DNA of 51,023 bases from Candidatus Omnitrophota bacterium (GTDB taxonomy: Bacteria > Omnitrophota > Gorgyraeia > Pluralincolimonadales > Pluralincolimonadaceae), in contig JAZDOX010000087.1 in assembly GCA_043798215.1 (NCBI GenBank), forward strand, positions 1 to 51,023. Reading direction: 5' to 3'. Shown here piece after piece: positions 1-51,023 of this stretch. Positions within the stretch are counted from its first letter, which is position 1. Every line of letters begins with the position of its first letter. Under the pieces are notes generated by a model. The model was not told where the DNA came from and did not search any database. It saw only the letters and a program-made list of their open reading frames with translations. Position numbers and translations under genes: made by a program.

Positions 1-681
1 AATGCCCTTAAATTTACCGAAGCGCAAAAGTCAGTTACGGTCTCTACCTCTTTCTATGGGACAGATAAAAATTTTATCCAAATTAGCGTTCGGGATGAAG
101 GCGTAGGAATTGAGAAAAAAGATTTTGATAAATTATTTAAAAAATTCCAGCAACTGGATAGTTCTATGACCAGAAAGGTCGCCGGGACAGGTTTGGGCCT
201 GGCTATTTGTAAACAGATTGTTGAGCTGCACGGAGGTAAAATCTGGGTGGAATCAGAATTGGGCAAGGGAAGTAAGTTTAGTTTTATTCTTCCGGTAGCT
301 TATGAGGAGGCGAAGATGGGTAAGAAAATACTAGTTATTGATGATGAAGCGGATTTATGCGCCACGATAAAAGCGCAGTTAGAAGCAAGCGGGTTTAATA
401 TTTTAGCCGCTCTAAGCGGACAGGAAGGGTTGGATAAAGTTAAAGACTATAAGCCGGACCTGGTAATTTTGGATTTAATGATGCCCTTAATGGATGGTTT
501 TGAGGTGTGTAGTAGGCTCAAAAAAGACCCTCAAACCTCTTCTATTCCGATTGTGGTGCTTACGGCGTTGGAGCATGATGATGCGGCAAAAAAAGCCCTT
601 TCCGCCGGTGCAGAGGGGTATTTAGTAAAACCATTTGAGCAGGATGCGCTTTTGTTTACGATAAGGGAGTTTTTAAAATAG
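1..681 (+). CDS. Hybrid sensor histidine kinase, 3' part (HATPase_c plus C-terminal receiver); runs off the left edge
   Basis: Frame is open from base 1: NALKFT (N box), VRDEGVGI (G1), KKFQQLD (F), GTGLGLAI (G2), then receiver ILVIDDE...LDLMMP...LTA...VKPF. Confidence 0.92.
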
Positions 682-740
682 CGTATAGCGTAGAGCGTAT
701 AGCGGATAGTAAAACTAAACGCTATTCGCTAAACGCTGAA
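679..740. repeat. Inverted heptamer arrays (tagcgta)n / (ctaaacg)n
   Basis: tagcgta tagcgta gagcgta tagcgga tag ... ctaaacg ctattcg ctaaacg ctgaa; the two arrays are roughly complementary. Confidence 0.8.
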
Positions 741-754
741 AGAAGGTAATCAAG

Positions 755-1123
755 GTGAATAAAAAGATCCTAATTATTGACGATGAGGCGGATTTTGCGG
801 ATACGCTTTCATTCTCTTTAGAGAGCAATGGTTTTGCGGTTGTGAGCGCCCCGGATGGGCCAAGCGGTATAGAGAAGTTAAAAAGCGAAAAACCGGACTT
901 AATCATTCTTGACCTGATGATGCCCGGGATGGATGGATATGAAGTAGCTAAAAGATTAAAGGCCGATAACGCCACTTCTAAGATACCGATTATAGTGCTT
1001 ACTGCTTCCGTGACTCCGGATTTAAAGCAGAAAGTTTGCTCAATCCAAGCCATAGACTGTGTAACCAAGCCCTGTGATTTGGAGGATTTAGTTGATAAAA
1101 TAAAAAAGGCATTGGAGGGATAA
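755..1123 (+). CDS. Single-domain response regulator (REC)
   Basis: ILIIDDE, ILDLMMPGMDG, LTAS, TKP. Confidence 0.92.
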   Translation: MNKKILIIDDEADFADTLSFSLESNGFAVVSAPDGPSGIEKLKSEKPDLIILDLMMPGMDGYEVAKRLKADNATSKIPIIVLTASVTPDLKQKVCSIQAIDCVTKPCDLEDLVDKIKKALEG

Positions 1124-1124
1124 T

Positions 1125-1514
1125 GTGGATAGATTAAAGATTTTATTGGTTGATGATGAAATGGATTTTCTTGAGACTATGGGCGCAATAATAGAAGGTT
1201 GGGGTTATGGTTTAATTACAGCCGCGAATGGCAAGGAGGCCATTGATGCTGTAATGGCTAAAAAAGCTGACATCGTAGTCTTAGATTATATGATGCCTGA
1301 AATGGATGGGATCGCTGTTTTAAAAGAAATACGTAAAATTGATAAAGAGTTATCAGTGATTATGTTTACTGCGCATCCGGATATTAAAGCAATAAAGGGT
1401 ACGGAGAAATTAGGAGTCAGCGCATTCATTCCTAAATTGAGCGTTTATTCTGATACCAAATCGGCATTAAAAGCAGCTCTTTATATGGTAGAAAAGAGGC
1501 TAAAAAAGGAGTAA
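1125..1514 (+). CDS. Single-domain response regulator (REC)
   Basis: LLVDDE, VLDYMMPEMDG, MFTA, PK. Confidence 0.9.
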   Translation: MDRLKILLVDDEMDFLETMGAIIEGWGYGLITAANGKEAIDAVMAKKADIVVLDYMMPEMDGIAVLKEIRKIDKELSVIMFTAHPDIKAIKGTEKLGVSAFIPKLSVYSDTKSALKAALYMVEKRLKKE

Positions 1515-1520
1515 TCGATT

Positions 1521-1892
1521 ATGGATAAGAAAAAAATCTTGCTGGTTGACGACGAAAAAGACTTAGTTGAAACTGTAATTTTCCAACTGGAGGGCAGTGG
1601 TTATGAAGTTATCGCTGCCTATGATGGCCAAGAAGGATTAGATAAGGCGCGTAAGGATAACCCCGATTTAATTATATTAGATTTAATGCTCCCTAAAATC
1701 GATGGTTTCAAAGTTTGTATGATGCTTAAACGCGATAAGCGTTATATGAAAATCCCTATAATTATGTTTACCGCCCGCGCCCAGGAATCAGATGAGAAAC
1801 TCGGTTACGAATGCGGCGCTAACGCCTACATTACCAAACCTTTTGAGTCCGCTGTTTTGCTCAATAAAATAAAAGAACTGCTTAGCGCCTAA
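1521..1892 (+). CDS. Single-domain response regulator (REC)
   Basis: LLVDDE, ILDLMLPKIDG, MFTA, TKPF; RBS aggag upstream. Confidence 0.92.
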   Translation: MDKKKILLVDDEKDLVETVIFQLEGSGYEVIAAYDGQEGLDKARKDNPDLIILDLMLPKIDGFKVCMMLKRDKRYMKIPIIMFTARAQESDEKLGYECGANAYITKPFESAVLLNKIKELLSA

Positions 1893-1977
1893 TTCTTATT
1901 TTCTCAGACTCTATTTTTATAACAAAATATATTGGGCTTGATATCTTTTAATAATTAAGACCTCCTCGCATTTAACC

Positions 1978-2006
1978 TTGCTTTTATGGTAAAAATAAGG
2001 TAAACT
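1978..2006 (+). promoter_or_regulatory. Putative sigma70 promoter for the efflux operon
   Basis: TTGCTT-17 nt-TAAACT. Confidence 0.5.
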
Positions 2007-2012
2007 TATTTC

Positions 2013-2176
2013 ACTGAGCTACATATAAGTAATGAAAATTTTATAGGCCTATCTTTGGCCTGTTGCGGCGTTACTTCTCCTCGGCGTAGCACTTTGACTA
2101 CGCCTTCGTCGTCGCGCCTTGCATCAGGCTCAAATCTAAGCCTCTAAACCCTTCCATTACTTATACGTAACTCAGT
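2013..2176. repeat. 164-bp imperfect full-length hairpin (MITE-like)
   Basis: actgagctacatataagtaatgaa... pairs with ...ttccattacttatacgtaactcagt; pairing continues to a central ggcgtag/ctacgcc stem. Confidence 0.75.
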
Positions 2177-2242
2177 AGTTTTAAAATTAGAGACGCAAAA
2201 TTCAAGTTGTTGCGAAAAATCCAATTAAGACGGAGGGCAATA

Positions 2243-3349
2243 ATGGATTGGAAAAACTATCTTAAAGGATTTAAGAAGCAAGCCTCACCTAAAAAAGTTC
2301 CTTCAAAACATAAGTATCTGCCTGTATTGACGGTTATTTTACTGGTTCTTCTTGCGATATTTCTTTATGGTCTTATTTCAGCTAAAAAAGAACAAATCAA
2401 AACCCAAAAACTTGCCGTGGAAGTGGCTATGCAGGAAAAGACTGCTGAACCGGCCATTGTAAAAGTGGTTCAAGTTGAGAAACGGGATTTTGAGGATGTG
2501 CTTCCCGCTATTGGCACTATAAGAGGTTATGTTGAGTTTGACTTGAAATTCGAGGTAAATGGCGTCATAGATAAGTTTAATTTTAAGAACGGCAATAAAG
2601 TACAACAGGGTCAGATAATAGCTTTTCTGGATCAGAGGGACCCAACGGTTAGATATAATTACGCGAAAATTAAACTCGAGGAAATGAAAAAATTATATGA
2701 AATAGGCGCGATAATCGAGTCAAAGCTTAAGCAATCTGAGCTCGAAGAAGAGTTGGCTAAGATCGAATTGGAGAAGACCGAGTTAAAAGCGCCTTTTGAC
2801 GGCATTATAAATAATAGAGAGGCCGAGACCGGCAAATTTGTTACCAGTAATGACAGGGTTGCCACTTTTTCGAGCATTGATGAAGTGGTTGCCGAGATCG
2901 GAATTATAGAAAAGGACATCGAAAAGATCAAATTAGGGCAGAGAGCGATAGTCAAAGTTGACGCCTATCCTAATATCGAATTTGAGGGGGAGGTTGATAA
3001 TATCGCCTCCTCGTTTGAGGGTAAAAGCAGAACTCTGACCGTTAAGATAAGGATACCCAATCCGGACGAATTGTTGTTGCCGGGTATGTTCGCGAGAGTA
3101 GTTATTCATATATATGACAAGAAAGACGCTTTGGTTTTGCCTATAACCGCTCTCGAGAAGAAAGAGGAAGAATATCTGGTTTTTATCGTGGAAAATAATG
3201 AAACGGCGAAAGAGCGCAAGGTAAAGGCGGGTCATATATCCACTGAAAACGCCGTTATAGATTCAGGCTTAAGCGAAGGCGAGTTTGTGGTATTCGAGAG
3301 GAGCAGGGATTTGCTCGACGGCGATGCGGTAAAGGTCATAAAAGAGTAG
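2243..3349 (+). CDS. RND efflux periplasmic adaptor (MFP)
   Basis: N-terminal TM helix, ELKAPFDGII, LLPGMFARV, GLSEGEFVV; start moved to ATG 2243 behind RBS ggagg. Confidence 0.92.
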   Translation: MDWKNYLKGFKKQASPKKVPSKHKYLPVLTVILLVLLAIFLYGLISAKKEQIKTQKLAVEVAMQEKTAEPAIVKVVQVEKRDFEDVLPAIGTIRGYVEFDLKFEVNGVIDKFNFKNGNKVQQGQIIAFLDQRDPTVRYNYAKIKLEEMKKLYEIGAIIESKLKQSELEEELAKIELEKTELKAPFDGIINNREAETGKFVTSNDRVATFSSIDEVVAEIGIIEKDIEKIKLGQRAIVKVDAYPNIEFEGEVDNIASSFEGKSRTLTVKIRIPNPDELLLPGMFARVVIHIYDKKDALVLPITALEKKEEEYLVFIVENNETAKERKVKAGHISTENAVIDSGLSEGEFVVFERSRDLLDGDAVKVIKE

Positions 3350-3470
3350 CTAAATTATCGCCTCATTGCCGTTTAGCGTATGTTATTCCCTGCGCTGTCT
3401 CCGCTGGCGCCTTGTGACGGAAAGTCAGTCAGAGATTTATAGATATTATTGCTGTAGGGCTTGTTTCTCG

Positions 3471-3647
3471 AGACTGTGTCGTAATGTAGTTGCCCAATTT
3501 ATTGGGCAGATATATTGTGCTCGATATCATGCCTGAGGCAGGCCCGCCTTTTGCACCAGAGGCGCATCAGCCTCAGGCTGAGGCGGGAATCGAGCAGCTA
3601 CAATATGTTGATGCATTTAGCGGAAGAAAGGGATTGCGACACAGTCT
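3471..3647. mobile_element. MITE family A, copy 1 (TIR agactgtgtc...gacacagtct) carrying a GTAG REP doublet and nested palindromic inserts
   Basis: Homologous to 31758-31873 and 47193-47308. Confidence 0.85.
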
Positions 3648-3744
3648 GGGTGAACGCGCCCTACATTCTGCCAACAGCATAGGCATAATTATGGTATGAG
3701 ATGATTTTTAGCGTTAGATTAATTTTCGCTTGTGGATACTAAAA

Positions 3745-6700
3745 ATGAATATTCCTGAATTTTCAATAAAAAAGCCGGTTACCACCATAATGATATATTT
3801 GGGGTTGGTATTGCTCGGCTTTATTTCTTTACAGCGCCTTCCGCAGGAATTATTCCCGCCCGTTACTTATCCGCAGATTACTATATCCACAAGCTATCAA
3901 AATGCAGCTCCTGAAGAGATAGAGACGCTGCTTACCAAGCCTCTTGAGGAAGTGGTCGGGACGGTAAATGGCTTAAAGAAGATAAACTCCGTCTCTCGCG
4001 AAGGGCTGTCTCTTATTACTCTGGAATTTTCGTGGGATACGGATATGAATTTTGCCTCTTTGAACGTGCGCGAAAAGATAGATTTAGTCAAAGAGATGCT
4101 TCCTCGCGACGCGGATGAGCCTCTGATAGTCCGGTTCAACCCTTTTGAGTTGCCGGTTATGATCTTAAGCGTAACACAAACGGAAAAAGACACCTCTAAA
4201 GGGAGCGATTATTATCAGGCGGAGTTGCTGCATTTTTCAAAGAGATATATTAAAGACAAACTTGACAAAATAGAAGGTGTGGCGTATTGCCGTCTTACCG
4301 GAGGTCTCGAAAGAGAGATATTGGCAGAGATTAATCAGGGCAGATTATTCGCTTCCAGCATCTCCATTTTGGATGTTGACGAGGCGCTTCGGCGCGCCAA
4401 CCTTAATTACCCTGCCGGTTCGATCAAGGGCGATTTTTATGAATATTTGGTTCGAACGATGGGGGAATTTCAAAAAGTCTCGGATCTTAGCGATGTCCCT
4501 GTCAGTTTAGACGAATATACAGATTACGCAAAGATGTTTCAGCCGATGGAAAAACCAAAAGAGCAGAAACGGTTGATCTTGCTTTCCGATATCGGCGTCA
4601 TAAAAGACACCTATAAAGAAGTAACGAGTTATTCGAGATATAACGGCAAAAACAACGTCTCCATCTCTATATACAAACAGTCAGGATCGAATACGGTTGA
4701 TGTGTCCAATAATGTTAAGAAGGCGGTGGATAAATTAAAAGATGAACTGCCTAAAGAGGTTTTTATCAAGACGATTTATGATCAGGCGGATTTTATCAAG
4801 GGCTCGATAAACGGCGTGAAGAACGCGGCTATTATGGGCGCGTTTCTTGCTTTTATTGTCTTGCTTCTTTTTCTGCAGAGTTATCGCACATCTATGATTA
4901 TCGTCATTTCTATTCCAATCTCGATTATAGTCGTTTTTGGATTGATGTATATGAAAGGGATAAGTCTCAATATGATTTCTTTAGGAGGGCTTGCGCTTGG
5001 GGTTGGTATGCTTGTTGACGCATCCATTGTTGTTATCGAAAATATATTCCGCCACGTAGAAGAAGAAAAAGAGGATGTAAAAACCGCTTCTCTTCGCGGA
5101 ACCAACGAGGTTATAGGCGCGATTAATTCCGCGGTATTGACCACCGTTGTAGTATTTTTGCCGATGATATTCGTTATAGGGGTGGTCGGGCAATTGTTCA
5201 AGGAGCTGGCTTTTACGGTTACTTACTCACTTCTTGCCTCTTTGGCGGCGGCTGTTACTTTAGTTCCTCTTATGTGTTCTAAAATTCCGGCGGCGGCTTA
5301 TTTTATAAAGAAAAAACGGAAGGAAACCGCGCGTTACTCGGTCAGTGATAATATATTTAATGCTTTTAACAGTTGGGTCGTGAAGCTGGAAAATGGTTAC
5401 GCCAAGCTCTTAAAAAATTTTTTAAAGAATAAAGAACGCGGCCTGATAATAGTTTTTGTAGTTTTTATTATAAGTTTGGCCGTATTCGTTTTTTTGGATA
5501 AACAACTTGTGCCGCGGGTGGATGAAGGACAATTTACTATTAAGTTGGATATGCCTAACGGAACGCTTCTTGAAGTTACCGACGCTTCCGCGAGAAAGAT
5601 AGAAAAATTATTACTGGAAGATAAGGTCGTAAAGGATGTTACCGTTAATGTAGGTTCATCCAAGGCCGAGAAGATAGGCGAAACATTAGGTTCTCATCAG
5701 GCGGAAATTTTGGTTAACTTGGCAGGAAAGAAAAAGAGGAAGATATCAACCGATGAGTTCATAAGGCAGTTTAAAGAAAAGATAGAAAACCAGAATTTAA
5801 GAGCGGCCAACATCGAGTACCTGATACGCGGAAGCATTTTACAGGCATTAGGCGAAGAACGCGCTCCGGTTGTCATAGAGATCAAAGGTGAAGATTTAAA
5901 GACATTAGGCGCTCTTGCCGAAGAGGTTCAGGGTCAGATAAAGGATATTCCCCGCGTCTATGGAATAAAAAGCAGCGTTGAGGAGACCTCTCCCGAGACA
6001 AAGATATCCATTGTCAAGGATAAAGCGTTTCTGTATAACCTTTCGGTTGCCGATATAGCGAGAGTCGTTCAAGCGGCCTTGAAAGGATATATTCCCACTA
6101 AATTCAAGCAGGAGGGCGAGGAGATAGACATAAGGGTTAGGTTGAGCGCCGAAGACAGGGAAAATTTTTCAAGCCTTGGTCGCTTGATAATTCATTCACC
6201 GCTGGGGGTGAATCTCCTGCTTTCCGATGTGGCAAGTTTGTCTCAGGGCAGAGGGCCGTTTGCCATCAAGAGGTTAGACAGAGAAAGAGTTGTTTTGGTT
6301 TCAGCCAATCTGACCGGCGGCAAACACAGCAGAGTGATCGCCGATGTTTCAAAACGGCTTAAGAAGATAAAGATTCCTTCCGGTTACAGTGTTTCTATGG
6401 GCGGCGAAAGCGAAGAGATGAAACAATCTTTCGCCAGTTTGAGATTCGCCCTGATCCTTTCTTTTATTTTGATTTATATGATAATGGCGGCTCAATTCGA
6501 GTCGTTATGGCAGCCTTTTATTATAATGTTTTCCGTGCCGCTGGGTATGATCGGAGTAGCTGCCGCTTTGCTATTGACAAATACGCCGTTGAGCGTAATG
6601 GCGCTGTTTGGAATTATTATCTTAGGAGGGATTGTGGTTGATAACGGAATTGTTTTGATAGATTACGTGAATCTTCTGATTAGAGAGCGCGGGAAAACGG

Positions 6701-6924
6701 TCTATGACGCCCTCATCGAAGGCGGAAGAGTCAGATTAAAGCCGATTGTTATCACGTCCTTGACTACTGTGCTGGGTCTTGTGCCTCTGGCTTTCGGCAT
6801 AGGCGACGACAGCGGCATCCAGTCGCCAATGGCTATTACGGTGATCGGAGGTATGCTCGTTTCCACTTTTCTTACGTTGCTTGTAATTCCCGCGATATAT
6901 TTGATATCGTATGAAAGAAAATGA
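3745..6924 (+). CDS. AcrB/AcrD/AcrF-family RND permease (paralogue 1)
   Basis: ~1060 aa; SIKKPVT, GLALGVGMLVDASIVVIEN, RLKPIVITSLTT; start likely ATG 3745. Confidence 0.95.
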   Translation: MNIPEFSIKKPVTTIMIYLGLVLLGFISLQRLPQELFPPVTYPQITISTSYQNAAPEEIETLLTKPLEEVVGTVNGLKKINSVSREGLSLITLEFSWDTDMNFASLNVREKIDLVKEMLPRDADEPLIVRFNPFELPVMILSVTQTEKDTSKGSDYYQAELLHFSKRYIKDKLDKIEGVAYCRLTGGLEREILAEINQGRLFASSISILDVDEALRRANLNYPAGSIKGDFYEYLVRTMGEFQKVSDLSDVPVSLDEYTDYAKMFQPMEKPKEQKRLILLSDIGVIKDTYKEVTSYSRYNGKNNVSISIYKQSGSNTVDVSNNVKKAVDKLKDELPKEVFIKTIYDQADFIKGSINGVKNAAIMGAFLAFIVLLLFLQSYRTSMIIVISIPISIIVVFGLMYMKGISLNMISLGGLALGVGMLVDASIVVIENIFRHVEEEKEDVKTASLRGTNEVIGAINSAVLTTVVVFLPMIFVIGVVGQLFKELAFTVTYSLLASLAAAVTLVPLMCSKIPAAAYFIKKKRKETARYSVSDNIFNAFNSWVVKLENGYAKLLKNFLKNKERGLIIVFVVFIISLAVFVFLDKQLVPRVDEGQFTIKLDMPNGTLLEVTDASARKIEKLLLEDKVVKDVTVNVGSSKAEKIGETLGSHQAEILVNLAGKKKRKISTDEFIRQFKEKIENQNLRAANIEYLIRGSILQALGEERAPVVIEIKGEDLKTLGALAEEVQGQIKDIPRVYGIKSSVEETSPETKISIVKDKAFLYNLSVADIARVVQAALKGYIPTKFKQEGEEIDIRVRLSAEDRENFSSLGRLIIHSPLGVNLLLSDVASLSQGRGPFAIKRLDRERVVLVSANLTGGKHSRVIADVSKRLKKIKIPSGYSVSMGGESEEMKQSFASLRFALILSFILIYMIMAAQFESLWQPFIIMFSVPLGMIGVAAALLLTNTPLSVMALFGIIILGGIVVDNGIVLIDYVNLLIRERGKTVYDALIEGGRVRLKPIVITSLTTVLGLVPLAFGIGDDSGIQSPMAITVIGGMLVSTFLTLLVIPAIYLISYERK

Positions 6925-6926
6925 TT

Positions 6927-7081
6927 GTAGGGGCACAGCGTGCTGTGCCCATAATAAACACAAATTGAATGAATTTATTGCGATGCCCAATCATTCTGTT
7001 CACGGAATAATAATCGTAGTGGGCAGCCCCCTGTGCCTGCCCGATAATTGACAATGGGCAACCACAGGGGGCTGCTCCTAC
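6927..7081. repeat. Three GTAG-type REP palindromes
   Basis: gtaggggcacagcgtgctgtgccc (6927-6950); gtagtgggcagcc...tgccc (7016-7042); gggcaacc...ctcctac (7056-7081, reverse). Confidence 0.85.
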
Positions 7082-7090
7082 GAATGACGA
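6962..7090 (+). pseudogene. Internal remnant of a REP-associated tyrosine (Y1/HUH) transposase
   Basis: Translates KLNEFIAMPNHSVHGIII, then after a 1-nt shift AAPCACP...GQPQGAAPT; resembles the RAYT MPNHxHGII motif. Confidence 0.7.
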
Positions 7091-7102
7091 AGAACACATA
7101 AA

Positions 7103-10100
7103 ATGTCCTTACCCCAATTTGTTATAAAAAAACCTGTTACCATATCTATGTTTTTTCTTGCCGTGCTCCTGCTTGGATTGATCTCTCTTACGAGATTACC
7201 TGTGGAACTTTTACCCGACACAAATTCAACAAAAATAACTATTATGGTAAATGTCCGCGGCGGAATTCCCCCGACCGAGATAGAAAATAGCGTTACCAAA
7301 CCCATAGAGGACGTCATAAGCGACGCGAATAAACTCAAAGACATTCTTTCTATGTCCAAGGAGGGTCGCTCGGAGATTGTGCTTAGGTTCGAGCCGGGAA
7401 CAAATATGGATTTTGCCACTATGGAAGTGCGCGAGAAATATGATCAGGTAAAGAATAAATTGCCGAGGGAAGTCGAGAAACCGGTTATTGCCAGATACGA
7501 AGAGACTGATGAGCCTATAGTTATACTGGCGGTAACCAGCCAGGTTTACTCGCCGGAGCTCTTAAGAAAAGTTACGGACGATAAGGTAAAAGGGGAACTT
7601 GAAAAAGTAGAAGGCGTTGCTAACGTCGAGATATATGGCGGCAGAGAGAGAAAAATTCTGGTTGAGACAAGCCAGCCGAGGCTGCAAGCTTATAGGATGT
7701 CTATAATGCAGCCCGTTAATATGCTCGGAGTAAGCAATTTAAATCTACTCGCGGGCGAAATTAAAAAGACAACCGAGAAATCTCTTATTAGAACAATAGG
7801 AGAGCTTAAGGGTATTTCGGAGATAGGCGAGTTGGGAGTCTTCGTAACAGAGGAAGGCGGTATAATCAAATTAAACGATATAGCTTCCGTAACCGATTCA
7901 TTTCTTGAAGCCAAAAGCATAGCCCGTGTTAATAGCGAGCCGGTGGTCACCATTTATATACAAAAAGAGAGCGGAGCCAATACAATAAAGATTGCCGATT
8001 CCATAAAGAAGCAGCTCAGTATAATCAGAAGTAAAATAGACAAAGACATAAAGATTAATTATATATCCGATCAAGCGGATTTCATAAAAGCCGCTATTAA
8101 GAACGTCATTGTCGCCCTTATTATAGGGGCAATATTATCCGCTATCTGCCTATGGTTTTTCCTGAAAAATCTAAGAGCCACTTTCATTATAGCCATATCA
8201 ATTCCTATATCGGTTTTAGCCACTTTCACCTTGATGTATCTAATGAAAATAAATCTAAATGTAATGACCTTAAGCGGTTTGGCTCTCGGCGTAGGTATGC
8301 TGGTGGATAATTCGGTGGTTGTCATAGAGAACATAGTCAGAAAGAATGAAAGCGGAATGAACCTGACAGCCGCCATTATCTCGGGAACTGAAGAGGTTAT
8401 AATGGCTATCGTAGCTTCCACCCTTACTACGGTCATCGTCTTTTTTCCGCTCGTTTTTGTTAACAAGAATATTCAGACGCTTTACAGCGGCTCCGCCATG
8501 ACGATAGTATTTTCGCTTTTGGCGTCGTTGATTGTGGCTGTTTTTTTAGTGCCTATGCTTGCTTCCAAAATTAATATTGAAATAATGAAGGGAAGAAGAT
8601 TAAATAAATTATTGATGTTTTACAGGAAGTTTTTCAGGCTGGCCCTGAAGAATAAGGGGAAATTTTTGGGAGTCGTGTTTCTTTTATTTTTGGCGGCCCT
8701 GTTCGGGCTTACCAGAATGGACAAGGAATTTATAAGTCCTTTTGAGGAGGGGAGGTTTACGGTTTTTGCGAAATTGGAAGCGGGCGCCAAACTGTCTTTG
8801 ATGGATGATATGACGAAGGAAATTGAAAAAGTCGTCTCTTCCGCTCCCGAGCTTAAGACTATGACGGTGCACATAGAGGATTGGTCCTCGAGGATTTATG
8901 TTAACTTAAAGCCTCTCTCAGAGAGAAGAAGAAGCGTAAGCGAAGTTATAGACTGGCTTAGGCCTAAACTGAAAGAAATCGAGAAGAAATATAAAGGGGG
9001 CTTTGTCTATTTTTCGGAGGCCCAGGAAGGCAATAAGTCAAGAGAACTTATTATTGATTTATTTGGCCATGATTATAACGTGATAGATAAGCTTGTCTCT
9101 GAGGTTGGCGGAAGGGTTGCGGAAGTAAAGGGTATGGTTGATATTAAAAGATCCATAGAGGAAGGCAGGCCGGAGTTAAGGATTATTGTGGATAGAAAAA
9201 AAGCGGCTATGTATGGCTTATCGGTAGAGGATATCGCCGATAATCTGCACGCTATGTTAAGAGGTCTGGTTGCCACCTATTACCGCACCGAAGGCAGGGA
9301 GATAGAGGTTATAGTCCGTTTAGATGAAAAATATAGAGATACGGTGGATAAAGTCCGAACATTAACTTTAATCGGAAGCGAAGGCCAGCCGGTTTACTTA
9401 GAGCAGGTAGCCTCCATTAAATTCGACATAGGCCCTTCTGAAATATGGCGCAAAGATAAAAAGAGAATGATCGAGGTAAGCGCCATATCTTCCAAATTTT
9501 CCTTGGATAAAGTTATCGCGAAACTTAAGACTACACTTCCCGCTATTTCTTTTCCCAAAGACTACTTCTATAGGTTTGGAGACAATTACGAGATTATGCA
9601 GAGAAACAAAAGAGAGCTGTCTTTCGCGCTTATCTTAACCCTTCTTTTAGTATATATGATAATGGCCTCTCTCTACGAGTCATTCTACTACCCTTTGATA
9701 ATTATGCTTACCGTGCCAATGGCTATGATAGGCGTTGTTAGCGCTTTGTTAATTACCCACACACCTATAAATATAGGTGTCACTATCGGCTCTATGGTTT
9801 TAGGCGGTATAGTGGTCAATAATGCGATAATTCTTATTGATCATATAATAAACTTATTAAGGGGTAAAGGCTTTAATCTTTATAAAGCTGTTATAATAGG
9901 TTGTGAAGACAGGTTAAGGCCGATTTTAATAACGAGCTTGACTACGATATTCGGAATGGTGCCTCTTGCTGTTTCCAGAAGCGAAGGCTCGAGTTTGTGG
10001 GCGCCGTTAGGCGTTACCGTCATAGGAGGGATGATAAGTTCCACGTTCCTGACTTTATTTATTATACCGGTGATTTTGATCATTTTTGACGGCGCCATTT

Positions 10101-10135
10101 TATTTTTTAGAAAAAAATTTAGGCTTGGCGCTTAA
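7103..10135 (+). CDS. AcrB/AcrD/AcrF-family RND permease (paralogue 2)
   Basis: 1010 aa; GLALGVGMLVDNSVVVIEN, RLRPILITSLTT. Confidence 0.95.
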   Translation: MSLPQFVIKKPVTISMFFLAVLLLGLISLTRLPVELLPDTNSTKITIMVNVRGGIPPTEIENSVTKPIEDVISDANKLKDILSMSKEGRSEIVLRFEPGTNMDFATMEVREKYDQVKNKLPREVEKPVIARYEETDEPIVILAVTSQVYSPELLRKVTDDKVKGELEKVEGVANVEIYGGRERKILVETSQPRLQAYRMSIMQPVNMLGVSNLNLLAGEIKKTTEKSLIRTIGELKGISEIGELGVFVTEEGGIIKLNDIASVTDSFLEAKSIARVNSEPVVTIYIQKESGANTIKIADSIKKQLSIIRSKIDKDIKINYISDQADFIKAAIKNVIVALIIGAILSAICLWFFLKNLRATFIIAISIPISVLATFTLMYLMKINLNVMTLSGLALGVGMLVDNSVVVIENIVRKNESGMNLTAAIISGTEEVIMAIVASTLTTVIVFFPLVFVNKNIQTLYSGSAMTIVFSLLASLIVAVFLVPMLASKINIEIMKGRRLNKLLMFYRKFFRLALKNKGKFLGVVFLLFLAALFGLTRMDKEFISPFEEGRFTVFAKLEAGAKLSLMDDMTKEIEKVVSSAPELKTMTVHIEDWSSRIYVNLKPLSERRRSVSEVIDWLRPKLKEIEKKYKGGFVYFSEAQEGNKSRELIIDLFGHDYNVIDKLVSEVGGRVAEVKGMVDIKRSIEEGRPELRIIVDRKKAAMYGLSVEDIADNLHAMLRGLVATYYRTEGREIEVIVRLDEKYRDTVDKVRTLTLIGSEGQPVYLEQVASIKFDIGPSEIWRKDKKRMIEVSAISSKFSLDKVIAKLKTTLPAISFPKDYFYRFGDNYEIMQRNKRELSFALILTLLLVYMIMASLYESFYYPLIIMLTVPMAMIGVVSALLITHTPINIGVTIGSMVLGGIVVNNAIILIDHIINLLRGKGFNLYKAVIIGCEDRLRPILITSLTTIFGMVPLAVSRSEGSSLWAPLGVTVIGGMISSTFLTLFIIPVILIIFDGAILFFRKKFRLGA

Positions 10136-10276
10136 GAAAGCGGATAAAGAATCCACGCGTAAACCGAAGGTTGTTAACCAAACCAGCCATCTTTTGTCTT
10201 GACAAAGATTTTTTTTAAGGTATGCTATAGTTCTAATAATGGCGACGGGACAACAAAATATCAGAGGAGGTGCGGG

Positions 10277-10570
10277 ATGAATAACTGTAAAGAATATGGA
10301 TTGCTGAAAACAGTCGGTATTTTATTTAAAATATTCGCTGTGTTGGCGCTGGTTGTGGGGTTAATAAGTTTTATTTTGATATTATTTGGAGGAAGCAAAG
10401 CCGCCGCCGTTTCAAGAACGGTGTCCATAATCTGGCTTGTGGCCGGCGCGCTTTACGCCACAATTTTTATTATGCTTTCCGAGATAATCAAGGTTTTGAT
10501 AAGGATAGAATATAATACCAGAAAGGCCGAATCTGCTCCGGTATGTCCTTCTTCAAAGAGCGATAACTAA
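10277..10570 (+). CDS. Small two-TM membrane protein
   Basis: RBS gaggagg before ATG 10277; two hydrophobic helices followed by IEYNTRK; TTGACA promoter-like sequence at 10199. Confidence 0.75.
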   Translation: MNNCKEYGLLKTVGILFKIFAVLALVVGLISFILILFGGSKAAAVSRTVSIIWLVAGALYATIFIMLSEIIKVLIRIEYNTRKAESAPVCPSSKSDN

Positions 10571-10591
10571 CGCCTATTACAGCATATAAAT

Positions 10592-12325
10592 ATGAATAAC
10601 AACGAGAATTTCTTTAGAACTCTAATCTTGGGACTGTTGCAAAATGCCATTCTTTGTCATTCTGAGCGAAGCGAAGAATCTATTCATCGTCGAGATTCTT
10701 CGTCCGGAGCCTGCGCTGAACTAAGCGAATGCGGCCTCAGAATGACGCGAAATTACGTATTTCGCAACAGTCCCATCTTAGCCGCGAGAGGATCAATTCT
10801 GTCCGTTTTAGGATCTTTTGTTTTAGCGCTGGTTTACGTAACTCTTTTTGGAATAGTATGTTACGCTTCGGAGGCTGTGGACGGGGCCAATAAGGGTGTG
10901 TTAGACGTAGAGAATTTTTGCCATTCCGGCGATGAAAAAGAAGCCGTGGCTTCTGAAAATTTTGGGCTTAGTCTGGATGACTGCGTTGAGATAGCCATCG
11001 CGAATTCAAAGGATATAAAGATCTCCTCGGAAAAGATCATACTGGCTAAGATCAAGAAAACGGCGGCCATCAGGGATTTATTTCCGACTCTTTCCCTTTA
11101 TTGGAATACTACCAAAGGAACCAAATCTGATATCAGCGAAGATTATAGAGGAACGCAATATGGCTTAGATGCCGAACATGAGATATGGCCGAGAGACCAA
11201 ATGGACTACTCCTATAAACAAACTGAAAAAAATCTTAAATTTAACGAAACCGATTACAAAAGAGTAAAGAGCGATCTTATCTATGAGGTGAAGAAGACTT
11301 TCTTTGAACTTGCGAAAGCGAAAAAGAACTTAAGCGATCAAAAAAGCATTTTGGCGAAGGCTTCCGAGTTGTATGATTTGGCGCAAAAAGAAAAAGCCTC
11401 GGGACTGATAAGCCAATTGGAGTTTCTTAAGTCCCTGTCTAAATATAGGGAGGTCGACAGCGAAGTCAATACAAAGGAGTACATTGTGAAATTGGCAGGG
11501 GTAAAATTGCGCAATGTCTTAAGGCTTGATGACTCGACTTATGCCATAGACATAGACGATGGGAATTTATTTACCGATAAGGACAAGAGTTTTTTTACGG
11601 TAAAAGGCGATAGCGATGAACTTTTGAACTCTTATGTCGAGACGGCTTTGCTTAACAGGCTGGAAATAAAGATGCAAAAGACCAAAGTTGAATTTTATGA
11701 ATATGGAAAAAAGGCTGTTGCGGGTAAAGGCAAGCCGAAGATATCATTTGTCGGCACTTATAAGAAGGTCGGCGATGCCTTTAAACCGAACACGATAGAT
11801 TTTAACAATGAATGGTTTGTGGGCGCTAAAGTGGCTTTTCCATGGTTTGGCAATACTCTCGAGTACACCTGTCAAACCGGAGTCAGCGTTCCGAATAGAA
11901 CTTCCACGTATTCCACGTTTAACGAGTCTGATGTCCAGAATCAATCCATCAAGCTGGGGGTTATGAGCAATCTGCCTTATTATTATGAACGCAAGGAATC
12001 CGAGATCGCTTACCAGTCAGCTTTAAAAGAAGAAGAGGACGAGTCCTTTAAGGTAATTTTAGAGGTAAACGAGTCTTTCTTTGGATATAAGGATGCGGTG
12101 AATAAGGCTATGGCGGCGGTCGACAAGCTCAACTTTGCGATTAAGGAATTGGAAGTATCGGAGGTTATGCGGGCTTCCGCCGATGAGGCAATATCTCAAT
12201 CTTTAGAATCGCTTTCCGGCCTGCAGCAATCCAAGGTTATTTATAACGAAACTTTATTTGGATATTATGTTTCCATATTGGAATTAAACAAGGCCGTCAA
12301 TAAGGATGTAATATCTATCCAATAA
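10592..12325 (+). CDS. TolC-family outer-membrane efflux protein with an in-frame MITE in its N-terminus
   Basis: LSLDDCVEIAIANS, DLFPTLSL, PKISFVG, ELNKAV; downstream of the RND genes. Confidence 0.85.
   Translation: MNNNENFFRTLILGLLQNAILCHSERSEESIHRRDSSSGACAELSECGLRMTRNYVFRNSPILAARGSILSVLGSFVLALVYVTLFGIVCYASEAVDGANKGVLDVENFCHSGDEKEAVASENFGLSLDDCVEIAIANSKDIKISSEKIILAKIKKTAAIRDLFPTLSLYWNTTKGTKSDISEDYRGTQYGLDAEHEIWPRDQMDYSYKQTEKNLKFNETDYKRVKSDLIYEVKKTFFELAKAKKNLSDQKSILAKASELYDLAQKEKASGLISQLEFLKSLSKYREVDSEVNTKEYIVKLAGVKLRNVLRLDDSTYAIDIDDGNLFTDKDKSFFTVKGDSDELLNSYVETALLNRLEIKMQKTKVEFYEYGKKAVAGKGKPKISFVGTYKKVGDAFKPNTIDFNNEWFVGAKVAFPWFGNTLEYTCQTGVSVPNRTSTYSTFNESDVQNQSIKLGVMSNLPYYYERKESEIAYQSALKEEEDESFKVILEVNESFFGYKDAVNKAMAAVDKLNFAIKELEVSEVMRASADEAISQSLESLSGLQQSKVIYNETLFGYYVSILELNKAVNKDVISIQ
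10630..10774. mobile_element. 145-bp MITE (TIR gggactgttgc...gcaacagtccc) wrapping a TGTCA/CGTC-type REP doublet; 5-bp TSD ATCTT
   Basis: ATCTT at 10625-10629 and 10775-10779; internal tgtcattctgag...ctcagaatgacg. Confidence 0.85.
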
Positions 12326-12438
12326 CGCGCAAGGAATCCACCCAGAAGGTAACCCTGAAGGATAGATTTTTCTGTATCTTCCAAGGGAAGGCCTAACCCA
12401 ACTTATTCCACATAACCGTTCCCTGCCCCCGATTTTTC

Positions 12439-12466
12439 TTTACAATTTTTTAAAAAATCGTATAAT
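12439..12466 (+). promoter_or_regulatory. Putative sigma70 promoter of recA
   Basis: TTTACA-16 nt-TATAAT. Confidence 0.6.
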
Positions 12467-12557
12467 AGTTATAAGTATTAAAATATTTTTGAAAGAAAAT
12501 CCCTCGGGGCTTCGTCAATTAAGGCGAAGCCATTTTAACCAAAGGAGGGTTAGGGAT

Positions 12558-13598
12558 ATGGTAAGAAGAGACGAAAAAGAAACAAAGAAGGATGAGAAGC
12601 AGGAAAAGGGCAGGGGAGTTGAGCGATTAAAAGCTCTTGAATTGGCGTTAGCTCACATTGAGAAGCAGTTTGGCAAGGGTTCTATAATGAAATTGGGCCA
12701 AGAGACTCATGTAAAAGTGGAGTCTATACCCACGGGCTCGCTTTCTCTCGATATGGCTATAGGTGTTGGGGGAATTCCAAGAGGCCGCGTTACAGAGATC
12801 TACGGCCCTGAATCATCAGGGAAAACGACGCTTACCCTAAGCATCATATCGGAAGCGCAGAAACGCTCGGGAGTCGCCGCTTTCATAGACGCCGAGCACG
12901 CTTTTGATTCGTCATACGCGAAGAAATTGGGAGTTAATTTAGACGATCTCTTGATATCGCAGCCGGATTCCGGCGAACAGGCCCTTGAGATATGCGAAAC
13001 CTTGGTTCGTTCGGGAGCGGTGGACATCGTGGTAGTGGATTCGGTTGCCGCTCTTGTTCCCCGCGCGGAGATTGAAGGCGAGATGGGTGCGTCGCATATG
13101 GGGCTTCAGGCGAGATTAATGTCGCAAGCCTTAAGAAAACTGACTTCCTCGATAAACAAATCCAATACATCCGTGGTTTTTATCAACCAGATAAGGGAAA
13201 AGATAGGTGTAATGTTTGGCAATCCCGAGACCACGCCCGGCGGCAGAGCCCTTAAGTTCTATTCTTCGGTAAGACTTGACATAAGGCGCATAGATACCAT
13301 AAAATCCGGAGATCAAATTATCGGAAATCACGTTAGAGTCAAGGTTGTCAAGAATAAGGTTTCTTCGCCTTTCAGACAGGCGGAATTTGATATAATTTAT
13401 AATGAAGGAATATCGAAGGCAGGCGATTTAATCGAGTTAGGCCAGGATTTGGGTATAATCCAGAAGACAGGAACCTGGTTTACCTACGGCGACTTGAAAA
13501 TGGGCCAAGGGAAAGATAATGTAAAGGGTTATCTAAAGGAAAATCCAAAAGTTTTCTCCGAGCTTGAGAAGAAAATAAAAGAGAAGATGCTTGTTTGA
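12558..13598 (+). CDS. recA: Recombinase RecA
   Basis: [44 protein letters not shown]; ATG 12558 behind aggagg. Confidence 0.99.
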
Positions 13599-13659
13599 TT
13601 CCTAAGGTTAAATGACCCGTTACCGATTTGTATTGGGTTTGAAAGGAGAGGTGATCAAA

Positions 13660-15120
13660 GTGCATAGACGTTTTTTTTCAGTTTTTTTGCCGACGTTGAT
13701 TTTTTGTATTAGCGCTTTAACGGCGATATCGCCTGTCATCTACGCCCAGGCAGGCATTAAATATGCCAAGGAGCTTGAAAGCGCTTTTGTTCAGGTCGCG
13801 GACGAGATAGGTCCGGGGGTGGTTTCTATTTCTACGGTTCACACCGAGAGACTTTCGGCAGGTGGATATATGTCACCCTTTGGGGGCGATGAAACTTTCA
13901 AGCAGTTTTTTAGGGATTTTTTTGGAGAATTGCCTGAACGAGAATATCAGCAAAGGGGATTAGGCTCCGGTTTCATAATAGATGCCGACGGTTATATCCT
14001 GACTAATGGGCATGTTATTGAGGGAGCGGACAAAATTGAAGTAACATTGTCCGATGGCAGAAAATTTCAGGCTAAGGTGAAGGGCGAAGATGAGAGGGCT
14101 GATTTGGCGGTGCTTAAAATTGACGGCGCGAACGATCTTCACGCGCTGGGATTAGGAGATTCCGATAAAGTAAAGATAGGGCAGTTTTCGATTGCTGCCG
14201 GAAATCCATTTGGGCTCGCGGCCAAGCCCACTGTTACTGTCGGAGTTATCAGCGCTCTTAATCGTTCCTTGCCGAGAACTTCGCTAAGAGATCGCGATTA
14301 TTCTGATTTGATCCAGACCGACGCGGCTATCAATCCGGGTAACAGCGGCGGGCCGCTGGTTGATATTGATGGCGACGTTATCGGCATAAATGTGGCGATT
14401 ATATCAACGACGGGCGGCTATCAGGGCATCGGTTTCGCGATACCTATAAATACAGCCAAGAATATTCTGGATGATTTAATGGAAGGAAAAAAGGTTTTAT
14501 ACGGATGGATAGGCGTGAATGCTCAAGATTTAGACGAAGGTTTGGCTAAGCAGTTTGGCATTTCTGAAACTTCCGGCGTTCTTGTATTCAAGGTTTTAGA
14601 TGGCGGTCCAGCTGAAAAAGGCGATATGAGAACCGGCGATGTCATAAAAACTTTTGATGGCAAGGAAGTAGGGAATATGCGGGAATTGCTGAAAATGGTC
14701 GGAAGGGCGCCTGTGGGAAAAAAGGTGAAAGTTGGCGTCTTGCGCGATAAAAAAGATCTTACCTTGGAGATAGAGATAGGGCAAAGGCCGGGAGAGTTAA
14801 CGGAATGCGCCGAGGCGCCTTTGGGCAATTGGCGCGGCATCGAGGTTCAAGACTTAAACGCTGAAACTGCCAAGCGTTATAATATAACCGAGAAGAAAGG
14901 GGTTGTAGTCGTTAATGTCCAGCCCGGCAGTCCCGCCGACTCGGCTGGCTTAAGCCGCGCAGATGTAATTCTGGAGATAAACAGGCAGCCTGCAAATAGT
15001 CTAACTGAATATAACAGTATTATAAAATCGGCTAAAGGAGATGCCCTTGTCTTTACCTCAAGAGGTTATACCGTTGTTAAGGAAGAGACGCAGGAATCAG
15101 GCAAAGATAAGAAGCCTTGA
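13660..15120 (+). CDS. degP: Do/DegP-family periplasmic serine protease with two PDZ domains
   Basis: Signal peptide, GSGFII, LTNGHV, DLAVLK, TDAAINPGNSGGPL; start uncertain (GTG 13651 or 13660). Confidence 0.93.
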   Translation: MHRRFFSVFLPTLIFCISALTAISPVIYAQAGIKYAKELESAFVQVADEIGPGVVSISTVHTERLSAGGYMSPFGGDETFKQFFRDFFGELPEREYQQRGLGSGFIIDADGYILTNGHVIEGADKIEVTLSDGRKFQAKVKGEDERADLAVLKIDGANDLHALGLGDSDKVKIGQFSIAAGNPFGLAAKPTVTVGVISALNRSLPRTSLRDRDYSDLIQTDAAINPGNSGGPLVDIDGDVIGINVAIISTTGGYQGIGFAIPINTAKNILDDLMEGKKVLYGWIGVNAQDLDEGLAKQFGISETSGVLVFKVLDGGPAEKGDMRTGDVIKTFDGKEVGNMRELLKMVGRAPVGKKVKVGVLRDKKDLTLEIEIGQRPGELTECAEAPLGNWRGIEVQDLNAETAKRYNITEKKGVVVVNVQPGSPADSAGLSRADVILEINRQPANSLTEYNSIIKSAKGDALVFTSRGYTVVKEETQESGKDKKP

Positions 15121-15133
15121 GAAAAACAAAGAG

Positions 15134-15643
15134 ATGTTCGAGACGGCGGCCCCGGACCCGCTTAGCCGCCTGTCTTCTGTAGCTTTAGCGAAGAGGGATG
15201 CCCTAAGGCTTTTAAGGTTCAGGCCCAGAAGCGTCAAAGAGATAAGCCTAAGGTTGAAGCAAAAAAGGCACAGTGATTTAGTAATCGCGGAAATTATCGA
15301 AGAGTTAAAAGGAAAGAACTTCTTGAATGACGATATTTTCGCGAAGCTTTGGATAAATGAAAGACTATCTCTTAAACCTTCAGGGAGAGCCCTGTTAGCT
15401 CAGGAATTAAGAACTAAGGGTATTGACGATGCCGTTATAGAAAAAGCTTTCAGCGGGCTTAAAGGCAGTTTTGACGAATCTGGGATTGCCGTTTCTTTGG
15501 CGCGTAAGAGAATGGAAAGGTTTAGAAATATTGATGAACAAAAAGCCAAGAAAAAGCTGTTTGATTTTTTAAGACGGCGTGGTTTCTCGGATGAAATTGT
15601 TTGGAAAACGCTGAAGGATATTTATGGTGTTGCCGATGCGTAA
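15134..15643 (+). CDS. recX: Regulatory protein RecX
   Basis: ALRLLRFRPRSVKE, FLNDDIFA, QELRTKGI, FLRRRGF. Confidence 0.92.
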   Translation: MFETAAPDPLSRLSSVALAKRDALRLLRFRPRSVKEISLRLKQKRHSDLVIAEIIEELKGKNFLNDDIFAKLWINERLSLKPSGRALLAQELRTKGIDDAVIEKAFSGLKGSFDESGIAVSLARKRMERFRNIDEQKAKKKLFDFLRRRGFSDEIVWKTLKDIYGVADA

Positions 15644-15652
15644 AAACAAATT

Positions 15653-15810
15653 GAGACTGCTGAAAAACTCTCATTGTGTCATTGCGAGCGATCGAAGGAA
15701 GCGAAGCAATCTCTACATCTTTAGATTGCTTCGTCCTCCGACGTATCGTCGGAGTCCTCGCAATGACGAACAACGCAGTTCATCATTTTTAGTACTTTTG
15801 CAACGCTCTC
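15653..15810. mobile_element. 158-bp MITE with imperfect TIRs (gagactgctg.../...caacgctctc) wrapping a TGTCA REP doublet; 5-bp TSD AAATT
   Basis: AAATT at 15648-15652 and 15811-15815; tgtcattgcgag...gcaatct / agattgc...ctcgcaatgacg. Confidence 0.75.
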
Positions 15811-15832
15811 AAATTAGAGCTTCCCTAAGAAT

Positions 15833-18499
15833 ATGACCGCTGATCAATTAAGAAAGATGTTTTTGTCTTTCTTCGAGTCGAAGGGGCATTCTATCTTGCC
15901 CTCAGACTCCTTAATTCCCAAAGATGATCCCACGGTGCTTTTTACCGGCGCCGGAATGAACCAGTTTAAGGATTATTTTTTAGGCAAAAGGAAAGATTTG
16001 CGACGCGCCGCCACCTGCCAAAAATGTTTGCGGACAGGCGATATAGAAAATGTGGGTAAAACCTCCTCCCATCACACCTTCTTTGAGATGCTCGGAAATT
16101 TCTCTTTTGGCGATTATTTTAAGAAAGAAGCAATGGCTTGGGCGTGGGAATTTATGACAAAATTTCTCAAGCTGGAAGAGCGCGTTCTTTGGGTTTCGGT
16201 ATACAAAGACGACGATGAGGCCTATCGGATTTGGCGCGATGAAATTAAGGTGTCCGAGTCGAGAATCTTAAGATTTGGCGCTAAGGATAATTTTTGGCCG
16301 TCAAACGCTCCTGAAGAAGGCCCAAACGGGCCTTGCGGGCCCTGTTCCGAGATATATGTTGATCGCGGCGAAAAATTTGGCTGCGAGAGTCCTGAATGCC
16401 GTCCGGGATGCGGCTGCGGCAGGTATGTTGAGGTTTGGAATCTTGTCTTTACTCAGTTCAATAGGGTTGGCCCGAATCAATTAGAGCCGCTTTCCGCTGG
16501 AAATATCGATACCGGTATGGGGCTTGAACGCTTAGCCGCGGTTATGCAGGGTGTGGCCACTAATTTTGAGACGGATATCTTCGCGCCCGTAATAAACGGC
16601 ATCTTGGAGCTAATCGAGAATGAGGCGGGTTTGCGGAGCGCGAAAGAGGACAAGCAGGGGACTAACCGTATAAACGCCATTGCCGATCACTTAAGGGCGG
16701 CAATATTCTGTATTTCAGACGGAGTCTTGCCGTCAAACACCGGCCGCGGCTATGTCTTGAAATCTCTTATCAAGCGTTCGCTTGTTAACGCGAAATCTCT
16801 GGGCTTAAACGAGCCATTTTTATATAAGCTGGTTGATAGCGTTGTTCGCGCGATGAAAGGCGGGTATCCGGAACTTGAGGATAGAGTAGAGAATGTAAGC
16901 TTGATAATAAAGTCTGAAGAGGAGAGGTATTTTAGGATAAGCCATGAAGTGCGCGGAGAATTTGAGGAGATCATAAGGGGAATAAAACTTAGAGAAGAAG
17001 ACGCGATTCCCGGCAAAGATATATTTTATTTTCATGATACTCGGGGCTTCTCAATAGAATTGATAAAAGAAATCGCCGAAGAAGAAAATTTGAAGCTGGG
17101 TATCGAAGAATATGAACGACTAATGGAAGAACAGCGCAAGAAGTCGCGCGGCGCCACAAAGCTTACGGGCGATATTTTTGCCGAGACGCTTACCGCCGCC
17201 GTTGCCGGATCAGGCATAAAGACCGAATTCGCCGGTTACGATAGATTAGAGACAGGTTCAATAGTTAAGGCGATCATAAAAGATAATAAAATAGTTCATA
17301 ACGTAAAAGGCCCCGCCGAAATCTCTGTTATTCTTGATATAACGCCTTTTTATGGCGAGACCGGAGGTCAGGTTGGCGATACCGGAGTCCTTCAGGGAAA
17401 TGGATTTGAGATAGAAGTTACAGATACGAAGCTTATAGAGAAGATACCGGTTCACATTTGTAAATTAAGAGAAGGCGAGATCAAGACAGAGGATAGGGTT
17501 GAGAGCAGGGTTAATAAGGACAGGAGGCTGGCTATCGCGCGTCATCACAGCGCTACTCATCTTTTACAGGCGGCGCTTAGAAAGACGATTGGTCCGCATG
17601 TTCAGCAATCGGGTTCTCTCGTAGCGCCTGAAAGATTAAGATTTGATTTCACTCATTTTAAGGCCCTTGATAGCGAGCAGCTTGAGTGGGTGGAGCAGAT
17701 TGTCAATGAGCTTGTGAGAAGCAATTTTATCCTAACGGTTGATGTAATGGGACTTGAAGAGGCCAAGAAATCCGGCGCCACCGCTTTATTCGGCGAGAAA
17801 TATGATAAAGAGGTAAGAGTTATAACCATAGGCGATATTTCAAAAGAATTATGCGGCGGCACTCATCTTAAAGCGACCGGCGAGATCGGATCATTCAAGA
17901 TAATAAGCGAAGAATCGGTAGCCGCCGGAATAAGAAGGATAGAGGCCGTGGCTGGTGAAGCCGCTTATAAACTAATCAAGGAATCCGACAAGGTTCTCAG
18001 GGCTATCTCGGATTTATTAAAGTCGGAACCGGAGAAATTGCCCGCGCAGATCGAGAAGTTATTGAATCAAATAAAGGATTTGGGGAAAAAGCTTAAATCT
18101 TACGAAACCGCCAATGTCAGAAGCAAATCAAAAGAGCTTGTATCTGAGGGCGAGTTGATAGATAATGTAACTTTGATCGCAAAGAGATTGGATGGTTTAA
18201 GTCCAGAGACTTTAATTAGTCTTGTTGATGAGATAAAAGCCGCATTGCCGCGAAACTCAGGCTCGGTTTTGGCCGGTTCTTCCGAAGGGAAAGTTTTTGT
18301 CGTTATCGGCTTGACCCCAGATTTGGTAAAGAGAGGTTTTGACGCTCGTTCGATAATCTCGAAGGTTTCGAAAGTGATAGGCGGAGGAGGGGGAGGCCGG
18401 TCCGACTTGGCGCAGGCAGGCGGCAAAGACAGCTCAAGGATTGACGAGGCGCTTAAGATCGCTTCTGAAGCCATAACGGAGCTAATAAAAAATCTCTAA
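15833..18499 (+). CDS. alaS: Alanine--tRNA ligase
   Basis: HHTFFEMLGNFSFGDYFK, DTGMGLER, HSATHLL, ELCGGTH, GGGGGRSDLAQAGG. Confidence 0.99.
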   Translation: MTADQLRKMFLSFFESKGHSILPSDSLIPKDDPTVLFTGAGMNQFKDYFLGKRKDLRRAATCQKCLRTGDIENVGKTSSHHTFFEMLGNFSFGDYFKKEAMAWAWEFMTKFLKLEERVLWVSVYKDDDEAYRIWRDEIKVSESRILRFGAKDNFWPSNAPEEGPNGPCGPCSEIYVDRGEKFGCESPECRPGCGCGRYVEVWNLVFTQFNRVGPNQLEPLSAGNIDTGMGLERLAAVMQGVATNFETDIFAPVINGILELIENEAGLRSAKEDKQGTNRINAIADHLRAAIFCISDGVLPSNTGRGYVLKSLIKRSLVNAKSLGLNEPFLYKLVDSVVRAMKGGYPELEDRVENVSLIIKSEEERYFRISHEVRGEFEEIIRGIKLREEDAIPGKDIFYFHDTRGFSIELIKEIAEEENLKLGIEEYERLMEEQRKKSRGATKLTGDIFAETLTAAVAGSGIKTEFAGYDRLETGSIVKAIIKDNKIVHNVKGPAEISVILDITPFYGETGGQVGDTGVLQGNGFEIEVTDTKLIEKIPVHICKLREGEIKTEDRVESRVNKDRRLAIARHHSATHLLQAALRKTIGPHVQQSGSLVAPERLRFDFTHFKALDSEQLEWVEQIVNELVRSNFILTVDVMGLEEAKKSGATALFGEKYDKEVRVITIGDISKELCGGTHLKATGEIGSFKIISEESVAAGIRRIEAVAGEAAYKLIKESDKVLRAISDLLKSEPEKLPAQIEKLLNQIKDLGKKLKSYETANVRSKSKELVSEGELIDNVTLIAKRLDGLSPETLISLVDEIKAALPRNSGSVLAGSSEGKVFVVIGLTPDLVKRGFDARSIISKVSKVIGGGGGGRSDLAQAGGKDSSRIDEALKIASEAITELIKNL

Positions 18500-18523
18500 A
18501 CTTATTAAAGGAGAGGCGCTGGC

Positions 18524-19747
18524 GTGAAAGTAGTAAGATTATATGGCAAGGAATTCGAGAAGCTTTGCAATAGACATAGTAACCGCAAGAAAAGAATTTC
18601 CGAGACCGTAAGCAGGATAATCGAGGATGTGCGCTTGAATGGCGACGATGCACTGATTAAATATACGAGAAAATTCGACAAGGTTAAATTGACGCCGAAA
18701 CAATTAAGAGTTACGGAAAGTGAAACCAGCGCCGCCTATCAGGATATAGATTCCGAGTTCATCTCCGAGTTAAAGAATATTATAGAAAACGTGACGAAGT
18801 TTTACAGAAAGCAGATGCAGATAAAGAAGCCTTGGCGTGTCGTTAATGAGGATGGCGCGATCGTCGGGGAGAAGTATGAACCTATTGAAAGGGTGGGAAT
18901 CTATGTGCCGGCGGGCACCGCGCCTCTTATATCAACGGTTTATATGACGGTGCTTCCCGCCAGGGTCGCGGGTGTCCGGTCTATAGTCTTAATTACTCCG
19001 CCCAACAAATATCATAGCGTCGATCCTTATATTCTTGCGGTAGCTAATTTGCTAAAGGTTGACGAGATATATAAAGCGGGAGGGGCCCAGGCTATTGCCG
19101 CGCTTGCGCACGGGACCAAGACTATACCAAAAGTGGACAAGATAGTCGGACCCGGAAACGACTATGTGACAGAGGCCAAGAGGCAGGTATTCGGATATGT
19201 GGATATCGATATGATAGCCGGCCCTTCAGAAGTGGTTATAATCGCGAACAAATCAACCAATCCGCTCTTTGCGCTTAAAGATCTTGAGGCCCAAAGCGAA
19301 CACGCGGGTGGGCTTTCGATATTAGTAACTACCTCAAAACCGCTGGCAAAGACATTCAAGAAACAAATTGCCAAAGGCTACATTGTTATTGTAAAGAATG
19401 TAGACGAGGCTTGCGAAGTTGTCAACCGTTTGGCTCCCGAACATCTGCAGATTATGGTGAAGAATCCGCAAAAGTATCTTAAGAAGATAAAGAATGCCGG
19501 AGCTATTTTCTTGGGGCAATACACGCCCGCCGTGGTCGGCGATTATATTGCCGGACCAAGTCACGTATTGCCTACCGGCGGAACGGCAAGATTTTTTTCA
19601 GGGCTTGGGGTCGAGGCGTTTATGAAATCTTCGCATATAGTCTCTTATTCAAGGAAGGCCCTTGAGAAGGCGAAGAAATCTATCGAGAAGATATCCAAGA
19701 TGGAAGGTTTAAGCAGGCACTTCGAATCAATTAACGCGAGGTTTTAA
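18524..19747 (+). CDS. hisD: Histidinol dehydrogenase
   Basis: GIYVPAG, GGAQAIAALA, KIVGPGN, IDMIAGPSE, APEHL, GPSHVLPT. Confidence 0.97.
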   Translation: MKVVRLYGKEFEKLCNRHSNRKKRISETVSRIIEDVRLNGDDALIKYTRKFDKVKLTPKQLRVTESETSAAYQDIDSEFISELKNIIENVTKFYRKQMQIKKPWRVVNEDGAIVGEKYEPIERVGIYVPAGTAPLISTVYMTVLPARVAGVRSIVLITPPNKYHSVDPYILAVANLLKVDEIYKAGGAQAIAALAHGTKTIPKVDKIVGPGNDYVTEAKRQVFGYVDIDMIAGPSEVVIIANKSTNPLFALKDLEAQSEHAGGLSILVTTSKPLAKTFKKQIAKGYIVIVKNVDEACEVVNRLAPEHLQIMVKNPQKYLKKIKNAGAIFLGQYTPAVVGDYIAGPSHVLPTGGTARFFSGLGVEAFMKSSHIVSYSRKALEKAKKSIEKISKMEGLSRHFESINARF

Positions 19748-19772
19748 GGATTTAAAAGGAAAGGGCCCAAGG

Positions 19773-20393
19773 GTGAAGAAAAGAATAAGCAAGGTTAAGA
19801 GGAAGACAACCGAGACTAATATTGAAATTAAGCTTGATCTTGACGGCGCAGGTAAATATAGCATAAATACCGGCATAGCTTTTCTTGACCATATGCTTTC
19901 GTTATTCTCTAATCACGGATTATTTGATTTGACGATAATGGCCAAGGGCGATCTGAAAGTTGATATTCATCATACGAATGAGGATGTGGGAATTGCGCTG
20001 GGCGAAGCCTTTGCGAAATCTATAGAAGATAAAAAAGGAATCAGACGTTTTGGTTCTATAGCCGTGCCAATGGAAGAAGCGCTGGCTCGTGTTGCCCTTG
20101 ATATAAGCGGCAGGCCTTCTTTACATATGGGATACGGCGGAAGAAAAATTCTACCGCCAGATTTGAAAGAGGAGACCGTTAAGGAAACAGGAAATTATAA
20201 CTTAAATGATGCTAAACAGTTTCTGGAAGCTTTTGTCAGGTCTGCCGGCATAAATCTTCATATTGAGTATCTCGGAGAAGATTTGCATCATATTTTAGAG
20301 GCCGTCTTTAAGGCTCTCGGCAGAGCTCTTTGCGAAGCGACGAGAATAGACCCGCGCATTAAGGGTATTCCTTCCACCAAAGGAAGGTTATAG
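19773..20393 (+). CDS. hisB: Imidazoleglycerol-phosphate dehydratase
   Basis: RKTTET, FLDHML, DIHHTNED, HHILEA, PSTKG. Confidence 0.97.
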   Translation: MKKRISKVKRKTTETNIEIKLDLDGAGKYSINTGIAFLDHMLSLFSNHGLFDLTIMAKGDLKVDIHHTNEDVGIALGEAFAKSIEDKKGIRRFGSIAVPMEEALARVALDISGRPSLHMGYGGRKILPPDLKEETVKETGNYNLNDAKQFLEAFVRSAGINLHIEYLGEDLHHILEAVFKALGRALCEATRIDPRIKGIPSTKGRL

Positions 20394-20429
20394 GCGCTGG
20401 TTTGGAAATTTTATATTGCTAATGTTTAT

Positions 20430-20574
20430 CTTGAAATTTAACATCGAGCGCAGAGCCGATTTCCGCCTGAGGCGGACAGGTATGACGCAGTTGATTATTT
20501 TATTTGAATGAGTAATAAAGCAAGGCCCCGCCACAAAGCGTCGGCGGGCAGGCAAGCGAGATTTAAATTTCAAG
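20430..20574. mobile_element. MITE family B, copy 1 (TIR cttgaaatttaa...ttaaatttcaag) with two micro-palindrome inserts
   Basis: Aligns to the reverse complement of 31600-31698 except for inserts at 20462-20480 and 20528-20552. Confidence 0.88.
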
Positions 20575-20626
20575 ATAGATCGCTTTGCTCACAGATGGAC
20601 AGCAATAATGAAAACAGAATATTTAA

Positions 20627-21331
20627 ATGAATGAACTTGTTATCGTTGATTATGGAATGGGAAATTTGCGCAGTGTCTCTAAGGCGTTTGAGAAGGTGGG
20701 CGCGAGGGTGAAGATTTCGGATGACCCCAAAACAGTCTCCAGCGCGGAGAGATTAGTGGTTCCCGGCGTGGGGGCTTTTAAGGACGCGATGAGGCAGCTT
20801 AAGAGACGAGGCCTTACTGAAGCGATTCATGAATTTGTGGATAAGGGCAGGCCTTTTTTAGGGCTATGCCTGGGCCTTCAATTGATCTTTTTCGATAGCG
20901 AAGAAGGCGGAATAAATAAAGGACTTGGTTTTATCGAAGGCAAGGTCTTGAAATTTCCGAAGCGGCCTCTTACTATGGAAGAAGGCGCGCCGCCGTTAAA
21001 GATACCGCATATGGGCTGGAACCAAATAAGGATTGACGGACAGCGGACAGCGCACAGCAGACAGAAAAAAAACCTGAACGCTAAACGCTACATGCTGAAC
21101 GCTGAAAAAATGTGCCCGTTACTGAAAGGCATACCAGACGGTTCTTATATGTATTTTGTGCATTCTTATTACGCTGAACCGGAAGACGACGATTGCGTTG
21201 CGGCCTGGACGGATTACGGTATTGAGTTTCCGTCCGTTGTTTGGTCGAGAAATATTTATGCCACGCAGTTTCATCCCGAGAAAAGTCAGAAACTGGGGCT
21301 CGAAATTTTAAGGAATTTTATGAAAATATGA
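20627..21331 (+). CDS. hisH: IGP synthase glutaminase subunit, with an in-frame heptamer-repeat insert
   Basis: VDYGMGNLRSV, PGVGAF, GLCLGLQ, PHMGWN, YFVHSY, QFHPEKS. Confidence 0.97.
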   Translation: MNELVIVDYGMGNLRSVSKAFEKVGARVKISDDPKTVSSAERLVVPGVGAFKDAMRQLKRRGLTEAIHEFVDKGRPFLGLCLGLQLIFFDSEEGGINKGLGFIEGKVLKFPKRPLTMEEGAPPLKIPHMGWNQIRIDGQRTAHSRQKKNLNAKRYMLNAEKMCPLLKGIPDGSYMYFVHSYYAEPEDDDCVAAWTDYGIEFPSVVWSRNIYATQFHPEKSQKLGLEILRNFMKI

Positions 21332-22047
21332 TAGTGATACCGGCAGTAGATATCAGGGGCGGAAAAGTAGTCAGGCTTTTTAAAGGGGATTTTACCAAAG
21401 AGACCGTTTATTCAGGCGATCCGGTCAAGATCTCCAATAAGTGGCAGGCCGAGGGCGCCAAGAGACTTCATCTTGTTGATCTGGATGGCGCGCTCGAGGG
21501 AAGATTAATGAATTTAAATTGGATAAGGAAGATAACCGCCGCTTTAGATATACCTGTTGAGGTCGGCGGAGGCATAAGGACGGAAGCCGAGTTAAAGACT
21601 ATTATTGATGCCGGAGCTTCATACGCCATTTTGGGAACGAAGGCTTGCGAGGACGAGGAGTTCTTGAAGAAAGCCGTTGAAAAATACGCGGATAAGATAA
21701 TAGTCAGCCTTGACGTAAAAGACGGTTATCTTCACACAAAAGGGTGGGTCAATTCGACGCAGATTAAGGCGGTTGATTTTGCCGCGCGCATAAAATTACT
21801 CGGGGTGAAAACCATAGAATATACTGATATCTCAAGAGATGGAACGTTGCAAGGCCCCGGATTTGAGAATATATTGCGGTTTCTCGAAGAGGTTAAGATA
21901 GATATGATCGTTTCTGGCGGCATATCGTCTTTGGCGGACTTAAAAATTTTGAAGGATTTTGGAAAGAAGGAGATTATCGGCGTTATAGTCGGCCGAGCCC
22001 TCTATGACGGAAAGATAATACTTAAGGCTGCCAATAAAGTAGGCTGA
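21328..22047 (+). CDS. hisA: ProFAR isomerase
   Basis: IPAVDIRGGKVVRL, HLVDLDGA, VGGGIR, TDISRDG; ATGA overlap with hisH. Confidence 0.97.
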   Translation: MIVIPAVDIRGGKVVRLFKGDFTKETVYSGDPVKISNKWQAEGAKRLHLVDLDGALEGRLMNLNWIRKITAALDIPVEVGGGIRTEAELKTIIDAGASYAILGTKACEDEEFLKKAVEKYADKIIVSLDVKDGYLHTKGWVNSTQIKAVDFAARIKLLGVKTIEYTDISRDGTLQGPGFENILRFLEEVKIDMIVSGGISSLADLKILKDFGKKEIIGVIVGRALYDGKIILKAANKVG

Positions 22048-22120
22048 TTTGGCTGTTGGATGTTGAAGGCAGACAGGGTTAGAATCGGTTTCATAAATTC
22101 TATCGTTTCAAGCTGCAAGG

Positions 22121-22180
22121 CGTCATTCCCGCAATCTTTTTCCGCCCAAGGCGGACGGGGCATCAAGCCGGGTAATGACA
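22121..22180. repeat. Degenerate CGTC/TGTCA REP with a nested tccgcc-caa-ggcgga micro-palindrome
   Basis: cgtcattcccg...[tccgcccaaggcggacggg]...cgggtaatgaca. Confidence 0.65.
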
Positions 22181-22233
22181 AATTGCCGTAATAACTTATG
22201 AAACCACTTGTAGTTAGAGAGGAGAAAAAATCT

Positions 22234-23064
22234 TTGACGGGTTTAGCGAAGAGAATAATACCTTGTCTTGATGTCCAAGAGGGCCGCGTTGTTAAGGGTG
22301 TTAAATTTTTGCAATTGCGCGATGCCGGCGATCCTGTTGTAAGCGCTTCTTTTTATGAGAAGGAGGGCGCCGACGAGCTTATTTTTTTGGATATAACGGC
22401 CAGTTACGAGAAGAGAGGCATAATGCTGGATGTTGTGCGGCGCGCGGCCGAAAATGTCTTTATGCCTTTGACAGTTGGCGGCGGAATTAGGAATTTAACC
22501 GATATTCGAAATCTTTTAAGCGCGGGCGCGGATAAGATCTCGATAAATACGGCGGCAGTAAACGAACCCTCTCTTATATCAAGAGCCGCCGCTAAATTCG
22601 GGACGCAGTGTATAGTAGTCGCCATTGACGCTAAATTAGTCCAGAGTCCAAAGTCCCCGCCTACGCCAAGGCTTCGGCGGGCAGGCACAGTCCACAAAGG
22701 AAAATCGTCGAATAGAAAATGGCAGGTTTATACACATGGCGGCAGGACGCCTACAGGTAAAGATGTCGTTGAATGGGCAAAAGAAGTTGAAGAGAGAGGC
22801 GCCGGTGAGATCCTGTTGACTTCTATGGATATGGATGGAACCAAGAAAGGCTACGATCTTGAGCTTACCAAAGCGGTCTCTGAATCCGTCAATATACCCG
22901 TTATAGCTTCGGGAGGCGCCGGAAATTTGGAGCATTTGTATGAGGCTTTAACGAGGGGCAAGGCAGACGCTGTTCTCGCGGCCTCCATATTTCATTTCAG
23001 AGAATTTAGCGTGCCGCAGGCAAAAAAATACCTTAAAAAAAAAGGAGTGGCGGTAAGAATATGA
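22234..23064 (+). CDS. hisF: IGP synthase cyclase subunit, with an in-frame repeat insert
   Basis: [41 protein letters not shown]; TTG start 22234 behind aggag. Confidence 0.97.
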
Positions 23065-23119
23065 ATTTTGTTAGAAGATTTAACCGTCAGTTGAAATTAA
23101 TCAAACGCATTAAATACTT

Positions 23120-23221
23120 TGTCATTGGAGGAGCTCCCTGCTTTCTTGCGAAAGCAAAAAGGGAAAAGGCGACGAAGCAATCTAAAAAACGGGATTGCTT
23201 CGCCTTCGGCTCGCAATGACA
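23120..23221. repeat. TGTCA-type REP doublet
   Basis: tgtcattg...gcgacgaagcaatct / gattgcttcg...ctcgcaatgaca; related to 15676-15768. Confidence 0.8.
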
Positions 23222-23267
23222 CTCATTGTGTTTATATTATTTATAGCATAAGGAGGTTCCTAACGGG

Positions 23268-23681
23268 GTGGGAAAATTTATTTCCAGCTTAAAGTTTGAC
23301 GATAACGGTCTTATACCGGCTATCATTCAGGATTATAAAAATAACGAAGTTTTAATGATGGCTTTTATGAATAAAGAAGCGGTTGAGAAGACGCTTAAGA
23401 CCAAAAAAACGCATTTCTATTCTCGCTCAAGGAAGAAACTTTGGCTTAAGGGTGAGACTTCCGGCCATATTCAAAAAGTAAAGGAGATAAGATTTGATTG
23501 CGATTGCGATTGCTTATTGGTAAAGGCGCTTCAGGTTGGCGGCGCCTGCCACACCGGTTTTCGATCGTGTTTCTATCGTAAGTTGAAAGATGAAAAAGGG
23601 AATTTCCGGATTTCGGGTAAGCTGATCTTCAAGCCCGATGAGGTATACCATGCTTCGAAGGAGCCAAAGAAACAAAGATAA
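23268..23681 (+). CDS. hisI: Phosphoribosyl-AMP cyclohydrolase
   Basis: [40 protein letters not shown]. Confidence 0.97.
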
Positions 23682-23682
23682 A

Positions 23683-25176
23683 ATGACCGATTATATCCCA
23701 TCAAAGAGCGAGTTTTTGAGATTAGCGAAAAAGGGCAATCTTATCCCTGTCTATAAAGAGATATCGGCGGATTTAGAGACGCCGGTATCGGCTTTTTTGA
23801 AAATAGATAAAAGCGATTATTCATTTCTCTTTGAATCGGTTGAGGGAGGAGAAAAGATAGCCAGGTACTCATTCCTGGGATCCGCTCCGTCGCTTATCTT
23901 CAGAAGCAAGGCAAGAGAGATAGAGATAATAGAGAATGGCAAGAGGACTTTATTTACGACTTCATCGGATCCGTTATTCGAGATAAAAAAGATTCTGGGC
24001 AGGTATAAATTCGCGCGGACTCCGGGCCTTCCCAGATTTTGCGGCGGATTAGTCGGTTTTATGGCATACGATATGGTGAATTTTTTTGAGGAATTGCCGT
24101 CTTTGGGGTCGGATGATTTGGGCCTCGCGGACGCGGTATTTCTTTTGACCGACACCATCCTTATATTCGATCACATAAATCACAGCATAAAGGTTGTCTC
24201 GAACGCTTATATAGATAAGGATCCCAATGAAGCTTATGAGATCGCCAAGAAGAAGATAGACGGTTTGATAGAGCTGTTAAACCTTCCTCTTATCAGGGAG
24301 AGAAAGCCGGTTTTCCCGGGGAGAGAATCAAAGAAAAAGGTTGATTTTACCTCGAATCTTACGAAAGATGAATTTTGCGATATTGTAAAAAAAGCGAAGG
24401 GTTACATAAACAACGGCGACATAATACAGGTTGTTTTGTCCCAACGGCTTGAGACGGAAGTGAATTGTTCAGAGACAGATCTTTACCGGGCCCTTAGGAT
24501 GGTAAACCCTTCGCCGTATATGTACCTGCTGAAATTAAATAATATGTCATTGATCGGCGCTTCGCCGGAACTTATGGTGAGATGCGAGGACGGAATGGTC
24601 GAGTTAAGGCCCATAGCGGGCACGCGGCCGAGGGGCAAGACCGAGGAGATGGAAAAACGCCTTGAGAAGAATCTTCTTACCAGCGCCAAAGAACGCGCCG
24701 AGCACATTATGCTTGTTGACCTTGGGAGAAACGATATAGGCAGGGTTTGCGAATACGGTTCCGTGCGTGTTTCCGAATTGATGACCGTGGAAAAATATTC
24801 ACACGTGATGCACATAGTAAGCGAATGCGCCGGGAAGCTTCGAAAAGGCAAAGATCAATTCGATGTTATCAGGGCGACCTTTCCGGCAGGGACTGTTTCG
24901 GGAGCGCCAAAAGTTCGCGCGATGGAAATTATAGAGGAACTGGAGAAGACCAAGCGCGGGCCGTATGCCGGACTTGTGGGCTATTTTAGTTTTTCTGGAA
25001 ATCTCGACACCTGCATCAATATCCGCACTATTTTAATGAGGGGCAAAAAGGTGTATATCCAAGCCGGAGCCGGCATAGTCGCGGACTCTAATCCCGAGAA
25101 AGAATATGAGGAGACTATGAATAAAGCCAGGGGCACGGTAAAGGCCATTGAGTTGGCGGAAGAAGGTGGAATATAA
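23683..25176 (+). CDS. trpE: Anthranilate synthase component I
   Basis: [51 protein letters not shown]. Confidence 0.96.
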
Positions 25177-25177
25177 T

Positions 25178-25744
25178 ATGATATTAATGATAGATAACTA
25201 CGATTCTTTTACGTATAATCTTGTCCAGTACTTTTGCGAATTAGGCCGGAAGATAGAGGTTTTCAGAAATGATAAAATAACTTTGGATCAGATAAAGTTA
25301 ATGCGCCCGGAGAAGATAGTTATCTCGCCCGGCCCGGGATTTCCTAAGGATGCCGGCATCTCAAATGATATTGTAAAAGAATTTAGCGGAAAAGTTCCCA
25401 TATTGGGTGTTTGTCTTGGGCATCAATGCATAGGCGAAGTTTTCGGAGGCAGGATTGTCAGGGCGGGCAGGCTTATGCATGGAAAGACCTCCAAGATTTA
25501 TCATAACGGCAAGGGCATTTTTAAGGGGGTCTCGAATCCTTTTGAAGCGACAAGATACCATTCACTTATCGTTGAGCGTAAGACGCTTCCGGCTTGTCTG
25601 GAAATAACTGCCGAAACAGAAGAAAAGGAGATAATGGGCCTAAAGCATAAAAAATATTCTGTTTGGGGCGTTCAATTTCATCCCGAATCAATTTTAACGA
25701 CCGAAGGCAAAAGCCTGCTCTCAAATTTTTTGAGGTTAAAGTAA
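25178..25744 (+). CDS. trpG: Anthranilate synthase component II (glutamine amidotransferase)
   Basis: [34 protein letters not shown]. Confidence 0.95.
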
Positions 25745-26754
25745 TGATTAAAGAAGCGATCTCACAATTAGTAAAGCGAAAAGATCTCTTAATCAGTGAA
25801 ATGGAACTCGTAATGGAAGAGATTATGACGGGCAAAGCTTCCCCGGCTCAGATAGCCTCATTTCTTACCGCTCTTCGCATGAAAGGGGAGACGATAGATG
25901 AGATAGTGGGCGCGGCCAATATTATGCGAAATCATGTAACGAGAATAAAGACCAATAGAGACCTTGTTTTAGATACTTGCGGAACGGGAGGAGATGAATC
26001 ATTTACGTTTAATATCTCCACGATTTGCGCGTTTGTCGTGTCGGGAGCGGGCATACCCGTGGCTAAGCATGGCAATAGATCGGTTTCCTCAAGATGCGGA
26101 AGCGCGGATCTCTTGAGCGCGCTTGGAGTAAATATAGAGGCCGAAGAGAATATCGTTTCTGAATGCATAGACAAGATCGGCATAGGGTTTCTTTTCGCGC
26201 CTGCGCTTCATAAGGCTATGCATTTCGCGGTCGCGCCGCGGCGCGAGATTGGAATACGCACCGTATTTAACATATTAGGGCCTATGACAAATCCTGCCGG
26301 CGCCAGACATCAGTTAATCGGTGTTTATGGAAAGGAGCTGACCGAGCCGATTGCCAAGGCGTTAGGAAGGTTAGGCTCAAAGCATGCCTTAATAGTGCAT
26401 GGCGAAGACGGTCTTGACGAGGTAACGACGACCGGCTATACTCAAATTTCAGAGTTAAAAGACGCAAAGGTGGGGACTTTTATGATCTCGCCGGAGGATT
26501 TCGGGATAAAGAGGGCTTCTGCCGACGATCTGAAGGGCGGAGACTGTGATTATAATGCTAAAATAGCCTTGGAGATTTTGGGCGGAAACAAGGGCTCTCG
26601 CCGCGATGTGGTTATATTAAATGCCGCTTGCGCCATATACGCCGCGGATAGAACTTCCGACATAGGCGAAGCCGTAAAATTAGCAGAGGACGCCATTGTC
26701 TCAGGCGCCGCTTTGTTGAAATTAGAGCAATTGAAGGAATTGACAAACAGGTGA
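25744..26754 (+). CDS. trpD: Anthranilate phosphoribosyltransferase
   Basis: DTCGTGGD, FNIST, AKHGNRSVSS, FNILGP, GLDE; TAATG coupling to trpG. Confidence 0.97.
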   Translation: MIKEAISQLVKRKDLLISEMELVMEEIMTGKASPAQIASFLTALRMKGETIDEIVGAANIMRNHVTRIKTNRDLVLDTCGTGGDESFTFNISTICAFVVSGAGIPVAKHGNRSVSSRCGSADLLSALGVNIEAEENIVSECIDKIGIGFLFAPALHKAMHFAVAPRREIGIRTVFNILGPMTNPAGARHQLIGVYGKELTEPIAKALGRLGSKHALIVHGEDGLDEVTTTGYTQISELKDAKVGTFMISPEDFGIKRASADDLKGGDCDYNAKIALEILGGNKGSRRDVVILNAACAIYAADRTSDIGEAVKLAEDAIVSGAALLKLEQLKELTNR

Positions 26755-27527
26755 GTTTTATAGAGGAGATTTTAGAGCATAAAAAGATTTTGCTTGAACG
26801 GACGAAAGAAGAATTGCCTCAGGATAAGATCGAGAAGATGGCAGTCCCTTTTAAAAGCCGAGATTTTAAAGGCGCTATCTCGAGAGGCGGAAGGACAAAC
26901 CTTATTGCTGAGATAAAGAGGGCCTCGCCTTCGCAAGGGATTATAAGGAAAGGGTTTAATCCCGTTGAGATTGCAGGTATTTACGAAAAGACCGGCGCCG
27001 CGGCAATATCCGTCTTGACTGAAGAAAAATATTTTTTAGGAAGCATATCTTATGTTGAATTGGTTAGAGATTCCGTGAACTTGCCAGTTCTCAGGAAAGA
27101 TTTTATAATATCCGAATACCAGATTTACGAATCGGCAATGGTTAAGGCGGACGCGGTTTTGTTGATAGCGGCTATATTAAACAAAGGCGTCTTGAAAGGT
27201 TTGCATAATGAGGCCAAATCCTTGGGAATGGATATTCTTGTGGAAGTTCATAATGAAAGGGATTTAGATAAGGCCTTTGCCGCCGGCGCCGAGATTATAG
27301 GCATAAATAACAGAGATCTCGACACTTTTGAGGTAGATATAAATACCACACTTGAGTTGATGCCGAAGATAAGCCCGGATAAGATAGTTGTTTCCGAGAG
27401 CGGCGTAAGCAGCCGCGAGGATATGGAAATTTTGCGCAATGCGGGCGTAAAATCGGTATTGATCGGCGGGGTTTTTATGAAATCCAACGATATCGCGAAA
27501 GAGATTAAAAAGGTAATGGGTTGGTAA
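26751..27527 (+). CDS. trpC: Indole-3-glycerol phosphate synthase
   Basis: IAEIKRASPS, SVLTE, LRKDFI, GINNRDL, VSESG. Confidence 0.97.
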   Translation: MSFIEEILEHKKILLERTKEELPQDKIEKMAVPFKSRDFKGAISRGGRTNLIAEIKRASPSQGIIRKGFNPVEIAGIYEKTGAAAISVLTEEKYFLGSISYVELVRDSVNLPVLRKDFIISEYQIYESAMVKADAVLLIAAILNKGVLKGLHNEAKSLGMDILVEVHNERDLDKAFAAGAEIIGINNRDLDTFEVDINTTLELMPKISPDKIVVSESGVSSREDMEILRNAGVKSVLIGGVFMKSNDIAKEIKKVMGW

Positions 27528-28141
27528 GGATAAAAATTTGTGGGATAACCGATTTTGAGGATGCTTCAGCGGCTTGTTTATACGGCGCCGACGCGATAGG
27601 CTTTGTTTTCGCAAAGAGTCCGCGGCAGGTGAGTCCGCGGCAGGCAAAGGCTATAATCAGAAGATTGCCGCCATATGTTGTAACTGTGGGTGTTTTTGTG
27701 AACGAAGAGATAGGTATTCTTAAACGCATAGTCAGGTATTGCGGCTTAAATTGCGTTCAGCTTCACGGAGACGAGGCACCCCAATATTGCGAGGGCCTTA
27801 AGGGCAAGTATAAACTCATAAAAGCTATCAGGGCTCGTGACGACAGAAGTCTTAGGGTTTTTGGAAAGTTCGATGTTGACGCTTTTCTCCTGGATTCGTA
27901 TATTAAGGGCGCCCGCGGCGGCACAGGGAAAAAATTTAATTGGAATTTAGCGGTTCGCGCGAAAGAATACGGCAAACCCGTGATTCTCTCCGGAGGAATC
28001 GGAGTTGATAATGTGGAGGATGCCGTTCTAAAGGTGAACCCTTACGCTATAGACGTTTCAAGCCTTATTGAGTCCGGCCCCGGAAAGAAAGATCATAAAT
28101 TGATGAGAATTTTAATTGAAAAGGCGCGAAAGATAAATTAA
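27521..28141 (+). CDS. trpF: Phosphoribosylanthranilate isomerase
   Basis: KICGIT, SPRQV, VQLHGDE, GGTG, IDVSS. Confidence 0.96.
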   Translation: MVRIKICGITDFEDASAACLYGADAIGFVFAKSPRQVSPRQAKAIIRRLPPYVVTVGVFVNEEIGILKRIVRYCGLNCVQLHGDEAPQYCEGLKGKYKLIKAIRARDDRSLRVFGKFDVDAFLLDSYIKGARGGTGKKFNWNLAVRAKEYGKPVILSGGIGVDNVEDAVLKVNPYAIDVSSLIESGPGKKDHKLMRILIEKARKIN

Positions 28142-28162
28142 ATTTTTTGAAAGGGAACCGCC

Positions 28163-28711
28163 ATGGATTTTAGAGGAAGACGTTTTCGAAGGCTGGCTCT
28201 TGAGATAGAGGTAAAGTGGCATAGGCATAGAAAGAAAAGAGGAAAAGCCAGCGGCAGCGCCTATTTTTTAAAGACAAAGAATGTGGCTCAGCATGGGTTA
28301 TTTCTGAAGACGGAGAAGCCTTTTCAGCTCGGAAAAGAACTTGATCTGGAATTTCTGCTTCCCACAGTTTCGCATCCTATCGAGATTATGGGACGCGTTG
28401 TTTGGGTCGCGGATAAAGACAAGAATCCCGCGTATTATCCCGGAATAGGCGTCCGGCTCGTGAAGATCAATTCAGAAGACAAGAAAAGCCTTGTAGATTA
28501 CCTGAATAAAAAATTCAGGAATTATAAAGACGCGCAAGAGTTAAAACATATGTATCTTGATCTGATAGATATGGGCGCCAGGCTTGTGGAATTGGGAGAG
28601 CGGCATCCCGGCGCTATTTATTTCAAGAAAGCGGTTGATAACGCTATAAAGGAAATATCGGAAGTCGCTCATTTAATAGATAAAGAAGTATCTGAGATAA
28701 AAAATTTATAA
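28163..28711 (+). CDS. PilZ-domain protein with a C-terminal helical extension
   Basis: RxxxR (RRFRR) and NxAxxG (NVAQHG) motifs, GRVVW, GIGVR. Confidence 0.8.
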
Positions 28712-28731
28712 AAGAGAAAGGAATACAAAAG

Positions 28732-29586
28732 ATGAACACTTTTAAGACGTTGTTTTTTATGACCCTGCTTACTTTGTTATTGATATTCGTCGGGAATTTG
28801 ATCGGCGGAAGAAATGGGATGTTTTTGGCTTTCGCGATAGCCCTTGTTATGAACGGTTTCTCATACTGGTTTTCGGACAAGATAGTTCTGATGATGTATC
28901 GCGCCAAGGAGGTCTCGGAGGTCGAGGCGCCAAAGATTCACAGGATTGTCAATAACCTGGTTCAGAAGGCGGATTTGCCGAAACCGCGGATTTATATAAT
29001 ACCGCAAGCCGCCCCGAACGCGTTTGCCACGGGAAGAAACCCGAAACACGCGGCGGTTGCCGTAACTGAAGGTATAATGCAGTTATTAAACGATGATGAG
29101 ATGGAGGGTGTTTTAGCCCATGAGTTGTCGCATGTGGGAAACAGGGACATACTCATCTCGACCATAGTCGCCACTATGGCCGGCGCCATATATATGCTGG
29201 CTGATTGGGCGAGATGGGCGGCTATGTTTGGCGGCAGAAGAGATGAGAGGGAGGGCGGCGGAATTAAATTAGTGGCTATGCTTCTTGTGGCTATTTTGGC
29301 CCCTATAGTCGCCATGCTCATACAATTGGCCATCTCTCGTTCGCGTGAATATTTGGCCGATGAGTCTGGGGCTAAATTATGCGGCCGGCCACTTTCATTA
29401 GCCAATGCCTTAAGAAAATTATACAATTATTCCCGGAAGATTCCAATGCAGTCAAATCCAACAACCGCTCATATGTTTATAGTCAATCCTCTTACAGCAG
29501 GGGGGCTCTTGGCTATGTTCAGCACGCATCCGCCGATTGAGCGAAGAATTGCCCGCTTAGAGGAATTGGCCATAAGTCCGAACTAA
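28732..29586 (+). CDS. htpX: Zinc metalloprotease HtpX (M48)
   Basis: [29 protein letters not shown]. Confidence 0.96.
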
Positions 29587-31572
29587 ATGATATTGCCGGA
29601 TTGCCCCATTGGGCTGACGCCTGAAGCCGCTGAACACGCGATTGATCCGGTGGAGTTTTTCGGAAAAGAAGGTTGTTTATCCAAATCATTCAAAGGCTAC
29701 GAATACCGTCCTCAACAGCTCAAAATGGCGGAAGTCGTCTCCGAGGCGATGAAAAACCGCGCCCATCTTTTAGCCGAGGCCGGCACCGGCATAGGAAAAT
29801 CTTTTGCCTATCTTATCCCCGCTATAGCGTTCTCGCGCTCTATCAATAAAAAAACGATTATTTCCACAAATACTATAAGCCTTCAGGAGCAATTATTTTA
29901 TAAAGATATTCCGCTTTTAAGGGATGTCTCCTATTTCGATGTTAAATTTTGCTTAGTTAAAGGCCGCTCGAATTATCTCTGCTTAAGAAGGATGAACCGC
30001 GTTCTTTCGGCCAAGACGGATCTCTTCGAGTCGGAGGAAGAGATAACTCAAATGAAAAGGGTGCTGGCTTGGTCAAAGATTACTCTTGAGGGATCGCTTT
30101 CGGATCTTGAGCGTCAACCCGGCGCGAAGATGTGGGAAAAGGTCTGCTGCGAAAACGATACCTGTCTTGGGAAGAAATGCCCTTACAGGCAGGAATGTTT
30201 TTTTCAGAAGGCAAGGCAGGCTATGCGCGCCGCCGATATCCTTGTTGTCAATCACCACCTATTTTTCTCCGATTTGGCGCTTCGCAGAACCGGGGCCGGT
30301 TTACTGCCGGAATACGATTGCGTTATCTTTGACGAGGCCCATATGATGGAGGATGTTGCCACCGAGCATCTGGGCTTAGAGGTGTCCAATTACAGACTTA
30401 AATACCTGCTGGACTTGATCTATAGTTCTTACAGAAAAAAAGGCATTCTTGCGGCGCTTAAATATGAAAGGATAACGCGGGCGATATCCGAATTAAGGGC
30501 TGTTGCAGATATTTTCTTTGGTTCTGTCCTTGACTGGCTTGGAGAGAATAGCTCAAGGCGGGTAAGAGAGCCTCATTTTGTGGATAATGTCATATCCGCG
30601 CCTTTGGAAGAGTTATCCTCTTCTTTGAGCGAAAAGCTGAAGTTATCGCCATCGAAAGAAGAAGAACTTGACATAAAGCATTATATCAAAATGATCTCGG
30701 CGATAAATCAGGCGCTTTTGGCGTTTCTCTCTCAGGATATGAAAGGATATGTTTACTGGGTCGAGTCGGCCGCGAAGAGAAAGAAGAAGGTCTCGCTATT
30801 CTGCGCGCCAATCGGCGTAAATGAGATATTGGATGAGGCGCTCTTCTCGAAGGCGATAACCGTGATTCTTGCCAGCGCGACTCTTTCGACGGGAGGGAAT
30901 TTCGAGTATCTTAAAAAAAGGCTTGGGATAAAGCGGTGCGCGGAGGCGCTGCTCGATTCCCCATTTGACTATAAAAATCAGGTAAAGATTTACATCTCCA
31001 AAGATATGCCGGATCCGAATGAATACGAGGCGTATAAGGAAGCTGTTTTCGAAAAGCTGAAAGATTATATCTCGCGCACCGAAGGCAAGGCGCTGGTATT
31101 GTTCACGAATTACAGGCTTATGGATGAGATTTACGCGAGGATAAAGGATCCTCTTCTGGATTTGGGTATTCCCTCTTTTAAGCAGGGGGAGGGCTTGCCC
31201 CGGACGAAGATGATAGAGGCTTTCAAACGGGACGTAAACTCTGTTTTGTTTGGAGTCGAGTCATTCTGGACAGGGGTTGATCTTTCCGGCGAGACATTAA
31301 GCAATGTTATAATAACGCGGCTTCCTTTCTCGGTCCCGGATCATCCTATTGTTGAAGCCAGAATGGAGAATATCAAGCGAAATGGCGGCGAGCCTTTTTA
31401 CGATTACAGCCTTCCGCAGGCTATCTTAAGGCTAAAGCAGGGTTTTGGGCGGCTTATACGCTCGAAGGCCGACAAGGGGATAGTCGTTATTCTTGACAGC
31501 AGGATTTTGCGCAAGCCCTACGGCAAAAAATTTCTCTCGGCCCTTCCCGAATGCGAGATAATAGTGGAATAG
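29587..31572 (+). CDS. DinG/YoaA-family Fe-S DNA helicase
   Basis: EAGTGIGKS, KGRSNYLC, Fe-S cysteines, DEAH, SATL, QGFGRLIR. Confidence 0.95.
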   Translation: MILPDCPIGLTPEAAEHAIDPVEFFGKEGCLSKSFKGYEYRPQQLKMAEVVSEAMKNRAHLLAEAGTGIGKSFAYLIPAIAFSRSINKKTIISTNTISLQEQLFYKDIPLLRDVSYFDVKFCLVKGRSNYLCLRRMNRVLSAKTDLFESEEEITQMKRVLAWSKITLEGSLSDLERQPGAKMWEKVCCENDTCLGKKCPYRQECFFQKARQAMRAADILVVNHHLFFSDLALRRTGAGLLPEYDCVIFDEAHMMEDVATEHLGLEVSNYRLKYLLDLIYSSYRKKGILAALKYERITRAISELRAVADIFFGSVLDWLGENSSRRVREPHFVDNVISAPLEELSSSLSEKLKLSPSKEEELDIKHYIKMISAINQALLAFLSQDMKGYVYWVESAAKRKKKVSLFCAPIGVNEILDEALFSKAITVILASATLSTGGNFEYLKKRLGIKRCAEALLDSPFDYKNQVKIYISKDMPDPNEYEAYKEAVFEKLKDYISRTEGKALVLFTNYRLMDEIYARIKDPLLDLGIPSFKQGEGLPRTKMIEAFKRDVNSVLFGVESFWTGVDLSGETLSNVIITRLPFSVPDHPIVEARMENIKRNGGEPFYDYSLPQAILRLKQGFGRLIRSKADKGIVVILDSRILRKPYGKKFLSALPECEIIVE

Positions 31573-31599
31573 CGGACACGCCTGTCCATCTCGTTAATG

Positions 31600-31698
31600 C
31601 TTGAAATTTAAGTCTCGCTTGGCCTTGCTTTATTACTCGCTTAAAGTAAAAACCAGCTGCGTCATAAATCGGCTCTGCGCTCAACATTAAATTTCAAG
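31600..31698. mobile_element. MITE family B, copy 2 (empty form, no inserts)
   Basis: TIR cttgaaatttaa/ttaaatttcaag; reverse-complement homologue of 20430-20574. Confidence 0.88.
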
Positions 31699-31700
31699 CC

Positions 31701-31732
31701 GTACAGGGGTCAGGCATGCCTGACCCCTGTAC
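31701..31732. repeat. Perfect 32-bp palindrome (REP-like)
   Basis: gtacaggggtcaggca|tgcctgacccctgtac. Confidence 0.85.
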
Positions 31733-31757
31733 ACGATACCGTGGCGGCCGACCTCCC

Positions 31758-31873
31758 AGACTGTGTCGCAATCTCTTTTTTCCGCTAACTGCGTCAACAT
31801 ATTGTAGTTGCCCAATTCATTGGGCAGATATATTGTGCTTGATGAATCGAGCGGCTACATTATGACACAGTCT
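31758..31873. mobile_element. MITE family A, copy 2 (reverse orientation)
   Basis: agactgtgtc...gacacagtct; internal gcccaattcattgggc and gcttgatgaatcgagc hairpins. Confidence 0.85.
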
Positions 31874-31993
31874 CTTCGCGTCGGCCCGTCCGTTGGAATT
31901 TGTGTTGAAAAATCGACTTAGGGTGTTATACTGTAACGGTAGGATAGTAAGTGACATAAAAAACGAATTTTGTATTATTTAGAGGGGGATAAA

Positions 31994-32281
31994 ATGAGAA
32001 TATTATTGGCAGCTATCATTGCTTCTATATTTTTAGTCGGGTGCGGAAAATTAGAATCTAAGAGGTATGAAGTGAAAAATATAAAATTACCCTATAGGTC
32101 AATAGACGGAATTAATACAAAAATAGATGTGATCGAGGAAGTTATTAAGGTGGATACAAGAACTGGTCAAATATGGAAACTGCAGCATGGTCAAAGCAAT
32201 GTAACAGGAGGAGAGTTATGCGAGTTTAGTATGTGGGATGAATTAGGTAAAACTTATAGAACTACGAAACTGGGAAAATAA
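31994..32281 (+). CDS. Small lipoprotein, function unknown
   Basis: MRILLAAIIASIFLVGC lipobox; IKVDTRTGQIW; RBS gagggg. Confidence 0.75.
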   Translation: MRILLAAIIASIFLVGCGKLESKRYEVKNIKLPYRSIDGINTKIDVIEEVIKVDTRTGQIWKLQHGQSNVTGGELCEFSMWDELGKTYRTTKLGK

Positions 32282-32282
32282 G

Positions 32283-32834
32283 ATGACGGGCAGAGAAAAA
32301 CTATTACGACGAGTTGGGTTGAAATGTGCTGATTTCGCACGCCAACTTTCTTACCATCGTGCTCTCTGTGACTTTAAAGAATCAAGAAGGTTATTTTTTT
32401 GGATTTCTATGTATAACAATGCCATAGACTTGGCAGTATTGGATTGGTTCCATTTATTTGGCTACCACAACGATGATTTGCATTGGAAAAAAGTAGTAAA
32501 CGATATTAATAGTTTCAGAGGTAGGTTGCTTTCTTGTCTTCGATTTACCCAAAATGAATGGGAGGATTACCGGAAAACGATAAAAACATACAGAGACAAA
32601 GATGTGGCCCATATAGAAGTTCGTCCAATTAGCCATGTGCCAGAAATGTCCGATGCCCTTAAAGCGGCAGATATTTATTACAAGGAAGTACTAACAGAAT
32701 TGAAAAATTACCCCGATTACGCTAAGTGGCCAGTTGATTTACTTGTATATCATAACGATAGTTTATGTCAATCAAAGACAATAGCTAGGGCAGCCTGTGG
32801 GGTGACAGCCGATCTTGTTGAAAAAGTGCATTAA
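32283..32834 (+). CDS. Putative HEPN (AbiU2-like) protein
   Basis: Helical 183 aa with YRDKDVAH (R-x5-H); AT-richer than the flanking core genes. Confidence 0.6.
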   Translation: MTGREKLLRRVGLKCADFARQLSYHRALCDFKESRRLFFWISMYNNAIDLAVLDWFHLFGYHNDDLHWKKVVNDINSFRGRLLSCLRFTQNEWEDYRKTIKTYRDKDVAHIEVRPISHVPEMSDALKAADIYYKEVLTELKNYPDYAKWPVDLLVYHNDSLCQSKTIARAACGVTADLVEKVH

Positions 32835-33094
32835 GAGAATAAAAGGAACGCGTCAAAAAAGAAACAGAGGCCAGATTATACGCGTCTTTTCGCGGCGCGT
32901 ACGGAAATTTTTGCGGCTCGGATTCCGCCGCATTAGCTGGAAGCGGAACGCAAAAATTTACGCCGAGTGAGGATTGCCGCAGGAGCAAGCCGAACGTCGG
33001 CGCGAAAAGATGCGCGCGAAGGGTCCGCGAAGCAAGCGGTGCAGCAAAGATAAAAATCGACATTTTAAGTGAGGTATTAAATTTCAAGGTAATA

Positions 33095-33574
33095 GGGCGA
33101 CCGCAAGGGTCGCCCCTACGTATAAAATTTTGGTGCAAACAAATCAATAGCGATATGTAGGGGATGGGCTTGCCCCATCCCGAGATAAATACAATCGAAG
33201 CATTGAGAAATAACGGCGTGTCTGGGTAACGGTAACGGGACGTTTTCAAAATTAAAGCTGGATATATCTCAAAATAATCTCGGCATGTTCCACTCGTAGG
33301 GGCGAGGTTGCCTCGCCCGAATGAAAATATAAACGATAAAGTAATTGGGCGCGAAGACCGCGCCCCTACATTTCATATCTGTCTATTGGCGCACATACAA
33401 TAGTCATAATTAAAACGCCGTTGTAGGGGACGACCTCTCGCCAGACTTCGCCGAACTCTGGCGAGAGATCCGCCCCTACAGCGCGATTATGTTTGTCAAA
33501 TATAATTCAACGGTTTAAGATGAAAATAATCCTATGAATTATAAAGTGGCGGTTCAGGCAGGCCCGAACCCTAC
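33095..33574. repeat. Cluster of about 7 divergent GTAG-type REP palindromes in both orientations
   Basis: Units at 33095-33119, 33157-33181, 33296-33318, 33347-33369, 33423-33479 (double) and 33551-33574, all with gtaggg/ccctac ends. Confidence 0.85.
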
Positions 33575-33591
33575 ACACTTTCAAAATTTTC

Positions 33592-33620
33592 TTGACAAAT
33601 AATTTTTGCTATGTTATAGT
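33592..33620 (+). promoter_or_regulatory. Sigma70 promoter
   Basis: TTGACA-17 nt-TATAGT with extended -10 TG. Confidence 0.75.
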
Positions 33621-33659
33621 TTCGTCAAGATGATGACAGAGAGGGGGTGACATAAGATT

Positions 33660-34022
33660 ATGTTCAAACACAGTCTATGTAAGAAGGTAGTAGTTCTCTT
33701 TGTGATATCATTAATGCTCGGAATGGCAATGCCCAGTTACGCCGATAGCTCCATGTCCCCGGCAAACAGCAATAACGCGGGCGGTAAACTACGAAGAGGC
33801 TTAGCAAACTTTGCGACAGGCTGGGTTGAAATACCTATTGCCATGGATAAGGCGATAAAGGAAAGCAACCCGGTTTTCGGAGTTGTGGTGGGAACGGTAA
33901 AGGGAACGGTAAAGGGAATTGTCAGAACAGCCGCGGGTGTATTTGATACTGTTACGTTTCCAGTTCCTCCATATAGCAAAACATGGATAACTCCTGAATT
34001 TATTGGACAACCAACAAATTAA
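33660..34022 (+). CDS. Exosortase-system-associated protein (TIGR04073-like)
   Basis: Signal peptide, KLRRGLANFATGWVEIP, G-rich helices, GVFDTVTFPVP. Confidence 0.75.
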   Translation: MFKHSLCKKVVVLFVISLMLGMAMPSYADSSMSPANSNNAGGKLRRGLANFATGWVEIPIAMDKAIKESNPVFGVVVGTVKGTVKGIVRTAAGVFDTVTFPVPPYSKTWITPEFIGQPTN

Positions 34023-34060
34023 AATTAAGTCAGCCATAGTTCTATTAAAAGACCTTATAT

Positions 34061-34096
34061 AAAAAGAGGGACGGAAGTGATTCCGTTCCTCTTTTT
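34061..34096. terminator. Intrinsic terminator, potentially bidirectional
   Basis: aaaaagagggacggaa-gtga-ttccgttcctcttttt. Confidence 0.8.
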
Positions 34097-34122
34097 ATAT
34101 GTGTTATACTAAAATTAAAGTT

Positions 34123-34584
34123 ATGAGAAGAAAATTTCCGAATATTCTTCAGATAAGCATAGTAGCCTTTGTTTTGACATTTTCCGCCGCTGGTTGCGCC
34201 ACAACCGGTTACAATGTCTCAAGTGACTCAGTGTCTGAAAAAAGTTTGACCGTTTCAAATGTTTTAAGATTTGACGATATTCCCGTTCCGGCGGGTTTTG
34301 TTGTCATTTCAAACGAATCCTTCATATTTCAGACAGAGAATCTCAGGGCCGGTGTACTAAGATATGCGGGCAAGGCAAGCCCTGATTTGACTATGCAGTT
34401 CTACAAGGAGCAGATGCCCGCTTATAATTGGCAATCCATAAATACCATTGAATTCGGAAAAAAACAATTGACTTTTGAAAAGACAGGTCAAAACTGCGTT
34501 GTCACAATAGAAGGGACAAGATCAAAGTCCGTGATAACCATATCCGTAGGGCCTAAATCCGAAAAAACCAAGGTCATTAGGTAG
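34123..34584 (+). CDS. Hypothetical lipoprotein
   Basis: AAGC lipobox; LRFDDIPVPAGF, FYKEQMPAYNW. Confidence 0.8.
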   Translation: MRRKFPNILQISIVAFVLTFSAAGCATTGYNVSSDSVSEKSLTVSNVLRFDDIPVPAGFVVISNESFIFQTENLRAGVLRYAGKASPDLTMQFYKEQMPAYNWQSINTIEFGKKQLTFEKTGQNCVVTIEGTRSKSVITISVGPKSEKTKVIR

Positions 34585-34687
34585 CCTCCTCCAATCAGCT
34601 TCAATAAAAAACACGCGTTAAGGTATTTTGTCAAAAGATAGTACATTGTAATATTAATTCAGGTAGCTCCCTGAGACAGCAAGCGCT

Positions 34688-34836
34688 TATTCTTCGAGTG
34701 AACTCTCCGTAGGCCTGCCTGCCGGTAGGCAGGGAGTGAGTCGAGAAGTTCTGCTGTTGTCCCTGTCTGCGTGCCACGCACAGGCAGGCATATTCGTAGT
34801 TCTCGACTCGGCCAATGGCCTCGCTCGAACAGTATA
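34688..34836. repeat. TCGAG-type palindromic doublet with two nested CCTG micro-palindromes
   Basis: tattcttcgag...agtcgagaa / ttctcgactc...ctcgaacagta; inserts at 34714-34733 and 34762-34788; related to 46365-46438. Confidence 0.75.
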
Positions 34837-34984
34837 AAATTTATGTTACAATGCGCCATTCGTAAAAATTTTTATTACATTCTTTCCCTCGATTTTCGCT
34901 TAAATATTTTTAAGTTGATAAATAAAGTAAAAATGAGATATACTATAATTTACAGTTGAATTTTCAACAAAGGGGGATGGAAAA

Positions 34985-35935
34985 ATGCAAAAAAAGATTG
35001 TATTTTTTTCGTTATTTTTATTGATAGTTTGCGCTGTTATGGTTTTTACGCAGTGGGCGGCTGCCGATGTCATCACACTAAAAGACGGAAGAAAAATAGA
35101 AGGGTCCATTCTTAAGGAACAAGCCGATTCTTACATTGTTAAGATTAAAATAGGCACAATAACCGTTGACAAGTCTATGATTGAGAGCGCCAGGAGGATG
35201 TCCGATGAAGAAAATTACGTGGCCGCGGGAGACCGGTATCTCGACTCCGAAAATTATGACGAGGCCTTAGCGCAGTATAAAAAAGCTTTGAATATCAGTC
35301 CAGATTTTCAGCCGGCGAAAGATGGCGCTGAAAGATCCGAGAGAATAAAGAGGATAGCCGAAGATAAGAAACAAAAAGAACTTGAGAGCAAAAAGAGAGA
35401 ATTGTTGGATAAACAGAAGGTTATTGCGAAGACTTTTGGTTTTGAGTTAAAAGCAGTTGGCGGACAAAAAGAGATTATTTTTGTGGTCGGAGGCGGCCAA
35501 GCGGATCTAAAGGGCTTGAAGCAAAACGACGTAATTATCCGGATAAACGATTTGCTTGCGGGAAATGAAACGCTTGATAAGATATTGGATTATTTGATCA
35601 GCGGCGAATCGCAAACCTATAATTTTACCGCGCGCAGAGAAGTTATATTGGACAGGAAGAGAATTATTTACCAGAAACGTCCTTTTGCCGGATTGGGGAT
35701 TTTCCTAGAGTCATCGGAAGGAAACTTGGTTATTAGCAGCTTGATTCCATGTGAATCGGCTGAAAAAGCGGGACTAAGACCCTCCGATATAGTAATATCC
35801 GTAAATGGCGAATCTGTGGCCGGGATGCCGCTGGATGAGGTTGTCGGTTTGCTTACGGGAGCTGAATTTTCGAGAGTAACACTTTTGATAGAGCGTGGCG
35901 TTAGCTTAACAAAACAACAGGCGCGCAAAGATTAA
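34985..35935 (+). CDS. Secreted protein with a TPR and PDZ domains
   Basis: Signal peptide, ADVITLKDGRKIEG, TPR (GDRYL...YKKALNISPD), GLGI...AEKAGLRPSDIVISVNG. Confidence 0.8.
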   Translation: MQKKIVFFSLFLLIVCAVMVFTQWAAADVITLKDGRKIEGSILKEQADSYIVKIKIGTITVDKSMIESARRMSDEENYVAAGDRYLDSENYDEALAQYKKALNISPDFQPAKDGAERSERIKRIAEDKKQKELESKKRELLDKQKVIAKTFGFELKAVGGQKEIIFVVGGGQADLKGLKQNDVIIRINDLLAGNETLDKILDYLISGESQTYNFTARREVILDRKRIIYQKRPFAGLGIFLESSEGNLVISSLIPCESAEKAGLRPSDIVISVNGESVAGMPLDEVVGLLTGAEFSRVTLLIERGVSLTKQQARKD

Positions 35936-35984
35936 AGACAGCTTAATGCCGGGGAAAGAAGCGCAACTGCAGGTCAAAACCCTA

Positions 35985-36013
35985 TTGACAAATAAATTAT
36001 CATATGTTAATTT
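35985..36013 (+). promoter_or_regulatory. Sigma70 promoter of smc
   Basis: TTGACA-17 nt-TAATTT with extended TG. Confidence 0.6.
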
Positions 36014-36100
36014 GAGCCTATTATAAAGAACGAGTCTTGGCGCTTCCCGACCGAGACTTCACTCTAGATATAAGCTTTCCTCGGAAGGGAGGATGTTGTT

Positions 36101-39100
36101 TTGCATTTTAAGAGTCTTGAACTTTTTGGATTTAAATCTTTCGCGAATAAAACAGAACTGAATTTTGAACCCGGCGTTACGGCAATTGTAGGCCCAAACG
36201 GCTGCGGCAAATCGAACATTTCCGATGCCATAAAATGGGTTCTCGGAGAAACTTCGGCCCGGGAAGTCCGCGGAATACGAATGGAAGATGTCATATTTAA
36301 CGGCACCGATGGCAAGGAAGCTCTGGGGTTCGCGGAAGTGTCCCTCACGATATCCAACCAGCCAAGAATTCTCCCAACCGAATATGATGAAGTAACGATT
36401 ACCCGCAGAGTTTTCCGTTCAGGAGAAAGCGAATATTTCCTAAATAAATCCCCTGTCAGGCTCAAAGATATCGCGGAGCTTTTTATGGGCACCGGCATCG
36501 GGACATCCACCTATTCTTTAATGGAACAGGGAAGGATAGACCAGCTTCTCGATTCACGCCCGGAAGAGAGGCGCCATGTTTTCGAGGAGGCTGCCGGAAT
36601 CACAAGGTATAAATCAAAGAAGAAAGAGGCGTTAAGAAAGCTTGAACAAACTGAGGCTAATCTCCTGAGAGTAAGCGATGTGATTACGGAGGTCAAGCGC
36701 CAAATAAATTCTATAGAGCGGCAGGCTAATAAAGCCAGGAGATATAAAGAAGATTTCGATAGATTAAAAGAAATGGAAATTCTTTTTTCAGCGCGTGAAT
36801 TCAGGCAAATAAAAGACGAGGAAGGCGGCATATTCTCCGATAAAGACGGTTTATCCGCGAAAGAGGCTGAATCAACGTCTATAATGGCGGATTTAAATTT
36901 ACGGTTGATTTCATTGCGCGAGGATTTGTCGGGAATTGACCATTGCTTTTCCGATTTTAAGGCTAATTTGGTGGATATTGAAGGTCAAATACAGAGAAAC
37001 GGGGATAAACAGTCCTATAACTTCGAGAGAATTTCCGAACTGAATTTAAGGATAGTTGGCTTAGAAAAAGAGATAGCCGCCAATAGACTTAGGGCCTTGG
37101 AGCTTGAGGGTGAAGTATCGCGGTTAAGTTTGGAAGCGGGCTCGTTTAAGACGAACGAGGAACGCAGAAAGATAGAGATCGAAGAAAAAACTATATATCT
37201 CGATACCATAGCCGAATTGATCAAGGCCTGTCAGCTCAATATCGAAAAAGCCAAGATTTCCGTGGTTGATGTGGCGCAGGGACAATCGCGGGTTAAGAAT
37301 GAGCTTACAAAATTAGTGGCCAACATTCAGCATTTGAGCGCGCGCCAAAGAAGGATAGAAGTGGAAAAACGCAAGACAGAGGAGGAGAGCGGCTCTTTCT
37401 TTGATAAGGCGCGGGAATTAACCGGAGTTGTTGAGAACGCTTCCAGAGCCATCGAGGAGTTAAATCAAAATAAAGCGCGCTCGGAAGCAAGCTTAGGCAG
37501 CCTTGAGAACGAGATCTCGGGTCTTGATGGCGAGTCTAAAAATCTTGACTCCGAGATTATGTCAGCCGAATCAAAGCTTAATTTTTTAGAGGAACTTAAG
37601 GCCAAACACGAAGGATTTTCTCTGGGTGTCAAGTCAATATTGGGCGAGGCTCAGAAAGGCGCTGCCGTTTGTGAAGGCGTAGTCGGTGTTCTTGCCGATC
37701 TCATAGAGCCGATTCAGGGTTACGATGCCGCCGTTGAGGCCGCTTTAGGCGAAGCGGTTCAAACTATAGTTGTCAAGGATAAGAGGACGGCTAAACGGCT
37801 GATTGAATTTCTTCGCGAAAACTCATCTGGAAGAGCGACTTTTGTTTCTTTGGAGGACTTGCCGCGCGGGCAGATCGGAACCGACATCCTAAATTACGTT
37901 AAAGCAAACGAAGAAGTAAAATTTGCGCTCGCGTATTTATTGGACGGGACATATTTAGCGGAGGATCTGGAGTCGGCTTTCAACGCTATGTCCGAAAAGT
38001 CCGAGCGGTTAAAGCTGGTTACGAAAAGCGGAGAGGTTGTGGAAAAATATCTTTCGGCAGGGGGAAAAATTCCTGCCGCCGAAGGATTTGGCCTTGTAGG
38101 CAGAGAAACGAAGATAAAGGAACTTAGGATAAACATTGAAAATTTTGAATCGAAGGCGCAGTCGTTAAAAAGCCGTTTAGAAGAGAAGAACAAGGAAAAA
38201 AATACTTTTCAGAGCGAAATAACTTTAATTGCCGAAGGCACGCATAAAGCCCAGATAGAGCTTGCTAATAGAATGAGCGAGAAATCAACGGCGGAGGAAA
38301 CCGTTGCCAAACTAAAAGAGGAAGATTCTCTCCTGTATCTCGAGCTTGAAGAGGTTAAGTCCGAGATAGGCAGCTTGGCATTAAGCGAGGAGCGTTTCAA
38401 AGAAGAGCTTTTACTATTGGATCAAGAAGATTTAAAGGTTCAGTTGGCAGTAAAGGAGAATCAGGATGCGATTTCGCATAAATTAAAGGAAAGAGAGGAC
38501 AGCCTTGTTTTAATAACTCAGCTTAAGACCGAATTGGATTCGCTTAAAGACAGGGAAGAAGCTTTGTTAAGCGCTTTGGGTATGATGAAACGCGCGTTTT
38601 CCGATGAGACGACTGCCATTGAATTCAAACAGGCTCAGATAGAGGAGTCAAGATGCAAGATAAGCGAATTACAGATTGAGTCGGAGGAATTAGTTAAAAT
38701 AAATGATTCCCTGATTATCGAAAAAAACCGCGTTCAGGAGACTTCACAAAAAATTTTTGAAGATCGGAAGAAAGTGACGGAGAATATAATCGACCTTGAG
38801 TCTCGCATAAAACAAACCCAAAAAGAGATCGACGAACTCAAGACCCAGCTTAATACATTAAACGTTAAATCAACTGAGTTTAATTATAAGAAGAGCAGTT
38901 TGCGCGATAGGCTTGTACAAGTATATAAGGTTGAGCTTGACCTTGATCAGATTGCCCTTCCCGATGACTTCAATTGGGATGAAACTTATGAGAAGATGGC
39001 TGTTTTGAGGTCTAAACTTGAACAAATGGGGCCGGTTAATCTTATTGCCATAGAAGAGCATCGCGAGTTGCAGGATAGATATGGTTTTTTAACAACACAA

Positions 39101-39670
39101 CATCAGGATCTTTTGGCCGCCAAAGAAGATCTGCACAAGGCTATAAACAGAATAAACAGGACAACCAGAGAACTTTTTTTAGAGACATTTCAAAAAATTC
39201 AAGTTGAGTTCAGGGGCATGTTCAGGTTGTTGTTTAACGGCGGCGATTCAGAGTTAATGCTTATTGACCAATCCGATATACTGGAAAGCGGGATAGAAAT
39301 AATCGCCCGTCCGCCCGGCAAGAAACCGCAGTCTATCTCATTATTGTCCGGCGGGGAGCGATCTATGACGGCGATAGCCCTTTTATTCGCGATCTTCAAG
39401 GTAAAACCCAGCCCTTTTTGCGTCTTGGACGAGATAGATGCCGCTTTGGACGAGTCGAATATCGATAGATTCTGCAAAGTATTGAAAGATTTCATCAAAA
39501 CCTCTCAATTTATAATGATTACCCATAACAAAAAGACGATCTCGGTGGCGGATGTTATGTACGGTATTACTATGGAGGAATCCGGCGTATCGAAGATTGT
39601 TTCGGTTAGATTCTCGAAAGAACCAGAGACGAAGACGGTTTATCCCGTTAGAGAAAACCACCAACTTTAG
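36101..39670 (+). CDS. smc: Chromosome segregation protein SMC
   Basis: GFKSF, GPNGCGKSN, hinge GRATF, LSGGE, VLDEIDAALD, ITH. Confidence 0.98.
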   Translation: MHFKSLELFGFKSFANKTELNFEPGVTAIVGPNGCGKSNISDAIKWVLGETSAREVRGIRMEDVIFNGTDGKEALGFAEVSLTISNQPRILPTEYDEVTITRRVFRSGESEYFLNKSPVRLKDIAELFMGTGIGTSTYSLMEQGRIDQLLDSRPEERRHVFEEAAGITRYKSKKKEALRKLEQTEANLLRVSDVITEVKRQINSIERQANKARRYKEDFDRLKEMEILFSAREFRQIKDEEGGIFSDKDGLSAKEAESTSIMADLNLRLISLREDLSGIDHCFSDFKANLVDIEGQIQRNGDKQSYNFERISELNLRIVGLEKEIAANRLRALELEGEVSRLSLEAGSFKTNEERRKIEIEEKTIYLDTIAELIKACQLNIEKAKISVVDVAQGQSRVKNELTKLVANIQHLSARQRRIEVEKRKTEEESGSFFDKARELTGVVENASRAIEELNQNKARSEASLGSLENEISGLDGESKNLDSEIMSAESKLNFLEELKAKHEGFSLGVKSILGEAQKGAAVCEGVVGVLADLIEPIQGYDAAVEAALGEAVQTIVVKDKRTAKRLIEFLRENSSGRATFVSLEDLPRGQIGTDILNYVKANEEVKFALAYLLDGTYLAEDLESAFNAMSEKSERLKLVTKSGEVVEKYLSAGGKIPAAEGFGLVGRETKIKELRINIENFESKAQSLKSRLEEKNKEKNTFQSEITLIAEGTHKAQIELANRMSEKSTAEETVAKLKEEDSLLYLELEEVKSEIGSLALSEERFKEELLLLDQEDLKVQLAVKENQDAISHKLKEREDSLVLITQLKTELDSLKDREEALLSALGMMKRAFSDETTAIEFKQAQIEESRCKISELQIESEELVKINDSLIIEKNRVQETSQKIFEDRKKVTENIIDLESRIKQTQKEIDELKTQLNTLNVKSTEFNYKKSSLRDRLVQVYKVELDLDQIALPDDFNWDETYEKMAVLRSKLEQMGPVNLIAIEEHRELQDRYGFLTTQHQDLLAAKEDLHKAINRINRTTRELFLETFQKIQVEFRGMFRLLFNGGDSELMLIDQSDILESGIEIIARPPGKKPQSISLLSGGERSMTAIALLFAIFKVKPSPFCVLDEIDAALDESNIDRFCKVLKDFIKTSQFIMITHNKKTISVADVMYGITMEESGVSKIVSVRFSKEPETKTVYPVRENHQL

Positions 39671-39789
39671 TCGGTGGTCGTTACTTTATAAAGCTGATGA
39701 TGGTTTTCAGCCTGAGACTGATCCGCCCTTGGCGGAAATACCGCCATCAACGCAAACCGTTCGTTAGAGAACTTTGTTCTCTAACGGGA
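39643..39789. mobile_element. MITE family C, long form (TIR cccgttagagaa), TTTA TSD, overlapping the smc 3' end
   Basis: TTTA at 39639-39642 and 39790-39793; same TIR as 47097-47127. Confidence 0.85.
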
Positions 39790-39790
39790 T

Positions 39791-40966
39791 TTATGTCCGG
39801 TTGGATTCATAGGCACAGATTTTGTTTTTGCCGGTTCTTTTTGCTTCGTAGAGAGCCATATCGGCCAGATAAATTAAATTTTCTTTATCGAGAGCGTCTT
39901 GCGGATATGCGGCTAAGCCGCCGCTTATTGTCATATTCTTGTTTGGTTGCACTTCCTGGCGCTTAAAGGTGTATTCTTCCACGGTCTTTCTTAGAGTTTC
40001 AGCTATCTCGTAAGCCTCGTTTTTCGAGACTGCCGGAAGCATTACCACAAATTCCTCGCCGCCATAACGGGCTGCTTCGCCTTTACCGTCGCAGATATTC
40101 TTGAGAATGCGTGCTACGTCGCGCAGTAATTGATCGCCCATTTGATGCCCCAAAGTATCGTTGTAGTTTTTGAAATTATCCAAGTCGAGCATAATCAATG
40201 ATAGCGGCATTTTATTCTCGCAAGCCTTCTTAAGTTCTTCCGTCAGGATGAATTGAAAATAACCGTGATTCCAGATTCTTGTCAACGAATCGGTATTTGC
40301 CTGATATACGGTTTGCTCATAGAGCTTGGAATTTTCAATAGCCAAACCTGCGTGGTTGGCGAACATTGCCAGCGTTCTCACATCGTCCTTTATGATTGGT
40401 TTTCCGGTAAAGATATTATCCGCTAAAATAATCCCGATCACCTTGTCCTTAGACTTTAACGGCACGGTTACGAAGTATTCCGTCTTAAGCCGTTGCATTG
40501 CCGCGTCATTGGCTATCTTTTTGCGCGCGCTCTCGCTTGTAACCTCAAAATTCATTCCTTCAAGCGCGGTCAAAGCCAAAACGCCGCTATCTTCGCGCAA
40601 AGGTATTTTTATAGACCGCACTATTTTATCCAGTTCATGGCTGCCTTTTTTGTAATGTCGGTAGGCGTATATTAAATCATCGAGGTTCATTTGCTGCATT
40701 TCTATACTTGCCCATATACGCAGCGCTTCTTCGTTGGAATAGGGCCCTATGCCCATTTTGCCTTCAAGAGTGTTATCTATTTCATTTACTAAAAAAAGCA
40801 TAGCTCTATTGAAGCCCAATCCTTCATGAGAAGTTACGCCGGTTAAGATGATAAAAAGTATCTCGTCGAGATTTAAGGTAGAGCGCATAGCGTTGCCTAT
40901 CTCGTAAAATATGCTCAATTCGGCGCGAATCCTGTTTAACATATCCTGCAAATTTTTCTTTTCCAT
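39791..40966 (-). CDS. GAF-GGDEF diguanylate cyclase
   Basis: GAF domain, TDSLT, DLDNFK, GHQMGD, RYGGEEF; no RxxD I-site visible. Confidence 0.95.
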   Translation of the reverse strand: MEKKNLQDMLNRIRAELSIFYEIGNAMRSTLNLDEILFIILTGVTSHEGLGFNRAMLFLVNEIDNTLEGKMGIGPYSNEEALRIWASIEMQQMNLDDLIYAYRHYKKGSHELDKIVRSIKIPLREDSGVLALTALEGMNFEVTSESARKKIANDAAMQRLKTEYFVTVPLKSKDKVIGIILADNIFTGKPIIKDDVRTLAMFANHAGLAIENSKLYEQTVYQANTDSLTRIWNHGYFQFILTEELKKACENKMPLSLIMLDLDNFKNYNDTLGHQMGDQLLRDVARILKNICDGKGEAARYGGEEFVVMLPAVSKNEAYEIAETLRKTVEEYTFKRQEVQPNKNMTISGGLAAYPQDALDKENLIYLADMALYEAKRTGKNKICAYESNRT

Positions 40967-40974
40967 AGCGTTAA

Positions 40975-41003
40975 ATAATACTCCTTAAGGCACCAAATGT
41001 CAA
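40975..41003 (-). promoter_or_regulatory. Promoter of the DGC gene; the mRNA would be (near-)leaderless
   Basis: Minus strand TTGACA-17 nt-TATTAT; 8 nt separate the -10 from the ATG at 40966. Confidence 0.6.
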
Positions 41004-41031
41004 ACATCAAATGTCACAAATGTCAAATTTC

Positions 41032-41060
41032 TTGACAAATAGAGAGAAATGATGTACGAT
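41032..41060 (+). promoter_or_regulatory. Sigma70 promoter of the rib leader
   Basis: TTGACA-17 nt-TACGAT. Confidence 0.7.
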
Positions 41061-41063
41061 ACC

Positions 41064-41262
41064 TTTTATCTTCGGGATAGGGTGAAATCCCCGACTGGCA
41101 GTTAAAGCCTGCGAGCCCACAAGCAAAGAGGGCAGATACCGGTGACTGGTTTAGAGGCTGGAATCCCGGAGCCAATAGTCCTGATTACGGTAAAAGATTC
41201 GCCGTAAGTTTAGGGTGCCGCCGAATGGGGGCATATAGTCTAGATGTGAGAAGAAGATCAAG
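41064..41262 (+). ncRNA. FMN riboswitch (RFN element) with two expansion segments
   Basis: atcttcggg..agggtgaaatccccgac.ggc.gt..aagcc.gcga...agat.ccggtga...ccggagcc.a.agt...agtct.gatg.gagaaga, upstream of ribBA. Confidence 0.9.
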
Positions 41263-41289
41263 GATCTTTTTATTGGTTATTTTAAGCTT

Positions 41290-41320
41290 ATCCCGAAGAA
41301 ATATTCTTCGGGATTTTTTT
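41290..41320 (+). terminator. Riboswitch-controlled intrinsic terminator
   Basis: atcccgaagaa-ata-ttcttcgggat-tttttt; the 5' arm (41289-41299) is the exact complement of 41069-41079 (antiterminator). Confidence 0.9.
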
Positions 41321-41333
41321 ATGGGGGCATGAT

Positions 41334-42530
41334 ATGTTCAACACAATCAAAGAAGCCATAGACGATATCCGCAAAGGCAGAATGATCATAGTTGTTGATG
41401 ATGAGGACCGCGAAAATGAGGGAGATCTTGTTATGGCGGCATCTTTCGTCACGCCGGAGACAATTAATTTTATGGCAAAATACGGCCGTGGTCTTATATG
41501 TGTTCCTATGGAAGAGGCGGATTTAAACAGGCTTGGGATACACGTCTTATTAGAGCAGGGCGGCGGTCATTTTGGAACCGGTTGGGCTATGACCATAGAC
41601 CTAAAAGAAGGTGTTACGACCGGAATATCGGCGCAAGACAGGGCTAAAACTATAAAAGCGCTGGTTGACCCAAATGCAAAACCGGATGATTTTAACCGGC
41701 CTGGCCATGTTTTCCCCCTGAGAGCAAGGGGCGGCGGAGTTTTGGTAAGGGCGGGGCATACAGAAGCGGCCATAGACCTAACTCGCCTGGCGGGTTTGCC
41801 TTTGGCAGGCGTAATTTGTGAGATAATGAATGACGATGGAACGATGGCCAGGACACCCCAGTTGATTGAATTTGCCAAACAACACAAGTTAAAGATTTGT
41901 ACTATAGAAGATCTTATTAAGCACAGAATTTCGTCCGAGAAGTTGATCCAGCGGGTAGAAGAAACGCTCCTTCCAACCGAATATGGCGAATTCAAGCTGT
42001 TTCTTTATGAGTCAAAGTTAGACAAGCAATTAAGTGTTGCGCTTATTATGGGAGAAGTTTCCTCGAAGCCAGTGTTGACAAGGGTGCATTCCGAATGTCT
42101 GACCGGCGATATCTTTATGTCTCTTCGCTGTGATTGCGGCAAACAGCTTGAAGAGGCTCTGACTATGATAAAGAAAGAGGGTTCCGGGGTTTTTCTTTAT
42201 ATGAAACAGGAGGGGCGGGGAATAGGCTTAAAGAACAAGATCAAGGCTTATGCTCTTCAGGATAAAGGGATGGATACGGTTGAGGCTAATGAGGCTTTGG
42301 GATTTGAGCCGGACCTAAGGGATTACGGCATTGGCGCGCAGATCTTGGCGGATATGGGTTTAAAGAAGATACGTCTTATGACAAATAACCCGAAAAAAAT
42401 AGTTGGCCTTGAAGGATACGGCATCAAGATAGTCGAGCGCGTGCCGATAGAGATATCGGCTAATCCGAGAAATGAAAAATATCTTAGGGTGAAGAAAGAG
42501 AAATTAGGGCATGTGTTGGGCAATGTTTAA
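41334..42530 (+). CDS. ribBA: Bifunctional DHBP synthase / GTP cyclohydrolase II
   Basis: [50 protein letters not shown]. Confidence 0.98.
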
Positions 42531-42732
42531 CCCGCCTTCGCGGAATTCTCCACTTATAAGGGTGGGGATGCCCACCAGTTGTTGCTGGTGAGGTCTCGCC
42601 ATAGGCGGAGATAGCGAGTGGAATTTCGCTCGCCTCACGGCGAAACCGTGGGGAGCCGTGGGCTTCGGCGAGGTTTTCGCCTAAACGAAGCGGCAGAAAA
42701 GAATCCACGGGCGTAGGCCCGTGGAGCTTCAA
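42527..42732 (+). mobile_element. Non-autonomous IS200/IS605-type element (PATE-like) with internal hairpin inserts
   Basis: Right end GAAT + tccacgggc-gtag-gcccgtgga hairpin + gcTTCAA; left end TTAA...GAAT + ctccact/ggtgggg hairpin. Confidence 0.65.
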
Positions 42733-42772
42733 TTTTCCCGCCTAAGGCAAACTTATTAAAGGAGGCACAAAG

Positions 42773-43237
42773 ATGATAAAGACGGTAGAAGTGCAGCTTA
42801 TAGCGAAAGGCAAAAAATTCTGTTTAATTGTATCTAGGTTTAACGATTTTATCTCAAAGCGCCTTTTAGAAGGCGCGATTGATACTTTATTAAGGCATGG
42901 CGCCAAGGATTCCGAGATTGAGGCTGTATGGGTGCCGGGCGCATTTGAGATTCCGGTGATAGCGAATAAGATAGCTAAATCCAAGAGATTTGACGCCATA
43001 ATTTGTTTAGGCGTCGTTATCAGAGGCTCTACGCCCCATTTCGAATATGTGGCAAGCGAAGCGGCAAAGGGTATAGCCAAGGTTTCTCTCGATAGCGGAA
43101 TACCGGCGATTTTTGGCGTAATTACCGCCGAAAATCTGGAACAGGCTATTGAACGGGCAGGCGCGAAGGACGGCAATAAAGGCCGCGATGCGGCTCTATC
43201 GGCTATCGAGATGGTTAATATAATAGAGGCTGTATAA
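42773..43237 (+). CDS. ribH: 6,7-dimethyl-8-ribityllumazine synthase
   Basis: [33 protein letters not shown]. Confidence 0.98.
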
Positions 43238-43240
43238 AAT

Positions 43241-43663
43241 ATGAGAAAGAGGTCGAAAGCGCGTGAATACGCGCTTCAATTTCTATACCAATTAGACATA
43301 ACAAAAGACCCTCTTGAAAAAATTTTGCCTGATTTCTGGAAAGGTCTGGAGGTCGAGCCTGAGATAGCGGATTTTGCCTCTATTTTAATTATCGGGACGG
43401 TCAGGAATGCCAAAATAGTGGATGATATTATCACCAAGTACGCCAGTAATTGGAAATTGAATCGTATGGCCACCATAGACAGGAATATTTTAAGGCTGGC
43501 GACATATGAGCTTTTATTTTGCGAAGATATACCTCCTAAGGTATCGATAAATGAAGCCGTGGACTTGGCGAAGAAATTTGGCGATATGGAATCCGGGAAA
43601 TTCGTCAATGGCGTATTAGATAAAATAAACAAGGAAGAGACGGTTCATGGAAAGATCGACTGA
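43241..43663 (+). CDS. nusB: Transcription antitermination factor NusB
   Basis: RSKAREYALQFLY, DRNILR, INEAVDLAKKFG, FVNGVLD. Confidence 0.97.
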   Translation: MRKRSKAREYALQFLYQLDITKDPLEKILPDFWKGLEVEPEIADFASILIIGTVRNAKIVDDIITKYASNWKLNRMATIDRNILRLATYELLFCEDIPPKVSINEAVDLAKKFGDMESGKFVNGVLDKINKEETVHGKID

Positions 43664-44480
43664 TCTCCATGTGCATACCTGTTTCTCAGACGGAACTTTC
43701 AGCCCGGAAGAAGTTGTTGATAAAGCCATTCAGCTTAACCTCTCTTGCGTAGCGCTTACCGACCATGATTGCGTGGACGGCGTGAGGCCTGCTATCAAAG
43801 CGGCTCGCGGGACAGGTTTGGAGATAATCGCGGGTGTTGAGATGACGGCCCAGGAAAAAGGCGTGGAAGTGCATATCCTGGGTTTTTTTGTTGATTTGGA
43901 AGACAGCGCTTTTTTGGAAAGGCTTAAGCTGATAAGGGAATATAGAGTGAATAGGATTTATAAGATGGTGGATAAGCTCAAGAAATATAATGTAGACGTG
44001 GACCCTGAAGAAGTCTTAAAAGTAAGCGGCCCGGGCTCTGTGGGCAGGGTTCATTTGGCGGCTGTGCTTGAGAAGAGAGGCTATGCCGTATCAATAAAAG
44101 AGGCGTTTCAAAGGTATATCGGGGATAAGGGCCCTTGCTATGTAAGTCATCCGGATGTTTCCGCCAAAGAAGCGATTGCCGAGTTGAAAAGGATTGGCGC
44201 TGTAACGGTTTTTGCGCATCCTCATTTAATGGGGCGGGATGAATTTATCCCCGCATTTATTGAGTATGGCTTGGACGGCTTGGAGGTATATCATTCCGAG
44301 CACTCGCCGGCGGTTTCACGGCGCTATCTTGAAATTGCCGAAACGCGCAAGCTTTTAGTAACGGGCGGTTCCGATTGTCATGGTTTAAATAAGGGCGAGG
44401 TTCTTATGGGAACAGTCAGGGTTTCCTACGAATTAGTCGAGAGGTTGAGAGAATGCGCCACGCGGATGAACAATACATAA
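43647..44480 (+). CDS. PHP-domain phosphoesterase (TrpH/YciV-like)
   Basis: DLHVHT..SDG, LTDHD, GVE, HILG, AHP, TGGSDCHG. Confidence 0.93.
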   Translation: MERSTDLHVHTCFSDGTFSPEEVVDKAIQLNLSCVALTDHDCVDGVRPAIKAARGTGLEIIAGVEMTAQEKGVEVHILGFFVDLEDSAFLERLKLIREYRVNRIYKMVDKLKKYNVDVDPEEVLKVSGPGSVGRVHLAAVLEKRGYAVSIKEAFQRYIGDKGPCYVSHPDVSAKEAIAELKRIGAVTVFAHPHLMGRDEFIPAFIEYGLDGLEVYHSEHSPAVSRRYLEIAETRKLLVTGGSDCHGLNKGEVLMGTVRVSYELVERLRECATRMNNT

Positions 44481-45556
44481 GATTTTCGCTTGATCTTGCC
44501 CGAAAAGCCAAAGGCTTAACAAGCCCCAATCCCTGCGTTGGCGCGGTTGTTGTCAAAGACGGCAGAATCGTCGGAAAAGGCTATCATAAACGGGCGGGTG
44601 GGCCGCATGCCGAGATTTTTGCGCTAAGGCAGGCCGGTAAATACGCTAAAGGCGCGACGTTATATGTTTCTCTGGAACCTTGTGGACACTACGGAAGAAC
44701 GCCTCCCTGCGCGGATCTTATTATATCATCGGGAATAAAAAGAGTGGTTACCGCGATGAAGGACCCAAACCCTCTTAATAACGGCAAGAGTCTCGCTTTC
44801 TTGAGGAAAAATGGCATAAAAACAGATGTTGGCATATTAAAGCAAGAGGCGGAGAAGTTAAACGAGGAGTTCATCAAATTTATTACCAAAAGAATACCTT
44901 TTGTAACTGTAAAAGTGGCGCAAAGCTTGGATGGCAAGATTGCCTCAAGAACCGGAGATTCTAAATGGATTTCAGGGGAAGAAGCGAGGAATTATGTCCA
45001 TACGTTAAGGAGCCGGACCGACGCGGTAATTATAGGCATCGGGACACTCTTAATGGATGACCCGTTATTAACGGCAAGGCCCATAAGACAAAAGCCCGCG
45101 AGGCAGCCGTTAAGAATAGTCTTGGATAGCCGCTTGAAGATTCCGCTTACCGCAAGAATCTTAAACAGCGCCGGCGGAAAGGTTATTATAGCGACAACGG
45201 AAGCTGCCGGCGCGAAGAAGATTGATTTATTGCGCCGCAGAGGCGTTGACTTAATAGTGGTTAACCAAAAAAATGACGTAGTTGATATAAAATCGCTTTT
45301 AGTGGAATTGGGAAAGAGGGAGATCTCCAGTGTTCTTATCGAGGGCGGCGGAGAGGTTATAGCCTCCGCAATGGAATCCAAAACAGTTGATAAGGTCTTA
45401 TTCTTTATCTCTCCTAAGATCATAGGCGGAAGGCAGGCGCTAACTTCGGTGGAGGGCGTCGGCGTAAAATGCTTAAAGGACTCTTTTAATCTGAAAGAGT
45501 CAAGGGTCGAGAAGATAGGCGGCGATTTCTTGTTTGAAGGCTATATGGAGTATTAA
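44453..45556 (+). CDS. ribD: Pyrimidine deaminase/reductase RibD
   Basis: PNPCVG, HAE, LEPCGHYGRTPPC, SLDGKIA, IEGGG. Confidence 0.98.
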   Translation: MRHADEQYIRFSLDLARKAKGLTSPNPCVGAVVVKDGRIVGKGYHKRAGGPHAEIFALRQAGKYAKGATLYVSLEPCGHYGRTPPCADLIISSGIKRVVTAMKDPNPLNNGKSLAFLRKNGIKTDVGILKQEAEKLNEEFIKFITKRIPFVTVKVAQSLDGKIASRTGDSKWISGEEARNYVHTLRSRTDAVIIGIGTLLMDDPLLTARPIRQKPARQPLRIVLDSRLKIPLTARILNSAGGKVIIATTEAAGAKKIDLLRRRGVDLIVVNQKNDVVDIKSLLVELGKREISSVLIEGGGEVIASAMESKTVDKVLFFISPKIIGGRQALTSVEGVGVKCLKDSFNLKESRVEKIGGDFLFEGYMEY

Positions 45557-45559
45557 GAT

Positions 45560-46198
45560 ATGTTTACGGGCATAATCGAAGAGCTGGGCGCGATAGAGAA
45601 GATCGAGGTTTCAAGGCAGCCGTGTTTATTAACGGTCAAAGCCCGGAACATTCTTGTTGATATGAACAAAGGCGACTCGATCTCGGTGGACGGGGTATGT
45701 CTGACCGCTGTGGACATAAAAAAAGAAAGTTTTTCGGCTGAGGCGATAAAGGAAACGCTGAACAGGACTACGCTTGGGGCCTTAAGGCGCGCGGATAAAG
45801 TGAATTTGGAGGCTTCCCTGAGGATGAGCGCGAGATTGGGAGGTCATTTTGTTACCGGACACGTTGACGGCATCGGAACTATTATCAGAAAACAGAGAGA
45901 GAATGGCTCGATATTGTTTGAGATTGAAGCCGAAGAGCGATTGCTGGAAGGCATAGTATGGAAGGGCTCTGTGGCTGTTGACGGCATAAGTTTAACGGTA
46001 GCGGAAGTTAAGTCCGGTTCTTTCTGTGTTTACGTGATTCCGCATACGGCAGAGATGACGACCTTGGGATTTAAGGGCAAGGCGGGCAAGGTAAATGTAG
46101 AGACCGATATATTAGGAAGATATGTCCAGAAATTCCTAAACCGGAACCAGGGATCAGGTATAACCGAGGATTTTTTGAGAGAAAAAGGCATTATTTAA
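45560..46198 (+). CDS. ribE: Riboflavin synthase (alpha chain; ribC in E. coli naming)
   Basis: MFTGIIEE, GVCLT, GGHFVTGHVD, DGISLT, IPHT. Confidence 0.98.
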   Translation: MFTGIIEELGAIEKIEVSRQPCLLTVKARNILVDMNKGDSISVDGVCLTAVDIKKESFSAEAIKETLNRTTLGALRRADKVNLEASLRMSARLGGHFVTGHVDGIGTIIRKQRENGSILFEIEAEERLLEGIVWKGSVAVDGISLTVAEVKSGSFCVYVIPHTAEMTTLGFKGKAGKVNVETDILGRYVQKFLNRNQGSGITEDFLREKGII

Positions 46199-46364
46199 TC
46201 TTCCGGCCCAGCTGATTTTAAATTTTACATCCGCCTTAACTCCTCCCAAGCTTATGAGTAGTTTCCCCAAAAATTAGCAGTGTTTTTCTGTAATGTATCC
46301 AATTCAAATAAGTTACAGAAAACAAAAAGGTTATGATATTATAAGCAGAGAAACAGCCGGGCGA

Positions 46365-46438
46365 TATTGTTCGAGCGAGGCAGCGGCTTTAAGTTCTCGA
46401 CGGCGCTCGAACAATAAAGTCGCTGCCGAGTCGAGAAC
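46365..46438. repeat. TCGAG-type palindrome with a nested inverted partial copy of itself
   Basis: tattgttcgagcgaggcagcggcttt[aagttctcgacggcgctcgaacaat]aaagtcgctgccgagtcgagaac. Confidence 0.75.
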
Positions 46439-46514
46439 AGCGCTTTTTGTAAAAATTTTTTGGGAATTCCCTATTTATTGACTATAGAGTGTTCTCATGT
46501 TAAAATCATTATTT

Positions 46515-47105
46515 ATGTTGAAGAGAAAAATATTCATTGTATTGTTATTGTTTTTTATGGCGCCGGTTTTTTACGCTGCCCCATCCGTGGAATCAAGAGA
46601 AGCGGTTGTTAGAAGGGTTATAGACGGCGATACGATTGTATTGGCTAACGGCGAACGCGTAAGATACATCGGCATAGACACTCCCGAAAAGGGAAGGCCG
46701 TATTATTGGGAGGCGACGAAAGAAAATGAGCGTTTGGTAAGCGGAAAAAAAGTTGAACTTGAATTTGACACTTCACGAGAGGATAAATACGGCAGAACGC
46801 TGGCTTATGTGCGCATTGACGGCTCTTTTGTGAATGCTGAGTTAGTCAAGAACGGATACGCTATGATGTTTACATTCCCGCCTAATGTCCGATACGCGAA
46901 GATGTTTTTGGCTCTCCAGCAGGAAGCCATAAGAGATAAGCGAGGGCTTTGGAGTTTAAGCGCGGAAGATATAGAGCTTATTAAAGGCAGTCATAATATT
47001 AAGGGCAATAGCGAAGGGCGGACATTTTTGGACTATGCGATTTACAGGTTAAAGCAGATAGCGGATCGAATTAACGCCCGGGTTAATCGTTATTTACCCC
47101 GTTAG
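46515..47105 (+). CDS. Secreted thermonuclease (SNase family)
   Basis: VIDGDTI, RYIGIDTPE, DKYGRTLAYV, LVKNGYA, RGLW; promoter TTGACT-17-TAAAAT (46478-46506) favours ATG 46515. Confidence 0.93.
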   Translation: MLKRKIFIVLLLFFMAPVFYAAPSVESREAVVRRVIDGDTIVLANGERVRYIGIDTPEKGRPYYWEATKENERLVSGKKVELEFDTSREDKYGRTLAYVRIDGSFVNAELVKNGYAMMFTFPPNVRYAKMFLALQQEAIRDKRGLWSLSAEDIELIKGSHNIKGNSEGRTFLDYAIYRLKQIADRINARVNRYLPR

Positions 47106-47127
47106 AGAACAGAGTTCTCTAACGGGG
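47097..47127. mobile_element. MITE family C, 31-bp minimal form with TTTA TSD
   Basis: ttta|ccccgttagagaac-aga-gttctctaacgggg|ttta. Confidence 0.85.
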
Positions 47128-47192
47128 TTTACATAAATTAAAGGTATGGGGTTATTGTTGTTCAAATTAGCGGATGTTATTCTCCGATTTAC

Positions 47193-47308
47193 AGACTGGG
47201 ACACAATGTAGTTGCTCGATTTATCGAGCACAACATATCGGCCCAATAAATTGGGCAACTACAATATGTTGATCTATTTAGTCAAGAAAAAGGGTTATGA
47301 CCCAGTCT
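47193..47308. mobile_element. MITE family A, copy 3
   Basis: agactggg...cccagtct; internal gctcgatttatcgagc and gcccaataaattgggc hairpins. Confidence 0.85.
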
Positions 47309-47440
47309 CCAAGGCGGGTAATGACAATTCCTAATATTGGACAATGACAATGTGAAATTATGCTATTTCTTTAGGTGGTATTAGGAAGGCCTATCCTTTA
47401 GGATTAGGAATTCGGGTTACTTTGTAGTATTAAAAAATAT

Positions 47441-47545
47441 CGGGGCGTGGCTCATCCTCCAAAATAATGGCGGATTTCAGCAGAAATTGTAAATTTCTGC
47501 CTCAAGTTTGGTAGAGCGTCCGCCGAAGGCGGAAGGTCGGCGGTT
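47441..47545 (+). pseudogene. Remodelled 5' copy (positions ~1-55) of tRNA-Pro
   Basis: cggggcgtggctca [51-nt insert] gtttggtagagcg [tccgccgaaggcgga] aggtc ggcgg tt, compared with 47811-47887. Confidence 0.85.
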
Positions 47546-47833
47546 ATGTATTATGCATATGTGCTAAAAAGCAAAAAGAACGGTAAGCATTATATAGGCC
47601 ATACAGAAAATATAGAAAGACGACTTTATGAGCATAATGCCGTTACCGATAAATGCAAATTCACTTACATTAGTGGTCCTTGGGATCTAATGTTTTTTGA
47701 AAATTTTAGCACAAGATCGGATGCGATGAAACACGAGAGATTTCTTAAATCAGGCAAAGGCAGAGAGTATATAAAAAATAAAATAGCTGCGATAAAGAAT
47801 GATATGCAGTCGGGGCGTGGCTCAGTTTGGTAG
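47546..47833 (+). CDS. Small GIY-YIG nuclease (UPF0213-like)
   Basis: YAYVL...HYIGHT.NIERRLYEHN...AMKHERFLKSGKGRE. Confidence 0.9.
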   Translation: MYYAYVLKSKKNGKHYIGHTENIERRLYEHNAVTDKCKFTYISGPWDLMFFENFSTRSDAMKHERFLKSGKGREYIKNKIAAIKNDMQSGRGSVW

Positions 47834-47887
47834 AGCGCTTGGTTCGGGACCAAGAGGTCGTGCGTTCAAGTCGCACCGCCCCGACCA
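47811..47887 (+). tRNA. tRNA-Pro (anticodon CGG)
   Basis: Full cloverleaf: acceptor cggggcg/cgccccg, anticodon arm cttgg-ttCGGga-ccaag, T arm gtgcg-ttcaagt-cgcac, encoded CCA. Confidence 0.97.
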
Positions 47888-47931
47888 TGAATTCGCGCGC
47901 GTTTTTATTATGCGAATTCACTCCGAGTTCT

Positions 47932-47967
47932 GCCGGCAGGATTTTTACCAAAATCCTGCCGGCGTTT
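47932..47967 (+). terminator. 14-bp hairpin after the tRNA, possible terminator
   Basis: gccggcaggatttt-tacc-aaaatcctgccggc-gttt. Confidence 0.55.
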
Positions 47968-47999
47968 AGAACGAGGAGTATATTAGGCAAGAGGGAATT

Positions 48000-48293
48000 A
48001 TGAGAGCCATTAGTAACAAAGAGAAATTGCTCGAAACATGCAAAAATAATGACATTATATTTTTGGCGATATTCGGCTCTTTTATAACAGGTAATTTTAC
48101 AGAAGAGAGCGATATTGATCTCTTAGCTCATTTTTCAAAACCCAAGAGTTTGCTCGATCTTGTAAGGATTGAAAGAGTACTTTCAGAGGTTTTGGGCAGA
48201 AAGACAGATTTATTAACCGAAGCCTCTATCAGCCCCTATTTAAGAGACCGGATTAAAAATGAAATGGAGGTAGTTTATGAAAGAGCGGGATGA
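48000..48293 (+). CDS. Minimal nucleotidyltransferase (MNT/MntA-like antitoxin)
   Basis: FGS-x10-DID motif, LGRKTDL, 97 aa. Confidence 0.9.
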   Translation: MRAISNKEKLLETCKNNDIIFLAIFGSFITGNFTEESDIDLLAHFSKPKSLLDLVRIERVLSEVLGRKTDLLTEASISPYLRDRIKNEMEVVYERAG

Positions 48294-48444
48294 TACAGTA
48301 TACCTAAAGCATATTTTGGATGCGATTGATAGAATTGAAGGATATCTTTCTGGGATTAGTCAGGAGACTTTTACCAAGACCCCGCTTCTTCAAGACGGCG
48401 TCATTCGGCAAACCGAAATCATTGGAGAGGCAGCTAAATTCTAA
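48277..48444 (+). pseudogene. Truncated HEPN (DUF86/HepT-like) toxin, 55 aa
   Basis: MKERDDTVYLKHILDAIDRIE...QDGVIRQTEIIGEAAKF*; stops before the R-x4-H motif; not in the ORF track. Confidence 0.85.
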
Positions 48445-48462
48445 TGCGAGTGTAAGTAAAAT

Positions 48463-49146
48463 ATGAACAATTCATTTACTATTCACGATTTGCCTAAAGA
48501 AGAACGTCCGCGCGAACGGTTGGTTAGGTTTGGCGAGCAGGCGCTCTCGGCCCAAGAATTATTGCAGCTTATTTTGGGCCGCGGCATTGCAGGTGAATCG
48601 GTGGCAGTTACGGCGCAAAAACTACTATCGCAATTTGGCAGTTTGCAAAAATTAGCCGAGGCAACTATTGAGGAACTGTCTTCAGTCAAAGGAATTGGAT
48701 TAGCCAAAGCCTCTCAAATAAAAGCCGCATTTGAAATTGGCCGCAGGCTTTCCACACAGGTTGCGCCTTACAAAAGTAAAGAGCTTACCGATCCCAAAAA
48801 GGTCTATCAGCTGATAAAGAGCAAGCTCAAAAATTATCACAAAGAACATTTTTACATTATTGTCCTCAATAGTAGAAATTGGTCAGTTGCAGAAGTTTCA
48901 ATTGGCAGTCTGAATGCTAGCATTGTTCATCCGCGCGAAGTATTCGCGGAAGCAATCAAAAACAAAGCGGCATCCGTCATATTCGTTCACAACCATCCAT
49001 CGGGCGACCCCGAGCCGTCAGAAGGCGATTTAGTAATAACAAATAGATTAGTTGAAGCCGGTAAAATTTTGGAAATAGAAGTGGTTGACCATATCATTAT
49101 TACAAACAATAGCTTTCTAAGCTTTAAGGAACGTAAACTGCTATGA
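48463..49146 (+). CDS. radC: RadC family protein (HhH + JAB)
   Basis: ERPRERL, KGIGLAKA, VHPREVF, HNHPSGDPEPS..D, DHII. Confidence 0.95.
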   Translation: MNNSFTIHDLPKEERPRERLVRFGEQALSAQELLQLILGRGIAGESVAVTAQKLLSQFGSLQKLAEATIEELSSVKGIGLAKASQIKAAFEIGRRLSTQVAPYKSKELTDPKKVYQLIKSKLKNYHKEHFYIIVLNSRNWSVAEVSIGSLNASIVHPREVFAEAIKNKAASVIFVHNHPSGDPEPSEGDLVITNRLVEAGKILEIEVVDHIIITNNSFLSFKERKLL

Positions 49147-51023
49147 ATCCTGAAATAAACAAATGCGACATTGAATTTTTAATTGATTGCCTCAAGAACG
49201 GAAAAGAGATTCCGGAAGTTTATAAATACGCAATTTTCCCGACTAAGCAAAAAGAATATGAGCTTGTCTATGCCGGAAAAATGCGAAAGGAAGATGTGCT
49301 TGCGGACACCGAAGAAGCCAAGCCGGTGCCACTACAAATTGAAAAGGTTTTTAACGGTAAGAAATATCCTCTTTACTCCAAAGATTGGCACAATCTTTTA
49401 GTTTTCGGTGACAATTTGCAAATTCTCAAAACTTTTAACGAAAACAAAGAACAGCTCGTCAAAAATAAAATCAAAGGTAAAATAAAACTTATTTATATTG
49501 ATCCCCCTTTCGGGACCGGTGATGAATATGACGGAGCGAAAGGTCAAAGTGCTTATAGCGCGAAAAAGAAAGGGGCTGATTTTGTAGAATTTTTGCGTCG
49601 GCGGTTAATTTTATTAAAAGAAGTTTTATCAGATGATGGTTTTATATTTTTGCGAATGGATTTTCATTTCGGCCATTATGCAAAGATAATTATGGACGAA
49701 ATTTTCGGTAAAGAAAATTTTCTCAACGAAATTACTATAAATAGAACAAATAAACAATGGGAGGGTGTTAATAGATTTAATTCTGCAACTGATAGTTTGT
49801 TTTTATATTCAAAAACGCAAAATTATGTTTTTAAAACTATTTATAGGCAAAGGCAAAAGGAAGCAACATGGATAAATGCTCATAGCCCTGGAATACGGTA
49901 TCCGAGAGAAAGAGTTTTTAATGGAAAAACTTATTTTCCACCGCAGGAAAGACACTGGACGTTTAATCAGGAAACAATGAATAGATATATTAAAGAAGGA
50001 CGAATCAGGGATAAAAATGGAATACTGCAATACTTACAATCAGGTTTAGAGGTTTGTACTTCAAATTGGACAGATATTCCAGGCTATTCTTCTACAACAG
50101 GATATCCAACGGAAAATTCAGAAGTTGTTTTGGAAAGAGTTATTCGCTGTTGCTCAAACGAAAGCGATTTGGTAATGGATGTTTTTGCTGGTAGCGGAAC
50201 AACACTTGCCGTTGCCGAAAAACTTGGTCGTCGTTGGATTGGCTGTGATATTGGGAAATTGGCGATTTATACAACGCAAAAACGATTGCTTGAAATAGAC
50301 CAAAGTAAAGATTTAAGTGAAACAAAGAAAAAATATGGCAAACCGGCAAAATCTTTTGCCGTTGTTACCTCCGGGCTTTACGATCTTGGAAAGATTTTTG
50401 CATTACAAAAAGACGAATATATCCGCTTTGTGAAAGATTTATTTGAGATTGAGGAAACAAAAACGACAAAAATCGGCGGCATTGACATTGACGGCAAGAA
50501 ACGGGAATTTTGCGTAAAAATCTTTCCGTATTGGGAATTGAAAAACGCCAGCGTTGACGAAAAGTATTTGGAGGAATTGCACAAAAATATCGGCAAGAAA
50601 AGTGACGGCAGATTTTATATAATCGCGCCCGCAAATAATGTCAATTTTATCAGCGACTATCATCAGATTGATAATGTCCGCTATTATTTTCTCAAAGTGC
50701 CATATCAGATAATTAAAGAATTGCACAAGGTGCAGTTTAAGAAATTTCGCCAGCCGCAAAGCAAAAGCCAAATTAACGATCTAGACGAGGCAATTGGTTT
50801 TCATTTTATCCGCCAGCCAGAAGTAAAATCGGAAATAAAAATTTTAAAAGATACGGTCATTTTGAAAATTCAAAAATTTGAGTCCGCCTATTCGCAAGAC
50901 GAAACAGGCGAAAAGCTCAAAAACTTTGAAAGTTTGGCGATGTTGCTTGTGGACTTAAATTATGACGGTGAAAAATTTATGATGACAAATTACTTTTTCG
51001 CGCAGGACTTGCTTAATCACAAG
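49143..51023 (+). CDS. Beta-class DNA methyltransferase, type III R-M Mod-like; runs off the right edge
   Basis: ATGA overlap with radC; in frame GDNL, IYIDPPF (DPPF at 49500), YPTENSE, DVFAGSGTT (50178), RRWIGCD and a long C-terminal region. Confidence 0.9.
   Translation, partial: MNPEINKCDIEFLIDCLKNGKEIPEVYKYAIFPTKQKEYELVYAGKMRKEDVLADTEEAKPVPLQIEKVFNGKKYPLYSKDWHNLLVFGDNLQILKTFNENKEQLVKNKIKGKIKLIYIDPPFGTGDEYDGAKGQSAYSAKKKGADFVEFLRRRLILLKEVLSDDGFIFLRMDFHFGHYAKIIMDEIFGKENFLNEITINRTNKQWEGVNRFNSATDSLFLYSKTQNYVFKTIYRQRQKEATWINAHSPGIRYPRERVFNGKTYFPPQERHWTFNQETMNRYIKEGRIRDKNGILQYLQSGLEVCTSNWTDIPGYSSTTGYPTENSEVVLERVIRCCSNESDLVMDVFAGSGTTLAVAEKLGRRWIGCDIGKLAIYTTQKRLLEIDQSKDLSETKKKYGKPAKSFAVVTSGLYDLGKIFALQKDEYIRFVKDLFEIEETKTTKIGGIDIDGKKREFCVKIFPYWELKNASVDEKYLEELHKNIGKKSDGRFYIIAPANNVNFISDYHQIDNVRYYFLKVPYQIIKELHKVQFKKFRQPQSKSQINDLDEAIGFHFIRQPEVKSEIKILKDTVILKIQKFESAYSQDETGEKLKNFESLAMLLVDLNYDGEKFMMTNYFFAQDLLNHK

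Follow-up and report, generated by a model that had tools for sequence, protein, structure and literature searches.

A candidate class of CAGG-tagged, REP-like mobile hairpins in Omnitrophota

How do two copies of one MITE, lying in the same stretch of DNA, come to differ by two short hairpins? The question is raised by positions 20430–20574 (forward strand, 145 nt; copy A) and 31600–31698 (reverse strand, 99 nt; copy B) of the window, the whole stretch of 51,023 nt analysed here, which is contig 56 of a 125-contig, 1.82-Mb Omnitrophota assembly with 44% G+C and a completeness of 89%. Short repeats are unusually abundant in this genome, with many 12-mers present 70–130 times, and classical GTAG-tagged REPs are found in it, frequently as inverted doublets. 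One such REPIN-like doublet lies at 33296–33369 of the window, and such REPs recur as targets of the hairpins described below. The mobile-element genes of the genome include one IS110-family element, one reverse transcriptase and six DDE_Tnp_1 hits.

The tagged inserts and their family

Copy A and the reverse complement of copy B align from end to end as one MITE with a common terminal inverted repeat (CTTGAAATTTAA / TTAAATTTCAAG). The alignment confirms the claim of an earlier, sequence-only reading that the two copies differ mainly by two inserts, the variable middle adding substitutions, one 2-nt indel and one 1-nt indel. Both inserts are present in copy A alone and lie on its forward strand. 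The first, at site 1 (20462–20480), is the 19-nt hairpin TCCGCCTGAGGCGGACAGG, laid out as TCCGCC-TGA-GGCGGA-CAGG between the flanks GATT and TATGACG, with a 1-nt T ambiguity. The second, at site 2 (20527–20552), is CCCGCCACAAAGCGTCGGCGGGCAGG, or CCCGCC-ACAAAGCGTC-GGCGGG-CAGG, between AAGGC and CAAGCG with a 1-nt C ambiguity; it measures 26 nt and not the 25 nt first read, while the size of 19 nt stood. Each consists of a 6-bp GC stem, a loop and an unpaired CAGG tail, and the A/B alignment contains no target duplication at either insert beyond the 1-nt junction ambiguity, as the sequence-only reading had it. Folded as single-stranded DNA, the 19-mer reaches −6.1 kcal/mol (z −3.4) and the 26-mer −7.3 kcal/mol (z −2.3), the CAGG tail being left unpaired in both.

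The host MITE is itself a short derivative. Copies A and B, together with a set of relatives of 215–399 nt, have ends in common with an IS110-family element on another contig (C89:21423-22951), which is complete, has an open frame of 373 codons and ends in CTTGAAATTTAA / TTGAATTTCAAG. The MITEs in which the hairpins sit probably descend from this element, whose own right end carries nested hairpin modules, among them a CCTGCC...GGCAGG unit. A copy 100% identical to MITE B lies on a further contig of this genome (C67:800-898). On metagenome contigs (L108-L121) the core of the short MITE (GCGCAGAGCCGGTTTATGACGCAG ... GAGTAATAAA.TAAGGCCAAGCG) is almost invariant between organisms while the sequence just inside the terminal repeats shows compensatory changes, a combination which hints that the core may have a function, e.g. 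as a small RNA.

For the pattern CCGCC-N3-15-GGCGGRCAGG the window has 3 matches, where 100 shuffles give an expectation of 0.00, and the genome-wide census that the sequence-only reading had proposed returns 32 matches against 0 for the reversed control pattern. The shorter string GGCGGRCAGG has 67 genome sites, 33 of which close a compact YCCGCC hairpin of 19 (17 cases), 24 (5), 26 (8), 27 (2) or 30 nt (1). Once the stem kin CCTGTC...GACAGG-CAGG and CCTGCC...GGCAGG are added, the family comprises about 150 distinct elements, every one of which ends in GRCAGG. The common layout is 19–30 nt long, with a 6-bp GC-rich stem (CCCGCC, TCCGCC, CCTGCC or CCTGTC), a variable loop and an unpaired 3' CAGG, read on the opposite strand as a 5' CCTG tag followed by the hairpin; inverted ends are confined to the CCTG...CAGG forms. 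The elements are singlets, 15 of the 150 having a neighbour within 100 bp, mostly via a shared MITE. They are also mostly extragenic: ORFs of 150 aa or more make up 75% of the genome but contain 29/150 elements, and in-frame placement within a gene is rare. A search of the region against Rfam gave no family match.

The hairpin itself is under constraint as far as comparison of loci can tell, since its outer Y–R pair covaries and one loop occurs with different complementary stems. At 31 loci of other genomes the base before CCGCC depends on the R after GGCGG (Fisher p 1.3e-4): with R as A it is T at 7 loci and C at 4, and with R as G it is C at 19 and G at 1. The loop TACGCCAAGGCTTCG is found with three stems, namely CCCGCC/GGCGGG, CCTGCC/GGCAGG and CCTCT/AGAGG.

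Pattern counts further show the family to be conserved across Omnitrophota. Matches are present in 175 of 401 sampled genomes, typically at 1–8 copies, while the control pattern mostly gives 0–1; the highest counts belong to this genome (32) and to G038 (27), G333 (15), G051 (14), G380 (11) and G219 (10). Loop sequences such as ACAAAGCGTT recur across families.

Within the window, eight further units had been listed as related, and three of them are clear members. These are a 30-nt hairpin at 22656–22685 (forward strand, discussed with hisF below), a 20-nt near-perfect palindrome (CCTGCCTGCCGGTAGGCAGG) at 34714–34733, recognised by window comparison and folding as a symmetric, doubly tagged form, and a 27-nt member (CCTGTCTGCGTGCCACGCACAGGCAGG) at 34762–34788 (forward strand), for which up to 13 empty paralogous sites exist. 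Membership does not extend in the same way to the other five. Comparison within the window shows the unit at 22141–22159 (forward strand) to be a variant hairpin, TCCGCCCAAGGCGGA, with a CGGG tail, situated within a GTCATTCC...AATGAC-type repeat; those at 39722–39737 and 47519–47533 have the family stem without the tag; that at 15169–15198 is doubtful; and that at 3544–3587 is part of a different module. The latter, at 3527–3587 (forward strand, 61 nt, 11 empty sites), is a nested structure of another hairpin class, in which a 30-nt double hairpin sits in the loop of a 31-nt double hairpin.

Other classes of cleanly inserted hairpins are spread through the genome, for example at C110:10299, C125:7636 and C96:24758 as well as at 3527–3587 of the window. 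The 31-nt double hairpin TCATGCCTGAGGCAGACCCGCCTCCGGCGGG is placed in the loop GCCCAATA^AATTGGGC, with up to 25 empty sites, and 30-nt double hairpins sit within the loop of its CCCGCC stem; 24- and 30-nt modules beginning GCTCGCCTCG are further examples. The classes are thus nested one inside another, Russian-doll fashion.

Filled and empty sites

When the genome was compared with itself, repeat copies differed by 201 clean indels of 12 nt or more; 40 of them are length-matched family members, spread over about 20 flank contexts. Filled and empty sites in these pairs differ by a single hairpin with a junction ambiguity of 0–1 nt. One position is especially informative: the REP loop GGTTTC^CGCGCC is empty in many copies, and in others the same phosphodiester is filled by CCCGCCTGAGGCGGGCAGG, CCTGCCTACCGGCAAGGCAGG or CCTGTCTGCCGACAGGCAGG. 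The 26-mer of copy A also occurs in the GCAA loop of a longer-MITE hairpin, again alongside empty copies, and near-identical units are present in other contexts of this genome and at 31 loci of other MAGs. Exact matches to it come from MAGs titled Candidatus Omnitrophota and from some titled Planctomycetia.

Of 13 parsed copies of the A/B MITE, 6 are empty at site 1, 4 have a 19-mer there and 3 a 51/52-mer whose ends are the same; compensatory TCCTCC/GGAGGA arms are seen in one of the three. Site 2 is filled in copy A only (1/13), while copy B is empty at both sites. The state of site 1 across these 13 copies is independent of the middle segment of the MITE, and so several independent events, or gene conversion among copies, are needed. 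On other metagenome contigs all 13 copies of the MITE (11 distinct) are empty at both sites, in a search able to detect inserts of up to 30 nt. A contig from one public run lacks exactly the 19 nt at 20462, a weak observation as the contig may be a paralogous MITE copy, and a search of other metagenomes with a unique 27-nt flank did not find the orthologous locus.

An insertion whose polarity is set by a conserved gene is provided by hisF (22198–23064, forward strand; TIGR00735, 389.6 bits). Its protein has a loop some 23 residues longer than in 7 of 11 relatives, where the loop is short (RKGKSW). The extra stretch (~22636–22705) is an AGTCCA-type short-repeat element with the 30-nt tagged hairpin at 22656–22685 nested inside it, in frame over 10 codons. 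This 30-mer is absent from all 11 relatives compared, one of which (G018) has a related AGTCCAC-repeat host insert without it. As other inserts occur at the same loop in G018, G024, G019 and G020, the loop is, on the evidence of the aligned genes, a recurrent landing site. Upstream in the window, hisH (20627–21331) exceeds its family model by some 25–35 residues and its match is split; the extra DNA (21040–21110) consists of GGACAGC-like units, an A-run and GCTGAACGC-like units, and is also found on contigs 36, 86 and 91. REP-like elements can therefore extend the loops of essential enzymes (hisF, hisH) without breaking them.

Taken together, comparison of copies shows the filled state to be the derived one, reached by insertion and not by deletion: every one of the 13 foreign MITE copies is empty, one of the 13 parsed copies has site 2 filled, and the 30-mer is lacking in the hisF relatives. 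Furthermore, identical 19- to 30-mers in unrelated contexts make deletion alone insufficient, and precise loss may occur in addition to insertion. The suggestion of a family of ultra-short mobile hairpins that insert cleanly is thereby borne out, with about 150 elements, 40 of the 201 clean indels and a derived filled state, and the elements are very probably mobile insertion elements.

Insertion follows a short motif. In 32 independent contexts the flanks read 5'-TC^CR-3' (T at −2 in 19, C at −1 in 22, C at +1 in 29, R at +2 in 28), and these bases belong to the target and not to the element, since empty sites hold them contiguously. The motif is not seen in G038 and G333, where the 5' flank reads ..CG^ and most copies ride in a few MITE families, so that it is either specific to a lineage or the element is differently defined there. 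Within REP loops, the insertions have the same orientation relative to GTAG in 11/11 oriented cases. Relative to GC skew, 18 contexts lie on the G-rich strand, 9 on the other and 2 are mixed.

The hairpins had also been proposed to prefer other hairpins as targets, which holds in part. Hairpin tips (apex ±4 nt) account for 16 of 53 independent sites (30%) against 18% of random genome positions (p about 0.03), a modest excess. Of two stricter measures, which reveal little or no preference, perfect flank stems give 13.6% against 6.7% and an exact MFE hairpin-loop test gives 10/53 sites, not above controls. The conspicuous targets are the loops of GTAG REPs and of MITE hairpins, but most sites lie elsewhere than at tips, and the TC^CR motif describes the targets better.

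Candidate explanations of mobility

The best reading of these observations is a third, CCTG/CAGG-tagged class of REP-like single-strand mobile hairpins. Stated in full, namely that the CAGG family consists of non-autonomous, REP-like hairpins moved as a single strand by a Y1-type enzyme, it is given a probability of roughly 0.4. On this view a HUH/Y1 transposase of the RAYT or IS200/IS605 kind, acting in trans, would cut the hairpin at its tag and its stem foot and join it, as a single strand, to a single-stranded target. The argument for such chemistry comes from the tag and hairpin form, the target on a tetranucleotide scale and the lack of duplication; elements of the IS200/IS605 family make no target duplication and have a 4-nt target. 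Their orientation bias is stronger than the 18:9 found here.

Candidate enzymes are present in the genome. Of four Y1-transposase loci found, two are split by a REP doublet and two have intact ORFs, whose scores against the NCBIfam model "REP-associated tyrosine transposase" are 82.9 and 67.7 bits (cut-off 80). RAYT-like ORFs of 323 aa and 205 aa lie on contigs 14 and 25 respectively. The interrupted RAYT-like genes (C23:3734-3919 and C35:12908-13093; L002, L004) are both entered by a GTAG REP doublet at the same place past the HUH motif, and REPs have accordingly hit their presumed own transposase gene. No family member lies within 500 bp of the four Y1 loci of this genome, and none occurs at the 12 best Y1 loci of relatives. 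A REPtron-like gene bracketed by inverted members was likewise not found, pairs of elements bracketing ordinary genes only. Across 41 genomes the Y1 copy number and the element count have a Spearman coefficient of −0.02, and Y1 hits are lacking in G003 and G006 (4 pattern matches each) and in G219 (10 matches). The comparison with RAYTs and REPs made in the sequence-only reading is consequently apt for form, while linkage to a RAYT was not found.

This want of linkage and correlation is what favours a different enzyme, neither a Y1 transposase nor a GIY-YIG nuclease, as the agent of mobile hairpins: either the IS110-family recombinase of this genome or a protein outside the known transposase families. 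Such an agent is possible, if unlikely. The IS110-family element from which the host MITEs derive has a family member in its own right end, and the search of this genome covered six protein families only. IS110-type elements make no target duplication and are known to target REPs. Insertion sequences targeting REPs are also cited in the accessible portion of Bertels and Rainey, 2011 (PMC3116915). Against the IS110 recombinase in particular, no member lies within 500 bp of the IS110 gene save that of the element's own end region (815 bp), the ends of the hairpins are unlike IS ends, and a double-stranded circle of 19–30 bp would be a physically implausible donor. A bolder and doubtful version holds that a single tagged hairpin of 19–30 nt, the smallest self-contained mobile DNA unit described, may have been moved phylum-wide in Omnitrophota by a non-RAYT enzyme, be it a member of the expanded set of small GIY-YIG nucleases or an unrecognised protein. 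Were this true, tagged palindromic repeats would gain a third superfamily (CCTG/CAGG), transposed by a chemistry of its own.

It is improbable that the hairpins are motifs kept by selection for a function in the host, as a protein-binding site or as a hairpin signal in RNA or DNA, and that they owe their spread chiefly to recombination among repeat copies instead of being selfish transposing elements. Such a reading would agree with the phylum-wide conservation, which includes the loop ACAAAGCGTT, with the 1–8 copies in most genomes, with the compensatory stem changes and extragenic bias, and with the many copies carried within MITE subfamilies. Identical units in unrelated unique contexts, one of them inside hisF, do not fit it, nor do the three different members found at one REP-loop position, the sharp target motif and the lack of an Rfam match; function and mobility are in any case not exclusive.

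The mobiliser named in the sequence-only reading, a small GIY-YIG nuclease that would nick at the hairpin and mobilise it, is not supported and is improbable. The idea arose from a TCCGCC-GAA-GGCGGA unit directly before a GIY-YIG gene. That hairpin does exist (47519–47533, forward strand), 5' of a 95-aa GIY-YIG ORF (47546–47833, forward strand; PF01541, 56.2 bits); on comparison of sequences, however, it bears no CAGG tag and belongs to a partial 5' duplicate of tRNA-Pro. Within 47439–47887 the ORF stands between this 5'-half duplicate, whose D-loop is interrupted and in which TCCGCCGAAGGCGGA takes the place of the anticodon arm, and the intact tRNA-Pro(CGG) (47811–47887, forward strand, found by a tRNA search of the window), which overlaps the 3' end of the ORF. 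The whole has the appearance of a small mobile cassette inserted into a tRNA gene.

In favour of the nuclease, the genome has 13 GIY-YIG hits, 12 of which are small ORFs of several subfamilies, unusually many among the 41 genomes compared, and other GIY-YIG-rich genomes (G020, G038, G032) are likewise rich in hairpins, as is G333 with 15 hairpins and 8 hits. The predicted relation between the two counts exists weakly, with a Spearman coefficient of 0.34 (naive p 0.03) over 41 kin, non-independent genomes, or 0.28 without this genome; the GIY-YIG count, however, tracks genome size more strongly (0.54, 41 genomes). Individual genomes also depart from it, with 8 hits and 0 hairpins in G039, 3 and 8 in G025, and 2 and 10 in G219. 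None of the 12 small genes has a family member within 500 bp, a distance that takes in 6.6% of the genome, and the joining of DNA goes beyond what a nuclease alone does.

The GIY-YIG subfamilies also bear different flanking repeats of their own. Three "KRYYVYI" genes (C52:19568-19792, C50:21432-21653 and C88:1838-2056; L005, L006, L011) have GGATT-stem-loop-AATGAC units on both sides, two of the ORFs ending within such a unit, which is the end motif of an abundant MITE family. GIY-YIG genes may thus be tied to the GGATT/AATGAC repeat family rather than to the CAGG hairpins. Four further ORFs of 73–78 aa (C124:11968-12156, C50:2818-2991, C71:11789-11944 and C82:2227-2385) lie inside the inverted repeat CCCGCACCCAGC...GCTGGGTGCGGG, which is followed by AATTCG, a copy-specific hairpin and CTCATTAAA, a conserved frame with a swappable hairpin.

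Deletion as the sole explanation, with an ancestral long form, a copy B shortened by the exact loss of its palindromes and no mechanism of insertion, is highly improbable: palindromes are prone to deletion in bacteria and the contig lacking exactly 19 nt could as well be a loss, but the same 19-, 26- and 27-mers in unrelated contexts, the counts at site 2, the empty foreign MITE copies and the hisF orthologues without the 30-mer contradict it, and with it the origin of the short copy by deletion that the sequence-only reading had named as its own refutation.

Comparison with known palindromic repeats

Debate over the spread of REP-like palindromes is decades old and has drawn mostly on static copies. 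In this one small genome there are dozens of clean filled and empty sites whose polarity is set by outgroups and a conserved gene; the target motif is sharp, and hairpins grow by nesting inside other hairpins. Donor hairpin, tag and target are exact substrates for a biochemical test of single-hairpin transposition, and the mobile unit need not be a doublet. The family also helps to account for the fragmentation and repeat richness of such Omnitrophota MAGs. A literature search, not an exhaustive one, found no account of CAGG/CCTG-tagged hairpins or of small repeats in Omnitrophota, and the terms "MITE" and "palindrom" occur 0 times in an Omnitrophota genome preprint.

Miniature elements dependent on DDE transposases differ from the CAGG hairpins, which are without target-site duplication and have inverted ends in the CCTG...CAGG forms only. 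Elements of the IS200/IS605 family and their miniature derivatives are closer, with hairpin ends, a tetranucleotide target and no duplication, achieved through Y1 HUH single-strand chemistry. Such elements are some 100 nt long or more and depend on two unlike hairpin ends, whereas a CAGG element is one hairpin in its entirety, the strand bias appears weak and no OrfB_IS605 or TnpB-type gene was found in this genome (89% complete). The nearest precedent for nested elements of 21–27 nt is reportedly that of the small dispersed repeats (SDR) of heterocystous cyanobacteria, which are said to be 21–27 nt long, in some cases hairpin-forming, with an unknown mobiliser and with insertions inside other repeats and conserved sequence. 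Sequences and phylum differ.

In the accessible portion of their paper, Di Nocera et al., 2013 (PMC3733652) divide REPs by tag into two superfamilies, GTAG and CGTC, the latter without a dedicated transposase, and describe some REPs inside small palindromes and some within genes; the string CCTG occurs 0 times in that text. The CGTC REPs, which include the Rickettsia palindromic elements, resemble the CAGG hairpins in that no dedicated transposase is known and some copies lie in frame in genes, as the hisF copy does (PMC3733652, same portion). Tag, stem and phylum differ, however, and filled and empty sites are far more plentiful for the CAGG hairpins.

The closest likeness in form is to the GTAG REPs and REPINs with their RAYT. 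Both are, as far as the accessible portions of the two sources describe them (PMC3116915, PMC3733652), imperfect palindromes of 20–40 nt with an unpaired tetranucleotide at one end, extragenic and multicopy, making no target duplication and thought to move single-stranded. Canonical GTAG REPs and RAYT-like genes even coexist with the CAGG hairpins in this genome. The tag, in contrast, is not GTAG or GTGG: the 3' foot bears CAGG, which the opposite strand reads as CCTG at the 5' foot. The replicative unit of REPs has been argued to be the doublet, or REPIN (Bertels and Rainey, 2011, PMC3116915, accessible portion), whereas the CAGG units are singlets of 19–30 nt and not inverted doublets. Unlike in a REPtron, no RAYT gene is flanked by CAGG hairpins (0/4 here, 0/12 in relatives), and the CAGG hairpins insert into the loops of GTAG REPs themselves. 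What is new relative to REPs is thus the CAGG tag, the single hairpin and the insertion into REPs and MITEs.

Follow-up and report, generated by a model that had tools for sequence, protein, structure and literature searches.

Introduction

Genes for tRNA and tmRNA are targets of integrase-borne genomic islands and prophages, and REP/BIME repeats are accompanied by RAYTs, which are IS200/IS605-like Y1 transposases. Among GIY-YIG nucleases, the free-standing homing endonucleases include the phage T4 Seg proteins and enzymes of the I-TevI type, and Slx1 is a structure-specific nuclease that requires Slx4; the E. coli YhbQ group belongs to the prokaryotic Slx1-like or UPF0213 minimal GIY-YIG proteins. 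The closest known parallel to the locus described here is offered by the Ssn nucleases. According to the main text of Chenal et al. 2025 (PMC11893778), these GIY-YIG enzymes consist of a single domain of 94 aa, bind single-stranded (ss) DNA and cut it beside a genome-amplified hairpin flanking their own gene, and recognize ssDNA hairpins, not RNA. The same main text describes SsnA of Neisseria meningitidis, a cd10448 protein with NTS/SRM hairpin repeats, remarks on the IS-like architecture of NTS-ssnA-NTS, and proposes that SsnA/NTS controls recombination or the uptake of DNA (PMC11893778). It also discusses the REP/BIME repeats and their RAYTs.

In this report we analyse a stretch of 51,023 nucleotides (the window) from a Candidatus Omnitrophota bacterium, in which a small GIY-YIG gene stands between a truncated, palindrome-bearing copy of tRNA-Pro and an intact tRNA-Pro. 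Like the Ssn proteins, its product is a single-domain GIY-YIG protein in the range of ~80-95 aa, and its gene lies beside a GC-rich hairpin of a kind that reaches tens to hundreds of genomic copies (here 107). Unlike the Ssn hairpins, the one found here, TCCGCC-N3-GGCGGA, is perfectly palindromic, lacks a shared oriented flank and sits in a tRNA copy, and the ORF is tRNA-linked, on the same strand, with a partial tRNA duplication. No NTS-like motif of the SRM/NTS hairpin type (CGTCATTCCCGCG..GCGGGAATCYRG) occurs within 47100-48100, whereas three Ssn-like paralogues elsewhere in this genome are flanked by NTS-like gtcattcccgc...gcgggaatccag. In a tree of 71 rows and 86 columns, from which 5 fragments below 70 aa had been dropped, the Ssn-like rows form a branch (100/99) without the window ORF, and a separate 63-row clade (99/94) holds all 40 tRNA-linked rows; cd10448 is represented there by proxy, through the three NTS-flanked paralogues, and the placement of the window ORF outside the cd10448 clade is provisional.

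Other known systems share fewer features with the locus. Integrase-borne islands likewise target a tRNA gene, leave a partial tRNA copy at the far end and rebuild the tRNA with their own sequence, but they span kilobases as against ~0.37 kb, carry an integrase and have no palindrome at the junction, and the copy displaced here is the 5' part, not the 3' part. The REP/RAYT pairs also combine one small nuclease-type gene with a short palindromic repeat spread over the genome, but the RAYT is an HUH/Y1 transesterase unrelated in fold to a GIY-YIG hydrolase, and tRNA nesting is absent. Homing endonucleases resemble the locus in being selfish nuclease genes present or absent at a conserved gene and expected to spread via break repair over flanking homology; the window protein, however, has no DNA-binding domain, lies on a bacterial chromosome rather than in a phage or organelle, and belongs to a cassette that carries part of its target together with a palindrome. 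A first-pass annotation of the window, made from the sequence alone, had proposed the locus as a candidate for an undescribed system. That description needs some qualification, Ssn/NTS being a close conceptual relative; tRNA-linked GIY-YIG cassettes were not found in the published literature searched, and the word 'tRNA' is absent from the main text of PMC11893778. The cassette has the appearance of a small selfish DNA element of a kind not yet described, with Ssn/NTS as the closest known system.

Architecture of the locus

The layout reported in the first-pass annotation is borne out in each of its main elements, i.e. a truncated tRNA-Pro copy, an insert of 51 nt, a palindrome substituting for the anticodon arm, and an end at T54-T55 (Table 1). 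In the alignment of both copies, 47440-47454 (tcggggcgtggctca) matches 47810-47824 exactly, corresponding to tRNA positions -1 to 14, and 47506-47518 (gtttggtagagcg) is identical to 47825-47837. Beyond the palindrome, aggtcg at 47534-47539 matches the variable loop of the intact tRNA (47855-47860) exactly, and gcggtt at 47540-47545 stands against tgcgtt. The upstream tRNA-Pro(CGG) copy (47441-47545) is followed directly by the ATG (47546), and the TAG stop (47831-47833) lies, as had been stated, inside the intact tRNA, whose first 23 nt supply the final 7 codons and the stop of the ORF. The motif GGAAGGT (47531-47537), which overlaps the end of the palindrome 8 nt 5' of the ATG, is a possible ribosome-binding site on the strength of its sequence. 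ARAGORN identifies the intact gene as the single tRNA in the whole window and as the sole Pro-CGG gene found in the assembly; the upstream copy yields nothing credible in Rfam, where at permissive thresholds every non-tRNA match has E >= 1.3.

Table 1. Features of the cassette and its immediate surroundings
Feature	Positions	Strand	Remarks
Short hairpin repeat block	47106..47345	.	Between SNase stop and cassette; blastn vs own genome
Pseudo-tRNA-Pro positions 1-14	47441..47454	+	Acceptor 5' strand and start of D arm; same as intact tRNA
51-nt D-loop insert	47455..47505	+	Unique in this genome; two hairpins
Pseudo-tRNA-Pro positions 15-27	47506..47518	+	Remaining D arm; same as intact tRNA
Perfect palindrome TCCGCC-GAA-GGCGGA	47519..47533	.	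In place of 17-nt anticodon arm
Variable loop, T-stem 5' strand and T54-T55 of pseudo-tRNA	47534..47545	+	
GIY-YIG ORF, 95 aa	47546..47833	+	Pfam, PDB matches, AF2 model
Intact tRNA-Pro(CGG)	47811..47887	+	ARAGORN; Rfam 66.4 bits
Two hairpins 3' of tRNA	47889..47963	+	Putative terminators

The D-loop insert was considered as a genomic repeat and ruled out as such by its uniqueness in this genome. It contains, at 47454-47475, a degenerate palindrome (aTCCtCC-aaaataat-GGcGGAt) and, at 47480-47500, another hairpin (gcagaaatt-gta-aatttctgc). An ssDNA fold of the leader shows three hairpins, of which two belong to the insert, in keeping with its original description as a two-hairpin insert, and the third is the palindrome itself; the z-score is -3.3, and none of 200 shuffles equals it. 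As RNA, the same leader gives a z-score of -1.6, which is not significant. An intron in the tRNA, of group I or another type, was also considered and rejected, as the locus lacks non-coding sequence of ribozyme size and Rfam gives no intron match.

From 46000 to 49500, the ORFs encode an SNase, the GIY-YIG protein, an NTP-transferase (NTase), a HepT-like protein and RadC, and include no integrase, tyrosine or serine type, and no transposase, in agreement with the earlier statement that none is adjacent. Within the hairpin block upstream, 47195-47310 belongs to a family of ~100 copies in this genome (blastn against own genome); in relatives, the SNase stop lies only a few nt 5' of tRNA-Pro. Downstream of the tRNA, the first hairpin (gaattcgc...gcgaattc) has a T-run and the second (tgccggcaggatttt-tacc-aaaatcctgccggc) is kept downstream of the locus in the related genome G014; both may be terminators, and a terminator scan did not call them. 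The one terminator-like site that the scan did report falls inside the ORF and was disregarded. The promoter scan found no + strand promoter ahead of the leader; the element may use the promoter of the tRNA, as suggested earlier.

The GIY-YIG nuclease

The 95-aa ORF comprises one Pfam domain and one compact fold. It matches GIY-YIG (PF01541) over residues 1-73 with E 4.4e-15 and 56.2 bits (cut-off 22.6), and its AF2 model (pLDDT 90.5) has the elements E-E-H-H-E-H-H, in agreement with the GIY-YIG fold, in which helices flank a sheet of three strands. The best 12 Foldseek matches are UPF0213, Slx1 or HIGLE proteins throughout, the Slx1/UPF0213 matches ranging from E 4e-4 to 9e-3; the UPF0213 protein BH0048 (PDB 1zg2) scores E 3.7e-4, compared with 0.5 for I-TevI and 1.6 for UvrC. 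The best PDB sequence matches are to the same group, namely EF2693 (PDB 1ywl; E 3.2e-6) and 1zg2 (E 2e-5). The tyrosines of GIY and YIG, an arginine, a histidine or tyrosine, and a glutamate are taken here to be catalytic, in the roles assigned by I-TevI and UvrC studies. Across 29 tRNA-linked homologues, Y5, Y16, G18, E64 and K68 are invariant, and R26, H30 and N31 are kept in at least 90%; judged from this conservation of the Tyr, Tyr, Arg, His and Glu positions, the enzyme looks active. The ORF is under purifying selection, with pN 0.20-0.29 against pS 0.62-0.83.

No second, DNA-binding domain was detected by Pfam or NCBIfam, the conserved core ending near residue 80, and the only NCBIfam match, to a group I intron endonuclease, is below threshold (24.3 bits vs a cut-off of 56). 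The product is a minimal single-domain GIY-YIG protein of the prokaryotic Slx1/UPF0213 type, which shares with that group the lack of the C-terminal Asn region of the UvrC/I-TevI lineage (PMC1564403, in the part drawn on here) and differs from it in its tRNA and hairpin context, which goes unreported in the descriptions of those proteins. A scan with this single protein found no relatives in viral contigs.

The palindrome and its genomic copies

The palindrome occurs 107 times in the 1.8-Mb genome, against 0 occurrences of a reversed control, and is found in 30 of 41 related genomes. At least two copies are present in 21 of the 31 related genomes that have a GIY-YIG match and in 0 of the 10 that have none, an association confounded by kinship, as 8 of those 10 belong to one genus. 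Individual genomes depart from it in both directions: G020 has 10 GIY matches and 1 palindrome, and G025 and G026 have 22 and 32 palindromes and no close orthologue. The stems are invariant in 8 loci, across which synonymous sites of the ORF are saturated, and the loops vary (GAA, TGC, GCA, TAA, TGA, TCA, TA). Another GIY-YIG subfamily ('class A') is also abutted by this palindrome. Additionally, perfect GC-rich palindromes are ~10x denser within 300 nt of the ORFs (40 in 22,252 nt) than further out (15 in 80,858 nt). Collectively these correlations make the palindrome a candidate cognate hairpin of the nuclease, while sister ORFs may have a hairpin type in common simply because whole loci were inherited.

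Within this genome, the window site is the only 1 of the 107 palindromes in a tRNA-like context, and the idea that other sites are tRNA-derived was rejected accordingly. One further palindrome lies 25 nt 3' of a tRNA-Leu.

Orthologous loci and empty sites

At a threshold of E <= 1e-20, orthologues are present in 9 of 301 sampled genomes of the class, drawn from 9 of 230 genera, and additionally in G014. Of the 11 orthologous loci, 8 have the same pseudo-tRNA-Pro and palindrome upstream of the ORF, with TCCGCC-N2/3-GGCGGA replacing the anticodon arm and the ATG directly downstream. An intact tRNA-Pro follows the ORF immediately in 9 of the 11 loci (CGG in 5, TGG in 3, GGG in 1). In one genome, G197, the ORF has decayed and contains 3 stops. 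The arrangement in the window is real, neither chance nor artefact.

The empty alleles that the first-pass annotation had proposed to look for exist. In 13 relatives of the same family, the order is RibE-SNase-tRNA-Pro(CGG) with no GIY-YIG gene, and 5 of the 13 share a genus with the filled G014; with 13 empty and 2 filled sites, the family displays a presence/absence polymorphism. The pseudo-tRNA of G014 begins 12 nt after the SNase stop, where the tRNA starts in empty sites. In G282, the 5' part of the pseudo-copy and the downstream 3' part are both Pro-TGG-like, and the intact gene between them is Pro-CGG, a sequence pattern that suggests movement between isoacceptors. The window ORF and its G014 counterpart are 63-64% identical in amino acids, and the flanking SNase and RibE 61% and 57%; since the ORF has diverged about as much as its neighbours, vertical descent with repeated loss is possible for this pair.

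Homologues in other phyla

Homologue loci occur in Bacteroidota, Ignavibacteriota, Saccharimonadota and Minisyncoccota; one of the Bacteroidota carriers is the cultivable Mucilaginibacter terrigena (locus L035). A tRNA gene lies on the same strand within 120 nt in 31 of 38 such loci, at least 12 tRNA species being involved, and 28 of these 31 have a partial copy of the linked tRNA across the ORF; the order of 5' tRNA copy, ORF and tRNA, which the first-pass annotation had wished to see elsewhere, recurs within the class, and these loci of other phyla involve partial duplications of other tRNAs. GC-rich palindromes are frequent in the extra copies, where they occupy the D loop, anticodon arm or T loop, for example TCCGCC-TA-GGCGGA in locus L037, TCCGCC-GC-GGCGGA in L038 and L043, and TCCCGAC-AG-GTCGGGA in L036, and Bacteroidota loci have D-loop inserts at the position equivalent to that of the 51-nt insert. 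Tandem arrays of ORFs, palindromes and tRNA fragments are found in L057, L036, L047 and L086, and truncated copies in L036 and L071. An arrangement at tRNA Arg-CCT is common to many Chitinophagaceae genera.

A proposed mode of propagation and its alternatives

The first-pass annotation envisaged a tRNA-associated nuclease cassette that leaves an intact tRNA downstream, and the comparative data, including the patchy distribution, agree with that view. On balance, we think that the feature is probably one copy of a ~0.37-kb selfish cassette that lives in tRNA genes. Such a cassette would have three parts: a single-domain minimal GIY-YIG gene of the prokaryotic Slx1/UPF0213 type; a GC-rich perfect palindrome, TCCGCC-N3-GGCGGA, which lies within an inactivated copy of the targeted tRNA and would mark one edge of the insert; and a duplicated tRNA segment, by virtue of which one intact tRNA gene survives. 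By analogy with Ssn, the palindrome would be the site of the nuclease and the nuclease specific for ssDNA: the enzyme would bind its own palindrome in folded, single-stranded DNA and cut beside it. A GIY-YIG hydrolase cannot join DNA, and mobility must therefore rest on host recombination. The break would stimulate such recombination, for which tRNA-derived sequence to either side of the ORF would supply the homology, a plausible event even over arms of only ~26-76 nt, and a tRNA gene that is cognate or an isoacceptor would receive a copy of the ORF and palindrome. The carried segment would then rebuild a working tRNA, and the insertion would be tolerated for that reason. The same-strand position tight against the tRNA probably gives the ORF read-through transcription, and we infer that the two are co-transcribed.

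Several alternatives were weighed. A classical homing endonuclease would cut double-stranded DNA of the tRNA gene, intact and free of the cassette, in a loop, and repair would copy the ORF in; the palindrome would then not be a recognition site but a device that makes the spare copy uncuttable, or a repair scar. This would account for a presence/absence polymorphism at a highly conserved gene, for junctions at the three tRNA loops and for target-derived homology on the flanks of the ORF, and GIY-YIG is known as a homing-endonuclease fold (PMC12774661 and PMC1564403, in the parts relevant here). However, the characterized GIY-YIG homing enzymes described in the relevant parts of PMC11893778 and PMC1564403 are modular, whereas a bare catalytic domain of 80-95 aa without a DNA-binding module is found here; the fold is closer to Slx1/UPF0213 than to I-TevI, the intact tRNA beside the ORF would remain a target in cis, and a scar would not be an invariant, cross-phylum sequence amplified 107-fold. 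We consider this alternative unlikely.

A domesticated host function, in which the host keeps the nuclease and its hairpin, for example to control recombination or DNA uptake at tRNA loci or for tRNA metabolism, and the linkage serves co-expression, is quite unlikely. It would fit the shared strand and tight tRNA spacing in 31 of 31 linked loci, the strong purifying selection and the Arg-CCT arrangement of many Chitinophagaceae genera, as well as two published precedents, namely the modulation of transformation by SsnA (main text of PMC11893778) and a GIY-YIG fusion to a TrmH-like tRNA methyltransferase noted in part of PMC1564403. Against it stand the scarcity of carriers in the class (9 of 301 genomes), filled and empty sites inside one genus, tandem arrays together with decayed or truncated copies (G197, L036, L071), and the use of many different tRNAs with flanks that switch isoacceptor.

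It is very improbable that the locus is a coincidence, i.e. a decayed tandem tRNA duplication whose dead copy was invaded by a REP-like palindrome, with an unrelated ORF in between. The genome is indeed saturated with hairpin repeats, and a single palindrome in 107 has a tRNA context, but 8 of 11 orthologous loci repeat the combination, 28 of 31 tRNA-linked loci of other phyla show an analogous one with other palindromes, and palindromes are concentrated near the ORFs. Finally, the reading of the pseudo-tRNA leader as a tRNA-mimic RNA partner or guide, also raised in the first-pass annotation and in accord with its tRNA-derived sequence directly 5' of the ORF, or of the duplication as an assembly artefact is hardly credible: the leader has no 3' acceptor strand, 17 of 200 shuffles fold as well as RNA, its stem is invariant rather than covarying, it has no Rfam match and SsnA does not bind RNA (main text of PMC11893778), while the layout comes from separate assemblies of at least 8 other genomes, and contigs of two unrelated runs contain the leader.

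Returning to the selfish cassette, its spread would be by recombination, and the loci of other phyla may tentatively be read, with rather less confidence, as a phylum-spanning class of mini-elements, each a bare 80-95-aa GIY-YIG protein with a cognate palindrome that homes into tRNA genes and rebuilds the tRNA, the hairpin replacing a loop or arm of the sacrificed tRNA copy. Were this so, mini-elements could hop between isoacceptor genes and between species, with conserved tRNA sequence as built-in homology arms. The tRNA-rebuilding insertion strategy of large integrase islands would then be met in a 0.37-kb cassette with one nuclease, which points to a different, recombination-dependent route for colonizing essential conserved genes. 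The pairing of a GIY-YIG enzyme with a genome-wide hairpin, as in Ssn/NTS, would extend to a separate clade with different hairpins, and if these nuclease-hairpin pairs cut ssDNA specifically as Ssn does, the clade would constitute a large natural library of hairpin-directed ssDNA nucleases. The proposal is a concrete hypothesis, open to testing, for the thousands of tRNA-adjacent genes annotated 'GIY-YIG nuclease family protein' in this class and in Bacteroidota, Ignavibacteriota and candidate-phyla bacteria, and would account for pseudo-tRNAs interrupted by palindromes and for arrays of tRNA fragments, both of which gene finders pass over.

Traces in public sequencing runs

Low-depth contigs from two public runs, which belong to two studies, contain the pseudo-tRNA together with its insert at 90-95% identity; no RNA run was among the public matches, and the best-matching public DNA run contains 0.20 of the sampled words. 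The ORF interior (47572-47791) is uncovered in four runs at 90% likeness, which says nothing of the ORF, since these runs probably do not include the organism itself. Two contigs join the leader to the tRNA without the ORF, X1 at 47533->47855 (depth 4.3, side 30) and X3 at 47536->47808 (depth 3.8, side 29). Other organisms are a frequent source of such joints, and the two contigs hint, if weakly, at palindrome-tRNA copies without the ORF in relatives.

Anatomy of the tRNA-Pro cassette

The first-pass annotation had described a GIY-YIG nuclease gene lodged between a pseudo-tRNA-Pro leader and an intact tRNA-Pro, and sequence reading, alignment, ARAGORN, Rfam and Pfam all confirmed this layout at its coordinates. 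Alignment of the two tRNA copies bore out the 51-nt insert in the D arm of the leader, the palindrome in its anticodon arm, the end at T54-T55 and the ATG that follows; ORF calling likewise placed the stop codon inside the intact tRNA. The reported absence of an adjacent integrase or transposase also held, as ORF calls and Pfam detected neither among the genes neighbouring the cassette, which encode a SNase-type nuclease, an NTP-transferase/HepT-like pair and RadC. The tRNA-Pro(CGG) is the only tRNA gene called by ARAGORN in the 51-kb window, and an Rfam search of the window returned no credible match to the leader. Folded as single-stranded DNA and compared with shuffles, the leader forms three hairpins (z -3.3); folded as RNA, its stability is unremarkable (z -1.6).

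Coordinates of the cassette and of related features in the window and the source assembly
Feature	Position	Strand	Remarks
Pseudo-tRNA-Pro, 5' part	47440-47454	+	Equals intact-tRNA positions -1 to 14 (alignment of both copies)
51-nt insert	47455-47505	+	Interrupts pseudo-tRNA-Pro after position 14
Pseudo-tRNA-Pro, second piece	47506-47518	+	Equals tRNA positions 15-27
Perfect palindrome TCCGCC-GAA-GGCGGA, 15 nt	47519-47533		Substitutes for the 17-nt anticodon arm
Variable loop aggtcg, kept in leader	47534-47539	+	Then gcggtt = T-stem 5' strand + T54-T55
GIY-YIG ORF, 95 aa	47546-47833	+	ATG at 47546; TAG 47831-47833 within tRNA; Pfam E 4.4e-15
tRNA-Pro(CGG), intact	47811-47887	+	ARAGORN; Rfam 66.4 bits
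Palindrome sites in window, 15 nt each	20462, 22141, 39722		Plus 104 sites elsewhere in the source assembly
Class A, full forms	C71:11693-11960, C50:2743-3011, C124:11908-12176, C82:2207-2468		
Class A, short forms (examples)	C37:9805-9951, C89:10625-10771		
Longer GIY-YIG paralogues	C50:21441-21653, C52:19577-19792, C88:1814-2056		
tmRNA-linked GIY-YIG locus (L003)	C57:282-1100		

Recurrence within the class and empty sites

A DNA search of 41 related genomes recovered the ORF-plus-tRNA block in the same-family relative G014 and in G038 (both at 70-71% over ~380 nt), and also in G040. By protein search, orthologues (E<=1e-20, 54-67% identity) are present in 9 of 301 class genomes, a sample that did not include G014, and these nine belong to nine different genera and families (9/230 genera sampled). 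Among 11 in-class loci read, eight (the source assembly G000, G014, G038, G040, G282, G095, G135 and G109) carry a 5' tRNA-Pro copy with TCCGCC-N2/3-GGCGGA for the anticodon arm right before the ATG; of the rest, the palindrome of G197 is a variant one and its ORF contains three stops, and G174 contributes one locus that begins at a contig end and another without a pseudo-copy. An intact tRNA-Pro lies directly 3' of the ORF at nine loci (CGG at five, TGG at three, GGG at one), the two without it being G040, where the contig ends, and G095, where no tRNA was called. Homology of the pseudo-copy always breaks off within the T arm (stem or loop), at 0-14 nt 5' of the ATG, with the exception of G040 (39 nt). 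Additional palindrome-bearing copies, with full T arm and 3' end, lie past the intact tRNA in G014, G282 and one G174 locus, and at least three palindrome-bearing fragments are arrayed in G040. Remoter in-class homologues are found at tRNA-Leu-GAG, -His, -Val, -Asp and -Met genes (L082, L083, L078, L086 and L088, respectively); at the first, two CCTGCCTGCCGGCAGGCAGG hairpins occupy the anticodon region of the upstream partial copy. In G038, a second, remoter GIY-YIG ORF (37% identity; locus L015, 1127-1414) stands immediately 5' of the pseudo-tRNA-Pro cassette and terminates in a ggggcgtgccccg hairpin, a similar hairpin lying 3' of the ORF in locus L079.

Empty alleles, which the first-pass annotation had proposed seeking in relatives, do exist: 13 same-family loci preserve the order RibE-SNase-tRNA-Pro(CGG) without a GIY-YIG gene (tblastn, ARAGORN and sequences), the SNase stop lying only a few nt ahead of the tRNA, and five of these genomes share a genus with the filled G014. 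The G014 pseudo-tRNA starts 12 nt past the SNase stop, the point at which the tRNA starts in empty sites. At the G282 locus, the upstream pseudo-copy and the downstream 3' fragment are Pro-TGG-like and the intact gene between them is Pro-CGG, a mosaic to be expected from movement, or from recombination, between isoacceptor genes.

Other tRNA genes in other phyla

A scan that took a single genome from each GTDB species yielded 38 loci, mostly from Bacteroidota but also from Ignavibacteriota, Saccharimonadota, Minisyncoccota and a few others. A same-strand tRNA lies within 120 nt of the ORF at 31 of the 38 (intact tRNA upstream in 26, downstream in 5), and a partial copy of the linked tRNA lies across the ORF at 28 of these 31. 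The linked tRNAs include Arg-CCT, Arg-CCG, Arg-ACG, Leu-TAA, Pro-CGG, Phe, Val-TAC, Val-CAC, Asn, Gln, Ala, Gly and Ser. Among the seven loci lacking a called tRNA, tRNA-Ala-like fragments are seen in L066 and L068, an interrupted Arg copy in L056 and two TCCGCC palindromes in L063. Within the large Arg-CCT group, a conserved GC-rich hairpin of 27 nt, CCCGCCCGGC..GTCGGACGG, splits the second copy at position 17 of the D loop (14 such inserts in 12 loci by script match), and the ORF stop falls in positions 1-17 of that copy, echoing the stop inside the tRNA at the window locus. Extra copies elsewhere hold TCCGCC-TA/CA-GGCGGA within their D loop (L037), TCCGCC-GC-GGCGGA within their T loop (L038, L043), or, in or in place of the anticodon arm, TCCCGAC-AG-GTCGGGA (L036) and (T/C)CCCGAAAGC(A/T)TTCGGG(A/G) (L066, L067).

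Perfect GC-rich palindromes, some of them terminators or tRNA stems, are ~10x denser within 300 nt of the ORFs (40 in 22,252 nt) than farther off (15 in 80,858 nt), and 18 of the 38 loci have at least one. In L057 a block that joins an ORF, a palindrome and positions 45-75 of a tRNA occurs three times in tandem with a period of 330 nt, and L036, L047 and L086 have two ORF copies each.

The nuclease and its phylogeny

The nearest solved structures by sequence are the UPF0213 proteins EF2693 (1ywl, E 3e-6) and BH0048 (1zg2, 2e-5), followed by Slx1. An AlphaFold2 model built from 29 homologues is confident (pLDDT 90.5), and its 12 best fold matches are without exception UPF0213, Slx1 or HIGLE, I-TevI reaching merely E 0.5. 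Invariant in the 29-sequence alignment are Y5, Y16, G18, E64 and K68, and nearly so R26, H30 and N31; these positions correspond to the GIY-YIG catalytic set. Among four orthologues, pN is low (0.20-0.29) against saturated synonymous sites (pS 0.62-0.83), which marks the ORF as a gene that is being maintained. The last seven, tRNA-encoded residues are unique to the source genome, the orthologue ORFs ending ahead of the tRNA.

In a maximum-likelihood tree of 71 ORFs and 86 columns, from which five fragments of <70 aa were dropped and in which many forks are unresolved, the window ORF forms a four-row clade (99/95) with those of G014, G038 and G040. A single 63-row clade (99/94) takes in every one of the 40 rows that have a tRNA no more than 170 nt away. 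The tRNA label changes 12 times on the tree against a shuffled mean of 23.3, with 0 of 500 shuffles as low, although near-copies inflate this clustering.

The palindrome and paralogues in the source genome

TCCGCC-N3-GGCGGA is present in 107 copies in the 1.8-Mb assembly, compared with 0 for a reversed control, and is embedded in several repeat families, the cassette copy being the only one there in tRNA-like context. One family (~50 copies) is built around cttattcttcgagcgaa-palindrome-tgagtcgagaagttct as its core; a second, of ~12 copies, reads ttaattcg-palindrome-ctcattaaaggagg and lies directly 5' of ribosome-binding sites. The palindrome occurs in 30 of 41 related genomes, in up to 74 copies, and in G032 as adjacent pairs. 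At least two copies are found in 21 of 31 genomes with any small GIY-YIG match and in 0 of 10 without, eight of those ten being of one genus; G020, G025 and G026 are exceptions to the association. In the eight in-class loci with the substituted arm the stems are invariant and the loops vary (GAA, TGC, GCA, TAA, TGA, TCA, TA). The palindrome is under sequence-level constraint and always at the border of target-derived and cassette DNA.

The same palindrome adjoins a second GIY-YIG subfamily of 77-78 aa in the source genome, here termed class A. Inverted repeats with the 12-bp core CCCGCACCCAGC/GCTGGGTGCGGG (24 halves in the genome) form its boundaries, and it has internally deleted derivatives of ~135 nt without the ORF. 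Class A looks like an IS/MITE pair with a GIY-YIG nuclease as sole gene. Its repeat is similar to a T-stem joined to the 3' strand of an acceptor stem, but is matched by no tRNA of the source genome. Another paralogue follows a tRNA-Glu gene, and at L003 a GIY-YIG ORF lies 166 nt past the tmRNA gene, whose 3' end, cccgcgcctccaccatcctacgcc, appears again after the ORF. This repeated end precedes the beginning of a second ORF copy, and the L003 ORF clusters in the tree with those ORFs of G022 and G036 that are linked to tRNA-Asp and tRNA-Met. Finally, three longer paralogues, a separate clade (100/99), are flanked by direct copies of hairpins of the gtcattcccgc...gcgggaatccag type, which match the NTS/SRM motif published for Ssn; bona fide Ssn-like genes thus coexist with the tRNA-linked type in this genome.

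Relationship to known systems and possible mode of spread

The Ssn family, with its pairing of hairpin and minimal GIY-YIG nuclease, is the closest described system. As its main text presents them, Ssn proteins are 94-aa single-domain enzymes (cd10448) that bind and cut ssDNA only, beside an NTS/SRM hairpin repeat that flanks the gene and is amplified in the genome, and the authors remark on the IS-like NTS-ssnA-NTS architecture (PMC11893778). The word 'tRNA' is absent from that main text. A stand-alone prokaryotic Slx1-like domain, and its fusion to a TrmH-like tRNA methyltransferase, are described by Dunin-Horkawicz et al. (2006, PMC1564403). Neither GIY-YIG genes enclosed by two copies of a tRNA nor tRNA copies with a substituted palindrome turned up in a full-text literature search, in which few subscription journals were covered. 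The first-pass proposal of an undescribed system stands in part: the layout is real, recurrent and apparently undescribed in its present form, but it is kin to, and apparently extends, the recently recognised Ssn pairing.

Several features favour a selfish cassette over a host gene: the anatomy, the filled and empty alleles within a genus, the sporadic spread over families, the occurrence at each of the three kinds of tRNA-Pro gene, the arrays and the decayed copies. A domesticated role is a possible alternative against which the same features weigh. A classical homing model on dsDNA is also possible; by analogy with Ssn, we propose that the palindrome would be the recognition hairpin of the nuclease on ssDNA, and the position of cleavage, a specificity for ssDNA and transcription of the ORF together with the tRNA are likewise surmised. 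For the selfish cassette, spread would proceed via host recombination, since a GIY-YIG hydrolase is unable to ligate, and the tRNA-derived pieces on both sides could serve as homology arms; the tRNA would survive because a piece of it is duplicated.

Further observations at the window locus

Short repeats of 335 nt in total separate the SNase gene from the cassette (blastn against the source genome). Those at 47195-47310 and 47106-47135 are short hairpins (gttgctcgatttatcgagcaac, ggcccaataaattgggc and the like) that have ~100 blastn matches genome-wide, and such repeats are present too in contigs of other metagenomes. At 48000-48466, an MNT-type nucleotidyltransferase ORF and, after it, a HepT-like ORF of only 55 aa that matches positions 1-42 of the 120-position profile resemble a toxin-antitoxin pair that has been truncated or frameshifted; downstream lie RadC and a large ORF resembling a DNA methylase.

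The T stem of the tRNA-Pro(CGG) (within 47855-47887) is gtgcg/cgcac in the source genome vs gacag/ctgtc in 13/13 same-family relatives and G014 (loci L016-L029 compared). The difference is fully compensated, the remainder of the tRNA being near-identical, and could mean that part of the window tRNA was brought in by the cassette.

Low-depth contigs from two public sequencing runs (X1, X3) match 47440-47889 at 90-95% identity, with the leader fused to the T-arm or tRNA-start and no ORF. Their leaders retain the 51-nt D-loop insert and the palindrome, and in one contig a spacer of 36 nt leads from the 3' end of a tRNA to a full-length palindrome-bearing copy, which hints that ORF-less tandem palindrome-tRNA copies exist in related organisms.
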